Assembly: GCA_944320415.1 (NCBI GenBank)
Contig: CALUHJ010000016.1
Location: 13,728 to 77,727, forward strand
Source of the DNA: an uncultured Bacteroidales bacterium
GTDB taxonomy: Bacteria > Bacteroidota > Bacteroidia > Bacteroidales > P3
Direction: 5' to 3'
DNA length: 64,000 nt
Positions 1 to 64,000 of this stretch are shown piece after piece; position 1 is the stretch's first letter; each line of letters opens with the position of its first letter. The notes under the pieces are model-generated. The model made no database searches. It was not told where the DNA came from and saw only the letters and a list, made by a program, of their open reading frames with translations. Made by a program: the position numbers and the translations under genes.

Positions 1-200
1 ATGGCAAGATGTTGTTGAGTTATCTGGCCACAATCGCAAAGGAAAAGGGATGTCCGCGTTTCGAATGGATTGTTCTGGACTGGAATACGCCTTCAATTGA
101 TTTCTACAAGGCTATGGGTGCAGTGCCTTTGGATACATGGACGGTGTTCAGGTTGAACAGGGAAGAAATATCAAAATTGGCATCGGAATATAAAGGATAG
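1..200 (+). CDS. GNAT-family N-acetyltransferase, C-terminal fragment (gene begins upstream of the window)
   Basis: The reading frame is open to the window edge. The C-terminal sequence PRFEWIVLDWNTPSIDFYKAMGA resembles diamine/spermidine-type GNAT enzymes. Confidence 0.6.
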   Translation, partial: GKMLLSYLATIAKEKGCPRFEWIVLDWNTPSIDFYKAMGAVPLDTWTVFRLNREEISKLASEYKG

Positions 201-322
201 GAAAAACGCACCTTAAAACACAGGTACACTGATTATTTGTTTCAATCAAATGGAATAAAGTTTCAAGAAATCAAAACGCCCTTTGAATACACACCGGACG
301 AAGAAAGATTGTAAAAGCAAAG

Positions 323-355
323 TCCCCTGCCGGGAGCAAAGTCCGAGGCAGGGGA
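323..355. terminator. GC-rich hairpin between convergent genes
   Basis: TCCCCTGCC (323-331) pairs with GGCAGGGGA (347-355) across a 15-nt loop. There is no clean T-run. Confidence 0.4.
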
Positions 356-374
356 TAAACTAAAATTTATATCA

Positions 375-872
375 TTATTCTTCTTTCATTGTATACCAAG
401 CGTCTTTAGGATTGTTGGCAAACATCGTAACATAGAATTTTTCGTTTTTGTCGTCAGTCTTGAAGCAGGTAGAATTACCTTGGTAAACATATGACCGCTG
501 ATTTATTTTCAGAATATTGTATGATGCTGCCAATCCCCCGTTATCGCAAGGAGTAAAATATATTTTGATATTTACCTTGTTCTTGCCCTCCATGCCATTC
601 TTATACACTCCTTCGACATTGCCGTTTTCAATATTGACAAACAAATCCAATCCTTCGTCCGAATAGATTTTATACTCACCATCTTCCGGCATTATACTAA
701 AAGTTCCGTTGTCGTCACTTACAGTTTTGTATTCTTTTTTCGGCATTACGCCAGATGTCTTTACGTTTTCAGAGGATGTCTCTGCATTTTTAGAAGACGC
801 ATAAGACTCAAGTATAAACAAAGACATAACAGACAATGCCGTCATTTGGCAAATAAACTTAAAACTCTTCAT
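375..872 (-). CDS. secreted hypothetical protein
   Basis: 165-aa ORF with an N-terminal hydrophobic signal peptide (MKSFKFICQMTALSVMSLFILESYA). No recognisable catalytic motif. Confidence 0.7.
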   Translation of the reverse strand: MKSFKFICQMTALSVMSLFILESYASSKNAETSSENVKTSGVMPKKEYKTVSDDNGTFSIMPEDGEYKIYSDEGLDLFVNIENGNVEGVYKNGMEGKNKVNIKIYFTPCDNGGLAASYNILKINQRSYVYQGNSTCFKTDDKNEKFYVTMFANNPKDAWYTMKEE

Positions 873-1382
873 AACACATCATTTTTAATTTGTACTTGAA
901 TAAATTACTTTGTTTTTTAGCTTAGGCAAAAAACACTACCGAAGCTTAGTGTTGCAAATATACAAATATTTTCCCATTTCTCAAAATAAAATACAATTAT
1001 ATTCTTGGATTTCTTTTATCTTCTGCTTTGATAATATATGAATCAGGATTTTATAGATTAAAATTTTTTGTTTGCTTTTCCGAAAAAGACAAGGTGTCAA
1101 AGCAATTCAGAAAATGCAAGCAAGAATCGGGAGGATTTGCGACAAATTGAAAGGCAAATGTTTCAAGCTGTGTTTCAGTAGTTTGTCAATATGTTATCAC
1201 ACAGTAAAAGAGTTTTTTCTTCTTTCTTTGTTTTGAAAAAATGAATCTTGATTTCAATTTCGTCAAACTTGATTCCATTTTTATGGAATCAAGAAAGAGT
1301 TTCAACGAAACGCCCTTTCATATTTTCTCTCCTGCATAAGCGGATAAGAACCTTTTTTTTGATTGCGTCCCTTTATTTTTCG

Positions 1383-1390
1383 TACCTTTG
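1383..1390 (+). promoter_or_regulatory. Bacteroidetes -7 box TAccTTTG (ribF)
   Basis: Matches the TAnnTTTG consensus, 34 nt upstream of TTG 1424. Confidence 0.5.
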
Positions 1391-1423
1391 CAACCGCTGT
1401 TTTTCTACTTTAAAAATAACGAT

Positions 1424-2353
1424 TTGGAAATAGTAACTTTAAACGGACAGTTGGAACTTGAGGACAGGCCGGTTGTAACAGTGGGCATGTTCGACGGAGT
1501 GCATATCGGACACAGGAAACTGTTGTCGGAATTGGTCAGAAGGGCAAAGGAGAACGCTTGCAAGTCGGTTGTGATGACCTTTGACCGTCATCCTCAGCAT
1601 GTGTTGGCAAATGGCAAAACGGATTTGAAGATATTGCAGAACAATGCCGAAAGGTTCGACAAGATAGCTTCGACCGGTGTGGATTATTTGTGTGTTCTGC
1701 ACTTTACCGACGGTTTTGCCAATCTTTTGCCTTCGGAATTTCTCGACCGTATGAAAAAGAGCCTTGATCCGCAGCTTGTTTTGCTCGGTTATGACAATCG
1801 TTTCGGCAGAAAAGACTCTTTGGAGTTTGATGAAATCCTTGCAGCGGGACATTACGGAGACATTCTTGTGCAAAGAACGGACACCTGCGTGTTCTGCAAC
1901 TCCATAGAGGTAAGCTCCACTCAGATACGCAAGGCTTTGGAAAGGGGAGACGTTAATCTGGCCAACAGAATGCTGGGTAGCAATTATGTTTTTAGCGGCA
2001 GGGTTGTGGAAGGCAACAGAATAGGAAGGCAATTGGATTTTCCGACGGCCAATCTGAAGGTGGAGGAGTTGAAACTCATACCGGCCAAAGGGGTTTATGC
2101 CGTCATGGCTTCGGTTGACGGTCGTACCATGAAGGGAATGCTCAGTATAGGTACAAGGCCTACACTTGGACTTGAGGATTTGAGCATAGAGGTAAATATC
2201 TTTGATTTTTCACAATGGATATATGACAAAACCGTATCGGTGGAGTTTGTTGAATATATCCGTTCCGAAAAAAAATTCGGCTCTTTGGAGGAGCTTAGAC
2301 AACAACTTTGCAGAGACAGAGATGAGGCAAAAAGGATATTGGCTTGCGTTTAG
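1424..2353 (+). CDS. ribF: bifunctional riboflavin kinase / FAD synthetase
   Basis: FAD synthetase motif GMFDGVHIGH and riboflavin kinase motif GRQLDFPTANL. There is no ATG upstream of the motif. TTG 1424 was chosen because a TAccTTTG -7 box at 1383-1390 overlaps the ORF-track start at 1388. Confidence 0.85.
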   Translation: MEIVTLNGQLELEDRPVVTVGMFDGVHIGHRKLLSELVRRAKENACKSVVMTFDRHPQHVLANGKTDLKILQNNAERFDKIASTGVDYLCVLHFTDGFANLLPSEFLDRMKKSLDPQLVLLGYDNRFGRKDSLEFDEILAAGHYGDILVQRTDTCVFCNSIEVSSTQIRKALERGDVNLANRMLGSNYVFSGRVVEGNRIGRQLDFPTANLKVEELKLIPAKGVYAVMASVDGRTMKGMLSIGTRPTLGLEDLSIEVNIFDFSQWIYDKTVSVEFVEYIRSEKKFGSLEELRQQLCRDRDEAKRILACV

Positions 2354-2837
2354 TTTGTTTTTGTTTGTTTGTCTTTCGTTTTCCAATGTATTGAATGCGC
2401 AGGAAAAGACATACAAATCACTGCGGGAGGCTTTGGCGGAGAAGGACAGTGTGGAAAGCCTTGACCTTTCGAGGCAGGGGCTGACCGTTGTGCCTATCGA
2501 AATACTGGAATTGAGGAATTTGAAACGTCTGCGTTTGTATCGCAACAAACTTGAGTCCATACCTGTTTGGCTCACTTCGCTCAAACATCTGCATTATCTG
2601 GATTTGTCCTCCAATTACATAGATTCTTTGGACGGAAGACTTTCTTCCCTGCCATTGGATACACTTGTTATGTGGGACAATCCTATTTATTCTTTTCCGG
2701 AATCTTTTTCGGAGATGGATTTGAAGTATTTGGATTTAAGGGCTATACAGATGAACAGGGACGAACAAAGTGCTATCAGGACTTTGTTTCCCAAGGCAAG
2801 GATTAGAATGGATCACCCCTGCAATTGTGGCAGGTAG
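2322..2837 (+). CDS. leucine-rich repeat protein, secreted
   Basis: Internal ATG 2322 gives the signal peptide MRQKGYWLAFSLFLFVCLSFSNVLNA. It is followed by LxxLxLxxNxL repeats (LRNLKRLRLYRNKLESIP, LKHLHYLDLSSNYIDSL). The gene overlaps the ribF 3' end by 32 nt. Confidence 0.8.
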   Translation: MRQKGYWLAFSLFLFVCLSFSNVLNAQEKTYKSLREALAEKDSVESLDLSRQGLTVVPIEILELRNLKRLRLYRNKLESIPVWLTSLKHLHYLDLSSNYIDSLDGRLSSLPLDTLVMWDNPIYSFPESFSEMDLKYLDLRAIQMNRDEQSAIRTLFPKARIRMDHPCNCGR

Positions 2838-2865
2838 GATTATTGACTTTAAAATGTAATAAACG

Positions 2866-3636
2866 ATGAAAATAGCTGTTTTTCAGGCAGACACAAAGGA
2901 TAAGAGAATAGGAGAAAACTTGAAGAGGTACAGGTCGTTTGTCGACAGGCTTGATGATGATACGGATTTGTTGATAATGCCGGAGACCTTTACCAAGGGT
3001 TTTACGATAGAGGAGTTTTTTGCCGAGGAGATGAACGGTGAAGGACTTGGGTTCATGAAACAGGTGGCAACCGAAAGGAATATGGCCGTTGAGGGCAGCC
3101 TTCTGATAAAGGAGGATGGCAGGTACAAGAACAGACATTTCTTTGTAACACCGGATAGTGTTTCCTATTATGACAAGAGACATTTGTTCTGTCTTTCGAG
3201 AGAACCTGAGGTGATAAGCCGTGGAGAGAATCCCGTGACGGTTCAGTACAAGGGCTGGAAGATCAAGTTGCAGACATGTTATGATTTGCGTTTTCCGTTA
3301 TGGTCTCGCAACAGATTGAGCGATAACGGGGAATATGATTATGATTTGTTGGTTTATGTTGCCAGTTGGACGGATGTGAGGATAAGTCACTGGGAGAAAC
3401 TCCTGCCTGCAAGAGCGATAGAGAATCAATCCTATCTTGTAGGGGTCAACAGGTGCGGTGTGGATGAAACGGGATTGAACTACAAGGGGGCGTCCGTAGT
3501 ATTGGACTACAACGGCAATGTATTGGTAGCGGCAAGGGACAATACCGAAGAGATAGTATATGCCGTTATAGACAAGGATAAACTGGACAGATACAGAAAG
3601 AAGTTTCCGGTTGCAAAGGATTGGGACAAGATATGA
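2866..3636 (+). CDS. carbon-nitrogen hydrolase family amidohydrolase (YafV-like omega-amidase)
   Basis: 256 aa with a nitrilase-superfamily pattern, including the catalytic-Cys region CYDLRFPLWSRN. Confidence 0.85.
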   Translation: MKIAVFQADTKDKRIGENLKRYRSFVDRLDDDTDLLIMPETFTKGFTIEEFFAEEMNGEGLGFMKQVATERNMAVEGSLLIKEDGRYKNRHFFVTPDSVSYYDKRHLFCLSREPEVISRGENPVTVQYKGWKIKLQTCYDLRFPLWSRNRLSDNGEYDYDLLVYVASWTDVRISHWEKLLPARAIENQSYLVGVNRCGVDETGLNYKGASVVLDYNGNVLVAARDNTEEIVYAVIDKDKLDRYRKKFPVAKDWDKI

Positions 3637-3661
3637 TGGAAAATAAGGAATGGATACATAC

Positions 3662-3699
3662 AAAAAAGGATTGCACTGAAGAATGCAATCCTTTTTTTT
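3662..3699. terminator. bidirectional rho-independent terminator
   Basis: A-run, GGATTGCA (3668-3675), loop, TGCAATCC (3684-3691), T-run 3692-3699. It lies between convergent genes. Confidence 0.7.
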
Positions 3700-3713
3700 G
3701 CCAATGAATGGCT

Positions 3714-4175
3714 TTATTGCTCTTCAACCACTTTGTGGAAATTGCCCAAAAGGTCGAATTCCAAAGTCTTTGTTTCTTTCTTCTTGCTTATCTGCGCGTA
3801 ATAGCTTTTCTGACGTCTTATTTCCACTATGTCAACCTGTGTAAGTTTGTATCCGTCATAGTTCTCTTTGATATAGTCTGTTATGTTGGAAGGCGTGTAT
3901 TCCAAAGGTACATTCCAATAAGTCTCTACCGAAGTATTTCTGAATTTTATTCTTATTTGATTGTTGTTTTCCGGTGTTGTGAAGTTGGCTATGTAGCAGT
4001 TTGAGTCAACCATTTGCCAGCTTACGTTTTCCACGTTTTGTCTTCTCGTTTGGAAATCATGGACAAACTTAGGAGGTACATCTTTTTCATCGACATTTTT
4101 ATATCCGTTTTTGTTCAATGAGCCGCAACCCAAAATAAAACCGCAACTTAAAACTAATAAAACCGTCTTTTTCAT
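3714..4175 (-). CDS. PepSY-like lipoprotein (tentative)
   Basis: 153 aa with a lipoprotein signal (LVLSCGFILGC). The sequence resembles PepSY-like beta-lactamase-inhibitor-like repeat proteins common in Bacteroidales. A TAtcTTTG box lies on the gene strand at 4199-4206. Confidence 0.65.
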   Translation of the reverse strand: MKKTVLLVLSCGFILGCGSLNKNGYKNVDEKDVPPKFVHDFQTRRQNVENVSWQMVDSNCYIANFTTPENNNQIRIKFRNTSVETYWNVPLEYTPSNITDYIKENYDGYKLTQVDIVEIRRQKSYYAQISKKKETKTLEFDLLGNFHKVVEEQ

Positions 4176-4232
4176 ATTTCATTTGTTTTTTGATGATGCA
4201 AAGATAGTCAATAGGATTTGAAATAACTAATT

Positions 4233-5018
4233 CTAATGGATTAAAGTTTGAAAAAACAGGTTAAGGTCAAGTATTTTGAACAGGTAAAGTGTTGTAAAGA
4301 TAATGACGATTATCACGAACCAGCGAACGAGTTTTGCTCCTTTTTTGAAGGCAAAGCGTGCTGCAAGAAAGGACCCCAGGAGTGTACCGGCCGAATGCAG
4401 CAGACCGTACTGCCAGTGAATGTTCTCTCCGCTCATGAAGATGATGATGGCTACTATTGTATATAAGGCCATTATGCATGTTTTAACGGCATTTGTCTTT
4501 ACTATGTTATATCCAAGTAACATTGAACCTGCGGCCATAATGAAAAAGCCTGTACCGACCTGAATGAATCCTCCATATACTCCTATTAGGAAAAAAATGA
4601 TATGATGCAAAATGCCTATTCCTTTTCCTGTTTTCTTTTCATCGTCCTTGTCAAATGAAGATGGTGAAGCGAATAAGAAAACGAGCATAATCAGAAGGCT
4701 GGCTCCCAGAAAGTAGGAAAATACCGGTGTGGGCAGTAGAAGCGAAAGTATTGCGCCTGCTGCCGCGCCTATAACGGTAGGTAGGGCAAGAAGAAATACT
4801 TTTGTGTTTTTCAGATACCCTTTTTGGGCGAACATTCCAGTTGAAAGAGAGGATTGAATCAATACTCCTATTCTGTTGGTGGCGTTGGCCGTGTTGGCAT
4901 CAAGTCCCAAAGCCAGATATAACGCGATGGAAATGGCCGTACCTCCCGCCGAGAGTGTATTGATGAAGCCTACCGCAATTCCAGAAACAACAAGCAGGAT
5001 TATAATTGTCATACTCAT
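4233..5018 (-). CDS. TauE/SafE family sulfite/anion exporter-like membrane protein
   Basis: 261 aa, about 8 predicted TM helices, with the Gly-rich pattern typical of TauE/SafE. Confidence 0.8.
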   Translation of the reverse strand: MSMTIIILLVVSGIAVGFINTLSAGGTAISIALYLALGLDANTANATNRIGVLIQSSLSTGMFAQKGYLKNTKVFLLALPTVIGAAAGAILSLLLPTPVFSYFLGASLLIMLVFLFASPSSFDKDDEKKTGKGIGILHHIIFFLIGVYGGFIQVGTGFFIMAAGSMLLGYNIVKTNAVKTCIMALYTIVAIIIFMSGENIHWQYGLLHSAGTLLGSFLAARFAFKKGAKLVRWFVIIVIIFTTLYLFKILDLNLFFQTLIH

Positions 5019-5135
5019 ACCGGATAAACAGGATTAGGTGATTGAAAACTTAATAATATAATATATGAAAAGGAGTATGTATTGACTTCCTTTTGTTCAA
5101 ACACACTCCTTTTACAGACAAAGATCCAAATTCAA

Positions 5136-5666
5136 CTATTTAATTGCAGCCTTAGGCTTTACCACTTTCATATGTTGTCTTTCCTCAGCTCCCTTTTTCT
5201 CCATCCTTTCCTTTTTTCTTTCCTTATTCAATCCCTTTACCACTTCATGTTCTTCGAACATCAACTTCGCCACCTTCTGAGCAGGCAAAACACTTCTGAA
5301 TTTTTCATAGTAGGTTCTTTTAACCTCAGCCAATTCCATGTAGGTTTTGATTTCCATATCTATCAGTTCATTCGCTGTGTTTTCGTCAACAGACAACAGA
5401 TCTTTTTTCTTGAATTCAGACTTTGCCTTGTGTTTTCTTTCCATTATTTCGAACTTGGCTTTGTCATATTCCTGATAGAGAGGCCAGAACTTCTCGAATT
5501 CTTCCTTGTTAAGCTTGAGATTCTCCGTGAAAGCCGCCTGTTTTTTCTTCATTATCTTTTCCTGCAAAGCCTTCTTGTCTATTTCTTTGTTTTTACATTC
5601 TTTTTGCGCGTAGACAGGCAAACCTAAAAGTACTGTCGTCAAGGCAATCACAATCATTTTTTTCAT
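5136..5666 (-). CDS. periplasmic Lys/Glu-rich helical protein (Spy/CpxP-like), third gene of the ECF module
   Basis: 176 aa with signal peptide MKKMIVIALTTVLLGLPVYAQ and a highly charged helical sequence. It abuts the stop of the putative anti-sigma gene. Confidence 0.7.
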   Translation of the reverse strand: MKKMIVIALTTVLLGLPVYAQKECKNKEIDKKALQEKIMKKKQAAFTENLKLNKEEFEKFWPLYQEYDKAKFEIMERKHKAKSEFKKKDLLSVDENTANELIDMEIKTYMELAEVKRTYYEKFRSVLPAQKVAKLMFEEHEVVKGLNKERKKERMEKKGAEERQHMKVVKPKAAIK

Positions 5667-5667
5667 A

Positions 5668-6090
5668 TTACATATCCGTATTTGTTAATAATAATTCTTC
5701 TTCATCCTCTTCCGTTATCTCAGCTATATAATCCAATTCTTCTTCGGAAAAGACAATTTCATCCGCTTCCTTTTTCATTTGTTCCGTATAGCTATGCCAA
5801 GCTATCTGTTCGGCTTTTCTGTTTGCCTTAGCCAAAGAGTCCGCTTTTTCCTGCTCGTCCAAACCGAACAGAAAGGCTAACGTAGGATTGGATTTGAGAT
5901 CAAGACTGCTGTCACCGAAAACTATCAGCCATCCCGCAATGGTCAGTATCCCTATTGCCAATACGCCCGAAACATATTTTAACCATCTTGGAGTAGAAAC
6001 GTGTTTTGTCTTGGCTTTCTGGTTCAGCCGCTTTTCCAGTTGCTCGAAGTAACCCTCGGGAACTTTAAACGGATTGTCCTTGCTTATCAT
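5668..6090 (-). CDS. putative anti-sigma factor (single-pass membrane protein)
   Basis: 140 aa with one central TM segment (VSGVLAIGILTIAGWLIVF). It lies directly downstream of the ECF sigma gene. Confidence 0.6.
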   Translation of the reverse strand: MISKDNPFKVPEGYFEQLEKRLNQKAKTKHVSTPRWLKYVSGVLAIGILTIAGWLIVFGDSSLDLKSNPTLAFLFGLDEQEKADSLAKANRKAEQIAWHSYTEQMKKEADEIVFSEEELDYIAEITEEDEEELLLTNTDM

Positions 6091-6166
6091 CTTCTTGTTT
6101 GTTTTCCGTTTATGACAAGTATTCCCGTGAAAAGTTTAATCGATAATATGAAAGAGAAAAAATGTT

Positions 6167-6751
6167 TTATATATTGCTTTCCTGCAAAACAAGTTTTTCT
6201 ATTTTTTCCGCCGCAATGTGATAAGAGGCTTTGAGTGCTCCTTCCGAAGTCTTCGTGATTTGGGCTATTTGGGCGAAGCTGAGATCCTGATAATACCTCA
6301 TTTGAAATACCGCTCTCTGTTTTACCGGCAAAGATAGGACCGCTTTTTCCAGGGTTAGTGTAGCCTTGTCGGCATCGAACAAACTGTCCGCTTCAAGCGA
6401 AGCCAATACGTTCTGTTCAAAACTGGAATTCTTTTTGCTGTTTCTGTATGTTTTTGATTTAAGGAAGTTAAGGGTGTGATTGTATGCTATGCTGAAAATC
6501 CATGTCGACAGTTTGGACTTTTTGTTGAATGTCTCTATGTTTTCAAATACTTTGATGAATACTTCCTGAACCAAATCGTCCGTGTCCTCGTGAGAATAAA
6601 CCATCCGTCTTATTTGCCAGTAAATCCTGCCAGAAAATTCCGATATGAGTAACGCGTAGCCTTTCTCTCTTGTTTTCTTGTTCTTTATCAGGGAAAGGAT
6701 ATGCCGTTCTTTTTCTTCTTGAGACAGATTGTTGAGGTTTACATTCTCCAT
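6167..6751 (-). CDS. ECF-type RNA polymerase sigma-70 factor
   Basis: Region 2 (DDLVQEVFIKVF, STWIFSIAYNHTLNFLK) and a region 4 HTH (LPVKQRAVFQMRYYQDLSFAQIAQITKTSEGALK) are present. The start is set to ATG 6751. The longer ORF to 6808 would overlap anmK. Confidence 0.9.
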   Translation of the reverse strand: MENVNLNNLSQEEKERHILSLIKNKKTREKGYALLISEFSGRIYWQIRRMVYSHEDTDDLVQEVFIKVFENIETFNKKSKLSTWIFSIAYNHTLNFLKSKTYRNSKKNSSFEQNVLASLEADSLFDADKATLTLEKAVLSLPVKQRAVFQMRYYQDLSFAQIAQITKTSEGALKASYHIAAEKIEKLVLQESNI

Positions 6752-6761
6752 TCGCTTTCCA

Positions 6762-7808
6762 TTATATCCATTGCACCACCAGTCCACAGCAGGAATCCTG
6801 TTTCGCACCCGTTACCGAACTGAGACAGTTGGCTTGATTCCTCATTCTCAATACACCGAGGAACGCAAATATTAACGCTTCTTTATAGTCAATTATTATT
6901 TTGTCCGGTATTTCTATTGAGCTCTTTTGTGACTTTCGCAGCATGTCTGTCAGAAAACGGTTGTAGCTTCCGCCTCCGGTTACGAGCGTTCTGCCTTTCA
7001 GGTGGACAAGTATCTGTTCGGCTATGTGATGAGTGTATGTGCATATTTTGTCTTCGGTGTTCAATCCGCTTTGTTCCAGAATAGGGAAAATGTTTGCCAC
7101 AACCCATTCCTTGCCTAGCGATTTTGCTTTTCTGCTCTTGTAGAATGGTAGCGAGTTCAACGCATTCAGAAGCGCCTTGTCCTTTTGTCCGCTTGCAGCT
7201 ATTTGTCCGTTTTTGTCATAAGCAAGTCCTTTTTCTTCGGCAAGATGATTCAATACCATGTTGCAGGCACATATGTCGTACGCTGTCCTGTTTCCGTTCT
7301 TCTCATAGCTTATGTTGGAAAATCCTCCGAGGTTAAGGCAACAGTCGTATTCCGAAAAAAGCAGTCTGTCGCCTATTGGAACCAGCGGTGCGCCCTGTCC
7401 TCCGAGTGCAACGTCCATCGAACGGAAGTCCCCAACACATGTGGTCTTCACTTCGGCACATATTGCCGAAATGTCGCCTATTTGGGTTGTGTAGTGCTTG
7501 TCCGGACGGTGAAAGATGGTCTGTCCGTGAGAGGAGACAAAATCCACGGTAAGGTTTTTCTTCTCTATGAACTTTCTGGTCATGCGTCCGAAATAGTGTC
7601 CCAACTCTACGGAAAATTCCGACAGTTCATCGGCCGAAGCGGTCTCCATAGAACGTATCTTGTCCCTCATCTTATCGTCATACCTGACGGTTTCCGCTTC
7701 CTTTATCTCGAAAGTCCACCTGTCGTTCTGTTTGTCGAACTCGCAGTAGGCTATGTCCAGTCCGTCGAGCGATGTTCCCGACATCAGTCCTATTACCCTA
7801 TAAAACAT
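6762..7808 (-). CDS. anmK: anhydro-N-acetylmuramic acid kinase
   Basis: 348 aa with the N-terminal GLMSGTSLDGLD motif and overall AnmK-like sequence. Confidence 0.9.
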   Translation of the reverse strand: MFYRVIGLMSGTSLDGLDIAYCEFDKQNDRWTFEIKEAETVRYDDKMRDKIRSMETASADELSEFSVELGHYFGRMTRKFIEKKNLTVDFVSSHGQTIFHRPDKHYTTQIGDISAICAEVKTTCVGDFRSMDVALGGQGAPLVPIGDRLLFSEYDCCLNLGGFSNISYEKNGNRTAYDICACNMVLNHLAEEKGLAYDKNGQIAASGQKDKALLNALNSLPFYKSRKAKSLGKEWVVANIFPILEQSGLNTEDKICTYTHHIAEQILVHLKGRTLVTGGGSYNRFLTDMLRKSQKSSIEIPDKIIIDYKEALIFAFLGVLRMRNQANCLSSVTGAKQDSCCGLVVQWI

Positions 7809-9147
7809 CTTCCATAACCTCCATTTTCGTTGAACGGGAACCCTTTATCAGAATCAGACTGTCACTTATCGGATTGTCGGCAAGATAGCTCCTTAGCTTT
7901 TCCGAATTTTCAAACCACAAGTCTCCGTCTTTTGCAAACGGCTTGTATTCTTCCCCGACCAGCATTATACGTTCGAAATTCATGCTTTTGGCAAGTTGGT
8001 AACATTTTTCATGTTCCTTTTCGGAGTCTTTGCCCAATTCCTTCATTGCTCCTAGAAGAACGGCTTTGTGTTTCGCTTCCATTTGTGCAAAAGACTCCAG
8101 AGCCGCTCTGCAGGAAGACGGATTGGCATTGTAACAGTCCATTATCAGAGTGTTGCTTCCTTTCTTCACTATCTGTGAGCGGTTGTTGGAAGGAACGTAA
8201 GCCTCTATCGCTTCTTTCATGACATCGGTCTCTATGCCCATGTATCTGCCTATGCTTACGGCCGCAAGTATGTTGTGGGCGTTGTATGAGCCTGTGAGCC
8301 TGGAACGTATGACGGTATTGTCCGTTTCTATTGACGCAAAGGGGGAGTCGTGAAGTATTCTGCCCGTAATGTCGGCCTTGCCGTAAAGGGAATAGGTGGT
8401 CATGGAGGAATATTTCTCGTCGGCCAGAGCCTTGTCGTCCGCATTGACGAATATGTGGGCTTTGCTGCCGTTCGATTGCTTTACCGACTCGAAAAGTGCC
8501 TTTTTGGTCTTTACAATGTTTTCATAGGAACCGAAACCCTCAATGTGAGCCGTGCCTATATTGGTGAGTATGGCCATGTCGGGTTGCGCTATCCTGCATA
8601 GAAATTCTATCTCTCCCGGATGGTTCGCACCCATTTCGACTATCGCCACTTCGGTTTGGGACGTTATCGAAAGAAGAGTCAGAGGTACGCCAATGTGATT
8701 GTTCAGGTTGCCCTTGGTCGCGACACAGGAGTATTTCTTTGACAATACCGTCTGTATCAGTTCCTTGGTCGTTGTCTTGCCGTTTGTTCCGCTTATTCCT
8801 ATTATTGTTGTCGAAAGGTGTTTTCTGTGGTATGCCGCAAGGGCTTGCAGGGTGGCCAAACTGTTTTCTGAAAACAAAATTCTGGAATTTGATTCCATTT
8901 TGCCGAATCTTGATTTCATTTTCACCGAATCAAATACTACCAGAGAGGCTCCCTTTTCCAATGCCGCAGGTACGAATTCGTTGCCGTCGAAGTTCTCTCC
9001 CTTCAAGGCGAAAAACACATCGCCGCTATTGATGTTTCTGCTGTCCGTGCTTATGTGCGGATGCCTGAGGAAGTGTTCGTACAACAGTTTTATTTGTCTG
9101 TCGTCTCCACTATTGTTTTCCATATCAAATCTGCTGTTTTGTCCCAA
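7798..9147 (-). CDS. murF: UDP-N-acetylmuramoyl-tripeptide--D-alanyl-D-alanine ligase
   Basis: Mur-ligase P-loop GISGTNGKTTTKE and a MurF-like N-terminus (DSRNINSGDVFFALKGENFDGNEF). The start may be ATG 9123. Confidence 0.9.
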   Translation of the reverse strand: MGQNSRFDMENNSGDDRQIKLLYEHFLRHPHISTDSRNINSGDVFFALKGENFDGNEFVPAALEKGASLVVFDSVKMKSRFGKMESNSRILFSENSLATLQALAAYHRKHLSTTIIGISGTNGKTTTKELIQTVLSKKYSCVATKGNLNNHIGVPLTLLSITSQTEVAIVEMGANHPGEIEFLCRIAQPDMAILTNIGTAHIEGFGSYENIVKTKKALFESVKQSNGSKAHIFVNADDKALADEKYSSMTTYSLYGKADITGRILHDSPFASIETDNTVIRSRLTGSYNAHNILAAVSIGRYMGIETDVMKEAIEAYVPSNNRSQIVKKGSNTLIMDCYNANPSSCRAALESFAQMEAKHKAVLLGAMKELGKDSEKEHEKCYQLAKSMNFERIMLVGEEYKPFAKDGDLWFENSEKLRSYLADNPISDSLILIKGSRSTKMEVMEDVL

Positions 9148-10220
9148 CTGAATGATTTTTCCTGTTCTTTTCCCTTTGCTATGAGTTTCCGTCTCGTTTC
9201 AGGTTCGTTGTACATTCTTGTCATTGCCCGGCATATTTCTTCAGGCTTGTAAGGGTTGACGTACATGGCTGCATCACCGTTCACTTCCGGCATGGAGGTG
9301 GTGTCGGAGCAGATGACGGCAGTACCGCTGCGGTATGCCTCCAGCGGAGGTACGCCGAAGCCTTCGAAAAACGAAACAAAGACAAGGGCTATGCTTGCCG
9401 AGGCTATGCGGTTTACTTCTTCGAGCGGCAGCCTGCCGGTAAATATGACGTCATCCTTGTGTCGCATTCTCTCATAGGCCGCCGCCATGTTGCCGCTCCA
9501 CCATTTCCTGTTCCCTATTATCACGAGTTTCACATTGTTTTCGTTTTCAGACTTGAACATGTCGAAAGCGGTGAAAAGATTCGCAAGGTTTTTCCTTTCG
9601 TGCAGAGCTCCCACAAAGTAGAAATAGGGACAGGATGCCGTGTATTGTTCTCTTGTCCTTATGTTTTCACTTTCGCTCATGGTTTTGTACAGTTCGTTGG
9701 CGGCGCTTTCAACCATGTATATCTTTTCAGACGGTATGCCGTATGTTTTTGATATGTCCTGTCTGCTGAAGTCTGAAACGGTGAGAATCCTTGCGGACTT
9801 TCGTGCGAATCGAGGGAAGAAATGCTTCATGTATTTCAGGCTTAACCGGTCTCCTATATACTCTGGTTTATGTTCGAAGTTTATGTCGTGTATTGTGGAT
9901 ATGCAAGGCGTTTTGCAGTGACAGGGTATATAGTTTTCGGGAGAGAAGAACACGTCGACCTTGTAGCGTTTGAGCCAGACGGGAAGAAGTATGTTGAAAT
10001 AGACATACCACAATATCGGATGTCGGGCAGGCAAGGGTATGACCACAGGGGTGACATTTGGCGCGAAAACGAATTTCGGGTTGTACGGTCTGTCGAAGAA
10101 GAATATGAATCGGTCGTCCGGATGTTCTTTTGTGAGCCTTTCAAGATTTTTTAGGGTGAAATAACCTATTCCTTCGAGTTTGTTGTCAATCAGAAGTCTC
10201 GTGTTTACGCCTATTTTCAA
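9090..10220 (-). CDS. glycosyltransferase family 4 (GT-B fold)
   Basis: EGFGVPPLEAYRSGTAVICS motif. The start is ambiguous. TTG 10220 gives MKIGVNTRLL and lies downstream of a gene-strand TAtcTTTG box (10254-10261). The longest ORF reaches 10370 but would overlap the divergent flippase gene. Confidence 0.8.
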   Translation of the reverse strand: MKIGVNTRLLIDNKLEGIGYFTLKNLERLTKEHPDDRFIFFFDRPYNPKFVFAPNVTPVVIPLPARHPILWYVYFNILLPVWLKRYKVDVFFSPENYIPCHCKTPCISTIHDINFEHKPEYIGDRLSLKYMKHFFPRFARKSARILTVSDFSRQDISKTYGIPSEKIYMVESAANELYKTMSESENIRTREQYTASCPYFYFVGALHERKNLANLFTAFDMFKSENENNVKLVIIGNRKWWSGNMAAAYERMRHKDDVIFTGRLPLEEVNRIASASIALVFVSFFEGFGVPPLEAYRSGTAVICSDTTSMPEVNGDAAMYVNPYKPEEICRAMTRMYNEPETRRKLIAKGKEQEKSFSWDKTADLIWKTIVETTDK

Positions 10221-10253
10221 TTTAGAGAGAATTTTTATGATGATATTGTTCCG

Positions 10254-10261
10254 CAAAGATA
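10254..10261 (-). promoter_or_regulatory. -7 box TAtcTTTG (GT4 gene)
   Basis: Consensus match on the minus strand in the divergent intergenic region. A plus-strand TAaaTTTG lies at 10273-10280. Confidence 0.5.
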
Positions 10262-10290
10262 CAATTCTTTTGTAAATTTGCCTCTTTGAT

Positions 10291-11724
10291 ATGAAGAAAT
10301 TCTTTGTTGCCAACCTTTTCTTCCTTGTGACTTTGAACATACTCATAAAGTCATTCTGGATTTTGGGCATAGACCGTGGTGTTCAGAACGCGGTGGATGC
10401 CGAAAGCTACGGAATGTATTTCGTTATTCTCAATTTCACATATCTGTTCAATATCATACTCGACTTCGGCATAGCCAACTACAACAACCGTACCATAGCG
10501 CAGAATCCTCACTTGCTCCGTAAGTATTTCGGCAGCATAGTGCCGTTGAAGATGCTGCTCTCGGTCGTTTATATGCTGATAGTGTTGGTTGCGGGCTGGC
10601 TCAACGGGTATTCTTCCCATATGGTCATCATGCTTTTCTGGCTTTGTGTCACGCAGGTGCTTTCTTCTTTCGTGTCCTATTTCAGAAGTATTCTGACGGC
10701 TCTTTTTCTGTTCAAGACAGATAGTGTGATTTCTGTTCTGGACCGTAGTCTTCTTATTCTCATATGCAGTTTCTTTTTGTGGAATGCCCGTTTGAGGGAG
10801 TCTTTTTGCATAGATTATTTTGTCTACATACAGGTTCTGACCATGTTTGTGACGTGTATGACAGCCATGATAATATGTCTTGTCAAGACTGGCAGGATAA
10901 GACTAAAGTTCAACAAGCCTTTGACCGTCTTGATTATCAGGGAAGGATGGCCTTATGCAATGTTGGGTCTGCTTATGGCCTGCTACAACAGGTTGGATTC
11001 AGTCATGCTTACCGCCTTGCTTGACGATGGTGGAAGAAGTGCTGCCATTTATGCTTCGGGATTCAGGCTTGTGGATTCGGCCAATATGGTTTCCCTTTTG
11101 TTTTCGGTGATTCTGCTGCCTCTTTTCTCGAGGATGATAAAGGAGAAGACGTCCGTCGAACCCATAGTTTCGACGGCATGGAATCTTGTACTGCTCATGT
11201 CTGTTTGTTTCATATTCGTTTCCGTTGTATATTCCACCGAGCTTATGACTCTTATGTACAACAAACACATAAGCGAGTCTGCGGACATATACAGGATACT
11301 TGCATTCTGCTTCCTCCCCATTTCGGTTACCTATGTATTCGGAACACTCCTTACGGCCAACGGTTCGATGAAGGCATTGAACATAATAGCTTTTGCGGGA
11401 ATGGTCATGAACATTGTACTGAACCTTTTGTTTATTCCCAAATGGCAACAGAACGGGGCGGCATTGACAAGTCTTGTCACTCAAAGCTTGACGGCGTTCA
11501 TGCAGATGGCGTACGCGTTCAGGCTTTTCAAACTCAGATTGACAAGGACATATCTTTGTAAAATCGTTTTGTTTTTGCTGTTGAATGTAATTATTTATGT
11601 AGCTTTGCATAAGATTGATATATTGTGGATTTTCAGAGTTTTGATTTCATTGATGCTATCATTGTTATCTGCCTTTGCCACAAAATTGTTCTCATTGAGG
11701 GATGTAAAGCAAATGTTGTCGTAA
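10291..11724 (+). CDS. polysaccharide flippase (Wzx/MOP superfamily)
   Basis: 477 aa, 12 or more hydrophobic helices, typical oligosaccharide-flippase organisation. Confidence 0.8.
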   Translation: MKKFFVANLFFLVTLNILIKSFWILGIDRGVQNAVDAESYGMYFVILNFTYLFNIILDFGIANYNNRTIAQNPHLLRKYFGSIVPLKMLLSVVYMLIVLVAGWLNGYSSHMVIMLFWLCVTQVLSSFVSYFRSILTALFLFKTDSVISVLDRSLLILICSFFLWNARLRESFCIDYFVYIQVLTMFVTCMTAMIICLVKTGRIRLKFNKPLTVLIIREGWPYAMLGLLMACYNRLDSVMLTALLDDGGRSAAIYASGFRLVDSANMVSLLFSVILLPLFSRMIKEKTSVEPIVSTAWNLVLLMSVCFIFVSVVYSTELMTLMYNKHISESADIYRILAFCFLPISVTYVFGTLLTANGSMKALNIIAFAGMVMNIVLNLLFIPKWQQNGAALTSLVTQSLTAFMQMAYAFRLFKLRLTRTYLCKIVLFLLLNVIIYVALHKIDILWIFRVLISLMLSLLSAFATKLFSLRDVKQMLS

Positions 11725-11737
11725 ACGCAAACAATGT

Positions 11738-13699
11738 ATGAAAAAAATAGAGTTTTCCCATAAAGACTTGTCCAATCTGCAATTTGCATTGACCAAGGAG
11801 ATTCTTAGGGCAAATATATCAAATGCTTATGCCTGTACCACTCTTACTTCATGCAATACGCGTAAATATCATGGTCTGTTGATAACTCCGCAACCCAAGA
11901 TAGACAATCAGAATCATCTTCTGCTTTCTTCCTTGGATGAGGTAGTTACCGTGGAGGAACAGGAATTTAATCTGGCCTGTCACAGATACAGGAACGGGGT
12001 GATATATCCCAACGGGCACAAATACCTTCATTCTTATGTGGTTGACTTGATTCCGACGCACATATACAAGGTGGGAAATGCCGTATTGCTCAAGCAGATG
12101 TTGTTTCAGGAAAAAAAAGACAGGCTTCTGATAAAATATACACTGCAAAAGTCGGATGTGAATATCGGATTGAGTTTGAGACCTTTGCTGGCTTTCAGAC
12201 AGGTGCATAAGCTGACCGTTGCGAATGATGTCGCCAACAGGAACTATCAGATTTGTCAGCAGGGAGTCAGCTATCAGTTGTATTCCAAATATACTCCGCT
12301 TTACATACAGTTTTCCAAAAAAGTGGCTTATGAGCACAAGCCTGAGTGGTATTATCAGTTTGAATACATAAAGGAAAAGGAGAGAGGATACGATTATCTT
12401 GAGGATTTGCTGATGATGGGAGAATTCCGTACGGAACTGAGAGAGGGGGAAAGCTTGTTCGTATCCTGCGGAGTGGAAGAGGATAATCCTTTTTTGATAA
12501 GCCGGGATTTTGCCAAGGAAACCTCTTTGAGGTTCCCGATAAGCACTATGGAGGACGTACTCAAAAGAGCGGCGAGAATGTTCTTCTCACGCAAGGGAAC
12601 CAAGGTTGACATTATTGCAGGATTTCCGTGGTTCGGCCGTTGGGGAAGGGATACGTTCATATCCTTGCCCGGACTTTGTCTTGCCATTGGAGACTGGCGC
12701 ATGTTCCGTATGGCGATAGATACCATGTTGGAGGATTTCCGCGACGGTTTTTTCCCTAACATAGGCAAGGGAGACCAATCCGCATATAACAGTATTGATG
12801 CTCCTTTATGGTTTTTCTGGTCTTTGCAGCAGTATGCCTACATAAACAATGCGAAAAGGGAAGTGTGGGAGAATTATTCAAAGGTTATGGGATGCATATT
12901 GGATAATTTTTCGGAAGGAGCCTCGAATGTGAGAATGGACAGCAATTTCCTTTTGTGGCAGGGTCAGGAGGGCAAGGCGCTTACGTGGATGGATGCCATA
13001 GTTGACGGAGTACCTGTAACGCAGCGCAAGGGTTATGCGGTGGAAATAAACGCTCTGTGGTACAATGCGGTGATGTTTTACCGCGAACTGGCAGAGGATT
13101 TCTGCGATGACGCGGCTACTGCAAAGTGGGATGAATTTGCCAACTGTTTCCCTGATAACTTCAAGTCCGTTTTCTGGTCCAAGTCTATGGGATATCTTGC
13201 CGACTGTGTGGATGGCAACAACAAGGACTTTTCGGTAAGACCCAACATGATTTTTGCCGCAAGTCTTCCATACACGTCGCTAAGCCTTAAGATAAGACAA
13301 CTGATAGTCGAAAAGGTACGTCAGGAACTTCTTACTCCAAGAGGTTTGAGAACGCTTTCTCCTACACACAAGGACTACCATGCTGTTTATGCCGGCAACC
13401 AGTCGGAAAGGGACAGGGCCTATCACAACGGTACGGCATGGCCGTGGCTTATGGGTGCCTACGCGGAGGCATACCTTAAGGTGTACGGCGATGAGGCCGT
13501 GGATTATGTTGAACAATTATACGGAGAATTTGATAAGATTCTGTGCGATTATTGCGTTGGAAGTATAGCAGAGGTATATGACGGCAATCCTCCTTACAGT
13601 CCGGGCGGAAGCATATCGCAGGCATGGAGCGTGGCCGAGGTTTACAGAATGAAATACATGACAGAGTGCATCAAAAACAGAAAGGAGAGAAGCTTATGA
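11738..13699 (+). CDS. glycogen debranching enzyme (amylo-alpha-1,6-glucosidase family)
   Basis: 653 aa with the GDE_C-type motif GFPWFGRWGRDTFISLPGL and the C-terminal GSISQAWS. Confidence 0.85.
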   Translation: MKKIEFSHKDLSNLQFALTKEILRANISNAYACTTLTSCNTRKYHGLLITPQPKIDNQNHLLLSSLDEVVTVEEQEFNLACHRYRNGVIYPNGHKYLHSYVVDLIPTHIYKVGNAVLLKQMLFQEKKDRLLIKYTLQKSDVNIGLSLRPLLAFRQVHKLTVANDVANRNYQICQQGVSYQLYSKYTPLYIQFSKKVAYEHKPEWYYQFEYIKEKERGYDYLEDLLMMGEFRTELREGESLFVSCGVEEDNPFLISRDFAKETSLRFPISTMEDVLKRAARMFFSRKGTKVDIIAGFPWFGRWGRDTFISLPGLCLAIGDWRMFRMAIDTMLEDFRDGFFPNIGKGDQSAYNSIDAPLWFFWSLQQYAYINNAKREVWENYSKVMGCILDNFSEGASNVRMDSNFLLWQGQEGKALTWMDAIVDGVPVTQRKGYAVEINALWYNAVMFYRELAEDFCDDAATAKWDEFANCFPDNFKSVFWSKSMGYLADCVDGNNKDFSVRPNMIFAASLPYTSLSLKIRQLIVEKVRQELLTPRGLRTLSPTHKDYHAVYAGNQSERDRAYHNGTAWPWLMGAYAEAYLKVYGDEAVDYVEQLYGEFDKILCDYCVGSIAEVYDGNPPYSPGGSISQAWSVAEVYRMKYMTECIKNRKERSL

Positions 13700-15033
13700 G
13701 AGTTTTGATGTTCGGCTGGGAATATCCGCCGCATATTTCAGGAGGATTGGGTACGGCTTGTTTCGGTCTGACTACGGCATTGACCAAAAAGGGAGTGGAC
13801 ATACTGTTTGTCGTGCCAAAACTGTTCGGAGACGAATACGTGTCGGGGGCAAGGCTTTTGTCGGCCGAGCAGGTGAGCAATACTTTGGCAAGGATGGATG
13901 TTTCCCGGATAGAAAGCGTCCTGTCGGATTTGTGCAACAGGATATCTTATGTGGAGATTGACAGCCTGCTGGTGCCTTACATAGGACAGAAAGACTATTA
14001 CGGAATATTGGAATCAAGAAAGAAAAAAATAGAATCAGAAAAGAAAAAAACGGAATCAAGATCCGTAAAAACGGATTCAGAAAAGGAAACCGGTGATTTC
14101 AAATATAGTTTTTCAGGAGGCTATGGAGAGAATCTGTTTGAAGAGGTGGAGAGATACGCATTGGTTGCAGGCAGTGTGGCAAAGCAGAATGATTTCGATG
14201 TCATACACTCGCACGACTGGCTCACTTACAAGGCAGGAATCGTATCCAAGCAGATAAGCGGCAAACCGCTCATAGTACATGTGCATGCGACGGAATATGA
14301 CCGCAGCGGTGAGAATATAAACCGACAGGTTTACCAGATAGAGAAACAGGGCATGGATTTTGCCGACAGGATAATCGCGGTGAGCGAATTTACACGCGAT
14401 ATACTCATACGCAAGTACGGACAACCTCCGCATAAGGTGATAACCGTTCACAACGGTGTCGATTCCGCATACAGGGACGTGCAGAGGGTGTTCAATCCGT
14501 TTGACAAGAAAATAGTCAGCTTCATAGGTCGGATTACTTTCCAGAAAGGACCCGATTATTTTGTGGAAGCGGCGGACATGGTCTTGAAAAAAGACAGAAA
14601 TTTCGTGTTTGTGATGGCCGGAAAGGGTGACATGATGAACAGGATGATTGCTTTGGTTGCAAGGAAAAGGATATCGGAAAACTTCTTTTTTGCCGGTTTT
14701 CTTTTGCAGCAGGAGGTGAGCAGATTGCTTGCCATGAGCGACATGTATGTCATGCCGAGTGTTTCCGAACCTTTTGGCATATCGCCTTTGGAGGCCATGC
14801 AGGCATCTACTCCCGCCATAATAAGCAAGCAGTCGGGGGTATCGGAAATATTGCGCAATGTGATAAAGGTTGACTTTTGGGACATAGAGGCTATGGCTGA
14901 TGCCATATATGCGATAGGAAACCATGACGTTTTAAGACAAAGGCTTTCGCGAAAGGCGAAGGAGGAAGTGGCGGGTATCAGTTGGGACAGTGCGGCGGAT
15001 AAAATCAGGGAAATATATTTTCAATTAAAGTAA
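13696..15033 (+). CDS. glycogen synthase-like glycosyltransferase (GT4/GT5 type)
   Basis: ATG 13696 overlaps the upstream stop (ATGA). The N-terminus is MRVLMFGWEYPPHISGGLG and the EPFGISPLEAM motif is present. It contains an in-frame 4 x 21-nt repeat (see repeats). Confidence 0.85.
   Translation: MRVLMFGWEYPPHISGGLGTACFGLTTALTKKGVDILFVVPKLFGDEYVSGARLLSAEQVSNTLARMDVSRIESVLSDLCNRISYVEIDSLLVPYIGQKDYYGILESRKKKIESEKKKTESRSVKTDSEKETGDFKYSFSGGYGENLFEEVERYALVAGSVAKQNDFDVIHSHDWLTYKAGIVSKQISGKPLIVHVHATEYDRSGENINRQVYQIEKQGMDFADRIIAVSEFTRDILIRKYGQPPHKVITVHNGVDSAYRDVQRVFNPFDKKIVSFIGRITFQKGPDYFVEAADMVLKKDRNFVFVMAGKGDMMNRMIALVARKRISENFFFAGFLLQQEVSRLLAMSDMYVMPSVSEPFGISPLEAMQASTPAIISKQSGVSEILRNVIKVDFWDIEAMADAIYAIGNHDVLRQRLSRKAKEEVAGISWDSAADKIREIYFQLK
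14011..14094 (+). repeat. in-frame 4 x 21-nt tandem repeat inside the glycogen-synthase-like gene
   Basis: The units encode ESRKKKI / ESEKKKT / ESRSVKT / DSEKETG. The frame was verified from ATG 13696. Confidence 0.85.
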
Positions 15034-15047
15034 AAACTCTCTCGGAT

Positions 15048-16223
15048 ATGAAATCGATATGTTTTTATTTTCAGGTACATCAGCCGTTCAGGTTGCGTAC
15101 TTACCGTTTTTTTGACATAGGCAGCAAACATGACTATTTCGACAAGGTGCAGAACCGTTGGCTTTGCAGGAGAATAGCGGACAAGTGTTACCTTCCAGCA
15201 AACAGCTTGATGCTCGAACTTATAAAACGGACAGAAGGAAGGTTCAGGATAGCTTATTCGATTTCCGGGACTGCTCTTGACCAGTTCGAGGCCTACACTC
15301 CTGAGGTAATAGAGTCCTTTCAGGCTTTGGCACAAAGCGGATGCGTTGAATTTTTGAGCGAGACCTATTCGCATTCTCTTGCAAGTCTGGTCAGTCCGTC
15401 AGAGTTCAAGCAACAGGTCGAGCAACACGGAAAAAAAATAGAACGTCTTTTCGGACAAACGCCCAAGGTGTTTAGAAATACCGAGCTTATCTATTCTGAT
15501 GCCATAGGCGACATGGTTAGCCGGATGGGTTTCAAGGCCCAACTGGCCGAAGGCGCCCGTCAGATATTGGCATGGAGAAGTCCGAACTATCTTTACAGAC
15601 ACCCGGAAAACTCCGACTTTGTTTTGCTGTTGAAGAATTATCAGTTGAGTGACGATATAGCCTTCAGGTTTTCTCAGCATACATGGGTCGGTTTTCCTCT
15701 TACGTGTGACAAGTTTGTCGATTGGCTGAACCAAACGGACAATCCGGACTGCATCAATCTGTTCATGGACTATGAGACTTTCGGAGAGCATCAATGGCAG
15801 GAGACTGGCATATTCGACTTCTTGAGATATTTGCCTCAGACTGTATTTGACAGAAGCGATTTTGATTTCAAGACGCCTTCCGAGCTGCTTTCCCGCTATG
15901 AACCAAAGGGAGAGTTTTCTGCAAAGGAGCCTGTTTCGTGGGCGGACGAGGAAAGAGACCTGACGGCTTGGTTGGGAAATGACTTGCAGAACGATGCTTT
16001 TGAACAACTGTACGCAATGGAGGAGAAGATAAACAGATGCGGTGACGAGGATTTGCTCAGGAAGTGGAGATATCTTCAAACCTCGGACAACTTCTATTAC
16101 ATGTGTACCAAATGGTTTTCGGACGGAGATGTGCACAAGTACTTCAATCACTACAACTCCCCTTATGAGGCTTACATAAACTATATGAACGTATTGGCGG
16201 ACTTTAAACTTTTGTTGGGTTGA
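15048..16223 (+). CDS. glycoside hydrolase family 57 (alpha-amylase-like)
   Basis: 391 aa with the N-terminal CFYFQVHQPFRL motif characteristic of GH57. Confidence 0.85.
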   Translation: MKSICFYFQVHQPFRLRTYRFFDIGSKHDYFDKVQNRWLCRRIADKCYLPANSLMLELIKRTEGRFRIAYSISGTALDQFEAYTPEVIESFQALAQSGCVEFLSETYSHSLASLVSPSEFKQQVEQHGKKIERLFGQTPKVFRNTELIYSDAIGDMVSRMGFKAQLAEGARQILAWRSPNYLYRHPENSDFVLLLKNYQLSDDIAFRFSQHTWVGFPLTCDKFVDWLNQTDNPDCINLFMDYETFGEHQWQETGIFDFLRYLPQTVFDRSDFDFKTPSELLSRYEPKGEFSAKEPVSWADEERDLTAWLGNDLQNDAFEQLYAMEEKINRCGDEDLLRKWRYLQTSDNFYYMCTKWFSDGDVHKYFNHYNSPYEAYINYMNVLADFKLLLG

Positions 16224-16243
16224 AGCGATTGGGACATGCCATT

Positions 16244-17194
16244 ATGAGCGATAGAAAAAGGTATGAGGACTTTTGTTCCAGGAACACCGATGTTCCGTTA
16301 TTTTTCCAGCCGTGGTGGTTGGATGCGGTGTGTTCTTCCCAATGGGATGCTTTTGTGTACTCGGAAGGCGACAGGGTGTTTGCTCTCATGCCTTATTGTC
16401 TGAAACGCAAATACGGATTTAATACCATAAAGCCTCCAATGCTTACACCATACGGAGGCGTTTGGTTTTCATATCCGTCAAATATTTCCTTGTGCAAGAA
16501 ATATTCTTTGGAAATAAAGGCAATGGAGTATTTCTCAGAACAATTGAAAAAGCTGCGCATTGCTTTTTTTGCGACAAGATTTCATCATTCCGTTACCAAT
16601 TGGTTGGGCTTTTATTGGAACGGATTCAAACAGACTACGTTCTATACTTACAGAATATCGGGATTGGACGACATGCAGTCTGTATTTGCAAACATTGACG
16701 GAAGTGTGAAGAAAAGGATTAAAAAGCTTGAAAAAGACTTTGAAATAACTTCCGACCTGACAACAAGGGAGTTTTATGAGGTAAACCGCATGACTTATGA
16801 AAGACAGGGAGTGGCTTGTCCTTTTTCATACGATTTGTTCGCAAAGGTGGAGGATGCGTGCAGGCAGAGAGGATTGGGCAGAATGTTTGCGATAAGGGAC
16901 AAAGAGTCTAATGTTCATTCAGTTGCCTATGTTGTGGTTCACGACGGGGTATGTTACGGACTGTTTTCGGGAACCGACCCGAAATACCGCAGGTTCAATG
17001 CAGCCACGTTGCTCTTGTGGCATATCATCAATCATGCTTCGCAATGCGGTTGCAGGGAGTATGATTATACAGGCAGTGTCATGCGCCCGATAGAAACTTT
17101 CATACGACATTTCGGAGCAATTCAGACCCCTTATTTTTACATTGAAAAAAGATATTCCGCATTGTATTCGTTTTTATTGAGATTGAAAGGATGA
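16244..17194 (+). CDS. FemAB/BioF2-like GNAT-fold acyltransferase (tentative)
   Basis: About 316 aa. The N-terminus FFQPWWLDAV and overall pattern resemble Fem-like GNAT proteins. ATG 16244 is preferred over TTG 16220. Confidence 0.6.
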   Translation: MSDRKRYEDFCSRNTDVPLFFQPWWLDAVCSSQWDAFVYSEGDRVFALMPYCLKRKYGFNTIKPPMLTPYGGVWFSYPSNISLCKKYSLEIKAMEYFSEQLKKLRIAFFATRFHHSVTNWLGFYWNGFKQTTFYTYRISGLDDMQSVFANIDGSVKKRIKKLEKDFEITSDLTTREFYEVNRMTYERQGVACPFSYDLFAKVEDACRQRGLGRMFAIRDKESNVHSVAYVVVHDGVCYGLFSGTDPKYRRFNAATLLLWHIINHASQCGCREYDYTGSVMRPIETFIRHFGAIQTPYFYIEKRYSALYSFLLRLKG

Positions 17195-17664
17195 ATATAA
17201 AGCTTGTTGTAGTAGGAAAGACGGATGAAAATTATTTGAATCATGGAATAGGAATATATCTTAAACGATTGACCCGTTATGTGAGTTTTGAAATAGTGGA
17301 ACTGCCGAATGTAAAGGATGCCAAAAACCTTTCACCCGCTGTGCTAAAAGACAAGGAGGCTGATATGATACTCAAACATGCCTCAAAGGCGGACAGAATT
17401 GTTTTGTTTGACGAAAAGGGAACAGAGTACGGCAGCGTGGAGTTTGCGGATTATCTTCAGATGCAGATGAATCAGGGAATAAAAACACTTGTCTTTGTCG
17501 TTGGAGGAGCCTACGGGTTTTCTGAAAAGGTATACAGACAGGCACATCACAAGATAGCCGTTTCGAGGATGACCTTTTCACATCAGATGGTGCGTCTGCT
17601 TATAGTCGAACAGATATACAGGGCTTTTACGATATTGAAATCCGAACCGTATCACAAGGTTTAG
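17191..17664 (+). CDS. rlmH: 23S rRNA (pseudouridine1915-N3)-methyltransferase
   Basis: 157-aa SPOUT protein with the C-terminal SRMTFSHQMVRLLIVEQIYRA. Confidence 0.9.
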   Translation: MNIKLVVVGKTDENYLNHGIGIYLKRLTRYVSFEIVELPNVKDAKNLSPAVLKDKEADMILKHASKADRIVLFDEKGTEYGSVEFADYLQMQMNQGIKTLVFVVGGAYGFSEKVYRQAHHKIAVSRMTFSHQMVRLLIVEQIYRAFTILKSEPYHKV

Positions 17665-18782
17665 ACCGTTTGCGCAATGCGATAGAATAGTCGTGCCGAT
17701 GGCTCTATTATCGCATCATTGAAATCATAGGATGAAGAATGCAGACTGCTGCATTGCAGCCCCGAGCCTATGCCGAACATTGCACCTTTGTATTTTTGTG
17801 TAAAAAGTCCGAAGTCTTCGCCCCAACGGAAAGGTTGTTTCAGTTCTATTGTTTTCATGCCTTGTTGTTTTGCTGCCGAAACGATGGTTTGGACTGAGGT
17901 TATATCGTTTTCATTTGCGGCGAAACTTTCGACAAAATCGTATTCGCATTTTATTGCAGGGTTCTTGGCGATATTGGTTTTTATTATTTGTATTATCTTC
18001 CGTGTATTTTCTTCGAGAAGTGTGTTGGTCTTTGTTCTGAACGTAAACCTCAGTATTCCGTTTGCGGCCGTTACTCCGTACGCTTTTTCTCCCAAAGAAA
18101 ATTCTATGAGTGTTGTCTGGAAAAAGTCGTCTGATGGGAAATCCCTGTTTTCCATGGATTCTATTTCTTTTTTCATCGCGAGCATCATGTCAAATGAAGA
18201 GACGGACAGTTCGGGTTCACTCGCATGAGACACCTTTCCTTCGAAACTTATCCATAGACTTCTTACCGCGCATGAGAAACATGAATTGTTTGTTATCACC
18301 ATTCCTTCCTCAAATTGCGGAATGTTGTGCATTGCAAAGGCCGCATCAATTGAATAACCGTCCAGTATTCCGCTTTCAATTACTTTTTTTGCCCCTTGTC
18401 CGGTTTCTTCCTCAGCTTGAAAAAGCAACAGGATATTCTTGTCTTTTATAGGTTTTTGTTGTAGCAGATATGCAAAATAAAGCATTATGGCACTATGGCC
18501 GTCGTGTCCGCAAAGATGGGCAGTTCCCTTGTTTTTTGAACAATAAGGTTTGTTTTCGTCTTCATTTGCTTCCACCGCATCAATGTCGCATCGGAAAAGA
18601 ACGGTTTTATTTCCTTTACCGTTTCCCGCTTCGGCCAAAAGACAGTTTCCTCCTATATGTTCTTTTATTTTGTTTATGCCCAGATTGCGCAGTTGTTCCG
18701 AAATAAAAGCGGCAGAGTTGGTTTCACTGCCGCTTTTTTCCGCAATTGAATGCAAGAAATGTCTGATAGATATTATATCCAT
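17661..18782 (-). CDS. M20D family amidohydrolase
   Basis: HLCGHDGH metal-binding motif. ATG 18782 (MDIISIRHF) is used. The upstream extension to 18860 would overlap gpmA. Confidence 0.8.
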   Translation of the reverse strand: MDIISIRHFLHSIAEKSGSETNSAAFISEQLRNLGINKIKEHIGGNCLLAEAGNGKGNKTVLFRCDIDAVEANEDENKPYCSKNKGTAHLCGHDGHSAIMLYFAYLLQQKPIKDKNILLLFQAEEETGQGAKKVIESGILDGYSIDAAFAMHNIPQFEEGMVITNNSCFSCAVRSLWISFEGKVSHASEPELSVSSFDMMLAMKKEIESMENRDFPSDDFFQTTLIEFSLGEKAYGVTAANGILRFTFRTKTNTLLEENTRKIIQIIKTNIAKNPAIKCEYDFVESFAANENDITSVQTIVSAAKQQGMKTIELKQPFRWGEDFGLFTQKYKGAMFGIGSGLQCSSLHSSSYDFNDAIIEPSARLFYRIAQTV

Positions 18783-18795
18783 GTATGATGTTCTG

Positions 18796-19542
18796 CTATT
18801 TTTTGTTGCCCTGGTTTGCGACCTCGTCCATAAGACGTTGCAACGTTTCCTTGTCTGCAAGAAAACGGTCGGATTTCAAACTTAAATCGTCGTTCAATTC
18901 AAACAGGTAAGGTATACCGGTAGGTATGTTGAACTTGATTATTTCTTCATTGGACATGCCTTTCAGTGTTTTTACTATTCCGCGAAGGGAATTGCCGTGA
19001 GCAACAACCAATACGGTGTTGCAAGTGTCGAAAGCCTTCAGTATTTTTCCGGTATAAAAAGGCATAAGACGGTTGATACAGTCTTGAAGTGATTCTGTCA
19101 AAGGAAGTTCTTTTCTGTCCACTTTCGTGTAACGTGGATCGTTGTATGGAGAACGTTCATCGTTTGGGTTAAGGGCTGGAGCCTGTACATCGAAACTTCT
19201 TCTCCACAAAAGGACCTGTTCAGCTCCGAACTCCTCGGTAGCTTCGGCCTTGTTCTTGCCTTGAAGGTCTCCGTAGGATTTTTCGTTCAACCTCCATGAT
19301 TTTTCAACCGGGAGATAATCCATGTTCATCGCGTCAAGAATGACGTTTAAAGTTTTTATCGCCCTTTTCAAATAGGAAGTAAAACAGATTTCAGGCTTGA
19401 TACCTTCACTCAACATGGTCTTTCCAGCTTCATAAGCTTCTTGTATTCCCTGTTCTGTCAAATCTACATCTGTCCAGCCGGTGAACAAGTTCTTCAAATT
19501 CCATTCGCTTTGTCCGTGTCTTACCAAAATAAGTTTTTTCAT
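18796..19542 (-). CDS. gpmA: 2,3-bisphosphoglycerate-dependent phosphoglycerate mutase
   Basis: 248 aa with the catalytic motif LVRHGQSEWN and a full-length GpmA-like sequence. Confidence 0.95.
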   Translation of the reverse strand: MKKLILVRHGQSEWNLKNLFTGWTDVDLTEQGIQEAYEAGKTMLSEGIKPEICFTSYLKRAIKTLNVILDAMNMDYLPVEKSWRLNEKSYGDLQGKNKAEATEEFGAEQVLLWRRSFDVQAPALNPNDERSPYNDPRYTKVDRKELPLTESLQDCINRLMPFYTGKILKAFDTCNTVLVVAHGNSLRGIVKTLKGMSNEEIIKFNIPTGIPYLFELNDDLSLKSDRFLADKETLQRLMDEVANQGNKK

Positions 19543-19555
19543 ATTGTTTGTGTTT

Positions 19556-20440
19556 TTATTTTTTTTTGTTTGACTTGTCAGGTGTAAGTTTCAGTTTGGA
19601 GACGTCGAGTCTTTTTCCAGTCATTCCTTTCAGTGCCATTATCAAAATGACTATGCCGAGCAATATGAAAGGAATGCTTAGTATTTGTCCCATATTCAAC
19701 ATCATGTCCGCTTCCCATGCTTCCTGTACTTCTTTGACTGATTCTATAATGAACCGGAAAGAAAATACAAGAATCAAAAAGAGTGAAAAAAGAAAGCCCG
19801 GAGCCAAAGAATCCTTTCTCTTTAAGAAAAGAAAGAACAATACTGTAAAACATAGAAGATAGGCACCGGCTTCATACAATTGTGTCGGATGTTTCGGGAT
19901 GAAATCGTGGTCTCTTACGAAAATAAATCCCCAGTCACTGTTTGTGGCGATTCCGTAAATCTCGCTGTTTGCCAAATTACCCAAACGTATGAATACTCCT
20001 GCCAAGGCAACGATTATGACCAGACGATCCAATGTCCACAGCATGGGTAATCCCGTTTTTTTGTAGTAAATCCATACCGCAATCAATATTCCTATGGCTC
20101 CTCCATGTGATGCAAGGCCTTGGTATCCTGTTAGCTTAATTCCATCTTCGGTCTGTTTTATTGGCAGTATCATTTCCGCGATATGGTTGGAGTAATAAGA
20201 AAACTCATAAAACAGACAATGACCAAGTCTTGCACCTATGAATACTCCTATAAAGATATAGAATGCAAGTTTGTCCAAATAATTTACAGGTATATTCTCT
20301 TTGTCGAATACGAACTTTTTAAGGATTAAATAACTTACGATAAATGCCAAGGCAAATAAAAGGCTGTACCATCGTATTTCCATTGAACCTATATTGAAGG
20401 CAATTGGATCAAAATTCCAAATTATGGCATTCAACAGCAT
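19556..20440 (-). CDS. lgt: prolipoprotein diacylglyceryl transferase
   Basis: Multi-TM protein with the Lgt signature RLGNLANSEIYG. ATG 20440 is preceded by a gene-strand TAccTTTG box (20464-20471), so the ORF-track start 20509 is rejected. Confidence 0.9.
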   Translation of the reverse strand: MLLNAIIWNFDPIAFNIGSMEIRWYSLLFALAFIVSYLILKKFVFDKENIPVNYLDKLAFYIFIGVFIGARLGHCLFYEFSYYSNHIAEMILPIKQTEDGIKLTGYQGLASHGGAIGILIAVWIYYKKTGLPMLWTLDRLVIIVALAGVFIRLGNLANSEIYGIATNSDWGFIFVRDHDFIPKHPTQLYEAGAYLLCFTVLFFLFLKRKDSLAPGFLFSLFLILVFSFRFIIESVKEVQEAWEADMMLNMGQILSIPFILLGIVILIMALKGMTGKRLDVSKLKLTPDKSNKKK

Positions 20441-20463
20441 GCGGTTTAAAATTATATTTTTTG

Positions 20464-20471
20464 CAAAGGTA
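20464..20471 (-). promoter_or_regulatory. -7 box TAccTTTG (lgt)
   Basis: Consensus match 24 nt upstream of ATG 20440. Confidence 0.5.
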
Positions 20472-20602
20472 TGAAAAAATATGCATGAACAACAGGCATC
20501 TCTGAACATGGCTTTAATTTTTTTTCGTGCGATGAAATACTAAAATGATATATTCTAGCGATATAAGTGATACTTTATATATTATAAGGAAAAAGTTTGT
20601 GT

Positions 20603-22072
20603 ATGAAAAAGGTAAAATGCGGTTTGTTTCTATTGTGTTTGTTTGTATTCAATGGTTTGTTGGGGCAAACAACGCTTACGTTGGACAGTTGCAGGGCTAT
20701 GGCTTTGAATCACAATAAGGAGATAGCTGTTTCAAGGGAAAGGATGTTGCAGGCTGAAGACAATCGTAAGGCGGCTTTTACACAGTTTCTACCCAATTTT
20801 AATGCTGTGGGAGCTTATTTGTTCAATTCAAAGAATATTTCTTTGCTTTCGCAGGATGCGTTGTTGCCGGTTGGGTCTATGGCTGCGGACGGTTCTTTTA
20901 CAGTCAGGTTGGATCAAATGGTTACCAATGAAATGGGTATTCCAGTAGATGCCAACGGAAATATGTTTAATCCGATTACGAATCCGGAGAAAATACAGTT
21001 TAAGGATTATGCTTTGTTGCCTAAAGAGGCTATGGAGTTTGACATGCAGAACGTATTTGTCGCCGGCATAGGATTTACTCAACCTATCTTTATGGGAGGC
21101 AAAATATTGGAACTGTACAGGATTGCGGGCAAGTTGGAAGATTTGGCAAATCTGGAAAATGAGAATGCAAAAATAAATCTGCTTATACAGGTGGATCAGG
21201 CTTATTGGCAGGTAGTATCTTTACAGAATAAGTATGAACTTGCGAAGGAATATATGGTTCTTCTACAAAAAACGAGTGAAAACGTCGATGCCTTGTTTGA
21301 AGAAGGGTTTGCAACCAAGGCAGAACAATTGAAAGTGAAAGTGAAACTGAATGAAGCCGAGATGGCTCTTACAAAAGCGGAAAATGGACTAAGTCTTTCA
21401 AAGATGCTTTTGAACCAGATATGCGGCATGCCTTTGGATAATGATTTTACGATAGAGACTGAGGTTGAATCCGATTTGACCGAGATAGATTTGCAAGGTA
21501 ATACTGCTTCCATGGTTTTGCAAAGACCGGAGGCAAAGATGCTGCAGGCCAAGGTCGATTTGTCAAAAAGCGAAGTCAACATAGCGCGTTCCCGCTTTAT
21601 GCCGAATATAGTTGCAAGCGGTAATTATATAGTGTCGAACCCTAACGTTTTTAATGGTTTTGAGAATAAATTCGACGGATTCTTTTCTGTTGGAGTAGGT
21701 GTTACGATTCCTATTTTTCATTGGGGAGACAGGACACATACTCTTTCAGCAGCTAAACATTCTCACAATATAGCAAAGATAGAACAGGAAAACGCCATGG
21801 AAAAAATGCAATTACAGGCCAATATGATGCAGTTTAAAAGGAACGAAGCTTTTAAACAAGCAATTATGACTGAAAATAACCTTAAAAATGCTCAGGAAAA
21901 TCTGTTGCACGCCGAGTTGAGTTATGAAGAAGGAGTCATTTCCATTTCCGATTTGATGGAAGCTCAAACGGCATGGGTATCTGCGAAGAGTGAAAATATA
22001 GATGCTAAAATAAATACCATGTTGTCTAAATTGTATTTGGAACAATCTTTAGGAAATATAAAAATAAAATAA
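20603..22072 (+). CDS. TolC-family outer membrane efflux protein
   Basis: Signal peptide MKKVKCGLFLLCLFVFNGLLGQ and a two-repeat OEP pattern. It is the first gene of the efflux operon. Confidence 0.85.
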   Translation: MKKVKCGLFLLCLFVFNGLLGQTTLTLDSCRAMALNHNKEIAVSRERMLQAEDNRKAAFTQFLPNFNAVGAYLFNSKNISLLSQDALLPVGSMAADGSFTVRLDQMVTNEMGIPVDANGNMFNPITNPEKIQFKDYALLPKEAMEFDMQNVFVAGIGFTQPIFMGGKILELYRIAGKLEDLANLENENAKINLLIQVDQAYWQVVSLQNKYELAKEYMVLLQKTSENVDALFEEGFATKAEQLKVKVKLNEAEMALTKAENGLSLSKMLLNQICGMPLDNDFTIETEVESDLTEIDLQGNTASMVLQRPEAKMLQAKVDLSKSEVNIARSRFMPNIVASGNYIVSNPNVFNGFENKFDGFFSVGVGVTIPIFHWGDRTHTLSAAKHSHNIAKIEQENAMEKMQLQANMMQFKRNEAFKQAIMTENNLKNAQENLLHAELSYEEGVISISDLMEAQTAWVSAKSENIDAKINTMLSKLYLEQSLGNIKIK

Positions 22073-22080
22073 AGGAAGAA

Positions 22081-23082
22081 ATGGAAAGGAAGGAGAAAAA
22101 GACATTGGTGGTGTCTTTCATAGTGTTAATATCTGTTGTTGCAGTTATTGGATTGATAGGTTATTTCATATTGCGTCCAGATGACTTGATAATACAGGGA
22201 GAAATAGAGGCCACGGAAGTAAGGGTTTCCGGAAAATTGCCGGGCAGAGTCTTGGAAATACGCACAAGAGAGGGTATGAGAGTTGAAGCAGGGGATACGT
22301 TGATACTTATAGATTCTCCGGAAATAAATGCCAAACTGATGCAGGCTCAGGCTGCAGAATCAGCTGCAAGTGCATTAAGCATGAAAGCCCGAAAAGGTGC
22401 AAGGAGTGAAACCATAGAGGCTGCCGCTGAACAGTATCAGATGGCAAAGGCCGCTGCTGAATTTGCAAAAAAAAGTTATGAGAGGACGAAAAACTTGTAT
22501 GAAAAAGGAGTTATAGCTGCACAGAAATTCGATGAAGTAGAGACAAAATACAGGGCTGCCCAAGCACAAGAGAAAGCTGCAAAAAGTCAATATGACATGG
22601 CCTTGAACGGAGCAGAAAAGGAGGATAAATTGGCAGCGGAAGCTCAGGTACAGAGAGCCAGGGGTGCAGTAAATGAAGCAACGGCATATTTGAATGAAAC
22701 TAAACTTGTAGCGCCTATAAGTGGTGAAATATCAGAAATATTTCCAAAAGTAGGAGAGTTGGTCGGCAGTGGTAGTCCTTTGATGAATATTGTGGATTTG
22801 AATGATATTTGGGTTACCTTTAATCTTAGAGAGAACCTGTTGAGCAAGATAAAGATAGGAGACACGCTTAAAGCCAAAGTACCTGCGTTGGCAGACAAGG
22901 AAATAACTCTCAAGATTACATATATAAAGGTCTTGGGCTCGTATGCTACATGGAAGGCAACAAAATTGACTGATGAATACGATACAAAGACTTTTGAAGT
23001 CAGAGCAGTGCCCTTGGATAAGAACAGTGATTTCCGTCCGGGCATGAGTGTGATAATCAATTGGTCTAAAATAGACAAATAA
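22081..23082 (+). CDS. HlyD-family membrane fusion (periplasmic adaptor) protein
   Basis: 333 aa with an N-terminal TM anchor, an Ala/Gln-rich coiled-coil hairpin and barrel-sandwich segments. Confidence 0.85.
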   Translation: MERKEKKTLVVSFIVLISVVAVIGLIGYFILRPDDLIIQGEIEATEVRVSGKLPGRVLEIRTREGMRVEAGDTLILIDSPEINAKLMQAQAAESAASALSMKARKGARSETIEAAAEQYQMAKAAAEFAKKSYERTKNLYEKGVIAAQKFDEVETKYRAAQAQEKAAKSQYDMALNGAEKEDKLAAEAQVQRARGAVNEATAYLNETKLVAPISGEISEIFPKVGELVGSGSPLMNIVDLNDIWVTFNLRENLLSKIKIGDTLKAKVPALADKEITLKITYIKVLGSYATWKATKLTDEYDTKTFEVRAVPLDKNSDFRPGMSVIINWSKIDK

Positions 23083-23083
23083 A

Positions 23084-24250
23084 ATGAAAAAAGGTATAAT
23101 ACCTGTTTTCAAACGTGAGATGCAAAGAATGTGTTCTCGTCCCATATATATTATGATGACGATTGTTATACCTGTTGTGATAATTGTATTCTTTGCAACC
23201 TTTCTCGACAAAGGCGTTCCTTCACAGTTGCCGATAGCTGTAATAGATTTTGACAATACTTCGTCATCACGTCAGATTGTAAGAACCATTTCTTCAGGTC
23301 AGGTTTGTAATGTAAGGTATAAGTTGAGTTCTTACGAAACGGCAAAGAATAAAATGCAAAGCGGAGATATTTATGCTTTTGTCGTTATCCCTAGGAACTT
23401 TCAACGGGATGTTATAAACGGTATACAGCCGGAGGTGGTATTTTATACAGAATATGCCCATTATTTGGCAGGTTCATTGATTATGAGGGAACTAAGTACT
23501 ACTCTCGCCACGCTTTCTGCAGGTGTTAACTTGAAATTGCGTCTTGCGCAAGGGCAAAATGAAAACATGGCCATGTCTCAGATACAGCCGATAAGGAACG
23601 ATGTGCATATAATAGGCAATCCGACTCTGGACTATTCATTTTATTTGTCTGCAATAATAATGCCGGGCTTGATATTTCTTATGACTCTTATTTGTACCAT
23701 ATATGCGATTGGATTGGAATTGAAGTTTGCTACATCGAAACGCTGGTTGATTTTGGCTGACAGGTCTTTGTTGAAAGCTCTTGCAGGCAAGCTCCTGCCG
23801 TATACGATATTATTCTCCTTTATGGAAATATTCGCTCATATTGTCTTGGAAAAAATGTTGGGTTTTCCTGTCAACGGTAATCCTGTATTGCTGTGTCTTG
23901 GCAGCATCCTGACCGTATTGTCCTATCAGGCAATAGGAGTTTTTATAACAGGTTGTTTACCTGTTCTCAGAGATGCATTGTCGATAGGTGCTTTTTACGG
24001 AGTTTTGGGTTTTACCATTGCCGGATTTACTTATCCTAATCTTGCTATGTTACCGGCCGTTCAATCTTATACGCTTTTATATCCTTTGAAGTATTATTAC
24101 TCATTGTATTGTGGCATAAGGATAAACGGACTTGGATTTGTGGATACATGGAACATATTCCTGTGTCTAATGGCGTATATTTTTCTGCCTTTGTTGATTA
24201 TTATAAGATTGAAAAAGGCTGCGATTAAATTAAACTATTCAAGAGATTAA
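23084..24250 (+). CDS. ABC-2 type transporter permease
   Basis: 388 aa with an N-terminal TM helix, a large extracytoplasmic loop and 5 C-terminal TM helices (YhhJ/YbhS-like layout). Confidence 0.8.
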   Translation: MKKGIIPVFKREMQRMCSRPIYIMMTIVIPVVIIVFFATFLDKGVPSQLPIAVIDFDNTSSSRQIVRTISSGQVCNVRYKLSSYETAKNKMQSGDIYAFVVIPRNFQRDVINGIQPEVVFYTEYAHYLAGSLIMRELSTTLATLSAGVNLKLRLAQGQNENMAMSQIQPIRNDVHIIGNPTLDYSFYLSAIIMPGLIFLMTLICTIYAIGLELKFATSKRWLILADRSLLKALAGKLLPYTILFSFMEIFAHIVLEKMLGFPVNGNPVLLCLGSILTVLSYQAIGVFITGCLPVLRDALSIGAFYGVLGFTIAGFTYPNLAMLPAVQSYTLLYPLKYYYSLYCGIRINGLGFVDTWNIFLCLMAYIFLPLLIIIRLKKAAIKLNYSRD

Positions 24251-24253
24251 GTC

Positions 24254-25480
24254 ATGGCATTTAATATAAAAGAGAATTTACACCAAAACAAAGATGCGTG
24301 GGTAGACATGTTTCATGTCCTCAGACGGGAGTTGTATAATATATTTACCGACAGAGGTGTATTGATAGTTTTTTTTATTGCTTGTCTTGTTTATCCTTTG
24401 GTATGTGGGTATATTTATAACCGTGAACTGTTGTATGATATTCCTGTAGCTGTCGTTGATGAATCCAATTCGTCTTTGAGCAGGGAATATCTGCGAAAGA
24501 TAGATGCCACATCGGAGGTCAAGATACAGTCCTATTGTTCTTCAATGGAGCAGGCAAAGAAAATGCAATCTGTTTCCAAAGTTCATGGAATAATATATAT
24601 ACCCAAGGATTTCAGCTATAACTTGAATAGAGGAGAACAATCCGTTGTAGGTGTATATGCAGATGTAACTTCGTTTTTCTGGTACAGGAACATAATGCTG
24701 GCATGTTCTTATGTATCTCAGTCTATGGGAGCTGAAATTCAGGTGAAGAATCTTATAGTGTCGGGAACGGATTATGAGAAAGCTGTCAGTTCGGTACAGC
24801 CATTCAAACCCACTCAGCATCTTTTGTACAATCCGGGAGGATATCCAAGTTTTATTTTACCGATAGTATTGATACTCGTTTTACAACAGACTCTTTTGAT
24901 TGGTATAGGTATGCTTACCGGTAAAGCAACCGAAACAAACAGATTGAATACCCTAATTCCCGATAATGCGCATTACAAGGGAGTGTTCAGAATTATATTC
25001 GGTAGGGCATTGGCTTTATTTATAACTTATCTTCCAATAGTGGTTTATGTCCTTATCATAATTCCAAAGTTCTTTAACCTGCCTCAGTTAGTGTCAAGTC
25101 CTTACGAGATATTGTGGTTTATTACACCTTTTTTGTTTTCTACTATCTTATTGGGAATGACAATAGGTGTTTTTTTCAAGAACAGGGAGAATTCCATACC
25201 GTTTTATTTGTTCATGAGCATACCTATGCTTTTGCTTTCAGGCTTATCATGGCCGAGAGAGGCCATGCCGGTATTTTGGGAGTGGCTTTCACATGTTATT
25301 CCTTCAACAGATGCCGTCAACGGATTTGTGCGTATGACTACTATGGGAAGTTCCATGTCTGAAATATCCAAAGAACATTTGTGGTTGTGGATTTTGAGCG
25401 GGGTTTATTTCATAACGACTTTTTTTGCATACAGATGGCGTATAAATAAAGGCAACAAGGAAATCAGTCAAGAGGAATAG
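24254..25480 (+). CDS. ABC-2 type transporter permease (paralogue)
   Basis: 408 aa with the same topology as the preceding gene. Confidence 0.8.
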   Translation: MAFNIKENLHQNKDAWVDMFHVLRRELYNIFTDRGVLIVFFIACLVYPLVCGYIYNRELLYDIPVAVVDESNSSLSREYLRKIDATSEVKIQSYCSSMEQAKKMQSVSKVHGIIYIPKDFSYNLNRGEQSVVGVYADVTSFFWYRNIMLACSYVSQSMGAEIQVKNLIVSGTDYEKAVSSVQPFKPTQHLLYNPGGYPSFILPIVLILVLQQTLLIGIGMLTGKATETNRLNTLIPDNAHYKGVFRIIFGRALALFITYLPIVVYVLIIIPKFFNLPQLVSSPYEILWFITPFLFSTILLGMTIGVFFKNRENSIPFYLFMSIPMLLLSGLSWPREAMPVFWEWLSHVIPSTDAVNGFVRMTTMGSSMSEISKEHLWLWILSGVYFITTFFAYRWRINKGNKEISQEE

Positions 25481-26252
25481 TGCCACTGAAAACGTATTCC
25501 CCTTTGCCTTGAAGCCATACATCAGTTATAGTTTCATCATTCTTGCAAAATTCCACTTTTAAGTTTCCACCTCTTGTATGAACGGATATAGAATGTTTCC
25601 CGTCTGATATTTTTTGTTGCAAAGCAACGGCAATGCATGAAGCGCATACACCTGTGCCACATGCAAGAGTTTCCCTCTCAACACCTCTTTCATAAGTTCG
25701 CACCAGTATGCTGTTCCGATTATCTTTTTTTACGAAGTTGACGTTACATCCAAAGTATTTGTCAAATCTTTTGTCGTGTCTGAGTTTTCTGCCTTCAAGT
25801 TCCACGTCAATGTTTTCCAAATCTTCGACAAAGCATACGAAATGAGAAGTGCCGGTATTCATGTATATACCGTCATCATGAAAAGTAATGAAGTGCGGAT
25901 TGGACATTTGCAGTGATATATCACCGTTGATTATTTTCGCATAATGGATCCCGTCAGGAGCTTCAAATGTACATGTGTCTTCAATAATGCCAAGTTTTTT
26001 TGCAAAGGCTACAACACATCTTCCTCCGTTGCCGCACATCATTCCGTCTGAACCGTCAGGATTAAAAAAACGCATGGAGAAGTTCGTGTTTTGCGACTTC
26101 TCGAGAATGATTAGTCCATCACTTCCTATTCCGAAATGAGGACGACATAATTTGATTATATCGTCCTTTGAAAAGAAATATTCATCATTGCGATTGTCTA
26201 TCATGACAAAATCATTCCCCGTTCCCTGATATTTGTCGAAACTTACGGTCAT
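25464..26252 (-). CDS. dapF: diaminopimelate epimerase
   Basis: N-terminal YQGTGNDFVMIDN and two catalytic-Cys regions (MCGNGGRC and LACGTGV). Confidence 0.95.
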   Translation of the reverse strand: MTVSFDKYQGTGNDFVMIDNRNDEYFFSKDDIIKLCRPHFGIGSDGLIILEKSQNTNFSMRFFNPDGSDGMMCGNGGRCVVAFAKKLGIIEDTCTFEAPDGIHYAKIINGDISLQMSNPHFITFHDDGIYMNTGTSHFVCFVEDLENIDVELEGRKLRHDKRFDKYFGCNVNFVKKDNRNSILVRTYERGVERETLACGTGVCASCIAVALQQKISDGKHSISVHTRGGNLKVEFCKNDETITDVWLQGKGEYVFSGTIPLD

Positions 26253-26305
26253 CGTCTTTATTGTTGGAATGTGTAAATATTAGTCTTTGTATTATTCGGT
26301 TGAGA

Positions 26306-27004
26306 TTACTTCTTTTTCAGGTTTGCTATTGACAATATTACTCCCAATGCAACACCCAAAAGAGCAGCAAACAATACCCTGTATTGGGGTGGTAGCAGGA
26401 AAGTTATTGTATGGGCTGGATACCAGAAAAAAGGAATGGTTTTTGTAAATACGAATCCCCAAAGGACTTTCCAATTCAGGTTGACGAATATTTCTCCGAA
26501 TTTTATCGGAGAAAAAAATCCTTTTAATGTTCCTCCAGTATTCAAAATATGTGTATCTGTCACCTTGTGTATTGTCATGAATACCGGTGCGAAGAACGTA
26601 TTCATCAAAACAGAAACGCAAACCGCATAAATCAGTTGTCGATAAAAGGGTTCTTGTGCAATGGTCGAGGGTTCGAGTTCCATTCCGAAATAACTCAAAA
26701 GGCTGAATGTGCCGTTTGCGAACACACCCATAGCTATTGTTATTGCGACGCCCAATATACCCCATACCAATGCCCTCGGCAGTATTCCGAATCCTTTTTC
26801 GTTGTACACGCCTTTGGAAATCCTCAGACCGATACACTCTCCAATAGTGGCCAGGATACTGAATTTCAGGAAAGCCAAAAGAAAATAACGCCAGTCATGA
26901 GCTTTTGACCATGACATGAACCAGTTGTTCAGTGGCTCTATCAGGGAAAAAAGAACCACTATCGCCGAAACGGAAACAATAAATACCAAATCTTTATATT
27001 TCAT
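26306..27004 (-). CDS. hypothetical integral membrane protein
   Basis: 232 aa with about 6 hydrophobic helices. No family recognised. Confidence 0.6.
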   Translation of the reverse strand: MKYKDLVFIVSVSAIVVLFSLIEPLNNWFMSWSKAHDWRYFLLAFLKFSILATIGECIGLRISKGVYNEKGFGILPRALVWGILGVAITIAMGVFANGTFSLLSYFGMELEPSTIAQEPFYRQLIYAVCVSVLMNTFFAPVFMTIHKVTDTHILNTGGTLKGFFSPIKFGEIFVNLNWKVLWGFVFTKTIPFFWYPAHTITFLLPPQYRVLFAALLGVALGVILSIANLKKK

Positions 27005-27019
27005 TTACGAGAAGAGCTG

Positions 27020-27277
27020 TTAGTTGTCTTTTTCCGTATTCGTGTTTTCTGTTGTTTTTTCCGAGATGGCTTTCAATGCTTTGTCCGATAATGATAATTT
27101 TTTTTGCATTGAGCCTACCATTGTGACAATGTAAACCATTACACATACAATCACAACAAATGCTATCCAGAATTTGAATCCTGAAATCATTGGTTCATAC
27201 TGTATGGCTCCCATTGCTATAACCAACAAAGCAGCTATTATGACTCTGAAAACGTAGCTGTGTAATACTTTTCTCAT
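27020..27277 (-). CDS. small membrane protein
   Basis: 85 aa with two TM helices. A gene-strand TActTTTG box lies at 27312-27319. Confidence 0.55.
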   Translation of the reverse strand: MRKVLHSYVFRVIIAALLVIAMGAIQYEPMISGFKFWIAFVVIVCVMVYIVTMVGSMQKKLSLSDKALKAISEKTTENTNTEKDN

Positions 27278-27320
27278 GTTCGAAAAACTTTAATTTATCC
27301 GTTTGATGCCGCAAAAGTAC

Positions 27321-27354
27321 AAAAAAAGAGCGAATTCCAACTGGAATTCGCTCT
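27321..27354 (-). terminator. rplS terminator
   Basis: Perfect 12-bp stem AGAGCGAATTCC (27327-27338) / GGAATTCGCTCT (27343-27354), followed on the minus strand by a T-run (27321-27326). Confidence 0.8.
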
Positions 27355-27376
27355 GAATAAGAATAACCGTATTCTT

Positions 27377-27730
27377 TTAGAACTTTTTCTCTTTGATTCG
27401 TGCCTTTTTACCGGTCAATCCTCTCAAGTAGAACAATCTTGCTCTGCGGACAACTCCTCGTTTGTTCACTACTATGCTTTCAATGAATGGAGAGGAGAAT
27501 GGAAATATTCTTTCAACACCCACACCGTTGGATATTTTTCTTACGGTGAATGTTTCAGTTGTTCCGCTTCCGGAACGCTGTATCACGACACCTTGAAACG
27601 TCTGCAAACGTTCTTTGTTTCCTTCGACAATCTTGTATGATACAGATACGGTATCTCCCGACTTAAATGCTGGATAGTCTTTTTTTTCAGTTAGGCTGTC
27701 CACATATTTCATCAATTCTGGCTTACCCAT
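27377..27730 (-). CDS. rplS: 50S ribosomal protein L19
   Basis: 117 aa with a full-length L19 sequence ([29 protein letters not shown]). Confidence 0.95.
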
Positions 27731-27767
27731 TTTCTTATCCCTTTTTAATGCTAATTAGACAATAATT

Positions 27768-28115
27768 TTATTTCTTCACTCTATCTACAACGGCCTTGAA
27801 CGCTTCTGGGTGATTCATGGCCAAATCAGCCAACACCTTACGGTTCAACTCTATGTTGTTTTTGTGAAGCAGTCCCATAAACACTGAATAAGATACATCG
27901 TTCAAGCGGCAAGCTGCATTTATACGATTAATCCACAAAGCCCGGAACTCTCTCTTTTTGTTTTTTCTGTCACGATAAGCATACGTCTGACCTTTTTCCC
28001 ATTTGTTTTTTGCTACAGTCCAAACGTTCTTACCTCTTCCCCAATAACCTTTAGTGCGGTTAAGGATTTTCTTTCTGCGTGCTCTTGACGCAACTGCATT
28101 TACTGCTCTTGGCAT
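27768..28115 (-). CDS. rplT: 50S ribosomal protein L20
   Basis: 115 aa beginning [18 protein letters not shown], and containing [18 protein letters not shown]. Confidence 0.95.
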
Positions 28116-28221
28116 AATTCTTTAATTTTTTTTCGTATCAGCGGTCTTGCTAAAGACTCTTGACTTGCTGAATACAATGGTTAATAACTCCTTGACAGGT
28201 AAATCAAACTCACAAGCGAAA

Positions 28222-28410
28222 CTAAATCATTTTTTTGATTCTTGCTTCATCCGCTCCGCTTAAAACAGTCGTACTTGCCAAAATCTTCTTTCTTTTGTTA
28301 GATTTTTTCGTAAGTATGTGACTGTGAAAAGCGTGTTTCCTTTTGATTTTACCCGAACCCGTAAAAAAGAATCTCTTCTTAGCTGCGGATTTTGTCTTCA
28401 TTTTTGGCAT
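28222..28410 (-). CDS. rpmI: 50S ribosomal protein L35
   Basis: 62 aa beginning [14 protein letters not shown]. Confidence 0.95.
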
Positions 28411-28471
28411 TTCAAGTCCTTTTTTTTGTTTATACTTATTTTACAAAGACCACAACGGTCTTGAATTCATC

Positions 28472-29023
28472 TTATTTTTTAGGAGCGATGATCATAATCA
28501 TCCGTTTTCCCTCCAAGCGCGGCATCATCTCAGGTTTGCCGTAATCGAACAATGCTTCGGCAAATTTCAGCAACTGTGTTTCTCCCTGTTCCTTGTAAAC
28601 AATGGTACGACCCTTGAAAAACACATCAACCTTCACTTTGTTCCCTTCTTGCAGGAATCTTATGGCATGTTTTAATTTGAAGTTGAAATCGTGTTCGTCA
28701 GTCTGAGGTCCGAGTCTTATCTCCTTTACCACAATCTTTGCAGATTTCGCCTTTATCTCCTTTTGTTTCTTTTTCTGCTCATAAAGCAATTTCTGATAAT
28801 CTATCACCTTGCATACAGGCGGATTTGCATTTGGAGATATCTCCACCAAATCCAATCCCAGATCATCCGCAATCCTCAACGCCTCTTTCAAATTGTAAAT
28901 GCCCGCTTCCACATTGTCTCCGACAACTCTCACAACAGGAGCGTCAATCCTGTTGTTTATCTTGTGTTGTTCTTCTTTTTTTTGTGGCCCCTTGCCTCTA
29001 ACGGGAACTTGTGTTGTTGCTAT
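28472..29023 (-). CDS. infC: translation initiation factor IF-3 (non-canonical ATA start inferred)
   Basis: IF-3 N- and C-domains are present ([35 protein letters not shown]). No ATG, GTG or TTG lies in frame between the stop at 29036-29038 and GTG 28933. That GTG would delete the conserved N-terminus, so ATA 29023-29021 is the likely start. Confidence 0.85.
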
Positions 29024-29070
29024 AACCTTTTCCTCCTATTCTTTTAATTGTTAACTATATGTTCTGTTCT

Positions 29071-31011
29071 TTACTCTAATTCTTCATTTACCATTCGGTT
29101 TACCATGCGGGCAAACTCTTCAATGCTCATCGAACCCATATCGCCTTCTCCGTGCCTGCGGACGGAAACGCTGTTTTCCGCCTCTTCCTTTTCGCCAACT
29201 ATAAGCATGAACGGAATTTTGGAAATTTCAGCATCCCTTATCTTCTTACCAGTTTTCTCATTCCTGTCGTCTATGCTTCCCCTCAGGTCAAAACGAGCGA
29301 GCAAAGATAGTACTTTTTTTGCATATTCCTCATATTTTTCTGAAATAGGCAGCAAAATAAACTGTTCAGGAGTAAGCCAAAGCGGGAATACCCCGGCTGT
29401 ATGTTCTATCAATACGGCAACGAAACGTTCCATAGAACCGAATGGCGCACGGTGAATCATTATAGGTCTGTGCTTCTGATTGTCTTTGCCTGTATATTCC
29501 AGCTCAAAACGCTCCGGAAGGTTGTAATCGACCTGTATGGTTCCAAGCTGCCACTTTCTGCCTATTGCATCCTTGACCATGAAGTCCAGTTTAGGGCCGT
29601 AGAATGCGGCTTCTCCTATTTCCGTTACGGTCTTCAGACCCCTTTCCTGCGAGGCTTCGATTATTGCATTCTCGGCTTTGGCCCATATCTCGTCGGAACC
29701 TATGTATTTTTCCTTGTTGTCAGGGTCTCTGAGCGATATTTGGGCTGTGAAGTTGTCAAACTTCAGTGTTCTGAATATGTAAAGCACTATGTCTATCACC
29801 TTGCAGAACTCGTCCTTAAGCTGTTCCGGTGTACAGAATATGTGTGCATCATCCTGCGTAAACGAACGTACACGTGTCAGTCCGTGCAGTTCACCGGACT
29901 GTTCATAGCGGTATACCGTTCCGAATTCCGCCAGACGCAACGGCAAATCCTTGTACGAACGAGGTTTTGTCTTATATATTTCCACATGATGAGGACAGTT
30001 CATCGGTTTTAGCATGTATTCCTCTCCTTCGAAAGGAGTGGTTATCGTACGGAAAGAGTCCTGACCGTATTTCTGGTAGTGTCCCGATGTCTTGTACAGA
30101 TTCACGTCACCTATGTGTGGTGTCATTACCTGCTGATAGCCATATTCCCTCTGCACCTTCTTCAGAAAGTTCTCCAGCCTTTGACGCAACTCCGTTCCTT
30201 TTGGCAACCATAACGGAAGTCCCTGTCCGACATTTTTGGAAAAGGCAAACAGTTCCAGTTCCTTGCCCAACTTGCGGTGATCTCTTTTTTTCGCCTCTTC
30301 CAGCAATGCAAGGTATTCGTCCAGTTCCTTTTTCTTCGGGAATGTTATGGCATAAAGTCTTGTCAATTGTTTTCTTTTTTCATCCCCTCTCCAGTATGCA
30401 CCTGCCAGGGACAGTATCTTTATGGCCTTTATAGGCGAGAAGTCAACCAAGTGCGGGCCGCGGCAAAGGTCCGTGAAGTTTCCACTCTCGTAAAAAGTGA
30501 TTGTGCCGTCCTCAAGGTCGTTTATAAGCTCCACTTTGTAGGTTTCGCCTTTTTTTTCGAAATATTCCAATGCTTCGGCCTTTGATTTCTCCACTCTTTT
30601 GAGGGCGACTCCGGATTTTGCAATCTCACTCATCTTGGCTTCTATCTTAGAGAAATCCTCGCTTGAAAGGACATCTTCACCGAAGTCTATGTCGTAATAG
30701 AAACCGTTCTCTATGGCAGGACCTATTCCGAACTTCGCGTTTGGATACAACTCCAGAACGGCACTTGCCATAAGGTGTGCCGAACTGTGCCAGAAGGTCT
30801 GCTTTCCTTCTGTGTCGTTCCATGTGTGCAATTTCACCGAAGCATCCTCGTTTATTGCCCTGTTCAATTCCACTATCTTACCGTTGACGCTTGCGCAAAG
30901 TACATTCCTTGCCAAGCCCTCGCTTATGCTCTTTGCAATGTCCGAAGCGGTTACCCCGCTTTCAAACTGCTTTACCGAACCATCCGGCAAAGTTATATTT
31001 ATCATATCCAT
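29071..31011 (-). CDS. thrS: threonine--tRNA ligase
   Basis: 646 aa with a TGS-like N-terminus ([10 protein letters not shown]), a class II catalytic core and an anticodon-binding domain. Confidence 0.95.
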
Positions 31012-31056
31012 TTCCTGTTAAGTAGCGTTGTTTTATGTACGCAAAAAATCAATTTG

Positions 31057-31064
31057 CAAAGGTA
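31057..31064 (-). promoter_or_regulatory. -7 box TAccTTTG (thrS-infC-rpmI-rplT operon)
   Basis: Consensus match 46 nt upstream of the thrS start. Confidence 0.5.
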
Positions 31065-31124
31065 CGTTTTTTTAGCATAACGGCAAAGAAACGAATGAAG
31101 AAAGCGGAACAAATTTCAAAGAAA

Positions 31125-31157
31125 AAAGCGACGTGTTTTTGTTCCGTCGCTTTTTCG
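31125..31157 (-). terminator. terminator after the 217-aa secreted protein gene
   Basis: Stem AGCGACG (31127-31133) / CGTCGCT (31145-31151), flanked by an A-run and a T-run. Confidence 0.6.
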
Positions 31158-31163
31158 TGTCCC

Positions 31164-31817
31164 TTATTTCAGATAGGCGCTCCGCACTTTCTTTATGTCA
31201 AGCGGTATGCCGGCCGATATTTCAAACGGAATGATGTTCAGTTTTGCGTCCATGTCGTTCTTTTGCGCGAAGGTGAATCTGTAAGTCATCGCAAGGATTA
31301 TGTCCTCACAAAGCAGCTTCAGCCTTACGGGAACGAATGCACAGCTCTGTCCGAGAGCCATGTCCTCAGGCAGGTTTGCCGATACGGGAGAGGATTCGGG
31401 TGAGAATACATGCATGGAATAGTCAGTGCCTATGCCGACCGACAAAGACAAGGATGTTACGGGATTGGTCTTGGAAAAGAAATAGTAGTAGCCGAAAGAA
31501 AGGGCTATCCTTGCGGAAGCGGAGAAACAGTCGTTCTTGTCCGTCTTTTTCAAAAAGCCGTATTCCACACCGGCATCCAAGTCGAACGACAGTCCCGTAG
31601 GTTTGTGCAGACAGGTATATCTGTCACCCAATCCGACAGACCAGTCCGGTAGCTGCATGCCTGCAATCTTGTCGTTGTTTCCCAAAAAGGACATGAATAA
31701 ATAGGGTTCGTTGATTTTCATGAACCTGTCTTGCCTGGATGAACCCTCTTGTGCGAATGCGGTAAGTGCAATTGCGGTAAGCACAAATAGAAATGCTATT
31801 TTTCTCATAAGTTTCAA
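31164..31817 (-). CDS. secreted hypothetical protein, possible outer-membrane beta-barrel
   Basis: 217 aa with signal peptide MKLMRKIAFLFVLTAIALTAFAQ and an alternating hydrophobic beta-strand pattern. Confidence 0.6.
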   Translation of the reverse strand: MKLMRKIAFLFVLTAIALTAFAQEGSSRQDRFMKINEPYLFMSFLGNNDKIAGMQLPDWSVGLGDRYTCLHKPTGLSFDLDAGVEYGFLKKTDKNDCFSASARIALSFGYYYFFSKTNPVTSLSLSVGIGTDYSMHVFSPESSPVSANLPEDMALGQSCAFVPVRLKLLCEDIILAMTYRFTFAQKNDMDAKLNIIPFEISAGIPLDIKKVRSAYLK

Positions 31818-31933
31818 TTGTTTTGTATGTTAATAAAATGCTTGTCGGATTACAAAATGAATCCAATGCTGTAAAGTTATGTTTTTTTTTGTTATTGAAC
31901 AATAAAATGGTAATTTTCTTTGAAGACTTTTTT

Positions 31934-32010
31934 TCCTGATTCTGCAAAAACGGATTCAGAAAACAAAAAAATCTTTTCAGAAAAGAAAAAAATGTCTTCT
32001 GAAAAGATTT
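31934..32010. repeat. A-rich ~22-nt satellite with a 14-bp perfect inverted repeat
   Basis: AAATCTTTTCAGAA (31969-31982) and TTCTGAAAAGATTT (31997-32010) are separated by 14 nt. The region shares exact 18-mer and 16-mer matches with 14035-14084. Confidence 0.8.
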
Positions 32011-32047
32011 TCCATGAATTTGATTCCGTAATCCTTATGTCGGAAAC

Positions 32048-32081
32048 AAAAAGAGGAAGGTCTGAAACCTTCCTCTTTTTT
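32048..32081 (-). terminator. tRNA-Gln terminator (bidirectional hairpin)
   Basis: Stem AGAGGAAGG (32052-32060) / CCTTCCTCT (32068-32076), with an A-run on one side and a T-run on the other. It lies 13 nt beyond the tRNA 3' end. Confidence 0.7.
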
Positions 32082-32093
32082 GCCATTTTCAAG

Positions 32094-32164
32094 TTATCCC
32101 GTCAAGATTCGAACTTGAAATGACTGAACCAAAATCAGTTGTGTTACCATTACACCACGGGACA
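32094..32164 (-). tRNA. tRNA-Gln (anticodon UUG)
   Basis: 71 nt, folded by hand. Acceptor TGTCCCG/CGGGATA, D stem GTGT/ACAC, anticodon stem ACTGA/TCAGT with loop TTTTGGT, T stem TCAAG/CTTGA with loop TTCGAAT. CCA is not encoded. Confidence 0.9.
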
Positions 32165-32201
32165 ATCACATACGGGAAGCCTGCCTCCCGTTTTGCGTGT
32201 G

Positions 32202-32209
32202 CAAAGATA
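32202..32209 (-). promoter_or_regulatory. -7 box TAtcTTTG (tRNA-Gln)
   Basis: Consensus match 38 nt upstream of the tRNA 5' end. Confidence 0.55.
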
Positions 32210-32366
32210 TGACGTTTTTTGTTTTTGACAAAATTCCGCATGTTTTTTCTTTTCTTTCCCGTGTGCAATCCTTGGCTTTATTCTTCTTTCTCCTTGTTGC
32301 TTCGACATTGTCCGCACAATAATATCGTTCATATTCAGTTTAAAAGGCATATACCTTTATTTATAT

Positions 32367-34040
32367 ATGGACAACGGACAGGACAACGGAGAGGTGTTGA
32401 GAGTTGAGAACCTTCATATCGCTTTTCGCAACGGCAGACAGTGGAGGGAGGTTGTCGAAGGGGTCTGTTTTTCGCTCAAAAGAGGCGAAACGCTCGGTCT
32501 TGTTGGCGAATCGGGTTCCGGCAAGAGTGTTACGGCCCTCGCTCTTATGGGTCTGCTCGACAGGAAAAACTCCCGCATAACCCGCGGCAGCATATTGTTC
32601 GAATCCGGCACCGATTTGGCACAATTGGACGAAAAGACATACAGAACGTTTCGGGGAAAGAGGATAGCAATGATTTTTCAGGAACCGATGACAGCCCTCA
32701 ATCCGGTTAAGAAATGTGGCAGACAGGTCGTGGAGATGATACGGCAGCATTTGGACGTGACTTATTCCGAGGCCAAAACGAGGACGCTTGCCTTGTTTGA
32801 GGAGGTTCTGCTGCCCGATGCGCTCAAGGCCTTCGATTCTTATCCGCACCAGCTCTCGGGAGGTCAGAAGCAAAGGGTAATGATAGCCATGGCCATGGCC
32901 TGCAATCCCGACGTGCTGATAGCGGACGAGCCTACCACGGCCTTGGATGTGAGCGTGCAGAAAGCAGTGCTGCAACTGATGCGTCATCTTCAGAGCAAAT
33001 ACAATACGGCCATTGTCTTCATATCTCACGATTTGGGGGTCATCCGTCAGATAGCCGACAGGGTAGCCGTTATTTACAGAGGCCGCATAGTGGAGCAGGG
33101 GGATGCGGAACGATTGTTTGCTTCACCCGTCCATCCTTACACCAAAGGTCTTTTGGCTTCGCGTCCTCCAATGGACTTCAGGCCGAGACGACTCAAGACG
33201 GTTGAGGATTTTCTTTCTGAGAACAAAAAGGATTATGGCATTATAACGCCTGAGGAAAGGAAAGCCGAACATGAACGCATGTATTCGCAGGAGCCTTTGC
33301 TCAGTGTGAGGAATCTGACAGTGGACTACGGCAGATTCAGGGCTTTGAACGGTATCAGCTTTGATGTTTACAGGGGCGAGACGCTCGGACTTGTCGGGGA
33401 GTCTGGTTGCGGAAAGACAACGGTTGGCAGGGCGTTGATGAGGCTGATTGAAAGTGCGGGCGGAGATGTGCTGTTTGAGGGAAGGAACATAGGCGGTTTG
33501 AGCAGCGGCGAACTGAAACGGCTAAGGAAGGAAATACAGATAGTGTTCCAGGACCCTTATTCGTCGCTTAACCCGAGGATAAGGGTAGGGGAGGCGATTG
33601 AGGAGCCGTTGAAGGTGCATGTGAAAGGCGCAGGCGATGAGCAGCGCAGGCAGATGGTGTACGACATAATGGAAAAGGTAGGTTTGAAAAGGGAATACTA
33701 TTCGCGCTATCCGCATGAGTTCTCCGGCGGTCAGAGGCAGAGGATAGGAATAGCGAGGGCTTTGGTGTTGAATCCAAAGCTGGTGATATGTGACGAATCC
33801 GTATCGGCCCTTGACGTGAGCGTGCAGGCGCAGGTGTTGAACCTGCTTGGCGACTTGAAGCGTGAATTCGGCTTTACCTATATATTCATATCCCATGATC
33901 TGGCTGTTGTAAAATACATGTCGGACAGAATGATAGTGATGCGCAAGGGAATTATAGAACAACAGGGAGAGGCCGATAGCGTCTATTGTTGTCCGCAGTC
34001 GGAATATACAAGGATGCTAATAGATTCCATTCCTGTGTAG
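32367..34040 (+). CDS. tandem-ATPase ABC transporter ATP-binding protein (DppD/DppF-fused, YejF-like)
   Basis: Two Walker A loops ([16 protein letters not shown]) and two signature motifs ([16 protein letters not shown]). Confidence 0.9.
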
Positions 34041-34149
34041 GGCGTTTAGTTTTGTATGGTGTTTCCTTAACTGAAAAAAAAATTATATATTTGCATTTTC
34101 TACGGGGTATGGCTATTCTGTGGAGTATGGTTGAACTAATACGATTTTT

Positions 34150-35382
34150 ATGGACTTTATAGAGGTTAATTCCGAAATAGGACATCTTGAAGGCGTCATA
34201 TTGCATACGCCCGGACAGGAAATAGAACAGATGGTTCCGGATAATATTCACGAGGCGTTGTACAGTGATTTGCTCAATGTGGAGGTGGCTTCAAGGGAAT
34301 ATGCGGATTTTGAGGGTGTTTTGTCAAAATGGACAAAGACATACAAGGTAAGGGATTTGTTGGTGAAGGTTTTGGAACAGAAGGAAGACAAGATGGAGTT
34401 GTTGGACAAGGTCTTGCAGGCAGAAGACAAGCTCTTCCTTTATGCCGAACTTACGGAGAAGACTCCAGAAGAACTGGCTGACATACTTATAGGGGGATAT
34501 CATTATGTGGAAGGGTGTCATCCGGAGCAGTTCAGAAGCAAACGATATGTTCTGAACCCTTTGTACAATCTGTTTTTCACAAGGGATGCATCTTCAACCG
34601 TATATGACAAGGTGCTGATTCATGCAATGAGTACCTCGGTCAGGGACAGGGAGAGTTATGTCATGGAGTCCATATTCAGGCATGTCTTCGGAGTGGAGAC
34701 CATAAACCCCAAGGCTGTTCCGGGAACGACAACGGAGGGAGGCGATGTGCTGATAGCGAGAGAGGATGTGCTGTTTGTCGGCAACGGATGCAGGACAAAC
34801 AAGGCCGGAATAGACTTTCTGGTAAAGTATTTCGCGACAAGAAAGGAAAGACAGCACATAATCATACAGCAATTGCCCGACAAACCGGACTCTTTCATCC
34901 ATCTGGACATGGTGTTCACCATGTTGGCACAGGACAGGTGCATGATATACGAGCCTCTCATAAGAAACGTTTACGGCAATTTCGGGGTTACCCATGTGGA
35001 GATAGACAATGGTCAGATACGTTATCATAACAGGAATAACTTCCTTGAGGCCATAAAACATGTCGGCTTTGACATGCAGCCCGTTTTGTGCGGAGGCGAC
35101 GACCTTTGGCATCAGCAAAGGGAACAGTGGCATTCCGGTGCCAACTTTTTTGCATTTGGAGAGGGCAAGGTCCTGGGTTATGCCCGCAACAGGTACACTC
35201 TTGACGCTCTTGACAAGGCGGGCTTTGAGGTGTTGAAGGCCGCGGATGTATGCAGTGGCAAGGTGAAGATGCAGGATTATGACAGGTTTGTCGTTGCCTT
35301 TGATGCAGCGGAGCTGCCGCGCGGCGGTGGCGGGGCAAGATGCATGACAATGCCGATAAAACGTCGCAAGGTGGAATGGTAA
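34150..35382 (+). CDS. arginine deiminase family (amidinotransferase superfamily) protein
   Basis: 410 aa with the N-terminal SEIGHLEGVILHTPG and the C-terminal catalytic-Cys motif GGGGARCMTMP. Confidence 0.8.
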   Translation: MDFIEVNSEIGHLEGVILHTPGQEIEQMVPDNIHEALYSDLLNVEVASREYADFEGVLSKWTKTYKVRDLLVKVLEQKEDKMELLDKVLQAEDKLFLYAELTEKTPEELADILIGGYHYVEGCHPEQFRSKRYVLNPLYNLFFTRDASSTVYDKVLIHAMSTSVRDRESYVMESIFRHVFGVETINPKAVPGTTTEGGDVLIAREDVLFVGNGCRTNKAGIDFLVKYFATRKERQHIIIQQLPDKPDSFIHLDMVFTMLAQDRCMIYEPLIRNVYGNFGVTHVEIDNGQIRYHNRNNFLEAIKHVGFDMQPVLCGGDDLWHQQREQWHSGANFFAFGEGKVLGYARNRYTLDALDKAGFEVLKAADVCSGKVKMQDYDRFVVAFDAAELPRGGGGARCMTMPIKRRKVEW

Positions 35383-35414
35383 ACTCTTTTTGAAACTACA
35401 AAATTAATCATTAG

Positions 35415-38400
35415 ATGAAGAGATACAAGTTGATTGACACCGTGCTTGGTTGGGTTGTATTCCTCATAGCAAGCACTGTTTACATTATGACCGTTGAGCC
35501 TACGGCATCGTGGTGGGATTGCGGTGAATACATAGCGACGGCAGACAAGTTGCAGGTTGGACACCCTCCCGGAGCACCTACGTTTCAGTTGATTGGTACC
35601 CTGTTTTCCAATTTTGCGGGAGGAGACGTTACCAAGATAGCTTTGTCCATCAACATCATGAGTGCGTTGTGCAGCGGCTTCACCATACTGTTTTTGTTCT
35701 GGTCCATAACCATGCTGGCGAGGAAATTCGTAAGGCAACCCGAGAACATGACCACCGCACAGATGATAGCCGTATTTGCAAGCGGTGTGATAGGCAGTCT
35801 GGCCTATACTTTCTCGGACACCTTCTGGTATTCGGCTGTGGAAGGTGAGGTTTATGCGATGAGTTCCTGCTTTACGGCCATAGCCTTTTGGATAATACTC
35901 AAGTGGGAAGAGCAGGCCGAGGAGGCGAACAACCTCAGATGGATAATATTGATTGCATTCATCATAGGCGTTTCAATAGGCATTCACCTGTTGAACCTTT
36001 TGACCATACCTGCAATAGCGTATGTCTATTATTTCAAGAAATATCCCGATGTCAAAACGGGAAAAAAGAAGAAGTTCCTGCTTGTCGGTCTCATATCGAT
36101 GGCCATGGTTGCGGCCATACTCTATGTCATAGTGCCTTACATAGTCATATTGGCGGGCAAGTTCGAGATATTCTTCACCAACGAGGTCGGTCTGCCTTTC
36201 AGCAGCGGCACCATAATATATTTCGTTCTGCTTGCAGGTCTGATAGTGTGGGGACTGATGTACTCAATCCGCAGACAGAAAGTCATATTGAACACAGCCA
36301 TACTTTCCATACTATTTATAATAATAGGTTATACCACATTCTTCATATTGGTCATAAGGGCCAATGCCAATACTCCCATAAACGAGAACGAGCCCAAGGA
36401 TGCGACCGCATTGCTTACATATCTCAACAGGGAACAGTACGGTTACACGCCTTTGTTCTACGGACCGTATTTCAACGCTCAGATAACGGGGCAGAAGGAC
36501 GGTACTCCCAAGTACATAAAAGACGAGGAACAGGGCAAATACATAGAGGTAAGACAGGGAGGCGAAGTCTTGTACGAAGAGGACAAGCAGACCGTCTTTC
36601 CGCGTATGTATTCCAATGACAATTCCCGCAATCATCCTCTGTTCTACAAGATGTGGAGCGGAATGGAATCGGACGCTACGCCTACCTTTGGGGAAAACCT
36701 CAAGTACTTTTTCCGCTATCAGATAAACCACATGTACTGGCGTTATTTTATGTGGAACTTTGCGGGAAGGCAGAACGACATACAGAGCTTCGGACTGAAC
36801 TATGCGGGTTATGAGCCTTCGTTCGTTTCCAACGGAACGAAAGACCTTATACATGGCAACTGGATTACGGGAATAGATGCGATAGATGCCTGGCGTCTCG
36901 GCCCTCAGGACAACCTTCCGGAGGACCTTGCCAACAACAAGGGCAAGAACCGTCTGTATTGTCTTCCTCTTCTGTTGGGACTTGCGGGACTTGTATTCCA
37001 TATAAAGAGAAGACCTAAGGATGCTTTTGTTGTATTCCTTCTGTTCTTCATGACAGGACTTGCGATAGTTCTCTATCTGAACCAGCCGCCTAACCAGCCG
37101 CGTGAGAGGGATTACGCCTATGCGGGTTCATTCTACGCCTTTGCGATATGGATAGGAGTAGGGGTGTATGCCTTGTACGAATGGGCAAAGAAGATAAAGA
37201 AACTGCCGGAGACGGTCAATGCCGTGGCGGTAAGCGTTCTGTGTCTTTTTGCAGTGCCTGTGCTCATGGCTTCGCAGGAATGGGACGACCACGACAGAAG
37301 CGACAGATACATGGCAAGGGATTTTGCAAGAAACTATCTTGAAAGCTGTGAGCCCAACGCCATACTCATCACTTTCGGGGACAATGACACATTCCCTTTG
37401 TGGTATGCCCAGGAGGTGGAAGGCATAAGGACGGATGTGAGAGTGCTGAACTATACCCTTGCGGGAATGTACTGGCATGTGGAGCAGATGTACAACAAGA
37501 TGTACGAGTCGGAGAAGCTTCCGTTCACCCTTGACAAGAAGTATTACGGTTTGGGACGGGATGTGTCTTTGGTGATGCCTTCCGACGGACCTTCACGCAA
37601 TGTGGTGGATGTTCTCAAGGAACTTCAGACCAATCCGAACACAACAATATACGCCGAGGGCGGAGATTCCATAAAGACTCTTCTGACCAACCGTTTCTAT
37701 ATTCCTTTCGACAAGAAGAAAATGGCCGCAAAGGGCATATATCCTGCGGCATTGGTCGACAGTGTTGAGGGACGCGTGGAGTTTTCAATCAACATACCGG
37801 AGGAAAACCGTTACGAACAACTCATAAGAAACGAGTTGATGCTCTTGGATTTGTTGGGCACCAATGCGTTTGAAAGACCTTTGTACGTGATGAACCCACG
37901 CTATTTGCAGAAAGTGTTCCCAGACATAACCAGATACATAAGGCAGGAAGGTTTGCTTTACAGAATTGTCCCTTATGCTGCCGAAGGCCGGTTCGACATA
38001 GAGAAGAGCTACGACCTTATGATGAACAGGTTTACGTGGGGCAACATAAAGAAAGAGGGTGTTTATCTTGAGGAGGCCGTTACCATGTCCAATGCAAGGA
38101 ACATGAGACAGAACTATGTCCTTTTGGCAAACAACATGATTGACAAGGGTGATATGACAAGGGCGAACAAGGTGTTGGACAAGGCAATTGAGGAATTTCC
38201 AAACTCAAAGGTTCCGTTTGACCGTTACGACATATCCCTTGTGGAAGCGTATCTGAAAGCGGGTAACAAGACCAGGGCCGGTGAGGTGTTGAACCACATA
38301 ATAACCTATTACGAGTCGAGGGTGAATTATTTCTCGCGCTTCAAGGGCAAAAAGGCCATGAGTGTGGAAGGCGAGAAACAGGTGTCGATGTATATACTTG

Positions 38401-38789
38401 CCGAAATAGGGGGCTTGGCACAGAAAAACGGCATGCAAAAGGAATATGACAGGGTGAGGTCCGTTGCGGGCATAGACATATTGCTTGAAAGCTACAAGGC
38501 AAGAGATTTGTTCAGCACCTACATAGACCGTGTGAACGAAACGACGGCCATGGCCGCAACCGACAGGCAACAAGCCGAGGAAAGATTCATGCAGTTGCTT
38601 TCCGATTTGGAAAAGAACATCCTCAAGATAGGCGATGCCTTTTTGAACGAGAAGGCAGGCAGCATGATAGCTCATATTTATGGTGTTGCCTCAACCTATT
38701 CGCTTGACAAGGTGAAAAAACATATAGAGGGCAATCCCGCACTTGTCGAAGTGCTTAACGGCTACGCGCTTGCACAGCAGGACAATTAG
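35415..38789 (+). CDS. DUF2723-type (GT-C-like) large membrane protein with C-terminal helical repeats
   Basis: 1124 aa. The N-terminus has about 10 TM helices and contains EPTASWWDCGEYIA and GHPPGAPTFQ. The C-terminus is soluble and TPR-like. Confidence 0.8.
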   Translation: MKRYKLIDTVLGWVVFLIASTVYIMTVEPTASWWDCGEYIATADKLQVGHPPGAPTFQLIGTLFSNFAGGDVTKIALSINIMSALCSGFTILFLFWSITMLARKFVRQPENMTTAQMIAVFASGVIGSLAYTFSDTFWYSAVEGEVYAMSSCFTAIAFWIILKWEEQAEEANNLRWIILIAFIIGVSIGIHLLNLLTIPAIAYVYYFKKYPDVKTGKKKKFLLVGLISMAMVAAILYVIVPYIVILAGKFEIFFTNEVGLPFSSGTIIYFVLLAGLIVWGLMYSIRRQKVILNTAILSILFIIIGYTTFFILVIRANANTPINENEPKDATALLTYLNREQYGYTPLFYGPYFNAQITGQKDGTPKYIKDEEQGKYIEVRQGGEVLYEEDKQTVFPRMYSNDNSRNHPLFYKMWSGMESDATPTFGENLKYFFRYQINHMYWRYFMWNFAGRQNDIQSFGLNYAGYEPSFVSNGTKDLIHGNWITGIDAIDAWRLGPQDNLPEDLANNKGKNRLYCLPLLLGLAGLVFHIKRRPKDAFVVFLLFFMTGLAIVLYLNQPPNQPRERDYAYAGSFYAFAIWIGVGVYALYEWAKKIKKLPETVNAVAVSVLCLFAVPVLMASQEWDDHDRSDRYMARDFARNYLESCEPNAILITFGDNDTFPLWYAQEVEGIRTDVRVLNYTLAGMYWHVEQMYNKMYESEKLPFTLDKKYYGLGRDVSLVMPSDGPSRNVVDVLKELQTNPNTTIYAEGGDSIKTLLTNRFYIPFDKKKMAAKGIYPAALVDSVEGRVEFSINIPEENRYEQLIRNELMLLDLLGTNAFERPLYVMNPRYLQKVFPDITRYIRQEGLLYRIVPYAAEGRFDIEKSYDLMMNRFTWGNIKKEGVYLEEAVTMSNARNMRQNYVLLANNMIDKGDMTRANKVLDKAIEEFPNSKVPFDRYDISLVEAYLKAGNKTRAGEVLNHIITYYESRVNYFSRFKGKKAMSVEGEKQVSMYILAEIGGLAQKNGMQKEYDRVRSVAGIDILLESYKARDLFSTYIDRVNETTAMAATDRQQAEERFMQLLSDLEKNILKIGDAFLNEKAGSMIAHIYGVASTYSLDKVKKHIEGNPALVEVLNGYALAQQDN

Positions 38790-38811
38790 AGGCGGCTCTT
38801 GCCAATAAGAC

Positions 38812-38858
38812 AAAGCGGAATCGGGTTTTATGTTTGAATGGTCCGATTCCGCTTTTTT
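38812..38858 (+). terminator. terminator after the DUF2723 gene
   Basis: Stem AAGCGGAATCGG / CCGATTCCGCTT, followed by TTTTTT. Confidence 0.75.
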
Positions 38859-38999
38859 GTTGTTTCAATGAGTTTTTGTTTTTGACTTGTGGAATTGAAA
38901 CGTAGTTGTTTTCACACGGGATTCCGATAGACAGTTTTTTCACGATTCATGGGCCGCAAGGCAATGGACATGAAGACTTCTTGCAGTTCCACAATCCTT

Positions 39000-39171
39000 G
39001 GGAAAAAAGTAATAAGTCGTCAGGGGAATTTGAAAAGTCAAGAGATCAACATGCAAAAAGTCCGACTTTTTAGGGTGAAAAGTCTAACTTTTCAGGGTAA
39101 AAAGTCTAACTTTTTGAGGTGAATGATGACGTTTTACAACTTTCTGCTCTTGAATAAATACGATGACATGG
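39000..39171 (-). repeat. MITE-like intergenic element, copy A (3 hairpin units)
   Basis: Shares GGGAAAAAAGTAATAAGTCGTCAGGGGAATTTGAAAAGTCAAGAG...GAGGTGAATGATGACGTTTTACAACTTTCT with copy B. It contains three 22-23-nt units of AAAAGTCnnACTTTT + AGGGTR at 39055-39121. Confidence 0.8.
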
Positions 39172-39276
39172 CTTTTTTATTCCGTAAGAAGGCTCCCTTG
39201 TCCGTATTAAAAGTCTTTTTACAGTCCGGCAATCAGCTTTTGCTGAAAATTGATTACGGAAAATCGAAACGAATAG

Positions 39277-39747
39277 CTATTCTTTTGGATACAAAAAGTT
39301 AGGTTTATATTTTGGCATGTAGACAATAAAGCGCAACCCGTTGTGATAATCAAGATAACCTCCTTCAAATCGAACATAAGCATGTGCGGTATAACCACTG
39401 CAATCAGGGAAAACGGTAGAAAAGATTTTCGTTACAAACCTTTCTTTTTCAGATTCTGACAAAAGAGATTTTGAATCTTTCAAATGTACATTGGATACTA
39501 CTGCTACGTTTGCATTTGAATCTACCAGTTCAAGTTCAACTATTACATCAATACAACGGTTATCCAATTGTCTAAGATTGTAGAGTTGTTCATATCTCTC
39601 TTTGCCAATTGCTTCACCCAAAAGACTGTCAATCGTAATCTCTATAGATCGTAAACAATCATCATCATAATATTTTTTAGATTGAGCCATAATGTCATAC
39701 GAAAGACATTGAATAATTACTAAAATCAAAACTAAACAGGTTTTCAT
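39277..39747 (-). CDS. cassette 1 cargo: small secreted hypothetical protein
   Basis: 156 aa with signal peptide MKTCLVLILVIIQCLSYDIMAQ. The gene is very AT-rich. It is flanked by conserved promoter and 3' repeat blocks. Confidence 0.65.
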   Translation of the reverse strand: MKTCLVLILVIIQCLSYDIMAQSKKYYDDDCLRSIEITIDSLLGEAIGKERYEQLYNLRQLDNRCIDVIVELELVDSNANVAVVSNVHLKDSKSLLSESEKERFVTKIFSTVFPDCSGYTAHAYVRFEGGYLDYHNGLRFIVYMPKYKPNFLYPKE

Positions 39748-39782
39748 ATCGACAATAAATAATTTGGTTGTTAATCATCAAA

Positions 39783-39833
39783 GTGGTTTCAGTGGCGAAA
39801 GTTACGGATTTTTCTTGAAATGACAATAATTTT
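39783..39833 (-). promoter_or_regulatory. conserved cassette promoter block, copy 1
   Basis: GTGGTTTCAGTGGCGAAAGTTAC..TTTCTTGAAATGACAATAA is shared with 40855-40906. On the gene strand it reads TTG-N19-TAACTTTC. Confidence 0.55.
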
Positions 39834-39977
39834 CATTTATTTTTTTTGAGTATTCCTGCGGCATGAGCCGTTGCCTCCGTTGACAAACTGTTGAAAAACT
39901 TTACAAAGATTTTATTGATTCTCGTTCACCGGCATCACAGGGTTGTTTGCACAATACGCGCAAGGGCGAAAAGTCTC

Positions 39978-40127
39978 GGGAAAAAAGTAATAAGTCGTCA
40001 GGGGAATTTGAAAAGTCAAGAGGAAAAAATAATAAGTCAAGAGATCAACATGCAAAAAGTCGGACTTTTTGAGGTGAATGATGACGTTTTACAACTTTCT
40101 TCTCTTGAATAAATGCGATGACATGGG
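39978..40127 (-). repeat. MITE-like intergenic element, copy B (1 hairpin unit)
   Basis: Same ends as copy A. It has a single unit at 40054-40076 and an extra AAAAATAATAAGTCAAGAG duplication. Confidence 0.8.
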
Positions 40128-40259
40128 CTTTTCCCCTTCTTTCTGAAGAAGACTTATGTAAAATAAATAGTCCCTGCCCGTATCTGAAAGTCTTTTTAAC
40201 CGCCCGGCAATAAGCTTTTGCTGGAATTTGATTTCACGAAACAAGAGTTGGTCTTATGA

Positions 40260-40748
40260 TTACACAATCCAAATATTTCCAACTTTCTTTCTTCTTCGTA
40301 TGGAATCATAGACTATTGCAACCAACAGTATGATAAAACTATAAAGCCAAAGAAAATATCCAACAGCTTTTCCGTCAATATAATATGAATGAAAATTGTT
40401 TGGATCATCAATGTAATAAAATAGAGAAATCAAAAATATTGATATAATCATAAGATACAACAACCTTACCGGATTATGTTTAGGTCGTCTCAAACGAGTC
40501 AAACAATAGAAGTAAATAATGTTTACTAACGATATTAGCTCGAAACAAACAATGCCCCCTATACCAAAGAAAATATATAATGGTGCAAACAATATGCCGA
40601 AAAAAAATACATTAAAAGTATATATATTGAAATGGTATTGATAAAGCATATTGGAAGCATAAAACATTGGACAACATAGGGATACACAATAAACAATCAG
40701 GCTGAAACTTATCATTCGCTTCCACATCTTAATTTCAAACATAATCAT
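40260..40748 (-). CDS. cassette 2 cargo: small polytopic membrane protein
   Basis: 162 aa with 4-5 hydrophobic helices. A hand-counted 60-nt sample (40381-40440) has 11 G+C. The flanking blocks are the same as for cassette 1. Confidence 0.6.
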   Translation of the reverse strand: MIMFEIKMWKRMISFSLIVYCVSLCCPMFYASNMLYQYHFNIYTFNVFFFGILFAPLYIFFGIGGIVCFELISLVNIIYFYCLTRLRRPKHNPVRLLYLMIISIFLISLFYYIDDPNNFHSYYIDGKAVGYFLWLYSFIILLVAIVYDSIRRRKKVGNIWIV

Positions 40749-40854
40749 ATCAGTATTTGTTATACATCTATATATTAATTCTTGCTTCTCTTATATCCTT
40801 TGTCGTTTGTTGTTTATATTGCAAACATTGATTGTCTTCATGCCGTTAACTACT

Positions 40855-40906
40855 GTGGTTTCAGTGGCGAAAGTTACAATATTTTCTTGAAATGACAATA
40901 AATTTT
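40855..40906 (-). promoter_or_regulatory. conserved cassette promoter block, copy 2
   Basis: Near-identical to 39783-39833. Confidence 0.55.
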
Positions 40907-40966
40907 GTTTTAATCTTGTGTATATGGAAGATAAAAAAGAATATGAATGCGAAACGTCCGATATGT

Positions 40967-41791
40967 TTATTCTTCCAGAAGAAGACTCATGTAAAAGAAG
41001 TCTTCGTTGCGGACAATGCCTTCTCTTAAAGGTTTTATCATGTGAAGAATCTGAGGTTTTGCGTCATTGTCCAAAGGGTAGGTCCTGTAATCTATCTTCT
41101 TGCCGAAACGTATGTAGAGCAGTTGCAGGAATGTTTCGAGACACTCGTTGCAGTCCGTAACGATATCCACAAGTCGGAGACTGTCGTTATGGAAGTATCC
41201 CACGGCAAGGCCCATGATGTCCCTTCCTTTTGCAAGAAAGAATATGTCATAGGAAGAATTCCGGTACAGTGCGAGTGTTTTTTCAGAATGAATTGTGGTG
41301 TTTCTGCGATGTATTGCAAGCTTGTTGAAAAGCTCCATGTCAAACTGCTTCGACTGTATCAGTTCGAAACCTTTGCAGTCGGATGTCATATCTTTTTTGT
41401 CATATACACCCGACTGTTCTATTCCGCATGAGCGGTATCCGAAACGTTTGTAGTATTCTACCAGACCTTCGTCGGCAGCCATGAGAAAGACGGCATCGAA
41501 GCCTTTTTCTTTCAGTTCCTCCTCCGTTCTTGCAATCAGTCTTCCGGCCATGCCCCTTGAACGGTATTGTTCGTCTGTGCACACCGAACAGATATATGCG
41601 GCAGAAAGGATGTTTTCCCCAAGGCTAAGACGGTATGGCGTGGCAAAAAGCATGCAGGTCAGTTTCCCTTTGTCGCTTGTGTGGAAGAATGTGTCGGGGG
41701 TATAGTACAGGTCGAAGAACTCGTCAATGAACTTTACCTTGTCTTTGAATGTCTTGTGCCATAATTCCTTGGCCTGTCGTTCTATGCTCAT
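40967..41791 (-). CDS. GNAT-family acetyltransferase
   Basis: 274 aa with the acetyl-CoA motif YRSRGMAGRLIARTEEELKEKGF. Its start overlaps the upstream stop (ATGA). Confidence 0.8.
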   Translation of the reverse strand: MSIERQAKELWHKTFKDKVKFIDEFFDLYYTPDTFFHTSDKGKLTCMLFATPYRLSLGENILSAAYICSVCTDEQYRSRGMAGRLIARTEEELKEKGFDAVFLMAADEGLVEYYKRFGYRSCGIEQSGVYDKKDMTSDCKGFELIQSKQFDMELFNKLAIHRRNTTIHSEKTLALYRNSSYDIFFLAKGRDIMGLAVGYFHNDSLRLVDIVTDCNECLETFLQLLYIRFGKKIDYRTYPLDNDAKPQILHMIKPLREGIVRNEDFFYMSLLLEE

Positions 41792-42681
41792 GGTATCAGG
41801 GTGTGTATGTGTTTCTCTATCATCCTGAATGGGTGATAGCTCAGTTTGGCCTGCCGCAAACCTTCCATTCCGAGGTCCTCCTCGCGGTTTATGTATATGT
41901 AGTTCTCCGGAAGATGCAGTGCAATCTGCTGGTTGATGATTGCGAAGGCCCCCTCTATGTCGCGGTCCGCTTTCTCTATATGAGTGTCGAAAGTATTGTC
42001 GTTTATCTTGCTGCCGAGGCTGAAGGCAACGATGCGGCCTTCTATCTTTATAGCCCCTCCGAATATGCCGAGCTGTTCGAAATTGTTCAGAAGGAATTCA
42101 ATGACACGCTTTTCGTTCAGGTATTCCTCTTCGGCTTCGGGATGTCTCTCTATGGATGATTTGCACCATTTTTCCTCCACTTCCATGCATTCAAAACAGC
42201 TGTCCTTGTCCAGTTGTTCGTACTGCCATGAGTATAGTTTGTTGAATTTGTTTATATGGTTGCGTTTGGCCTGCAGTTTCTTGCCCTTGAGGTTTTGAAG
42301 GTCTTCCCTCAGATACAGATAGTCGAAGAAGTCTCTTTTTGCTTCGGAGCGGAATCTTTGTGCAAACCGTGAGGGCAGCTCTGAGTGTTCGCAGATGAAA
42401 TGCAGGTTGTAAGCCTGCTCTTGGGCATCTTCTATTATGCGTTCTATTGCCTTGTCCATACCGTTCGGTCCTATGGGATAATGGTAACACAGGCTTTTGT
42501 TCCGCTCGAAATGTATGCGGGTGACAAGGCAGTTTTCCACAATGGCATATTGTCCGTAATAAAGGAAAGCATAGGCACAAAGGTTTGCAAAGGATGATTC
42601 TGAGTTTTGCAGACATTTGTATTTGTAGAATGAATCGAATATCTCTTTGTCTTGAGGAGTTACGTCTTTGAATACAATCAT
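41788..42681 (-). CDS. DUF2156 protein (MprF C-terminal, aminoacyl-PG-synthase-like fold)
   Basis: 297 aa. The N-terminal pattern SESSFANLCAYAFLYYGQYAIVENCLV and overall length fit DUF2156. Confidence 0.7.
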   Translation of the reverse strand: MIVFKDVTPQDKEIFDSFYKYKCLQNSESSFANLCAYAFLYYGQYAIVENCLVTRIHFERNKSLCYHYPIGPNGMDKAIERIIEDAQEQAYNLHFICEHSELPSRFAQRFRSEAKRDFFDYLYLREDLQNLKGKKLQAKRNHINKFNKLYSWQYEQLDKDSCFECMEVEEKWCKSSIERHPEAEEEYLNEKRVIEFLLNNFEQLGIFGGAIKIEGRIVAFSLGSKINDNTFDTHIEKADRDIEGAFAIINQQIALHLPENYIYINREEDLGMEGLRQAKLSYHPFRMIEKHIHTLIP

Positions 42682-42700
42682 TGCAAATGGTTTTTTATTT

Positions 42701-42726
42701 CAAAATTACAAAATTATTTACCTTTG
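42701..42726. promoter_or_regulatory. divergent -7 boxes (DUF2156 operon and ispH)
   Basis: Minus-strand TAatTTTG (42701-42708) and plus-strand TAccTTTG (42719-42726). Confidence 0.5.
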
Positions 42727-42758
42727 CAAAGTAAAGAGGAAGAAAAAGTACTTGTTTT

Positions 42759-43637
42759 ATGGAGGTTGTCATTGACAGGGAGGCTGGTTTTTGTTTCGGT
42801 GTCGTTTCCGCAATAGAAGCCTGCGAAAGGCAGTTGAGACAGGATGGAAGTCTGTACTGCATAGGTGATATTGTTCACAACAGCAAGGAGGTTGAGCGGT
42901 TGAAGGCCTTGGGACTTAGGATAATAGATAAGGATGAGCTGAATATGTTGGGTGGCTGCAAGGTGATGATAAGGGCTCACGGGGAACCTCCCTCGACGTA
43001 TGAACTGGCCGAAAAAAGAGGGGTAGAGATAATAGATGCCACCTGTCCCATAGTGCTTAAGTTGCAGAGAGATGTCAGGCAGGGTTATGAGAGGATGAAG
43101 CGTGTAGGCGGACAGGTCGTGATATTCGGTAAACAGGGACATGCCGAAGTGGTGGGGCTTATGGGACAGACGGAAGACAAGGCGATAGTCGTAAGTTCTG
43201 AGGAGGATTTGGAGATGATAGACTTCAATCGGCCTGTGCATCTGTTTTCACAGACAACCAAGAACAAGGAGGACTTTGTAAGGATTGTGGGCTTGATAAG
43301 GGAGAGGATGAAGGCGGCGGATAATGAGGCAGGTTTGTTCGTGACGGATTCTATATGCAGAAGGGTTTCCTCTCGCAGCAGGACATTGCTGGAATTTGCC
43401 GACAAGGTTTGTGCCCTTTTGTTTGTCAGCGGCAGACAGTCCTCGAACGGCACCTATCTTTACAGCTTGTGCAGACAGCACAAGAAGGAAACGTATTTTA
43501 TTTCATCGAAGGAGGACATAGATTTTTCTTTGCTGAAGGATTGCGACATAGTGGGAATAAGTGGAGCGACTTCCACGCCCATGTGGTTGATGGAGGAAAT
43601 AAGGGATTATGTACTTGCGACATTTGAAGCTGATTGA
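42759..43637 (+). CDS. ispH: 4-hydroxy-3-methylbut-2-enyl diphosphate reductase
   Basis: 292 aa with GFCFGV, ATCPIV and HAEV motifs of LytB/IspH. A TAccTTTG box lies at 42719-42726. Confidence 0.9.
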   Translation: MEVVIDREAGFCFGVVSAIEACERQLRQDGSLYCIGDIVHNSKEVERLKALGLRIIDKDELNMLGGCKVMIRAHGEPPSTYELAEKRGVEIIDATCPIVLKLQRDVRQGYERMKRVGGQVVIFGKQGHAEVVGLMGQTEDKAIVVSSEEDLEMIDFNRPVHLFSQTTKNKEDFVRIVGLIRERMKAADNEAGLFVTDSICRRVSSRSRTLLEFADKVCALLFVSGRQSSNGTYLYSLCRQHKKETYFISSKEDIDFSLLKDCDIVGISGATSTPMWLMEEIRDYVLATFEAD

Positions 43638-44682
43638 TTTCAAAAACATAAAGGAGTTCGAGACGGATTTTTCCCAGATAAACTGTTTTGTGGGCAATAA
43701 CGGAGTGGGCAAGACCAATATGCTCGACTCCATATATTATCTCAGTTTCTGCAAAAGCTATTTCAGTCCGAATGACACTTCGTCCATAAGGGAAGGCGCG
43801 GATTTCTTTGCAATACACGGAGATTACGTGTTGAAAGGCACGGCAGAACATTTCTCGTGTACATTGGAGGCCGACGGCAGAAAACAGATAAAACATTCCG
43901 GCAAACTGTACAAAAGACATTCGGAACACATAGGCCGTCTTCCGTCGGTGATGGTTGCACCCAATGACCAGAGCCTGATAACTGGAGGCTCGGAGAACAG
44001 ACGCAGATTTGTGGACATAATAGTGTCGCAGCAGGACAAGACATATTTGAACAATCTCATCCGCTACAACAAGGCGGTGGAACAAAGGAACAAACTGCTG
44101 AAGAACTATCTGAAGACCCGTTTTCTGGACGAGACCGCCTTGGATATATGGGATGAACAGGCGGCCTTTTACGGTGACGACATACGGCAGAGACGCAGGG
44201 AGTTCTTTGCCGGCTTTGCCCAACCTTTCAGAAAATATTACGACTATGTGTCTTGTGCGGACGAACAGGTGGGACTGGATTACAGAACATACGAAGGAGG
44301 TTTGCTCGACTTGTTGGGCAGAAACAGGGAGAAAGACAAACTGACGGGCTATACCACCGTCGGAATACACAGGGATGAACTGGAGTTCGGCTTGAACGGA
44401 AGGCCGATACGCTATTATGGTTCTCAGGGACAGCAGAAAACCTTCCTGCTTGCACTTAAGCTGGCTCAGTTCGATTATCTTTACGAGCATTTGGGCTTGA
44501 AGCCGCTTTTGCTTCTGGATGATGTGTTCGACAAGTTCGACTTCCAAAGGGTGAGCAAGTTGCTGCAACTTATATCGCAGCAGCATTTCGGACAGGTCTT
44601 TTTGACCGATACCCATATCGAGAGGGTTGAAAGCATAATTGCCGATGAGTTTAAGGACAAGACAAAAATATTCAGGCTGTGA
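43609..44682 (+). CDS. recF: DNA replication and repair protein RecF
   Basis: 357 aa beginning MYLRHLKLIDFKN, with P-loop GNNGVGKTN and the C-terminal LLLDDVFDKFD. Confidence 0.9.
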   Translation: MYLRHLKLIDFKNIKEFETDFSQINCFVGNNGVGKTNMLDSIYYLSFCKSYFSPNDTSSIREGADFFAIHGDYVLKGTAEHFSCTLEADGRKQIKHSGKLYKRHSEHIGRLPSVMVAPNDQSLITGGSENRRRFVDIIVSQQDKTYLNNLIRYNKAVEQRNKLLKNYLKTRFLDETALDIWDEQAAFYGDDIRQRRREFFAGFAQPFRKYYDYVSCADEQVGLDYRTYEGGLLDLLGRNREKDKLTGYTTVGIHRDELEFGLNGRPIRYYGSQGQQKTFLLALKLAQFDYLYEHLGLKPLLLLDDVFDKFDFQRVSKLLQLISQQHFGQVFLTDTHIERVESIIADEFKDKTKIFRL

Positions 44683-45020
44683 ACGGTAAGGACGAACAGA
44701 AGTACGGAAAACCATATGTTTCAAGAGGACCTTCCGAGGCAAGCGAAGCAAGCATCAAGACGGTTATGGCCCGATTCTTCAGGTCGCTGAACATAGATGC
44801 CGACTTTGAGCAGGAGCGTGTCGTAAAGGCTTGGGAGGGGATAACGGGAGAATTGATAAAAAAGATGACGATGAAGATATATCTTAAGGGAGGGGTGTTG
44901 TATGTGCATGTCAATTCCCCTGCATTGAAGTCGGAACTGATGATGGTCAGGACATCTCTGTGCGATAGGCTGAATGAACGTTTGGGAGAGAAAATGGTCA
45001 AGGCTGTATACATAAAATAG
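44679..45020 (+). CDS. DUF721 domain protein
   Basis: 113 aa with a GTG start overlapping the recF stop. This is the conserved position after recF. The pattern WEGITGELIKKMT...GVLYVHVNSPALKSEL fits the family. Confidence 0.75.
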   Translation: MNGKDEQKYGKPYVSRGPSEASEASIKTVMARFFRSLNIDADFEQERVVKAWEGITGELIKKMTMKIYLKGGVLYVHVNSPALKSELMMVRTSLCDRLNERLGEKMVKAVYIK

Positions 45021-45022
45021 AT

Positions 45023-46342
45023 ATGTTGAGGAAGTTTTTGTCACGGGAATCCGTCAGGAATTTTATAGCCTTGTTTTCCACTGACGTATTGGTCAGGGGC
45101 GGTAATTTCCTGCTCATACCCGTCTTCCTTCTTCTTATGACAAAACAGGAGTTCGGCATATACGGTTATCTCTATACCTTCGCGCTCTCCATGTCTTTGG
45201 TTCTAAACCTCGGATACCACGCCGTAATACCCAAACTGTACATAGACAGCAAGGACGATGCTGAAAAACGCGGAACCATGCTTTTCACCATAACCGTTTT
45301 TTTACTCTCTTTCATTGCAGTCGTTTATGTTCTGGTGGGAGTGACGGGAGCGGACGAAAGGTTCTTCTCTCTTGTGAACAGGGACGAACAGGCATCGCAG
45401 TTGAACTATTCACTTTACAGACCTTATCTCGGCATAGCTTTGCTGTCAATGGTGCTGTCCAATTTCATGACATATTATTTCATATCGGCCGAGAAGGTCA
45501 GAAAGATACAGACCTTTAACATTACGCGTTTCATATTGGTCAATGCCCTTGTGTTACTGGTCTTGGCTTTGAGCAGGGATACGGATGCGGCCTTGTTGCG
45601 TCTAAGCCTTACCTATGTGACGGAACTGACCTTGTGTGTTCTTTTTTCTTTCGGTTTGGTCCGGCAGTTCAGATATTCTTTCGACAGGAAATACATAATA
45701 AAGGTGGCGAAGATAGGCATGCCTCTTGCATGTACGGCCCTGATAAACGTTGTGGTCAATTTCGGAGACAAACATTTCGTCATGATTTATTGCGGAGCTG
45801 AAGTGCTGGGAGTATATACGCTCGCCTCCACCATAGCGGTCATACCGCTTATAGTCTATCAGTCGTTCAACTTCATATGGATTCCCAAACTGTTGAAACA
45901 AACCGACCTCGAAAGGATAAGGACAATGGCAAAAAAACATGCATTGCTCATTTTTGGACTTTTGACTCTGGTGTCGTTGCTTGTGATTGTGTTGTCGTTG
46001 TTTTTGTTCAAGGCAGGTTTGTTCCCAGAGAGTTATTTCGACATGATTCATATTCTCCCCATGCTGTTGCTTTCACAGGTCTTTTCGGCCTTGATTCTGT
46101 ATTATTTCAATTTCCTCACGTATTTCGAGCGGAACTATATGGTCATAATCATTTCTTTCATTACAAGTCTTGTGGCCTATTGTCTTTTCGGTTTGGTCGC
46201 ACCCCGTTACGGCGCAACCGGCATTGCCTTCGCTTCCATGACCGCCAATATTGTAGGTTTTGTCCTTTACTATCTTTGCAGCATGTATTATATCGGAAAG
46301 AACATGCGTCTGCAAAGGGATAAAACGCGTGTCGGATTATAA
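45023..46342 (+). CDS. oligosaccharide flippase family membrane protein
   Basis: 439 aa with about 12 TM helices and a Wzx/MOP-like layout. Confidence 0.75.
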   Translation: MLRKFLSRESVRNFIALFSTDVLVRGGNFLLIPVFLLLMTKQEFGIYGYLYTFALSMSLVLNLGYHAVIPKLYIDSKDDAEKRGTMLFTITVFLLSFIAVVYVLVGVTGADERFFSLVNRDEQASQLNYSLYRPYLGIALLSMVLSNFMTYYFISAEKVRKIQTFNITRFILVNALVLLVLALSRDTDAALLRLSLTYVTELTLCVLFSFGLVRQFRYSFDRKYIIKVAKIGMPLACTALINVVVNFGDKHFVMIYCGAEVLGVYTLASTIAVIPLIVYQSFNFIWIPKLLKQTDLERIRTMAKKHALLIFGLLTLVSLLVIVLSLFLFKAGLFPESYFDMIHILPMLLLSQVFSALILYYFNFLTYFERNYMVIIISFITSLVAYCLFGLVAPRYGATGIAFASMTANIVGFVLYYLCSMYYIGKNMRLQRDKTRVGL

Positions 46343-46353
46343 AAGTCGCGTGC

Positions 46354-46500
46354 GGAAAAAAATAAGTCGTCAGCATTCACCTCAAAAAGTCAGACTTTTT
46401 ACCCCGAAAAGTTGGACTTTTTACCCTAAAAAGTTAGACTTTTTGCACATTGAACACGCATGTTATTTTTTTCTCCTTGAGACTTGTTGTTTTTTTCAGG
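46354..46500 (+). repeat. MITE-like intergenic element, copy C (3 hairpin units, inverted relative to A and B)
   Basis: Units lie at 46378-46444. Imperfect terminal inverted repeats are GGAAAAAAATAAGTCGTCAGC (left) and CCTTGAGACTTGTTGTTTTTTTC (right). Confidence 0.75.
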
Positions 46501-46640
46501 CGTTTTATGGAATTTTACCGACCTTGTGCTTCCGTCCGTATGACCGATATGCTTTGGTATCTGCGGGACTTTGTTCATCCAATATTTATTCGTATGTTTG
46601 CAAATCGGTAATATATTGTTACATTAAATTAAAAACGGAT

Positions 46641-47399
46641 ATGAGAAGAAATATAGTTGCTGGCAACTGGAAGTCAAATCAGTTGTTCTCCCAGGCAGAC
46701 GAACTTATTAACGACATTGCGGAAAAGTTGAGGAATTTCGATTCTACGGATGTTGATGTCATTGTGTGTCCTCCTTTCCCTTATTTGGAACTGGTGAGCG
46801 ATGCGGCAGAGGATGTGGAGTTTTTTGTGGGAGCTCAGAACGTGTCGAAGTTTGACAATGGAGCCTATACCGGTGAGGTGTCGGCCGCAATGTTGCAGTC
46901 GATGAACATAGACTATTGTATTGTGGGACACAGCGAGAGAAGGAAATATTTCTTTGAGACGAACAGGGATGTTGCGGAAAAGGTGGACAGATTGCTAAAG
47001 GTGGACATAAATCCAATAGTATGTGTCGGAGAGTTGTTGGAGGAAAGGGAGGAAGGCAGACATTTCGATGTCATACGCTCTCAGGTGAGCGAGGGTTTGT
47101 TCCATTTGTCAAAGGATCAGATTACAAAGGTCATATTGGCTTATGAGCCGGTGTGGGCGATAGGAACGGGCAAGACCGCAACAAAGGATCAGGCTCAGGA
47201 GATGCACGCTTTCATAAGAGGATTGATTGCCGACAAGTATTCGGATGATGTGGCGCAGGATGTATCTATTCTTTACGGAGGCAGCTGTAATGCAAAGAAT
47301 GCGAGGGAGCTGTTCGCCCAACCTGATGTGGACGGGGGATTGATAGGCGGTGCTTCTTTGAAACATGAGGATTTCATAGAGATAGCTTGCAGTTTTTAG
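46641..47399 (+). CDS. tpiA: triosephosphate isomerase
   Basis: Begins MRRNIVAGNWKSN. Contains the AYEPVWAIGTGKTA motif. ATG 46641 is preceded by a TAtgTTTG box (46593-46600). The long upstream ORF extension runs through a repeat element and is rejected. Confidence 0.95.
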   Translation: MRRNIVAGNWKSNQLFSQADELINDIAEKLRNFDSTDVDVIVCPPFPYLELVSDAAEDVEFFVGAQNVSKFDNGAYTGEVSAAMLQSMNIDYCIVGHSERRKYFFETNRDVAEKVDRLLKVDINPIVCVGELLEEREEGRHFDVIRSQVSEGLFHLSKDQITKVILAYEPVWAIGTGKTATKDQAQEMHAFIRGLIADKYSDDVAQDVSILYGGSCNAKNARELFAQPDVDGGLIGGASLKHEDFIEIACSF

Positions 47400-47405
47400 T
47401 CGGTC

Positions 47406-48269
47406 ATGAATTATGTCAGATTGGATGTGCGGCTTATGTTGCAGGGACGTTGGGATGATTCCTGCGCATGGGTTGCGGACTTGTTGAAGGATGCTTTGAT
47501 TTCAATGGGTTTTGATGCTTTTGCCGATACTCCACAAGGTTTTGAGGCCTATTGTCCCGATGTATTGTTTTCCATGGAGAAGGTTAAGGCGGCTTATGAC
47601 GAGGCTTTGGGCTTTGTGGACGGTTTGCAGGTTGTTTACGGAACGGAAACGATAGAACAGAGGGATTGGAATGCGGAATGGGAGAAGAATTATCCTTCCG
47701 TAGTCTTTGACGGTTTTTGTGTTGTGAGGCCTCCGTTCAATCCCAAAGTGGAAGGGGTGAGATATGATGTGGTTATAGAACCGAAGATGTCTTTCGGGAC
47801 GGCTCATCATCAGACGACGTCTTTGATTATAGATTTTCTGTCCGTTGAGGATATTAAGGGAAAGCGGGTTATGGACATGGGCTGCGGAACGGGTGTTCTG
47901 GCCATAATATCCAGTATGATGGGTGCGTTATACTGTGAGGCTGTGGACAATGACACATGGGCTGCGGAGAATGCTGCGGAGAATGTGAAAAGAAACGGTG
48001 TTGATGTAAAGGTGCGTTTGGGAGACAGTTCTCTGTTGCAGAAGGATATATTGTTTGATGTGTTCGTTGCCAACATAAACAGGAACATATTGCTTGACAA
48101 TGTCGGAATTTATTCGGCCAATATGGCGGAGGGCGGTGTGTTGTTCTTGAGCGGGTTTTATACGGAGGATGTCGATGTACTCAAAAGTAAGTGTGAGACC
48201 TTGGGGTTGACTCTTTCGGAGGTAAGGACCAAGGACAATTGGGTCGCGATGCGTCTGGTGAAAAGATAA
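47406..48269 (+). CDS. prmA: ribosomal protein L11 methyltransferase
   Basis: 287 aa with the SAM motif VMDMGCGTGVLAI and the FGTAHHQTT motif. Confidence 0.9.
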   Translation: MNYVRLDVRLMLQGRWDDSCAWVADLLKDALISMGFDAFADTPQGFEAYCPDVLFSMEKVKAAYDEALGFVDGLQVVYGTETIEQRDWNAEWEKNYPSVVFDGFCVVRPPFNPKVEGVRYDVVIEPKMSFGTAHHQTTSLIIDFLSVEDIKGKRVMDMGCGTGVLAIISSMMGALYCEAVDNDTWAAENAAENVKRNGVDVKVRLGDSSLLQKDILFDVFVANINRNILLDNVGIYSANMAEGGVLFLSGFYTEDVDVLKSKCETLGLTLSEVRTKDNWVAMRLVKR

Positions 48270-48279
48270 AATGTGATTT

Positions 48280-51200
48280 ATGAGAAAGATACTTTTAGTT
48301 CTTTTGTCGTGTATGGTTATAGAGTCCGTACATGCTCAGAGATTCAAGGGATTCAGCGGCAACGCCGATACTTACATTGACGAGTTGAGGGAAATGGTTG
48401 AAACCGATGTGAACATCAAAAGCAAGCAGCAAAAGGAATATGAGCTGCTTCTGTCCGAATATGAGCAGGCGTGGAACAATTTCAGCGTTCAGCACCGTAA
48501 GGACATAATGGCTTTATCGCAGTTGATGTTCAAGAAAAACGCAAGGGCGAGAAACGGTTTCTATCAATTCATACAGACCCAGATAGCTTTCCAGAGTTCC
48601 AGTCAGACGCCCGAGAGTTATAACCAGTGGCTTAAGGGAATGCAAAAGTATGTTGTTGATCACAATCTGAAGATTTACAATGAAGCGGTAGAGGCTACGT
48701 TGAATCTTTTGAGAGACGGTTATCTGTACAGTTCCAAGTCGGTTCGATGGTCCATGGGGGATGCGGGCGGTTATGTGTTCCGTTATGATACTGTCCGTGG
48801 GGTTTATGCCGACATCAATTCCGATATAGATTTGACTTACAGTTCTCTGAGGGATTCCAATACCATATATTCTACCAAGGGCCGCTTGTATTTGACGGAA
48901 AACATATGGGAAGGCGAGGGCGGTACGGTCGATTGGGCCAAGGCAGGCCTGCCACAGGATGATGTCTATGTTGAATTGGGCAAGTATTTGGTCATATTGA
49001 ACAGGGCTTCTCTTACGGCGGACAGTGTCAGTTTTGTGAACAAGGAGTTCTTTTCCCACAAGTTGACGGGCAGTTTTGAGGATCAGTGCAGCGATTCCAA
49101 GACCAGGGACATGTCGACATATCCCCGTTTCTATTCATACAAGAAGGAGGAAATAATAAAGAACATATACCCCGATGTTGACTATGTCGGAGGATTCACC
49201 CAGCAGGGTGGCAAGTTTCTCGGAACGGGTGATGAAAAGACGCCGGCCGAGTTGAGGTTTTACAGGGAGGGCAAGTTGTACATCAGGGCCAAGGCGATAG
49301 AGCACCCTTTCAGCAGGGACGGTATCATAACTAAGGATTGCCAGGTGACCATATACGCCAACAACGATTCAATCTATCATCCGGGAACCAAGCTTAATTT
49401 CAACAAAAGCGACAGGAGGTTGTTTTTCAACGATTACAAGGAGGGTATTTCCGCAAGTCCGTGGGTGGACTCTTACCATTGCATAGACATATATACCGAT
49501 GCGGTTTATGCAGACCTTGACGACTACAAAATAGAGTTTACGGCCGTCAAGGGTCCCTCGAGAGAATCGTTTGCCACTTTTGAGAGCAACAACTATTACT
49601 CGGAGGACAAGTGGAACAAATTGCAGGGAATAGACCCGGTGAGTCCTTTGTACAGGGTCAGGGAGTTCACCAACAAGATAAAGAGGGAACAGTTCACGGT
49701 AAAGGAGTTTTCAAAATTCATCAGACTCGATGAGGTGCAGGCCAAGCTTATGCTTATGAATCTTGCCTTGAACGGGTTCATCGTATATGAGAGTTACAGG
49801 GAAACTGCCATTGTAAAACAGAAGTTGTACGATTATATACTTGCCAACAACAAGAAGATAGATTATGATGCGTTGCGATTCGTTTCGGCAGCAAAGGGAG
49901 AACCGAACGCGGTATTGAATACTCTGGACATGGAGCTTAGGATGAACGGCATAGAGAAGTTCACCATAAGCGACACGCACAATGTTGCCATAAGGCCTAT
50001 GGAGGGAAGGATAAGAATGTATAAAAACAGGGATTTCGAATTTGACGGTCAGGTTATGGCAGGCAGGTTTACCATGAGCGGAAAGGGATGTAAGTTTTCG
50101 TATGACAAGTTCGCATTGGATTTGCCGAGCATAGACAGCCTTAATTTCTTTGTTCCCATGTATGACGACTCCACAAAGTTGATACAGATACAGACTCCAA
50201 TACAGAACCTTTACTGTCAGATGCTTATAGATGAGCCAAACAACAAGAGCAGCGTGAAGAAATTGGAGGGATATCCGATACTTTCCTCTACCAAGGAGAG
50301 CTATGTGTATTACGATTCAAAGAAAATCCAGAACGGAGTATATTCCAGGGAGAATTTCTACTACAAGCTGGATCCTTTCCAAATCAAGAATCTGTTTGCA
50401 TTCAAGACGGACAGTGTAAGGTTTACGGGAGTGTTAAAGTCTGCCGGTATTTTTGAAGATATAACAGAGCCTTTGGTTGTCATGAGAGATTATTCTTTGG
50501 GCTTCAAGATGAATACTCCGAGTACGGGTCTTGCGGCTTATGGCGGCAAGGGACAGTTCTACAACAGCATAGACCTGAGTTGCAACGGTTTGTTGGGTAC
50601 GGGTTATCTGGACTATATAGCATCAAGGAGCCATTCCAAGATGTTTGTGTTCCATCCCGATTCCACAACATGCGTTACCGACAAGTTCAACTGCTTCTCC
50701 AAGTCTTCCATAGGTACGAGTGCGGCATTTGCCAAAGTGGATGCAACGGCAACGGACGAGCATTGGTATCCTCATATGGATTATATGCTTGTGGAGCAGA
50801 AGACAGAACCGTTCAACATGTACGATTCATTGGCCTTTCATACAGGTTCGTTGACTGTGAGTCCGTCTGGACTTACGGGCAGCGGAAGCACAAGGAGTGA
50901 GGAGATGACGGTCAGTTCGCAGAAGACTGTTTTTGCTGAGATGAGTTACAAGGCCGATACGGCAGACTTCGTATTGAATGCATTGGACGGCAACAGTGTT
51001 GCTTTCGAAGCTGGCAATGTAAAGGCAAGTGTAGATTTCAAGACAAGACAGGGAGAGTTTGTGTCCAATGACGGTATAAGCGAGAACCAGATGCCGTTCT
51101 TGCAGTACAAGTGTTATGTTGACAAGTTTGCGTGGGGAATGGATTCCAAATTGCTGGCCTTGCTGGATTCAGAGCATTCTCAAGTCGGCGATATAGCCTC

Positions 51201-52815
51201 AAAGCCTTTGAAAGAGTTGGTGGATATGGAACATCCCGGTGCCAGATTTGTTTCCACTCATCCAAATCAGGGCGGATTGTCGTTCAACTCTCCTGAGGCC
51301 AAGTTGGATTTGAGAAACAACAAGCTTATGGCCGATGAGGTATATATGATAAAGTGTGCTGATGCGGCAGTCAGACCGTCGGACGGCAACATAACCATAT
51401 ACCCCGGAGCTCAGATGGATACTTTGGACGATGCGACCATATTGGTTGACACTCAGACCAAGTTGCACGAATACTACAATGCACGCATACACATAGCTTC
51501 CGCACAGATATATTCGGCCAACGGTTACATAGACTATGTTGACGACCAGCAAAAGAAACACCCCGTATTCATCAGTGAGCTTAATCCGTTGAGCGGACAG
51601 AGCATCGGCAGAGGTGAGATAGCCAGGGAAGAACCTTTGGCCTTGAGTTCGGCCTTCAACTTCTACGGCAAGGTTGAGGTAAAGGCCCAGGAGGAGAACT
51701 ATTTCTTTGAGGGCGGTGTTCAGACTACGGACAACTGTACCGAGAATCAGGCGTGGATAAAGTTCTCTTCCCGCATAGACCCGGAATCCATATACATACC
51801 TATTTCGGAGGCTCCGGTGGATGTGGACAACAACAGGATAACCACTTCCATACTGTTCAATGCCGACAATCTGGAGCCTAAGATAGCTTTCTTGAGTTCG
51901 GATATAGAGGGTGACAATGTTATGCTTGGCGCAAAGGGATACCTTACATACGACAAAACACAAGGCGGTTATGTCATAGCGTCAAAGGAAAAATTGGAGG
52001 ATTTTGCAAATGTGGACGCACCGTTTTTGAGTCTTAACAAGACCAATTGTTCAGCCAAAGGCGAGGGTCTTATAAAGTTGGGCTTTCCTTTGGGTGGCGC
52101 GGTGCAGACCAACAACTACGGCACAATCTCCGTTGACCGAAACAACGAAGCGACTATACAGATGAGCCTTGCGATAAACTTCCCGTTCTCCAAGGAGGCT
52201 TTGGACTTGATGGGAGTGGAGTTGTACGAGGACTTGAACCTTAGTCAGATAGAACTGGAGACCTCGGCCTACAAGAAATATCTTCATCATGTCTTTGACG
52301 CGGAGCAGGCGGAGGAATGGTTTGAAGACATGCTTGTTACCGGAGAGTGGAAAGAGATACCCAAGCAGATGCAGTACACGCTTTTCTTCCCAAGTATAAG
52401 GTTGAAGTGGGACCCTGTGATGAGGTCATACATAGGAACAGGAAATGCGGAACTGGGAATTGTAGGCAGCTATCAGGTCAACAAGATAATAAGGACAAGG
52501 GTGCAACTGATAAGGACGGCTCTGGCCACAGAGTTCAGAATATATCTTGAGGCAAATCCTGACCATTGGTATTTCTTCACCTACAACGGAGCGGCCATGA
52601 GTGCGATGTCTTCAAACGAGACGTTCAACTCCATAATCAACGAGACGCCTCGTGAGGAACGGGAAACAAAGACCAAGGACGGAAAGATATACACCTATCG
52701 TATTGCTACTCCTGCCGAGAAGAGGAACTTCATAAGGAATCTTGAATTGGGTGACAGTTACGACAACGATACGGATGTGGATACTGAAGAACCACAGAAA
52801 GGAGAAGAGGAATGA
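48280..52815 (+). CDS. very large secreted protein of unknown function
   Basis: 1511 aa with signal peptide MRKILLVLLSCMVIESVHAQ and an acidic C-terminal tail (DTDVDTEEPQKGEEE). No motif recognised. Confidence 0.8.
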   Translation: MRKILLVLLSCMVIESVHAQRFKGFSGNADTYIDELREMVETDVNIKSKQQKEYELLLSEYEQAWNNFSVQHRKDIMALSQLMFKKNARARNGFYQFIQTQIAFQSSSQTPESYNQWLKGMQKYVVDHNLKIYNEAVEATLNLLRDGYLYSSKSVRWSMGDAGGYVFRYDTVRGVYADINSDIDLTYSSLRDSNTIYSTKGRLYLTENIWEGEGGTVDWAKAGLPQDDVYVELGKYLVILNRASLTADSVSFVNKEFFSHKLTGSFEDQCSDSKTRDMSTYPRFYSYKKEEIIKNIYPDVDYVGGFTQQGGKFLGTGDEKTPAELRFYREGKLYIRAKAIEHPFSRDGIITKDCQVTIYANNDSIYHPGTKLNFNKSDRRLFFNDYKEGISASPWVDSYHCIDIYTDAVYADLDDYKIEFTAVKGPSRESFATFESNNYYSEDKWNKLQGIDPVSPLYRVREFTNKIKREQFTVKEFSKFIRLDEVQAKLMLMNLALNGFIVYESYRETAIVKQKLYDYILANNKKIDYDALRFVSAAKGEPNAVLNTLDMELRMNGIEKFTISDTHNVAIRPMEGRIRMYKNRDFEFDGQVMAGRFTMSGKGCKFSYDKFALDLPSIDSLNFFVPMYDDSTKLIQIQTPIQNLYCQMLIDEPNNKSSVKKLEGYPILSSTKESYVYYDSKKIQNGVYSRENFYYKLDPFQIKNLFAFKTDSVRFTGVLKSAGIFEDITEPLVVMRDYSLGFKMNTPSTGLAAYGGKGQFYNSIDLSCNGLLGTGYLDYIASRSHSKMFVFHPDSTTCVTDKFNCFSKSSIGTSAAFAKVDATATDEHWYPHMDYMLVEQKTEPFNMYDSLAFHTGSLTVSPSGLTGSGSTRSEEMTVSSQKTVFAEMSYKADTADFVLNALDGNSVAFEAGNVKASVDFKTRQGEFVSNDGISENQMPFLQYKCYVDKFAWGMDSKLLALLDSEHSQVGDIASKPLKELVDMEHPGARFVSTHPNQGGLSFNSPEAKLDLRNNKLMADEVYMIKCADAAVRPSDGNITIYPGAQMDTLDDATILVDTQTKLHEYYNARIHIASAQIYSANGYIDYVDDQQKKHPVFISELNPLSGQSIGRGEIAREEPLALSSAFNFYGKVEVKAQEENYFFEGGVQTTDNCTENQAWIKFSSRIDPESIYIPISEAPVDVDNNRITTSILFNADNLEPKIAFLSSDIEGDNVMLGAKGYLTYDKTQGGYVIASKEKLEDFANVDAPFLSLNKTNCSAKGEGLIKLGFPLGGAVQTNNYGTISVDRNNEATIQMSLAINFPFSKEALDLMGVELYEDLNLSQIELETSAYKKYLHHVFDAEQAEEWFEDMLVTGEWKEIPKQMQYTLFFPSIRLKWDPVMRSYIGTGNAELGIVGSYQVNKIIRTRVQLIRTALATEFRIYLEANPDHWYFFTYNGAAMSAMSSNETFNSIINETPREERETKTKDGKIYTYRIATPAEKRNFIRNLELGDSYDNDTDVDTEEPQKGEEE

Positions 52816-53477
52816 TGAATTGCGATTTGCCATTGGTTACGGCTATCAGTCTGGGACTGGTTACGGCTTATCTGTTGGGCTCCATTCCTTCGGCGGTGTG
52901 GATAGGCAAGTCTTTCTACGGTGTGGATGTAAGGGAAAAGGGCAGCAAGAATGCCGGAGCTACGAATACCATAAGGGTTTTGGGGCTTTTGCCCGGTTTG
53001 TTTGTGTTGGGCATAGACGCTTTCAAGGGGTGGCTTGCGGTTTATCTTGCCAGGTTCTTTGGCAGTTCCTTGCCTCAACATGATTATCTTGTTTACTATC
53101 AACTTTTGGTCGGAGTGTTCTGCGTGATAGGGCACGCTTTGCCCGTGTTTGCATCCTTCAGGGGCGGCAAGGGCGTGGCCACAATGCTCGGCGTTGTGAT
53201 AGGGCTGTTCGACAAGATAATCCCTTTGGTCTTGGCGGTGTTTGTCATCGTGTTCATACTGACGCACTACATATCGGTGTCTTCTATGAGCGCCGCCGTT
53301 TCCTTCCCCATATTCTATTCATGTTGCAGTATATGGTTGCATTATGACATAAACACTGTTCAACTGTGTTTTTCCATATTGGTGGCCTTATTCATACTAT
53401 GGACTCACCGCAAGAACATAAGACGGCTGATGAGGCACGAGGAACCCAAGTTCAAGTTCAAGAAAACGGTTGACTGA
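52812..53477 (+). CDS. plsY: glycerol-3-phosphate acyltransferase PlsY
   Basis: 221 aa with GSIPSAVWIGK and GSKNAGATN motifs. Its start overlaps the upstream stop (ATGA). Confidence 0.9.
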   Translation: MMNCDLPLVTAISLGLVTAYLLGSIPSAVWIGKSFYGVDVREKGSKNAGATNTIRVLGLLPGLFVLGIDAFKGWLAVYLARFFGSSLPQHDYLVYYQLLVGVFCVIGHALPVFASFRGGKGVATMLGVVIGLFDKIIPLVLAVFVIVFILTHYISVSSMSAAVSFPIFYSCCSIWLHYDINTVQLCFSILVALFILWTHRKNIRRLMRHEEPKFKFKKTVD

Positions 53478-53505
53478 CGACAATAACCAAATCAAAATAT
53501 AAACA

Positions 53506-55614
53506 ATGAAAAAGACAATTATGACAGTTATTGCAGCGGGAGGACTTATCCTTTCGTCCTGTTCGGACAAGCAGGCTACGACGGATAACCCTCTATTGCA
53601 AAAGTGGGACACGCCGTTTGAAACGGCACCATTCGAGAAGATAAAGGTTGAACACTATCTTCCTGCATTCAAGGCAGCCATCGAAGAGCATGAGAAAGAG
53701 GTTAGGCAAATCATCGACAACAAGGAGAAACCTACGTTTGACAACACCATCGCAGCCTTGGACTATAGCGGCAGGACGCTTGCGAGGATAAGCGGAGTGT
53801 TCTTCAACATGATGGCCGCAAACACCTCGAAGCAGTTGCAGGAGGTAAACCAGGAGGTAGGCCCCATGCTTGCTACGCATTCGGACAACATATCCATGAA
53901 TGCCGACCTGTTCAAGAGAGTAAAAGCGGTATGGGACGACAGGGTCAACCAGAAGTTGAACAATGAACAGAGCGCCTTGTTGGAAAAGACCTACAAGGAC
54001 TTTGTGCGTTCCGGTGCCTTGCTCGATGCAACCAAGCAGGAGGAGTTGAGGAAGGTTAACGCTGAGCTTACCAAGCTGGCAGCCCAGTTCGATGCCAACC
54101 TGTTGGAGGAAACCAAGGCCTATCAGTTGGTCATAGACAAGAAGGAGGACTTGGCCGGACTGCCTCAGGGAGAGATAGACAAGGCAGCGCATCTTGCCAA
54201 GGAGTCAGGCAAGGAAGGCAAATGGATATTCACCCTCGACAATCCTTCCTTCATTCCTTTTGTCACCTATGCGGACAACAGGGAGTTGAGAAAGGAGATA
54301 TTCAATGCAAGGGTTAACCGTTGCAACCACGGCGGCAAGACGGACAACAACGCCTTGGTGGCACAGATGGCCGAGTTGAGGGCAAAGAAAGCCAACCTGT
54401 TGGGATATGAAACATTCGCTCATTATCAGTTGGAGGAAAGAATGGCAAAGGAACCTAAGGCGGTGTTCAAGTTGCTGGAGGACTTGCTCGGATATTCCGT
54501 TCCTGTGGCTAAGAAGGAGGCTGAGGAGTTCCAGAAGCTCTTGTCCAAGGATGAAAAGGGAGCCAAACTGGAGGCATGGGACATGTATTACTATGCTGAA
54601 AAGGTACGTCAGCAGAAGTATAACTTCGATGCAGAGGCTACAAGACCTTACTTTGAGATAAACAACGTCAGGGAGGGTTGCTTTGCAGTGTTGAACAAAC
54701 TGTACGGTGTGACCTTCACTCAGAGAGACGACATATCGGTATATGCCGATGACGTATTGGCCTTTGAAGCCAAGGATTCGCAGGGTAAACATTTGGGCGT
54801 GATGTATTGGGATCCTTATACAAGGGCAAGCAAGGGTGCCGGTGCATGGTGCAACGAGTATCGCGGACAATACAGACAGAACGGACAGAACGTAAGTTCT
54901 ATAATTACCGTATGCTTCAACTATGCCAAGAATCCTAACGGCAAGACCACCCTTACGGCCGAGGAGGCAGCGACCATATTCCATGAGATGGGTCATGCCA
55001 TCCACCAGCTTTTGTCCGACTGCACCTATCCGTCCGTGTCTGGAACGAACGTTCCGAGGGACTTTGTAGAGTTGCCTTCGCAAATATTGGAACACTGGTG
55101 CCTTGAACCGCAGGTGTTGAACATGTACGCCAAGAACGACAAGGGAGAGGTTATTCCAAAGGCTATGGTTGACAAGATGGCCGAGGTTGGAACATTCAAT
55201 CAGGGCTTCATGTTCAGCGAGTTGTTGGCAGCGTCTTATCTTGACATGTGTCTTCACTCCATAAAGGCAGGCGAAAAGGTATCGACTCAGGCATTTGAGA
55301 AGAAGGCCATGGAGTCCATAGGCATGATTGCCCAGATACCGCCACGCTATCGTTCCACTTATTTTTCTCATTGCTTTGGCGATGGAGGTTACAGCGCAGG
55401 TTATTATTCATATACATGGAGCGAATGGTTGGATGCAGACGCATATCAGGCCTTCAAGGAAACGGGAGACATATTCAATCCTGAGGTGGCAGCCAAGTTC
55501 AAGAAGCTGTTGAGCAGCGGAGGTACCGAAGACGCCATGAGCATGTATGTGGAGTTCAGAGGAAAAGAACCTGACATAAATGCTTTGTTGAAAAACAGAG
55601 GCATGATAAAGTAA
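53506..55614 (+). CDS. dcp: M3-family peptidyl-dipeptidase
   Basis: 702 aa with a lipoprotein-type signal (GLILSSCS) and the zinc motif FHEMGHAIH. Confidence 0.9.
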   Translation: MKKTIMTVIAAGGLILSSCSDKQATTDNPLLQKWDTPFETAPFEKIKVEHYLPAFKAAIEEHEKEVRQIIDNKEKPTFDNTIAALDYSGRTLARISGVFFNMMAANTSKQLQEVNQEVGPMLATHSDNISMNADLFKRVKAVWDDRVNQKLNNEQSALLEKTYKDFVRSGALLDATKQEELRKVNAELTKLAAQFDANLLEETKAYQLVIDKKEDLAGLPQGEIDKAAHLAKESGKEGKWIFTLDNPSFIPFVTYADNRELRKEIFNARVNRCNHGGKTDNNALVAQMAELRAKKANLLGYETFAHYQLEERMAKEPKAVFKLLEDLLGYSVPVAKKEAEEFQKLLSKDEKGAKLEAWDMYYYAEKVRQQKYNFDAEATRPYFEINNVREGCFAVLNKLYGVTFTQRDDISVYADDVLAFEAKDSQGKHLGVMYWDPYTRASKGAGAWCNEYRGQYRQNGQNVSSIITVCFNYAKNPNGKTTLTAEEAATIFHEMGHAIHQLLSDCTYPSVSGTNVPRDFVELPSQILEHWCLEPQVLNMYAKNDKGEVIPKAMVDKMAEVGTFNQGFMFSELLAASYLDMCLHSIKAGEKVSTQAFEKKAMESIGMIAQIPPRYRSTYFSHCFGDGGYSAGYYSYTWSEWLDADAYQAFKETGDIFNPEVAAKFKKLLSSGGTEDAMSMYVEFRGKEPDINALLKNRGMIK

Positions 55615-55648
55615 GACAATACATTGCTGAATAAATGATAAAAGGAAA

Positions 55649-55679
55649 GGGGAAACGATTAGTCGTTTCCCCTTTTTTT
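55649..55679 (+). terminator. dcp terminator
   Basis: Stem GGGGAAACGA (55649-55658) / TCGTTTCCCC (55663-55672), followed by a 7-nt T-run. Confidence 0.8.
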
Positions 55680-55748
55680 GATTCTGTTATTTTACAGTTC
55701 CCATATCAAATTCCAACAACCGTAATTGTATGATTTTAATAAAATGTA

Positions 55749-55756
55749 TAACTTTG
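55749..55756 (+). promoter_or_regulatory. -7 box TAacTTTG (defence-like operon)
   Basis: Consensus match 70 nt after the dcp terminator and 41-77 nt before the candidate starts. Confidence 0.5.
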
Positions 55757-55832
55757 CACAAGAGCGGGTTTCTGTATCCGATAGAACTGCGGATATATGG
55801 ACTTTCTCGTTCCCTTTATTCAAATAAAGAAG

Positions 55833-56867
55833 ATGGATAACGTAACTGGAGAAGTTGACATACAGGAAAATAGATTGAAAGCGCTTTCACCGGATTTGCT
55901 CACCACCTTGCTCAAGGACCATACGACGAGTAAGGATGGAAAACAGTGTAATATTTTCTGGGCTACTTCCGACTATGAACATCTTGGTAAAGGTTACGAA
56001 TATTTTTCTCAAATTCTTCCCGAACTTATAACCGGAGAAAACGGCAATGTTGTCATGCCTCGTGTCCTAAAACACAGAGATACTCAAAGCATACGTTCCC
56101 GTGAGATGGCGGAGGTGTTCACTCCTTCATGGATATGTAATGCGCAGAACAATCTCATTGACGAGGCATGGTTTGGCAGAAAGGATGTGTTCAACAAGGA
56201 AGTGACAGCCGAAGACGGTACGCATACATGGGAAGTCAATACGGATAAGATTACTTTTCCAGAAGGCAGGACATGGAAAGATTATGTACGTGAAAATCGT
56301 TTGGAAATCACCTGTGGGGAGGCCCCTTATCTGGTGAGTCGGTATGATACGACTACCGGAACATTCATTCCACTGGAGAAGCGTATAGGATTGCTTGACC
56401 GTAAACTCCGTATTGTCGGTGAGAATACCACGACAACGCGTGAATGGCTGGAGGCAGTCAAGGATGCTTACAAAAGTATATATGCTTATGAATGGCAGGG
56501 TGATAATCTGCTCCTTGCCCGTGAAGCCCTTTTGTTTTCTTTCATTGAATACTATCAGAACAAGTTCGGCAAAAAACCGCAAATGAAGTCCATCAACCAT
56601 ATAGCCTATATAATCTCTTGGAATGTGTGGCAGATGGACGGTTTGAAAGGAGTTGTTCCGGAAAGCTGCGGAGAGCGTGTACGTAAGGAAAAGGAATTGT
56701 TCGGTACGGTTGAAAGACGGAAGCCGTGCGAAGGTTGTCTTAAGAATGACATAAACAAACACAACGGTATTTACTGCATTATAAAGGACTGGCGGACAAA
56801 AGACAAGACAACAGGCAAAAAGGGAAAGAAAATACGATTTATAGACCTTATAAATGAAAAAGCATGA
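55833..56867 (+). CDS. hypothetical protein with N6-MTase-like motifs, coupled partner of the helicase-MTase fusion
   Basis: 345 aa from ATG 55833, or 356 aa from ATG 55797. Motifs: EVFTPSW (FTP at 56118-56126), LEITCGEAPYL (56301-56333), YAYEWQGDNLLLAR, NVWQMDGL, and a Cys cluster CGE-x17-CEGC-x10-C. No NPPY/DPPY motif was seen. A TAacTTTG box lies at 55749-55756. Confidence 0.75.
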   Translation: MDNVTGEVDIQENRLKALSPDLLTTLLKDHTTSKDGKQCNIFWATSDYEHLGKGYEYFSQILPELITGENGNVVMPRVLKHRDTQSIRSREMAEVFTPSWICNAQNNLIDEAWFGRKDVFNKEVTAEDGTHTWEVNTDKITFPEGRTWKDYVRENRLEITCGEAPYLVSRYDTTTGTFIPLEKRIGLLDRKLRIVGENTTTTREWLEAVKDAYKSIYAYEWQGDNLLLAREALLFSFIEYYQNKFGKKPQMKSINHIAYIISWNVWQMDGLKGVVPESCGERVRKEKELFGTVERRKPCEGCLKNDINKHNGIYCIIKDWRTKDKTTGKKGKKIRFIDLINEKA

Positions 56868-59800
56868 GATTCAAATCGTCCCTGAAACTAAAACTGATCT
56901 ATGTGTTCCGCATCAACGATGAGGCACATTACGGATGTCTGAAGGTTGGCGAAACTACCTGTGATGATGATAATGTGTCAGAACTTACGCCCAACAGCAA
57001 TGCTCTCAATGAAGCGGCCAGACAACGTATCAATCAGTACACGCAGACGGCAGGTATCGCATATGATTTGCTTTATACGGAGTTGGCGCTTTACGACCAT
57101 GGAGGAGAGTCTTGTTCGTTCAACGACAAGGACGTGCACAATGTACTGAAGCGTTCGGGAGTCGAAAAGAAAATCTTCGATACGGTCAACAAAGCCAATG
57201 AATGGTTCATAACCGATTTGGAAACCGTCAAGCGAGCCATTGCTGCAGTAAAGAAGGGCAGACAGTCCCTTAATACCTCAGAAGTGACTCGGGAATATTC
57301 CCCGATTGTATTCCGACCGGAACAGCAGGAAGCCATCAACAAGACAAAGAAACAGTTTAGGAAAGGCAACCAGATGCTCTGGAACGCAAAGATGCGTTTC
57401 GGAAAGACCCTTTCTGCTTTGCAGGTTGTCAAGGATATGGAGTTTCAGCGTACCCTGATTCTGACCCATCGCCCTGTGGTCGATGCCGGATGGTTCGAGG
57501 ACTTCGGAAAGATATTCTACGACCGCAAGGATTTTGTATACGGTTCCGGAAACAAGAAGGGTGAAAGTTACAACAATCTTGAACAACAAGCGAAAAGCAA
57601 AGGGCTTCATTATATTTATTTTGCGTCAATACAAGACTTGCGCGGTTCCGAACAAGTAGGCGGTAACTTCGACAAGAACCATGAAGTATTTGCCACCGAC
57701 TGGGACTTGATTATCGTAGATGAAGCTCACGAAGGAACCCAAACAGAACTGGGCAAGGCTGTCATGGGAGAGTTGGTCAAGAACAAGACAAAGGTTTTAC
57801 GTCTGTCCGGTACTCCGTTCAACCTGCTGGATGATTTCAAGGAGGATGAGATATATACATGGGACTATGTTATGGAACAGCGTGCCAAGATGACTTGGGA
57901 CGAACTGCATTTCGGCGACCCCAATCCGTATGCCTCACTGCCAACACTCAATATATATACCTACGATTTGGGGCGGCTGCTTCATGAATTTACAGATGAA
58001 GATGTCGCCTTTAACTTCAGGGAGTTTTTCCGAGTCAATGAATCCGGTTGCTTCTGTCATGAAAAAGATGTATTGGCTTTTCTAAACCTTCTTACCAAGG
58101 AGGACGAGAACAGCCTTTACCCTTATGCCAACGAGGAATACCGCAATATTTTCCGCCATACACTCTGGAAGGTGCCGGGCGTGAAGGAAGCACGGGCATT
58201 GAGTGCCATGCTCCAGACACATCCGGTGTTCCAACATTTCAAGGTGGTTAATGTAGCCGGTGACGGTGATGAGGAAAGCCGTGATGCCTTGAAAGCTGTG
58301 GAAGAGGCTATCGGAGAAAATCCGGATGCCACACGAACCATTACCCTTTCTTGCGTAAGGCTGACGACCGGAGTAAGCGTTAAGGCCTGGACTGCCGTAT
58401 TCATGTTGTCCGGCTCCTACAATACAGCCGCATCCGGTTATATGCAGACCATATTCCGCGTACAGACTCCCGCCATCATCAACGGACGTATGAAGGAACA
58501 GTGTTATGTATTCGACTTTGCTCCTGACCGTACCCTTAAAGTGATTGCCGAAACCGCCAAGATATCGGCCAAAGCCGGCAAGACCTCGCAAAGCGACCGC
58601 GAAGCCATGGGCGAGTTCATCAATTTCTGCCCAATCATATCCATTGAGGGTTCAAAGATGAACCCGTTTGACGTTTCCCGTATGCTCGAGCAGTTGAAAA
58701 AGGTATATGTGGAGCGTGTTGTCCGTAACGGGTTTGAAGACAACAGCCTGTACAATGACGAATTGATGAAGATGGATGATTTGGACTTAAAAGCGTTCGA
58801 TGACCTGAAAAAGATTATCGGACAGACCAAGGCCATGCCCAAGACCAATCAGGTGGACATCAACAGTCAGGGACTGAACAATGAGGAATACGAGGAAAAA
58901 GAGAAGCTGGAGAAGAAACCCAGAAAGGAGCTTACAGAGGAAGAGCGGAAAAGGTTGGAAGAACTGAAAAGTAAAACCAAGAACAGGGAAGCCGCCATTT
59001 CCATTCTCCGTGGTATCTCCATCCGTATGCCTCTGTTGATTTATGGTGCGGAAGTGAGTGATGAGAATCAGGAAATAACGATTGACAATTTCGCTTCTCT
59101 CATTGATTCGCAGTCATGGGAAGAGTTCATGCCAAAGGGCGTGACCAAGCAGAAATTCGACAAGTTCAAGAAATACTATGACCCGGAAATATTCTGTGCC
59201 GCCGGAAAACGAATACGTGCGATGGCCCGTGCCGCGGACAAATTGAGCATAGAGGAAAGAATCGAACGTATTACGAACATATTCAGTACATTCCGCAATC
59301 CTGACAAGGAAACGGTGCTTACTCCGTGGCGCGTGGTAAACATGCACCTCGGTGATTGTCTGGGAGGTTATAACTTCTATGATGCGGAGTATCGGAATAC
59401 GATTCCCGAACCACGGTTTATAGACAAGGGAGAGGTTACCGCAGAAGTATTCTCACCTGATGCCCGTATTCTGGAAATAAATTCCAAATCCGGACTTTAT
59501 CCGCTCTATATGGCATACGGCATTTACCGGGCAAGGGTCAAGGCGTCTCTTTTTGCCGTAGAAACGGTGGAGGAACAGCAGGCCGTATGGGATAAGGTAA
59601 TAGCCGAAAACATCTTTGTCATCTGCAAGACCCCTATGGCAAAGAGTATTACCAAACGCACCCTTGCCGGATTTCGTGAAGCTAAAGTGAATACAAGATA
59701 TTTTGAAGATTTAATCAACCGGATTAAGAACAAACCAGAGAACTTTATAGCCAAAGTTGTCAAAGGTCGTTCTTACTGGAAAGCCATAGATAATGATAAT

Positions 59801-60850
59801 ATGAAATTCAATGCAATAGTAGGTAATCCGCCGTATCAGGTTATGGATGGTGGTGATTGTACATCTTCTACAGCTGTATATCAATTATTTATAGAACAAT
59901 CTTGTGCTATTAATCCCGACTACATATCTATGATAACCCCATCACGATGGTTAACTAAACAAGGTCGCGGCCTATCTGAAGAATGGGCATCTAAAATGCT
60001 TTTATGTAATCATTTTAAATTTCTTAAGGACTATCTTCAGGCATCTGATTGTTTCCCTGGCGTAGAGATTAAAGGAGGTATTTGTTATTTTCTATATGAA
60101 GGAAACTATAATGGAGAATGTGTATATGCTATAAGCCAAAATGGTAAAGTTAGTACAATATCTACCTTTTTGGGGAAATGGGGAATGGCTATTAGAGATA
60201 TATGTGCTGATAAAATATTGAAAAAAATATCTGATATAGAAGGTATTACTTATTATGATGCTACATCTTTTTCTATATTAGTGAATGCACGACACCATTT
60301 TGATCAAGGGGCTCAATTAAGTACAAGTTGGAGGGGATTTCATGTAACAAAAACAAATGAGTATAACATTAAATGTTATCTTAATAAACAACTTCTTTCA
60401 GAGGGATTTGGTTGGGTTAAACTCTCAGATATTCCCAAAAATCTCCAATCAATAAATTACCATAAGATATATATATCAAAAGCTTATGGCGCAGGAGAAA
60501 ATTTCCCTCATCAAATTATTGGTGTACCTTTTTATGGAGAACCTAATAGCGTTTGTACAGATACATACATAGTTATCATGCCCAAAGGTGGGTTTTCTTC
60601 CAAAGCTGAAACAATGAATGTTATTACTTATATGAGGACTAAATTCTTTAGATATTTAGTCCTCATATTAAAGAAAACTCAAGATGCGCCTCGTGATGTG
60701 TATAAATTCGTTCCTCTACAAGATTTTACTTCTAATAGTGATATTGACTGGAGTAAGTCGGTTGTAGAAATAGACCGTCAATTATATGCGAAGTATAATC
60801 TTACCGACGAAGAAATTGCTTTTGTTGAATCAATGATAAAGGCAATGTGA
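56864..60850 (+). CDS. GIY-YIG/T5orf172-like nuclease + SF2 DEAH helicase + gamma-class N6-adenine methyltransferase/TRD fusion (Type ISP-like)
   Basis: 1328 aa. ATG 56864 overlaps the upstream stop. N-terminal motifs: LIYVFRINDEAHYGCLKVGETT, RQRINQY, NEWF. Helicase motifs: FGKT (57401-57409), DEAH (57719-57730), LSGTP, QTIFRVQT. MTase: ILEINSKSGLYPLY (59468-59509), NPPY (59825-59836), ITPSRWL. C-terminus: LYAKYNLTDEEIAFVESMIKAM. Confidence 0.85.
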   Translation: MRFKSSLKLKLIYVFRINDEAHYGCLKVGETTCDDDNVSELTPNSNALNEAARQRINQYTQTAGIAYDLLYTELALYDHGGESCSFNDKDVHNVLKRSGVEKKIFDTVNKANEWFITDLETVKRAIAAVKKGRQSLNTSEVTREYSPIVFRPEQQEAINKTKKQFRKGNQMLWNAKMRFGKTLSALQVVKDMEFQRTLILTHRPVVDAGWFEDFGKIFYDRKDFVYGSGNKKGESYNNLEQQAKSKGLHYIYFASIQDLRGSEQVGGNFDKNHEVFATDWDLIIVDEAHEGTQTELGKAVMGELVKNKTKVLRLSGTPFNLLDDFKEDEIYTWDYVMEQRAKMTWDELHFGDPNPYASLPTLNIYTYDLGRLLHEFTDEDVAFNFREFFRVNESGCFCHEKDVLAFLNLLTKEDENSLYPYANEEYRNIFRHTLWKVPGVKEARALSAMLQTHPVFQHFKVVNVAGDGDEESRDALKAVEEAIGENPDATRTITLSCVRLTTGVSVKAWTAVFMLSGSYNTAASGYMQTIFRVQTPAIINGRMKEQCYVFDFAPDRTLKVIAETAKISAKAGKTSQSDREAMGEFINFCPIISIEGSKMNPFDVSRMLEQLKKVYVERVVRNGFEDNSLYNDELMKMDDLDLKAFDDLKKIIGQTKAMPKTNQVDINSQGLNNEEYEEKEKLEKKPRKELTEEERKRLEELKSKTKNREAAISILRGISIRMPLLIYGAEVSDENQEITIDNFASLIDSQSWEEFMPKGVTKQKFDKFKKYYDPEIFCAAGKRIRAMARAADKLSIEERIERITNIFSTFRNPDKETVLTPWRVVNMHLGDCLGGYNFYDAEYRNTIPEPRFIDKGEVTAEVFSPDARILEINSKSGLYPLYMAYGIYRARVKASLFAVETVEEQQAVWDKVIAENIFVICKTPMAKSITKRTLAGFREAKVNTRYFEDLINRIKNKPENFIAKVVKGRSYWKAIDNDNMKFNAIVGNPPYQVMDGGDCTSSTAVYQLFIEQSCAINPDYISMITPSRWLTKQGRGLSEEWASKMLLCNHFKFLKDYLQASDCFPGVEIKGGICYFLYEGNYNGECVYAISQNGKVSTISTFLGKWGMAIRDICADKILKKISDIEGITYYDATSFSILVNARHHFDQGAQLSTSWRGFHVTKTNEYNIKCYLNKQLLSEGFGWVKLSDIPKNLQSINYHKIYISKAYGAGENFPHQIIGVPFYGEPNSVCTDTYIVIMPKGGFSSKAETMNVITYMRTKFFRYLVLILKKTQDAPRDVYKFVPLQDFTSNSDIDWSKSVVEIDRQLYAKYNLTDEEIAFVESMIKAM

Positions 60851-61720
60851 AAGGTAGTATTTATAGGATATAGTATACAATTTATGGAAACAACTGTTGT
60901 TGGCGATTTCTTTCATTGGGGAGAATGTACCTATAATAATGAAAGGATTTTTCCCGATACTATGATATCTTATAGTTGTGCCTAAAAAGAAATACAAATC
61001 CCTTGCCTTAACGAATTCATCAAAGTATTTCTCTTTGACTTTTTTGCATGCAATTTCTTCATTTCCTTGACATTTTTTTAAACAATTCCAATACAACATA
61101 CCTACTTCCCAATCTTCTATCATCAATTTCCTTTGAATGCCATCATCTGTCGTAAAGATGTAAGAAAACTCAAAGGGAAGTTTCTTTACAATTTTAAATA
61201 TTTTCCGCGTCTCATTTTCTTCTTCAAAAAGAGATAATTGTGCTTGCCTTGCTAATATTTCATTTAATTTCTTTTTATCCCAATCTCTTTCGGAGCATTC
61301 TTCCCATACAAAGTCTAATACTTCTTTTGGTTTTAAAACAGCCAAAGAAGTTCCTATATTAGAATCCTTAGCTTCAGTAATAAGTTCCTCCATATTGGTA
61401 TAAATGTGCTTTAATGCAATTTTCTTTCGCTCGGCCCAATTATTTTTTGTATCGATAAATCTACCGATAGTCAATTCGCCATCAATATTTGCAGGACGAA
61501 AACTTTCTTTTCGAAAATCTTTTGTGTTTTTTACTATGTCAATAGACACCCAATGCCATTTCTTATATCTTTTTGTGTAATCAAGTTTTCTATATGGAAT
61601 AGGATATATTCTTATCCAAGAACCATCTTCCAAAAAACCGGCTGTACATACCAACTCATCATATTCTTTTGATAGCGTCGGATAAGTTTTTACGGCTATT
61701 AGAATATTTTTTACAGACAT
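60830..61720 (-). CDS. hypothetical protein (296 aa), second gene of the DUF488 operon
   Basis: AT-rich ORF. Its N-terminus is KTYPTLSKEYDELVCTAGFLEDGSWIRIYPIPYR. It starts 3 nt after the DUF488 gene stop. Its 3' end overlaps the convergent 1328-aa gene by 21 nt. Confidence 0.7.
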   Translation of the reverse strand: MSVKNILIAVKTYPTLSKEYDELVCTAGFLEDGSWIRIYPIPYRKLDYTKRYKKWHWVSIDIVKNTKDFRKESFRPANIDGELTIGRFIDTKNNWAERKKIALKHIYTNMEELITEAKDSNIGTSLAVLKPKEVLDFVWEECSERDWDKKKLNEILARQAQLSLFEEENETRKIFKIVKKLPFEFSYIFTTDDGIQRKLMIEDWEVGMLYWNCLKKCQGNEEIACKKVKEKYFDEFVKARDLYFFLGTTIRYHSIGKNPFIIIGTFSPMKEIANNSCFHKLYTISYKYYLSHCLYH

Positions 61721-61723
61721 ATT

Positions 61724-62629
61724 TTACGAAATTGCTTCAAATTCAAAGTTATCAGACAACGATAATAAAGCATTTGCAACACGAGAACGATGACATTGAA
61801 TGGGATTCTTTTCAAAGCATGTTAATGCAATTCTTTCATATTTATCAAGTAAAGAAAGTATCTTCAAAAGAGATTCTTTATTGCTTTTTAAAGTTGTTTT
61901 TTCATACTCGTCAAATAACATATCATAATCTTTTTGTGACTTCAATTCTTGACGTTTTTGTGATTCAATGCCAAGTTCTGGAATATGTATATATGCAATA
62001 TTTAGACCTTTACAGGCTTTTTCCAATTGAGTTTTAGAAAAACCGTACTTCTGACTGTAAGCATTTTTCCGGACATCACAAAGTAGATGAATGTCATTTA
62101 TAATCAGCTTTTTTAAATAAGTTTCTATTGTTAGACCCTCATATCCTATCGTAAACAATTTACTCCCTTCTATATGGCATTTTTGTCTGTTTACAATTTC
62201 CATTTCCTTTTCTGATAAAATTTCTGTTGCTATACGACTATTTATGGCGTAAAATGGAAATTTTATATAAGTATATTTTATCAAATCAGCTTGAGGCATC
62301 TTTTCATATTTGGATTTAAGTTCAAGGATTGCCTGTTGGTCGAATAAATTCAGTGATGCCAAATAATTGTAATTATATGATTTCACCGACTCAATAAATC
62401 GACCGTTATCTGTTTCTTTTATTGTTAGCAAGCCTTTGTTTCTCAATACAATAATATCCTGATTTGCATGAAAAGAAAAGCACCCATAATAGTAAGGGAC
62501 AAAGTCATAAGCTTTTGTTTCTTGCCCTCTTGAAAAGATAAAAAGCAACTTTTGTAGTTGTTTGGCTGTCAATTTACCACCAAACACTTCCAATATGGCT
62601 AATAATATCTTCCTTCTATAATATAGCAT
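61724..62629 (-). CDS. DUF488 domain protein with an uncharacterised N-terminal (wHTH/SocA-like?) domain
   Basis: 301 aa. The C-terminal half matches the DUF488 pattern (FTIGYEG, LLCDVRKNAYSQKYGFSK, IAYIHIPELG). The N-terminal ~140 aa contains LQKLLFIFSRGQETKAYDFVPYYYGCFS. A gene-strand TAatTTTG box lies at 62653-62660. Confidence 0.75.
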   Translation of the reverse strand: MLYYRRKILLAILEVFGGKLTAKQLQKLLFIFSRGQETKAYDFVPYYYGCFSFHANQDIIVLRNKGLLTIKETDNGRFIESVKSYNYNYLASLNLFDQQAILELKSKYEKMPQADLIKYTYIKFPFYAINSRIATEILSEKEMEIVNRQKCHIEGSKLFTIGYEGLTIETYLKKLIINDIHLLCDVRKNAYSQKYGFSKTQLEKACKGLNIAYIHIPELGIESQKRQELKSQKDYDMLFDEYEKTTLKSNKESLLKILSLLDKYERIALTCFEKNPIQCHRSRVANALLSLSDNFEFEAIS

Positions 62630-62652
62630 AATTAATTTAATGTATCGCTTTG

Positions 62653-62660
62653 CAAAATTA
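62653..62660 (-). promoter_or_regulatory. -7 box TAatTTTG (DUF488 operon)
   Basis: Consensus match 24 nt upstream of ATG 62629. Confidence 0.5.
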
Positions 62661-62890
62661 CGAGTTTTATTTCGATTGAGTACAAATTTGATTCGGAATA
62701 TATTTTTGGAGTATTATACTAAAGCTTATTCATTACCTTTACCATAGGATTCCTCTATGCAACTTTATGCAAAATACAGTAAGAATATGTTGTAGCAATA
62801 GCGGAAGATTACTTCTTTGGCTTAAAGATACATCAAATATATTCAGGCTCTTATCATAGCCTTGTTTTTCCCTTCGGAACGAATCCTTAA

Positions 62891-62940
62891 TCCGCAAAAA
62901 TCTTTTCTGAATACGTTTTTTCAGAATCAGAAAAGAGCGT
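62891..62940. repeat. copy of the TTCTGATTCTG-AAAAACG-ATTCAGAAAA element (inverted)
   Basis: The reverse complement CTTTTCTGATTCTGAAAAAACGTATTCAGAAAAG matches 31931-31964 with 2 mismatches and 1 indel. It forms a 9-bp hairpin, CTTTTCTGA/TCAGAAAAG. Confidence 0.7.
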
Positions 62941-63035
62941 ACACCTTTCATGAAAAGAAACAAGATGAGAGCAGGTCTTGTATGCCTTGCTTTCCTTAAA
63001 GAAATATCGGCAATGGTCTTTTTGATATCCTTTCC

Positions 63036-63992
63036 TTACTTTCGGCCGATGAGTCCCAGCCACGCCATGGTGTCGGTATTGTCGGCAAAGTCGTCTATGG
63101 CGGGGCGTTGCGCCTGTCCGAACGGGAAGCGGTTGCGACCGCCTGTGTCGCTGCATACTATGCACTGTATGTTTTCGGAATTGTCCTTCAGGTATTCGTT
63201 TACCTTTTCCTTGTCGTCGTAACGCTCATAGTGAAGGACGGATACGCCGGAGTGCAGCTCACTGCTTTCGGTGAGCAGAAGGCAGCCGAGGTCGGTGAAC
63301 GCAACGTTGTTCATGAGCATCAACGCCTTGTGATAGTCGTAGTTGTTGCGGTATTTGTTGTTGTCCATAAGGTACATGTATGCCTTCAGTTCCATGCCCA
63401 GCGGGCCGAAGTCATAGCCTTCGGGCACGAATATCTTGGATATGCTTCTGCATCCGAGTCCCATGTACAGCATGATGTCCTGACAGAGCCCTTGCAGTTC
63501 CTCCCGCGTTTCCTTTCCGCTTATCACTCCAACCGAGGCCATGGAGCGGCGTATTATGCGGGGATAGGAACGGAAGTAATGGTGGAAGTGTTGTGCCGAG
63601 CTGTTGCTGCCGGTGGCTATTATGGCGTCGAACTCCGGCAGGCGTTCCTCGCAGAATGTTATCCTTTCGCCCAGAGGTCCGTCGAACAGTACGGGCATGA
63701 GGCTCTTGTCCTTGGATGAGGGCTTTACTATGGCCATGTGTCCCGAAAGCAAAACGCACATAAGGTCGTGAAAGCCCACAAGAGGTATGTTGCCGGCCAT
63801 GATTATGGCAACCCTTCCGGCCTTTTGCGCAAAGGGATACCTGCCTGCGAACGTGCGTAGCGTGTCACGGTCGAGCCACAATGCAATGTTTTCCATCGCC
63901 TTCATCACGAATTCTTCGGTGAACCACGGGTTTTCCATGCAGGCCCTGCCTGTGGCCCTCTTCAGTGCGTCGTCCTTCTCTTTGGCTTTCAT
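63036..63992 (-). CDS. LuxC-like acyl-CoA reductase family protein (tentative)
   Basis: 318 aa. The sequence (VAIIMAGNIPLVGFHDLMCVLLSGH) resembles LuxC-type acyl-CoA reductases of Bacteroidetes. Confidence 0.65.
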   Translation of the reverse strand: MKAKEKDDALKRATGRACMENPWFTEEFVMKAMENIALWLDRDTLRTFAGRYPFAQKAGRVAIIMAGNIPLVGFHDLMCVLLSGHMAIVKPSSKDKSLMPVLFDGPLGERITFCEERLPEFDAIIATGSNSSAQHFHHYFRSYPRIIRRSMASVGVISGKETREELQGLCQDIMLYMGLGCRSISKIFVPEGYDFGPLGMELKAYMYLMDNNKYRNNYDYHKALMLMNNVAFTDLGCLLLTESSELHSGVSVLHYERYDDKEKVNEYLKDNSENIQCIVCSDTGGRNRFPFGQAQRPAIDDFADNTDTMAWLGLIGRK

Positions 63993-64000
63993 CCTTTGGC

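Follow-up and report, generated by a model that had tools for sequence, protein, structure and literature searches.

The question raised by this locus is whether two overlapping reading frames encode a new restriction or defence system, as was proposed in an original prediction, and what each of the two proteins contributes to it. The locus lies in a window of 64,000 nucleotides (the whole stretch of DNA analysed here) from an uncultured Bacteroidales bacterium. Its features are the following:

55749-55756, forward strand: TAACTTTG, Bacteroidetes-type -7 promoter box candidate 5' of ORF1, consensus match only
55833-56867, forward strand: ORF1, 344 aa counted from Met13 (longest reading frame from 55797)
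56864-60850, forward strand: ORF2, 1328 aa, nuclease-motor-methylase-recognition polypeptide
56864-57268, forward strand: T5orf172 (GIY-YIG clan) head of ORF2, predicted nuclease, aa 1-135 (Pfam, invariant residues)
57308-58753, forward strand: SF2 helicase-like ATPase (ResIII), ORF2 aa ~149-630 (Pfam)
58760-59263, forward strand: K/E-rich linker, coupler-like region, ORF2 aa ~633-800, K/E-rich stretch at ~670-710
59264-59797, forward strand: helicase-linked methylase N-half, ORF2 aa ~801-978, with TPWRVVNM, ILEINSKSGLYPL and IFVICKTPMAKSI (invariant motif residues)
59798-59863, forward strand: catalytic motif IV KFNAIVGNPPYQ, ORF2 aa 979-1000, with NPPY at 59825-59836 (aa 988-991)
59864-60703, forward strand: hypervariable cassette with motifs V-VIII and the target-recognition domain, ORF2 aa ~1001-1280
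60704-60850, forward strand: conserved C-terminal tail, ORF2 aa 1281-1328, VPLQDFT..SDIDWSKS..EID.QLY.KY.LT.EE..F.E

The partnership between ORF1 and ORF2 is real. Both ORFs are intact in the window and share an ATGA stop/start overlap (56864-56867, read directly from the sequence). The promoter box candidate TAACTTTG lies 70 nt downstream of a strong terminator-like hairpin (55642-55679), itself directly 3' of the M3 peptidase (dcp) gene; overlap, box and terminator had all been predicted and were all located, the box by its consensus. Because the ~344-aa homologues of ORF1 begin at the residue corresponding to Met13 of the window ORF1, translation probably starts at 55833 and not at 55797. 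An ORF1 homologue was found immediately 5' of ORF2 in 78 of the 80 genome loci, and in the remaining two the ORF2 start lay no more than ~280 bp from the contig end. The ORF1 stop was located -4 to +10 nt from the ORF2 start in 65 of 69 measurable loci. Divergence of ORF1 tracked that of the ORF2 body (Mantel r 0.88, p 0.001) and was uncoupled from that of the recognition domain (r 0.12). According to PADLOC, PDC-M19A/B adjoins the module in the window, which is a defence-island context.

ORF2 displayed, in this order, a T5orf172 head, an SF2/ResIII DEAH motor, a K/E-rich coupler, an Eco57I-type NPPY methyltransferase, a hypervariable recognition domain and a conserved tail. The domains up to the recognition domain had been proposed earlier, and this reading was essentially borne out here by Pfam, column conservation and BFVD; every motif quoted for it, from LIYVFRI through ITPSRWL, was found in the translation. 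The REBASE-derived PADLOC model REase_MTase_IIG PDLC03626 (1359 positions) aligned co-linearly with ORF2, its positions 158-303 falling in the motor, and the catalytic motifs were invariant across 32 family members. Pfam ResIII matched aa 149-319 (E 2.6e-15), and the motor displayed Walker A GKT at 57401-57409 (FGKT, aa 179-182), DEAH at 57719-57730 (aa 286-289), LSGTP (aa 314-318) and QTIFRVQT (aa 528-535). The linker was kept in Firmicutes versions and in a separate helicase subunit from B. longum, where it lies in the C-terminal part. Pfam Eco57I matched aa 915-1064 (E 5.7e-28), including ITPSRWL (aa 1024-1030), and hhalign of the methyltransferase part against M.TaqI aligned motif IV with an E-value of 7e-4.

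For the head, the evidence on the fold was mixed. Its motifs LIYVFRI...CLKVGET (aa 11-31), RQRINQY (aa 53-59) and NEWF (aa 112-115) contain the residues Y13, K27, G29, R55 and E113, which are invariant in the family. Alone, it scored 20.6 bits against Pfam T5orf172, a marginal value given the gathering cut-off of 20. T5orf172 matched the head in 43 of 44 family members at E <= 1 (best 4.2e-05). The AF2 model (pLDDT 83.8) found T5orf172 proteins as its best matches in the viral structure library BFVD, with probabilities of 0.9-1.0 and E-values of only 0.01-0.1, and had no significant match among solved GIY-YIG nucleases in the PDB. The predicted fold was thus supported on the T5orf172 side and not by solved GIY-YIG structures. 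An active T5orf172 nuclease with catalytic Arg and Glu is known from ICP1 Gp88 (PMC8263062).

Column identity fell to 18-44 % in the cassette (aa ~1001-1280), against 65-89 % in the rest of ORF2. The closest ORF2 relatives shared 90-95 % identity over aa 1-1000 and only 25-36 % in the cassette, whose divergence was decoupled from that of the body (Mantel r 0.11) and whose GC content drops to 31-36 %, making it compositionally foreign. It behaves as a restriction-modification specificity module, exchanged by recombination between near-identical backbones. Long ORF1-family proteins also end in the ORF2-type tail that follows the cassette.

ORF1 displayed an M.TaqI-like motif X (AEVFTPSW), motif I (LEITCGEAPYL) and motif II (YEWQGD), followed by a Cys/His cluster at its C-terminus. 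PADLOC MTase_II PDLC03390 matched it with an E-value of 9.6e-123, while Pfam and NCBIfam scans gave no match; the family comprises 1711 representative clusters at 50 % identity. Against M.TaqI 1-100, hhalign scored 21.8 for a shuffle null of 11.2 +/- 2.3, with none of 200 shuffles as high, a similarity that in absolute terms is weak, its probability being 1-10 %. The AF2 model reached a pLDDT of 67, and Foldseek and PDB-sequence searches remained without match. The original prediction had treated ORF1 as an obligatorily coupled partner and left it unassigned. The coupling held (78/80); as for its identity, PADLOC MTase_II and the fusions to NPPY halves in relatives indicate, judging from motifs and matches, that ORF1 is a methylase-related protein.

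At least 580 genome stretches harbored ORF2 relatives, and the same parts recurred in other arrangements on plasmids, where DUF262 and toxin-antitoxin genes were neighbors, and in 80 metagenome loci. In arrangement A, an ORF1-like domain is joined straight to the NPPY half (KFDxVIGNPPYQ) and recognition domain, and the helicase protein terminates in an orphan methylase N-half homologous to ORF2 aa ~801-978. A three-gene form is also present, as are natural fusions of ORF1 with ORF2 (P0354) and of ORF1 with coupler and methyltransferase (P0331). From these layouts it follows that the methylase fold is divided in nature where motif III meets motif IV, and since free-standing C-halves begin at MKFDFxIGNPPYQ, assembly in trans at this junction occurs in the family.

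We consider it fairly probable that the module is an ATP-dependent restriction-modification system that follows Type ISP-like logic, with T5orf172 as its nuclease and ORF1 as obligate accessory. The variable C-terminal domain of ORF2 would read a short, probably asymmetric DNA site, and the Eco57I-type NPPY methylase would place m6A on host sites. At an unmodified site the SF2 DEAH motor would hydrolyse ATP and translocate along the DNA, after which the N-terminal T5orf172 (GIY-YIG clan) domain would cleave at a distance from the site. ORF1, which we infer to derive from a methylase N-terminal half, would be a stoichiometrically co-translated subunit. It would not determine specificity and would most likely bind the catalytic/recognition module of ORF2, thereby assembling or regulating the enzyme.

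This accessory-subunit view leaves two N-half-like modules per catalytic half mechanistically unexplained. Alternatively, ORF1 may be the functional AdoMet-binding half, docking in trans on the NPPY half of ORF2, whose own N-half would be degenerate and serve in structure or docking; without ORF1 there would then be no methylation. The direct linkage in arrangement A and the free-standing C-halves agree with such a split methylase, as do the M.TaqI-like motifs X and I of the ORF1-type domain above the shuffle null and its canonical G-[YF]-E motif II, the ORF2 internal N-half being no more similar to M.TaqI 1-100 than shuffled sequences and lacking, on sequence reading, the acidic residue of motif II. 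However, the Eco57I model starts from position 1 at ORF2 aa 915, within the helicase-linked region, and at 51-60 in four of five long forms tested (P0281: 3-171). The helicase-linked N-half has canonical motif spacing and retained its motifs I and II in 42 of 42 arrangement-A proteins, P0331 has both modules in one chain, the M.TaqI probability of ORF1 is low, and by hhalign ORF1 does not resemble the methyltransferase region of ORF2. The split methylase appears unlikely, if still worth serious attention. That ORF1 would instead be a complete cognate methyltransferase guarding the second strand, next to ORF2 as a bifunctional Eco57I-like enzyme (classical Type IIG/IIS), is very hard to reconcile with the data, despite the labels 'Type II methyltransferase' (PADLOC) and 'restriction endonuclease subunit M' (NCBI). 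ORF1 has neither NPPY or another (D/N/S)PP(Y/F/W) motif nor a variable recognition region and is therefore no ordinary cognate methylase; its divergence follows the ORF2 body and not the recognition domain, and its NPPY-bearing relatives owe NPPY to an ORF2-type C-half.

Beyond its methylase-like motifs, ORF1 has invariant charged residues (R170, D172, R184, D189, R190 and K191), of which D172...D189-R-K191 could form a PD-(D/E)xK-like site. ORF1 would then have a catalytic role of its own, for example as a second nuclease, the two nucleases cutting both strands. The NCBI name 'restriction endonuclease' of Firmicutes plasmid homologues and the lack of any significant match to methylases in structure or sequence point in that direction, but AF2 placed LLDRKL in a confident helix where PD-(D/E)xK sites typically lie on a beta-strand, and Pfam, PDB and Foldseek returned no nuclease family. 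The NCBI name is generic, other homologues being named 'subunit M', and REBASE-derived PADLOC classes ORF1 as a methyltransferase; we regard this role as improbable. Scarcely less doubtful is that the module is no active defence in its host but a relic in decay or a regulator acting epigenetically. This was the conclusion drawn for B. subtilis dnmA-yeeB-yeeC, which gave neither restriction nor phage defence (PMC9973331). Some relatives are indeed broken by IS elements or in-frame stops; the window ORFs are intact, however, with catalytic motifs invariant family-wide, they lie in a defence-island context, and the turnover of recognition domains while the backbones stay conserved implies that new specificities are still being selected. 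Moreover, DnmA-YeeB-YeeC of V. crassostreae is cited in PMC9973331 as protective against some phages.

Returning to the ATP-dependent system with accessory ORF1, among its closest counterparts are the Type ISP enzymes, which share with ORF2 the single chain of nuclease, SF2 motor, coupler, gamma-class N6-adenine methylase and recognition domain, as well as the lone recognition domain and the plasmid and island location (PMC3553950, PMC4666363). The lone recognition domain would imply an asymmetric site and methylation of one strand. In contrast to their Mrr/PD-(D/E)xK nuclease, that of ORF2 belongs to the T5orf172/GIY-YIG clan; here ORF1 is an obligate partner and relatives divide the methylase fold between subunits. 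GIY-YIG nucleases were already mentioned in relatives of Type ISP enzymes (PMC3553950). Because an ORF2 family profile found no solved relative by sequence in the PDB, LlaGI and LlaBIII chains included, Type ISP-like behaviour is an analogy not based on homology, and as such the comparison originally drawn was essentially correct.

Type IIG/IIL enzymes (Eco57I, MmeI) share the Eco57I-family NPPY methylase, recognition domain and conserved tail, whereas ORF2 also has a ~480-aa SF2 motor and the T5orf172 head. Characterised Type IIG enzymes use a PD-(D/E)xK nuclease and need no ATP to cut, which they do at a fixed distance; we know of none with a helicase. Type I systems (HsdR/HsdM/HsdS) resemble arrangement A in pairing a methylase/specificity subunit with a nuclease-helicase subunit, and their specificity likewise diversifies through recognition-domain exchange. 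The present family differs in its single recognition domain without separate S subunit, its other nuclease family and a methylase fold shared out over two subunits at motif III/IV.

Discussion of a methyltransferase, helicase and GIY-YIG/T5orf172 combination goes back to 2009, in the case of YeeA-YeeB-YeeC (PMC2731913). Compared by parts list alone, YeeA(DnmA)-YeeB-YeeC shares adenine methyltransferase with recognition domain, SF2 helicase and T5orf172, in a conserved operon associated with defence islands (PMC2731913, PMC9973331). It consists of three proteins, first a methyltransferase that is a complete MmeI-type methylase, then a DEAD helicase and last T5orf172, whereas here T5orf172 is on the helicase N-terminus, the methylase is Eco57I/TaqI-like and an ORF1-like module is added.

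The novelty of the system was therefore overstated, the family being common, covered by the PADLOC IIG model and close to YeeABC in parts. Of the cataloguing in REBASE as a characterised class that would have undone the proposal, only the first half was found: REBASE-derived PADLOC labels ORF2 as Type IIG and ORF1 as Type II methyltransferase, but neither tools nor literature gave a biochemically characterised member. No experimentally tested member was found in the literature and database matches. The two-gene restriction-modification-type module is widespread among gut Bacteroidota, and what is new here is its fixed ORF1 partner, the co-divergence of this partner with the ORF2 body and the methylase-splitting layouts of the sister systems.

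The module consisted of a small partner gene (ORF1) followed by a gene for a 1328-aa product (ORF2). The two ORFs were joined by an ATGA stop/start overlap and preceded by a TAACTTTG box, as originally predicted, and all motifs quoted at that stage were found in translation. The features were as follows:

55642-55679, strong hairpin and T-run closing the upstream M3 peptidase gene
55749-55756, candidate promoter box TAACTTTG, by consensus match only
55797-56867, same strand as ORF2, ORF1 as the longest ORF, 356 aa by translation
56864-60850, same strand as ORF1, ORF2, 1328 aa by translation

Since homologues of ORF1 were ~344 aa long and began at the residue corresponding to Met13 of the window, position 55833 was the likelier start. 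A sigma-70 promoter scan is uninformative for a promoter of the Bacteroidota type. The upstream M3 metallopeptidase (window 53506-55614) belonged to a 90%-identity cluster shared with Candidatus Onthomorpha intestinigallinarum, a Bacteroidales MAG from chicken gut, which gives a hint of the host lineage. On the other side, two convergent genes on the minus strand (window 60830-62629) matched the PADLOC candidate defence system PDC-M19B (E 1e-117) and PDC-M19A (E 2e-114; DUF488); this region displayed ~31% GC, and its first gene shared 21 bp at the 3' end with the stop region of ORF2. The pair was rejected as part of the module and considered a separate system of the same island, because it co-occurred in only two of 80 loci (L053, L061). 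Neither tRNA genes nor convincing flanking repeats were found as mobile-element boundaries around 55.7-62.9 kb.

An SF2 DEAH motor and an Eco57I-like gamma-class N6-adenine methyltransferase (MTase) had been proposed for ORF2, and both were recovered. In Pfam, ResIII spanned aa 149-319 with an E-value of 2.6e-15; Eco57I, with a cut-off of 25.3 bits, scored 98.6 bits (E 5.7e-28) over aa 915-1064. Walker A GKT, DEAH, SGTP (motif III) and QTIFRVQT (motif VI) were invariant in 32 family members, as was NPPY at aa 988-991. The candidate AdoMet-binding motifs TPWRVVNM (motif X) and ILEINSKSGLYPL (motif I) were invariant in the family and kept in distant versions. No relative of ORF2, LlaGI and LlaBIII included, was found in the PDB at E <= 1, either with the sequence or with a 32-sequence profile run against all chains.

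The head of ORF2 had been described as GIY-YIG/T5orf172-like, of which the T5orf172 part was supported. With full-length ORF2, the sole Pfam match to the head was MUG113, below its cut-off; the head alone (aa 1-149) marginally passed T5orf172 (PF10544; 20.6 bits, gathering cut-off 20). Among 44 family heads, 43 matched this domain at E <= 1, the lowest E-value being 4.2e-5. In Pfam and in the structure-library search, the matches of the head were to T5orf172/MUG113 and not to Mrr. The AF2 model was confident (pLDDT 83.8), and its top Foldseek neighbours in BFVD (viral predicted structures) were mostly T5orf172 and related Bro/MSV199 proteins, with probabilities of 0.9-1.0 over ~125-135 aligned columns but E-values of 0.01-0.1 and TM-scores of 0.40-0.51. 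Profile and Foldseek searches of the PDB with the head returned nothing significant, the only GIY-YIG entry among the Foldseek rows being At-HIGLE (rank 11, E 3.5). Sequence and model comparisons thus supported membership in T5orf172, whereas identity with solved GIY-YIG nucleases was not demonstrated. Residues R55, E113, Y13, K27 and G29 were invariant across family heads; from motif position only, rather than from a validated structural superposition, we infer that R55 and E113 correspond to the Arg and Glu that are catalytic in GIY-YIG nucleases. A T5orf172 nuclease with catalytic Arg and Glu has been shown experimentally in ICP1 Gp88 (PMC8263062).

The C-terminal region had been suggested to be a target-recognition domain (TRD), and it proved hypervariable and swapped on near-identical backbones. 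Conservation among 57 family members reached 63-89% over residues 1-1000, fell to 18-44% over ~1000-1280 and was regained in the last ~50 residues. Towards its nearest relatives, ORF2 displayed 90-95% identity over aa 1-1000 and only 25-36% over aa 1001-1280. GC content dropped from ~46% to 31-36% in the variable stretch, whose divergence was nearly uncoupled from that of the remaining ORF2 (Mantel r 0.11). In its hypervariability, near-identical backbones, GC drop and uncoupled divergence, the region behaves like a restriction-modification (RM) specificity cassette that is exchanged through recombination. At window 60630-60668, in the 3' part of the variable region, lay two perfectly matching inverted 15-nt arms (ATATGAGGACTAAAT / ATTTAGTCCTCATAT) separated by 9 nt.

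ORF1 was a constant companion of ORF2. A homologue lay directly upstream in 78 of 80 genome loci, and in the remaining two the contig ended within ~280 bp of the ORF2 start. Of 69 loci in which the distance could be measured, 65 had the ORF1 stop situated -4 to +10 nt from the ORF2 start, and 14 shared the 4-nt overlap. ORF1 co-diverged with the ORF2 body (Mantel r 0.88, p 0.001) without tracking the recognition domain (r 0.12), and no variable region was found across its own homologues. Its identity was less apparent: Pfam and NCBIfam searches gave no match, family profiles, both close and diverse, retrieved nothing from PDB sequences and Pfam, and the single sequence had no relative among PDB sequences. 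The AF2 model was moderate (pLDDT 67, confident core 100-265) and had no significant Foldseek neighbour in the PDB (best E 0.1, with faint LlaGI/DrdV rows only). The PADLOC model MTase_II PDLC03390 matched ORF1 at E 9.6e-123. The motif (D/N/S)PP(Y/F/W) was found neither in ORF1 nor in 102 of 108 short representatives of its family; ORF1 did not display the complete fold with motif IV and its own recognition domain that define a stand-alone Type II DNA methyltransferase. A diverged copy of the ORF2 methylase was likewise rejected (hhalign probability <1%).

The C-terminus of ORF1 carried a conserved Cys/His cluster (C279, C299-x-G-C302, H310 and C315 in 344-aa numbering; aa 279-315, window 56667-56775), predicted as a beta-hairpin with faint similarity to MYND-type zinc fingers (E 1-6). 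It is probably a zinc ribbon, and it was missing in Firmicutes plasmid versions.

An exhaustive search with ORF1 gathered 1711 representative clusters at 50% identity, many of them 650-717 aa long. In these long forms, the ORF1-like domain was joined directly to KFDxVIGNPPYQ, after which came a variable region and, last, the conserved tail VPLQDFT..SDIDWSKS..EID.QLYKKY; from NPPY on they shared homology with ORF2 aa ~980-1328, at 27-38% identity in the full-span matches and with E-values down to 6e-73. Natural fusions were also encountered among representative proteins of the ORF1 family: P0354 combined an ORF1-like domain with ORF2 (52% identity over ORF2 aa 21-780) and P0331 combined it with a coupler and a complete methylase.

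Three arrangements were distinguished among annotated plasmids and 80 metagenome loci. In arrangement A, a first gene encoded the ORF1-like domain, the NPPY half (catalytic motif IV onward), the recognition domain and the tail, and was directly followed by a gene starting with T5orf172 and helicase, whose product was ~1105-1157 aa long (1232 aa in one case); L085 (6899-8884 and 8875-12186) provides an example of such a pair. These helicase proteins displayed motif I in 42 of 42 cases, with a motif X pattern (FTP..VV) ~30 residues upstream in 39; all except the 1232-aa one ended with motif II (QVYG.APTEIIY.IA..YILGF), and NPPY was found in none of the 42. Arrangement A' comprised three genes, with a C-half that stood free and started with MKFDFxIGNPPYQ; a purine-rich stretch resembling a ribosome-binding site preceded it. 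Five loci showed this clearly (L091, L092, L094, L100 and L104). Arrangement B, that of the window, consisted of ORF1-like alone, then head, helicase, coupler, N-half (the methylase part before motif IV), NPPY half, recognition domain and tail; it was also found on Pediococcus pRS5 and on L. plantarum and E. faecium plasmids. In all arrangements observed, the helicase carried T5orf172 at its N-terminus. As the same parts recur in the differing covalent arrangements A, A' and B, the methylase fold is naturally split at the motif III/IV junction, the NPPY and recognition module being joined to either the ORF1-like domain or the helicase-linked N-half.

Several loci deserve separate mention. On a B. 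longum plasmid (L081; NZ_CP065398, 6854-13669), an IS256 transposase lay between the ORF1-like and NPPY/recognition parts of a long-form gene, which appears disrupted; an intact T5orf172-helicase-N-half gene followed. On an E. faecium conjugative plasmid (L082; NZ_CP116515, 6702-14183), a small helix-turn-helix regulator lay before the two-gene module and a DUF262 (GmrSD-like) gene after it; the ORF2 homologue of this plasmid displayed a ~110-aa N-terminal extension and T5orf172 was undetected by Pfam. The same ORF1 match occurred on seven more E. faecium plasmids. Three metagenome copies (L102, L123, L145) carried in-frame stops inside conserved long-form motifs, directly after GNPPY in L123, and look like pseudogenes or assembly errors, in contrast to the clean splits of arrangement A'. 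In L128 (3821-8990) the order was reversed, the head-helicase-methylase gene preceding the ORF1-like gene.

Which module provides the methylase N-half was addressed by hhalign against M.TaqI (sequence identical to PDB 1aqj_A). Long ORF1 forms aligned from motif IV on, with a probability of 78% and an E-value of 1.8e-5. In another alignment, co-linear with the first and with a probability of 1%, AEVFTPSW was paired to motif X and LEISCGEAPFL to motif I. The trimmed ORF1-type region scored 21.8 against M.TaqI 1-100, a value reached by none of 200 shuffles (null 11.2 +/- 2.3, maximum 20.1), which is modest support because the trimming was guided by the hypothesis; the untrimmed region found motif I unaided (E 0.008). 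The alignment of the ORF2 methylase region started only after motif I, and ORF2 residues 805-983 scored exactly at the shuffled null against M.TaqI 1-100; it is, however, this region that the Pfam Eco57I model aligns to, and its motif spacing is canonical. Since the ORF1-type region beats the null and ORF2 805-983 is Eco57I-aligned with canonical spacing, the system appears to hold two N-half-like modules for one catalytic half.

Overall, the module is probably an RM system that depends on ATP and follows Type ISP-like logic. The variable domain of ORF2 would read the site, the NPPY methylase would protect host DNA, the DEAH motor would translocate from unmodified sites and the T5orf172 head would cut DNA at a distance; ORF1, derived from a methylase, would be an obligate accessory subunit, binding to the catalytic/recognition module or regulating it. 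That ORF1 is instead the true AdoMet-binding half, acting in trans, is unlikely but deserves consideration. Still less likely is a scheme in which the ORF1-like domain and the helicase-linked N-half are alternative AdoMet-binding half-domains and the one completing the fold decides between methylation and ATP-driven restriction; if true, this choice would act as a physical switch, or would sense AdoMet and so could register the depletion of SAM by phages, and the migration of NPPY and TRD between partners (A, A', B and full fusions) would be the footprint of dual pairing. It is improbable that the system is inactive or regulatory in its present host, which has been reported of DnmA-YeeB-YeeC in B. 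subtilis (PMC9973331), and quite improbable that ORF1 is a second nuclease. A classical cognate methylase was rejected and is given a very small chance, as ORF1 lacks NPPY, a recognition domain and covariation with that of ORF2.

Compared with known systems, the module is closest in logic to Type ISP (LlaGI/LlaBIII), as had been proposed: according to Pfam and conservation, ORF2 combines nuclease, SF2 motor, MTase and recognition domain in a single chain, in matching order. Three features of that type were absent, however. The nuclease of LlaGI/LlaBIII is an Mrr-family PD-(D/E)xK enzyme whereas the ORF2 head is T5orf172/MUG113; they act as single proteins whereas ORF1 is conserved and coupled (78/80), co-diverging and fused in P0354; and ORF2 displayed no detectable sequence homology to them (PDB chains, E <= 1). 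All three functions of the YeeA(DnmA)-YeeB-YeeC class, in which an MTase with TRD, an SF2 helicase and a T5orf172 protein are encoded together (PMC2731913, PMC9973331), are present in ORF2, the parts lists being equal when compared by description only. The two differ in methylase lineage and in the way the parts are fused: that class has three separate genes, first the MTase (of MmeI type), then the helicase and last T5orf172, and in the module T5orf172 forms the N-terminus of the helicase protein. Šišáková et al. (PMC3553950) had earlier drawn attention to relatives that possess helicase subunits or domains and use GIY-YIG nucleases. The family is not described in the programmed-inversion paper PMC9881135.

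The family was abundant, with at least 8000 matches each to ORF1 and ORF2 and ORF2 relatives encoded in at least 580 genome stretches, mostly from Bacteroidota. PADLOC REase_MTase_IIG PDLC03626 (1359 positions) matched ORF2 at E 1.5e-63 and co-linearly (helicase aa ~150-300 on model 158-303, aa 977-1328 on model 1007-1359), and matched a plasmid protein from Pediococcus, alike in architecture, at E 1e-117; the head and coupler fragments alone had no PADLOC match. Because PDLC03390 and PDLC03626, both REBASE-derived, match the two proteins, the architecture is, by sequence match, already listed as putatively Type IIG. Its motor domain argues against the fixed-distance, ATP-independent cleavage of that type. 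The two-gene feature is real and its domains had been read correctly, but the original claim of a new restriction/defence system is to be narrowed: the architecture is already in PADLOC, while no characterised member was found in literature or databases. The module is an uncharacterised variant of helicase-coupled RM systems, not a categorically new one, unusual in its split-and-rejoin methylase architecture and accessory subunit.

Beyond characterised enzymes, the family adds a probable translocating RM enzyme with a predicted T5orf172 nuclease, a methyltransferase fold split and re-joined repeatedly at the motif III/IV junction across subunits, and a conserved, putatively methylase-derived accessory subunit. 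Recognition cassettes swapping on a 90-95% identical backbone would offer a good platform to study and engineer specificity. Given its abundance in human and animal gut Bacteroidota and its presence on Lactobacillales and Enterococcus plasmids, the module is likely to impede phage infection, conjugation and genetic engineering of its carriers to a significant extent, and to be a source of m6A motifs in their methylomes.
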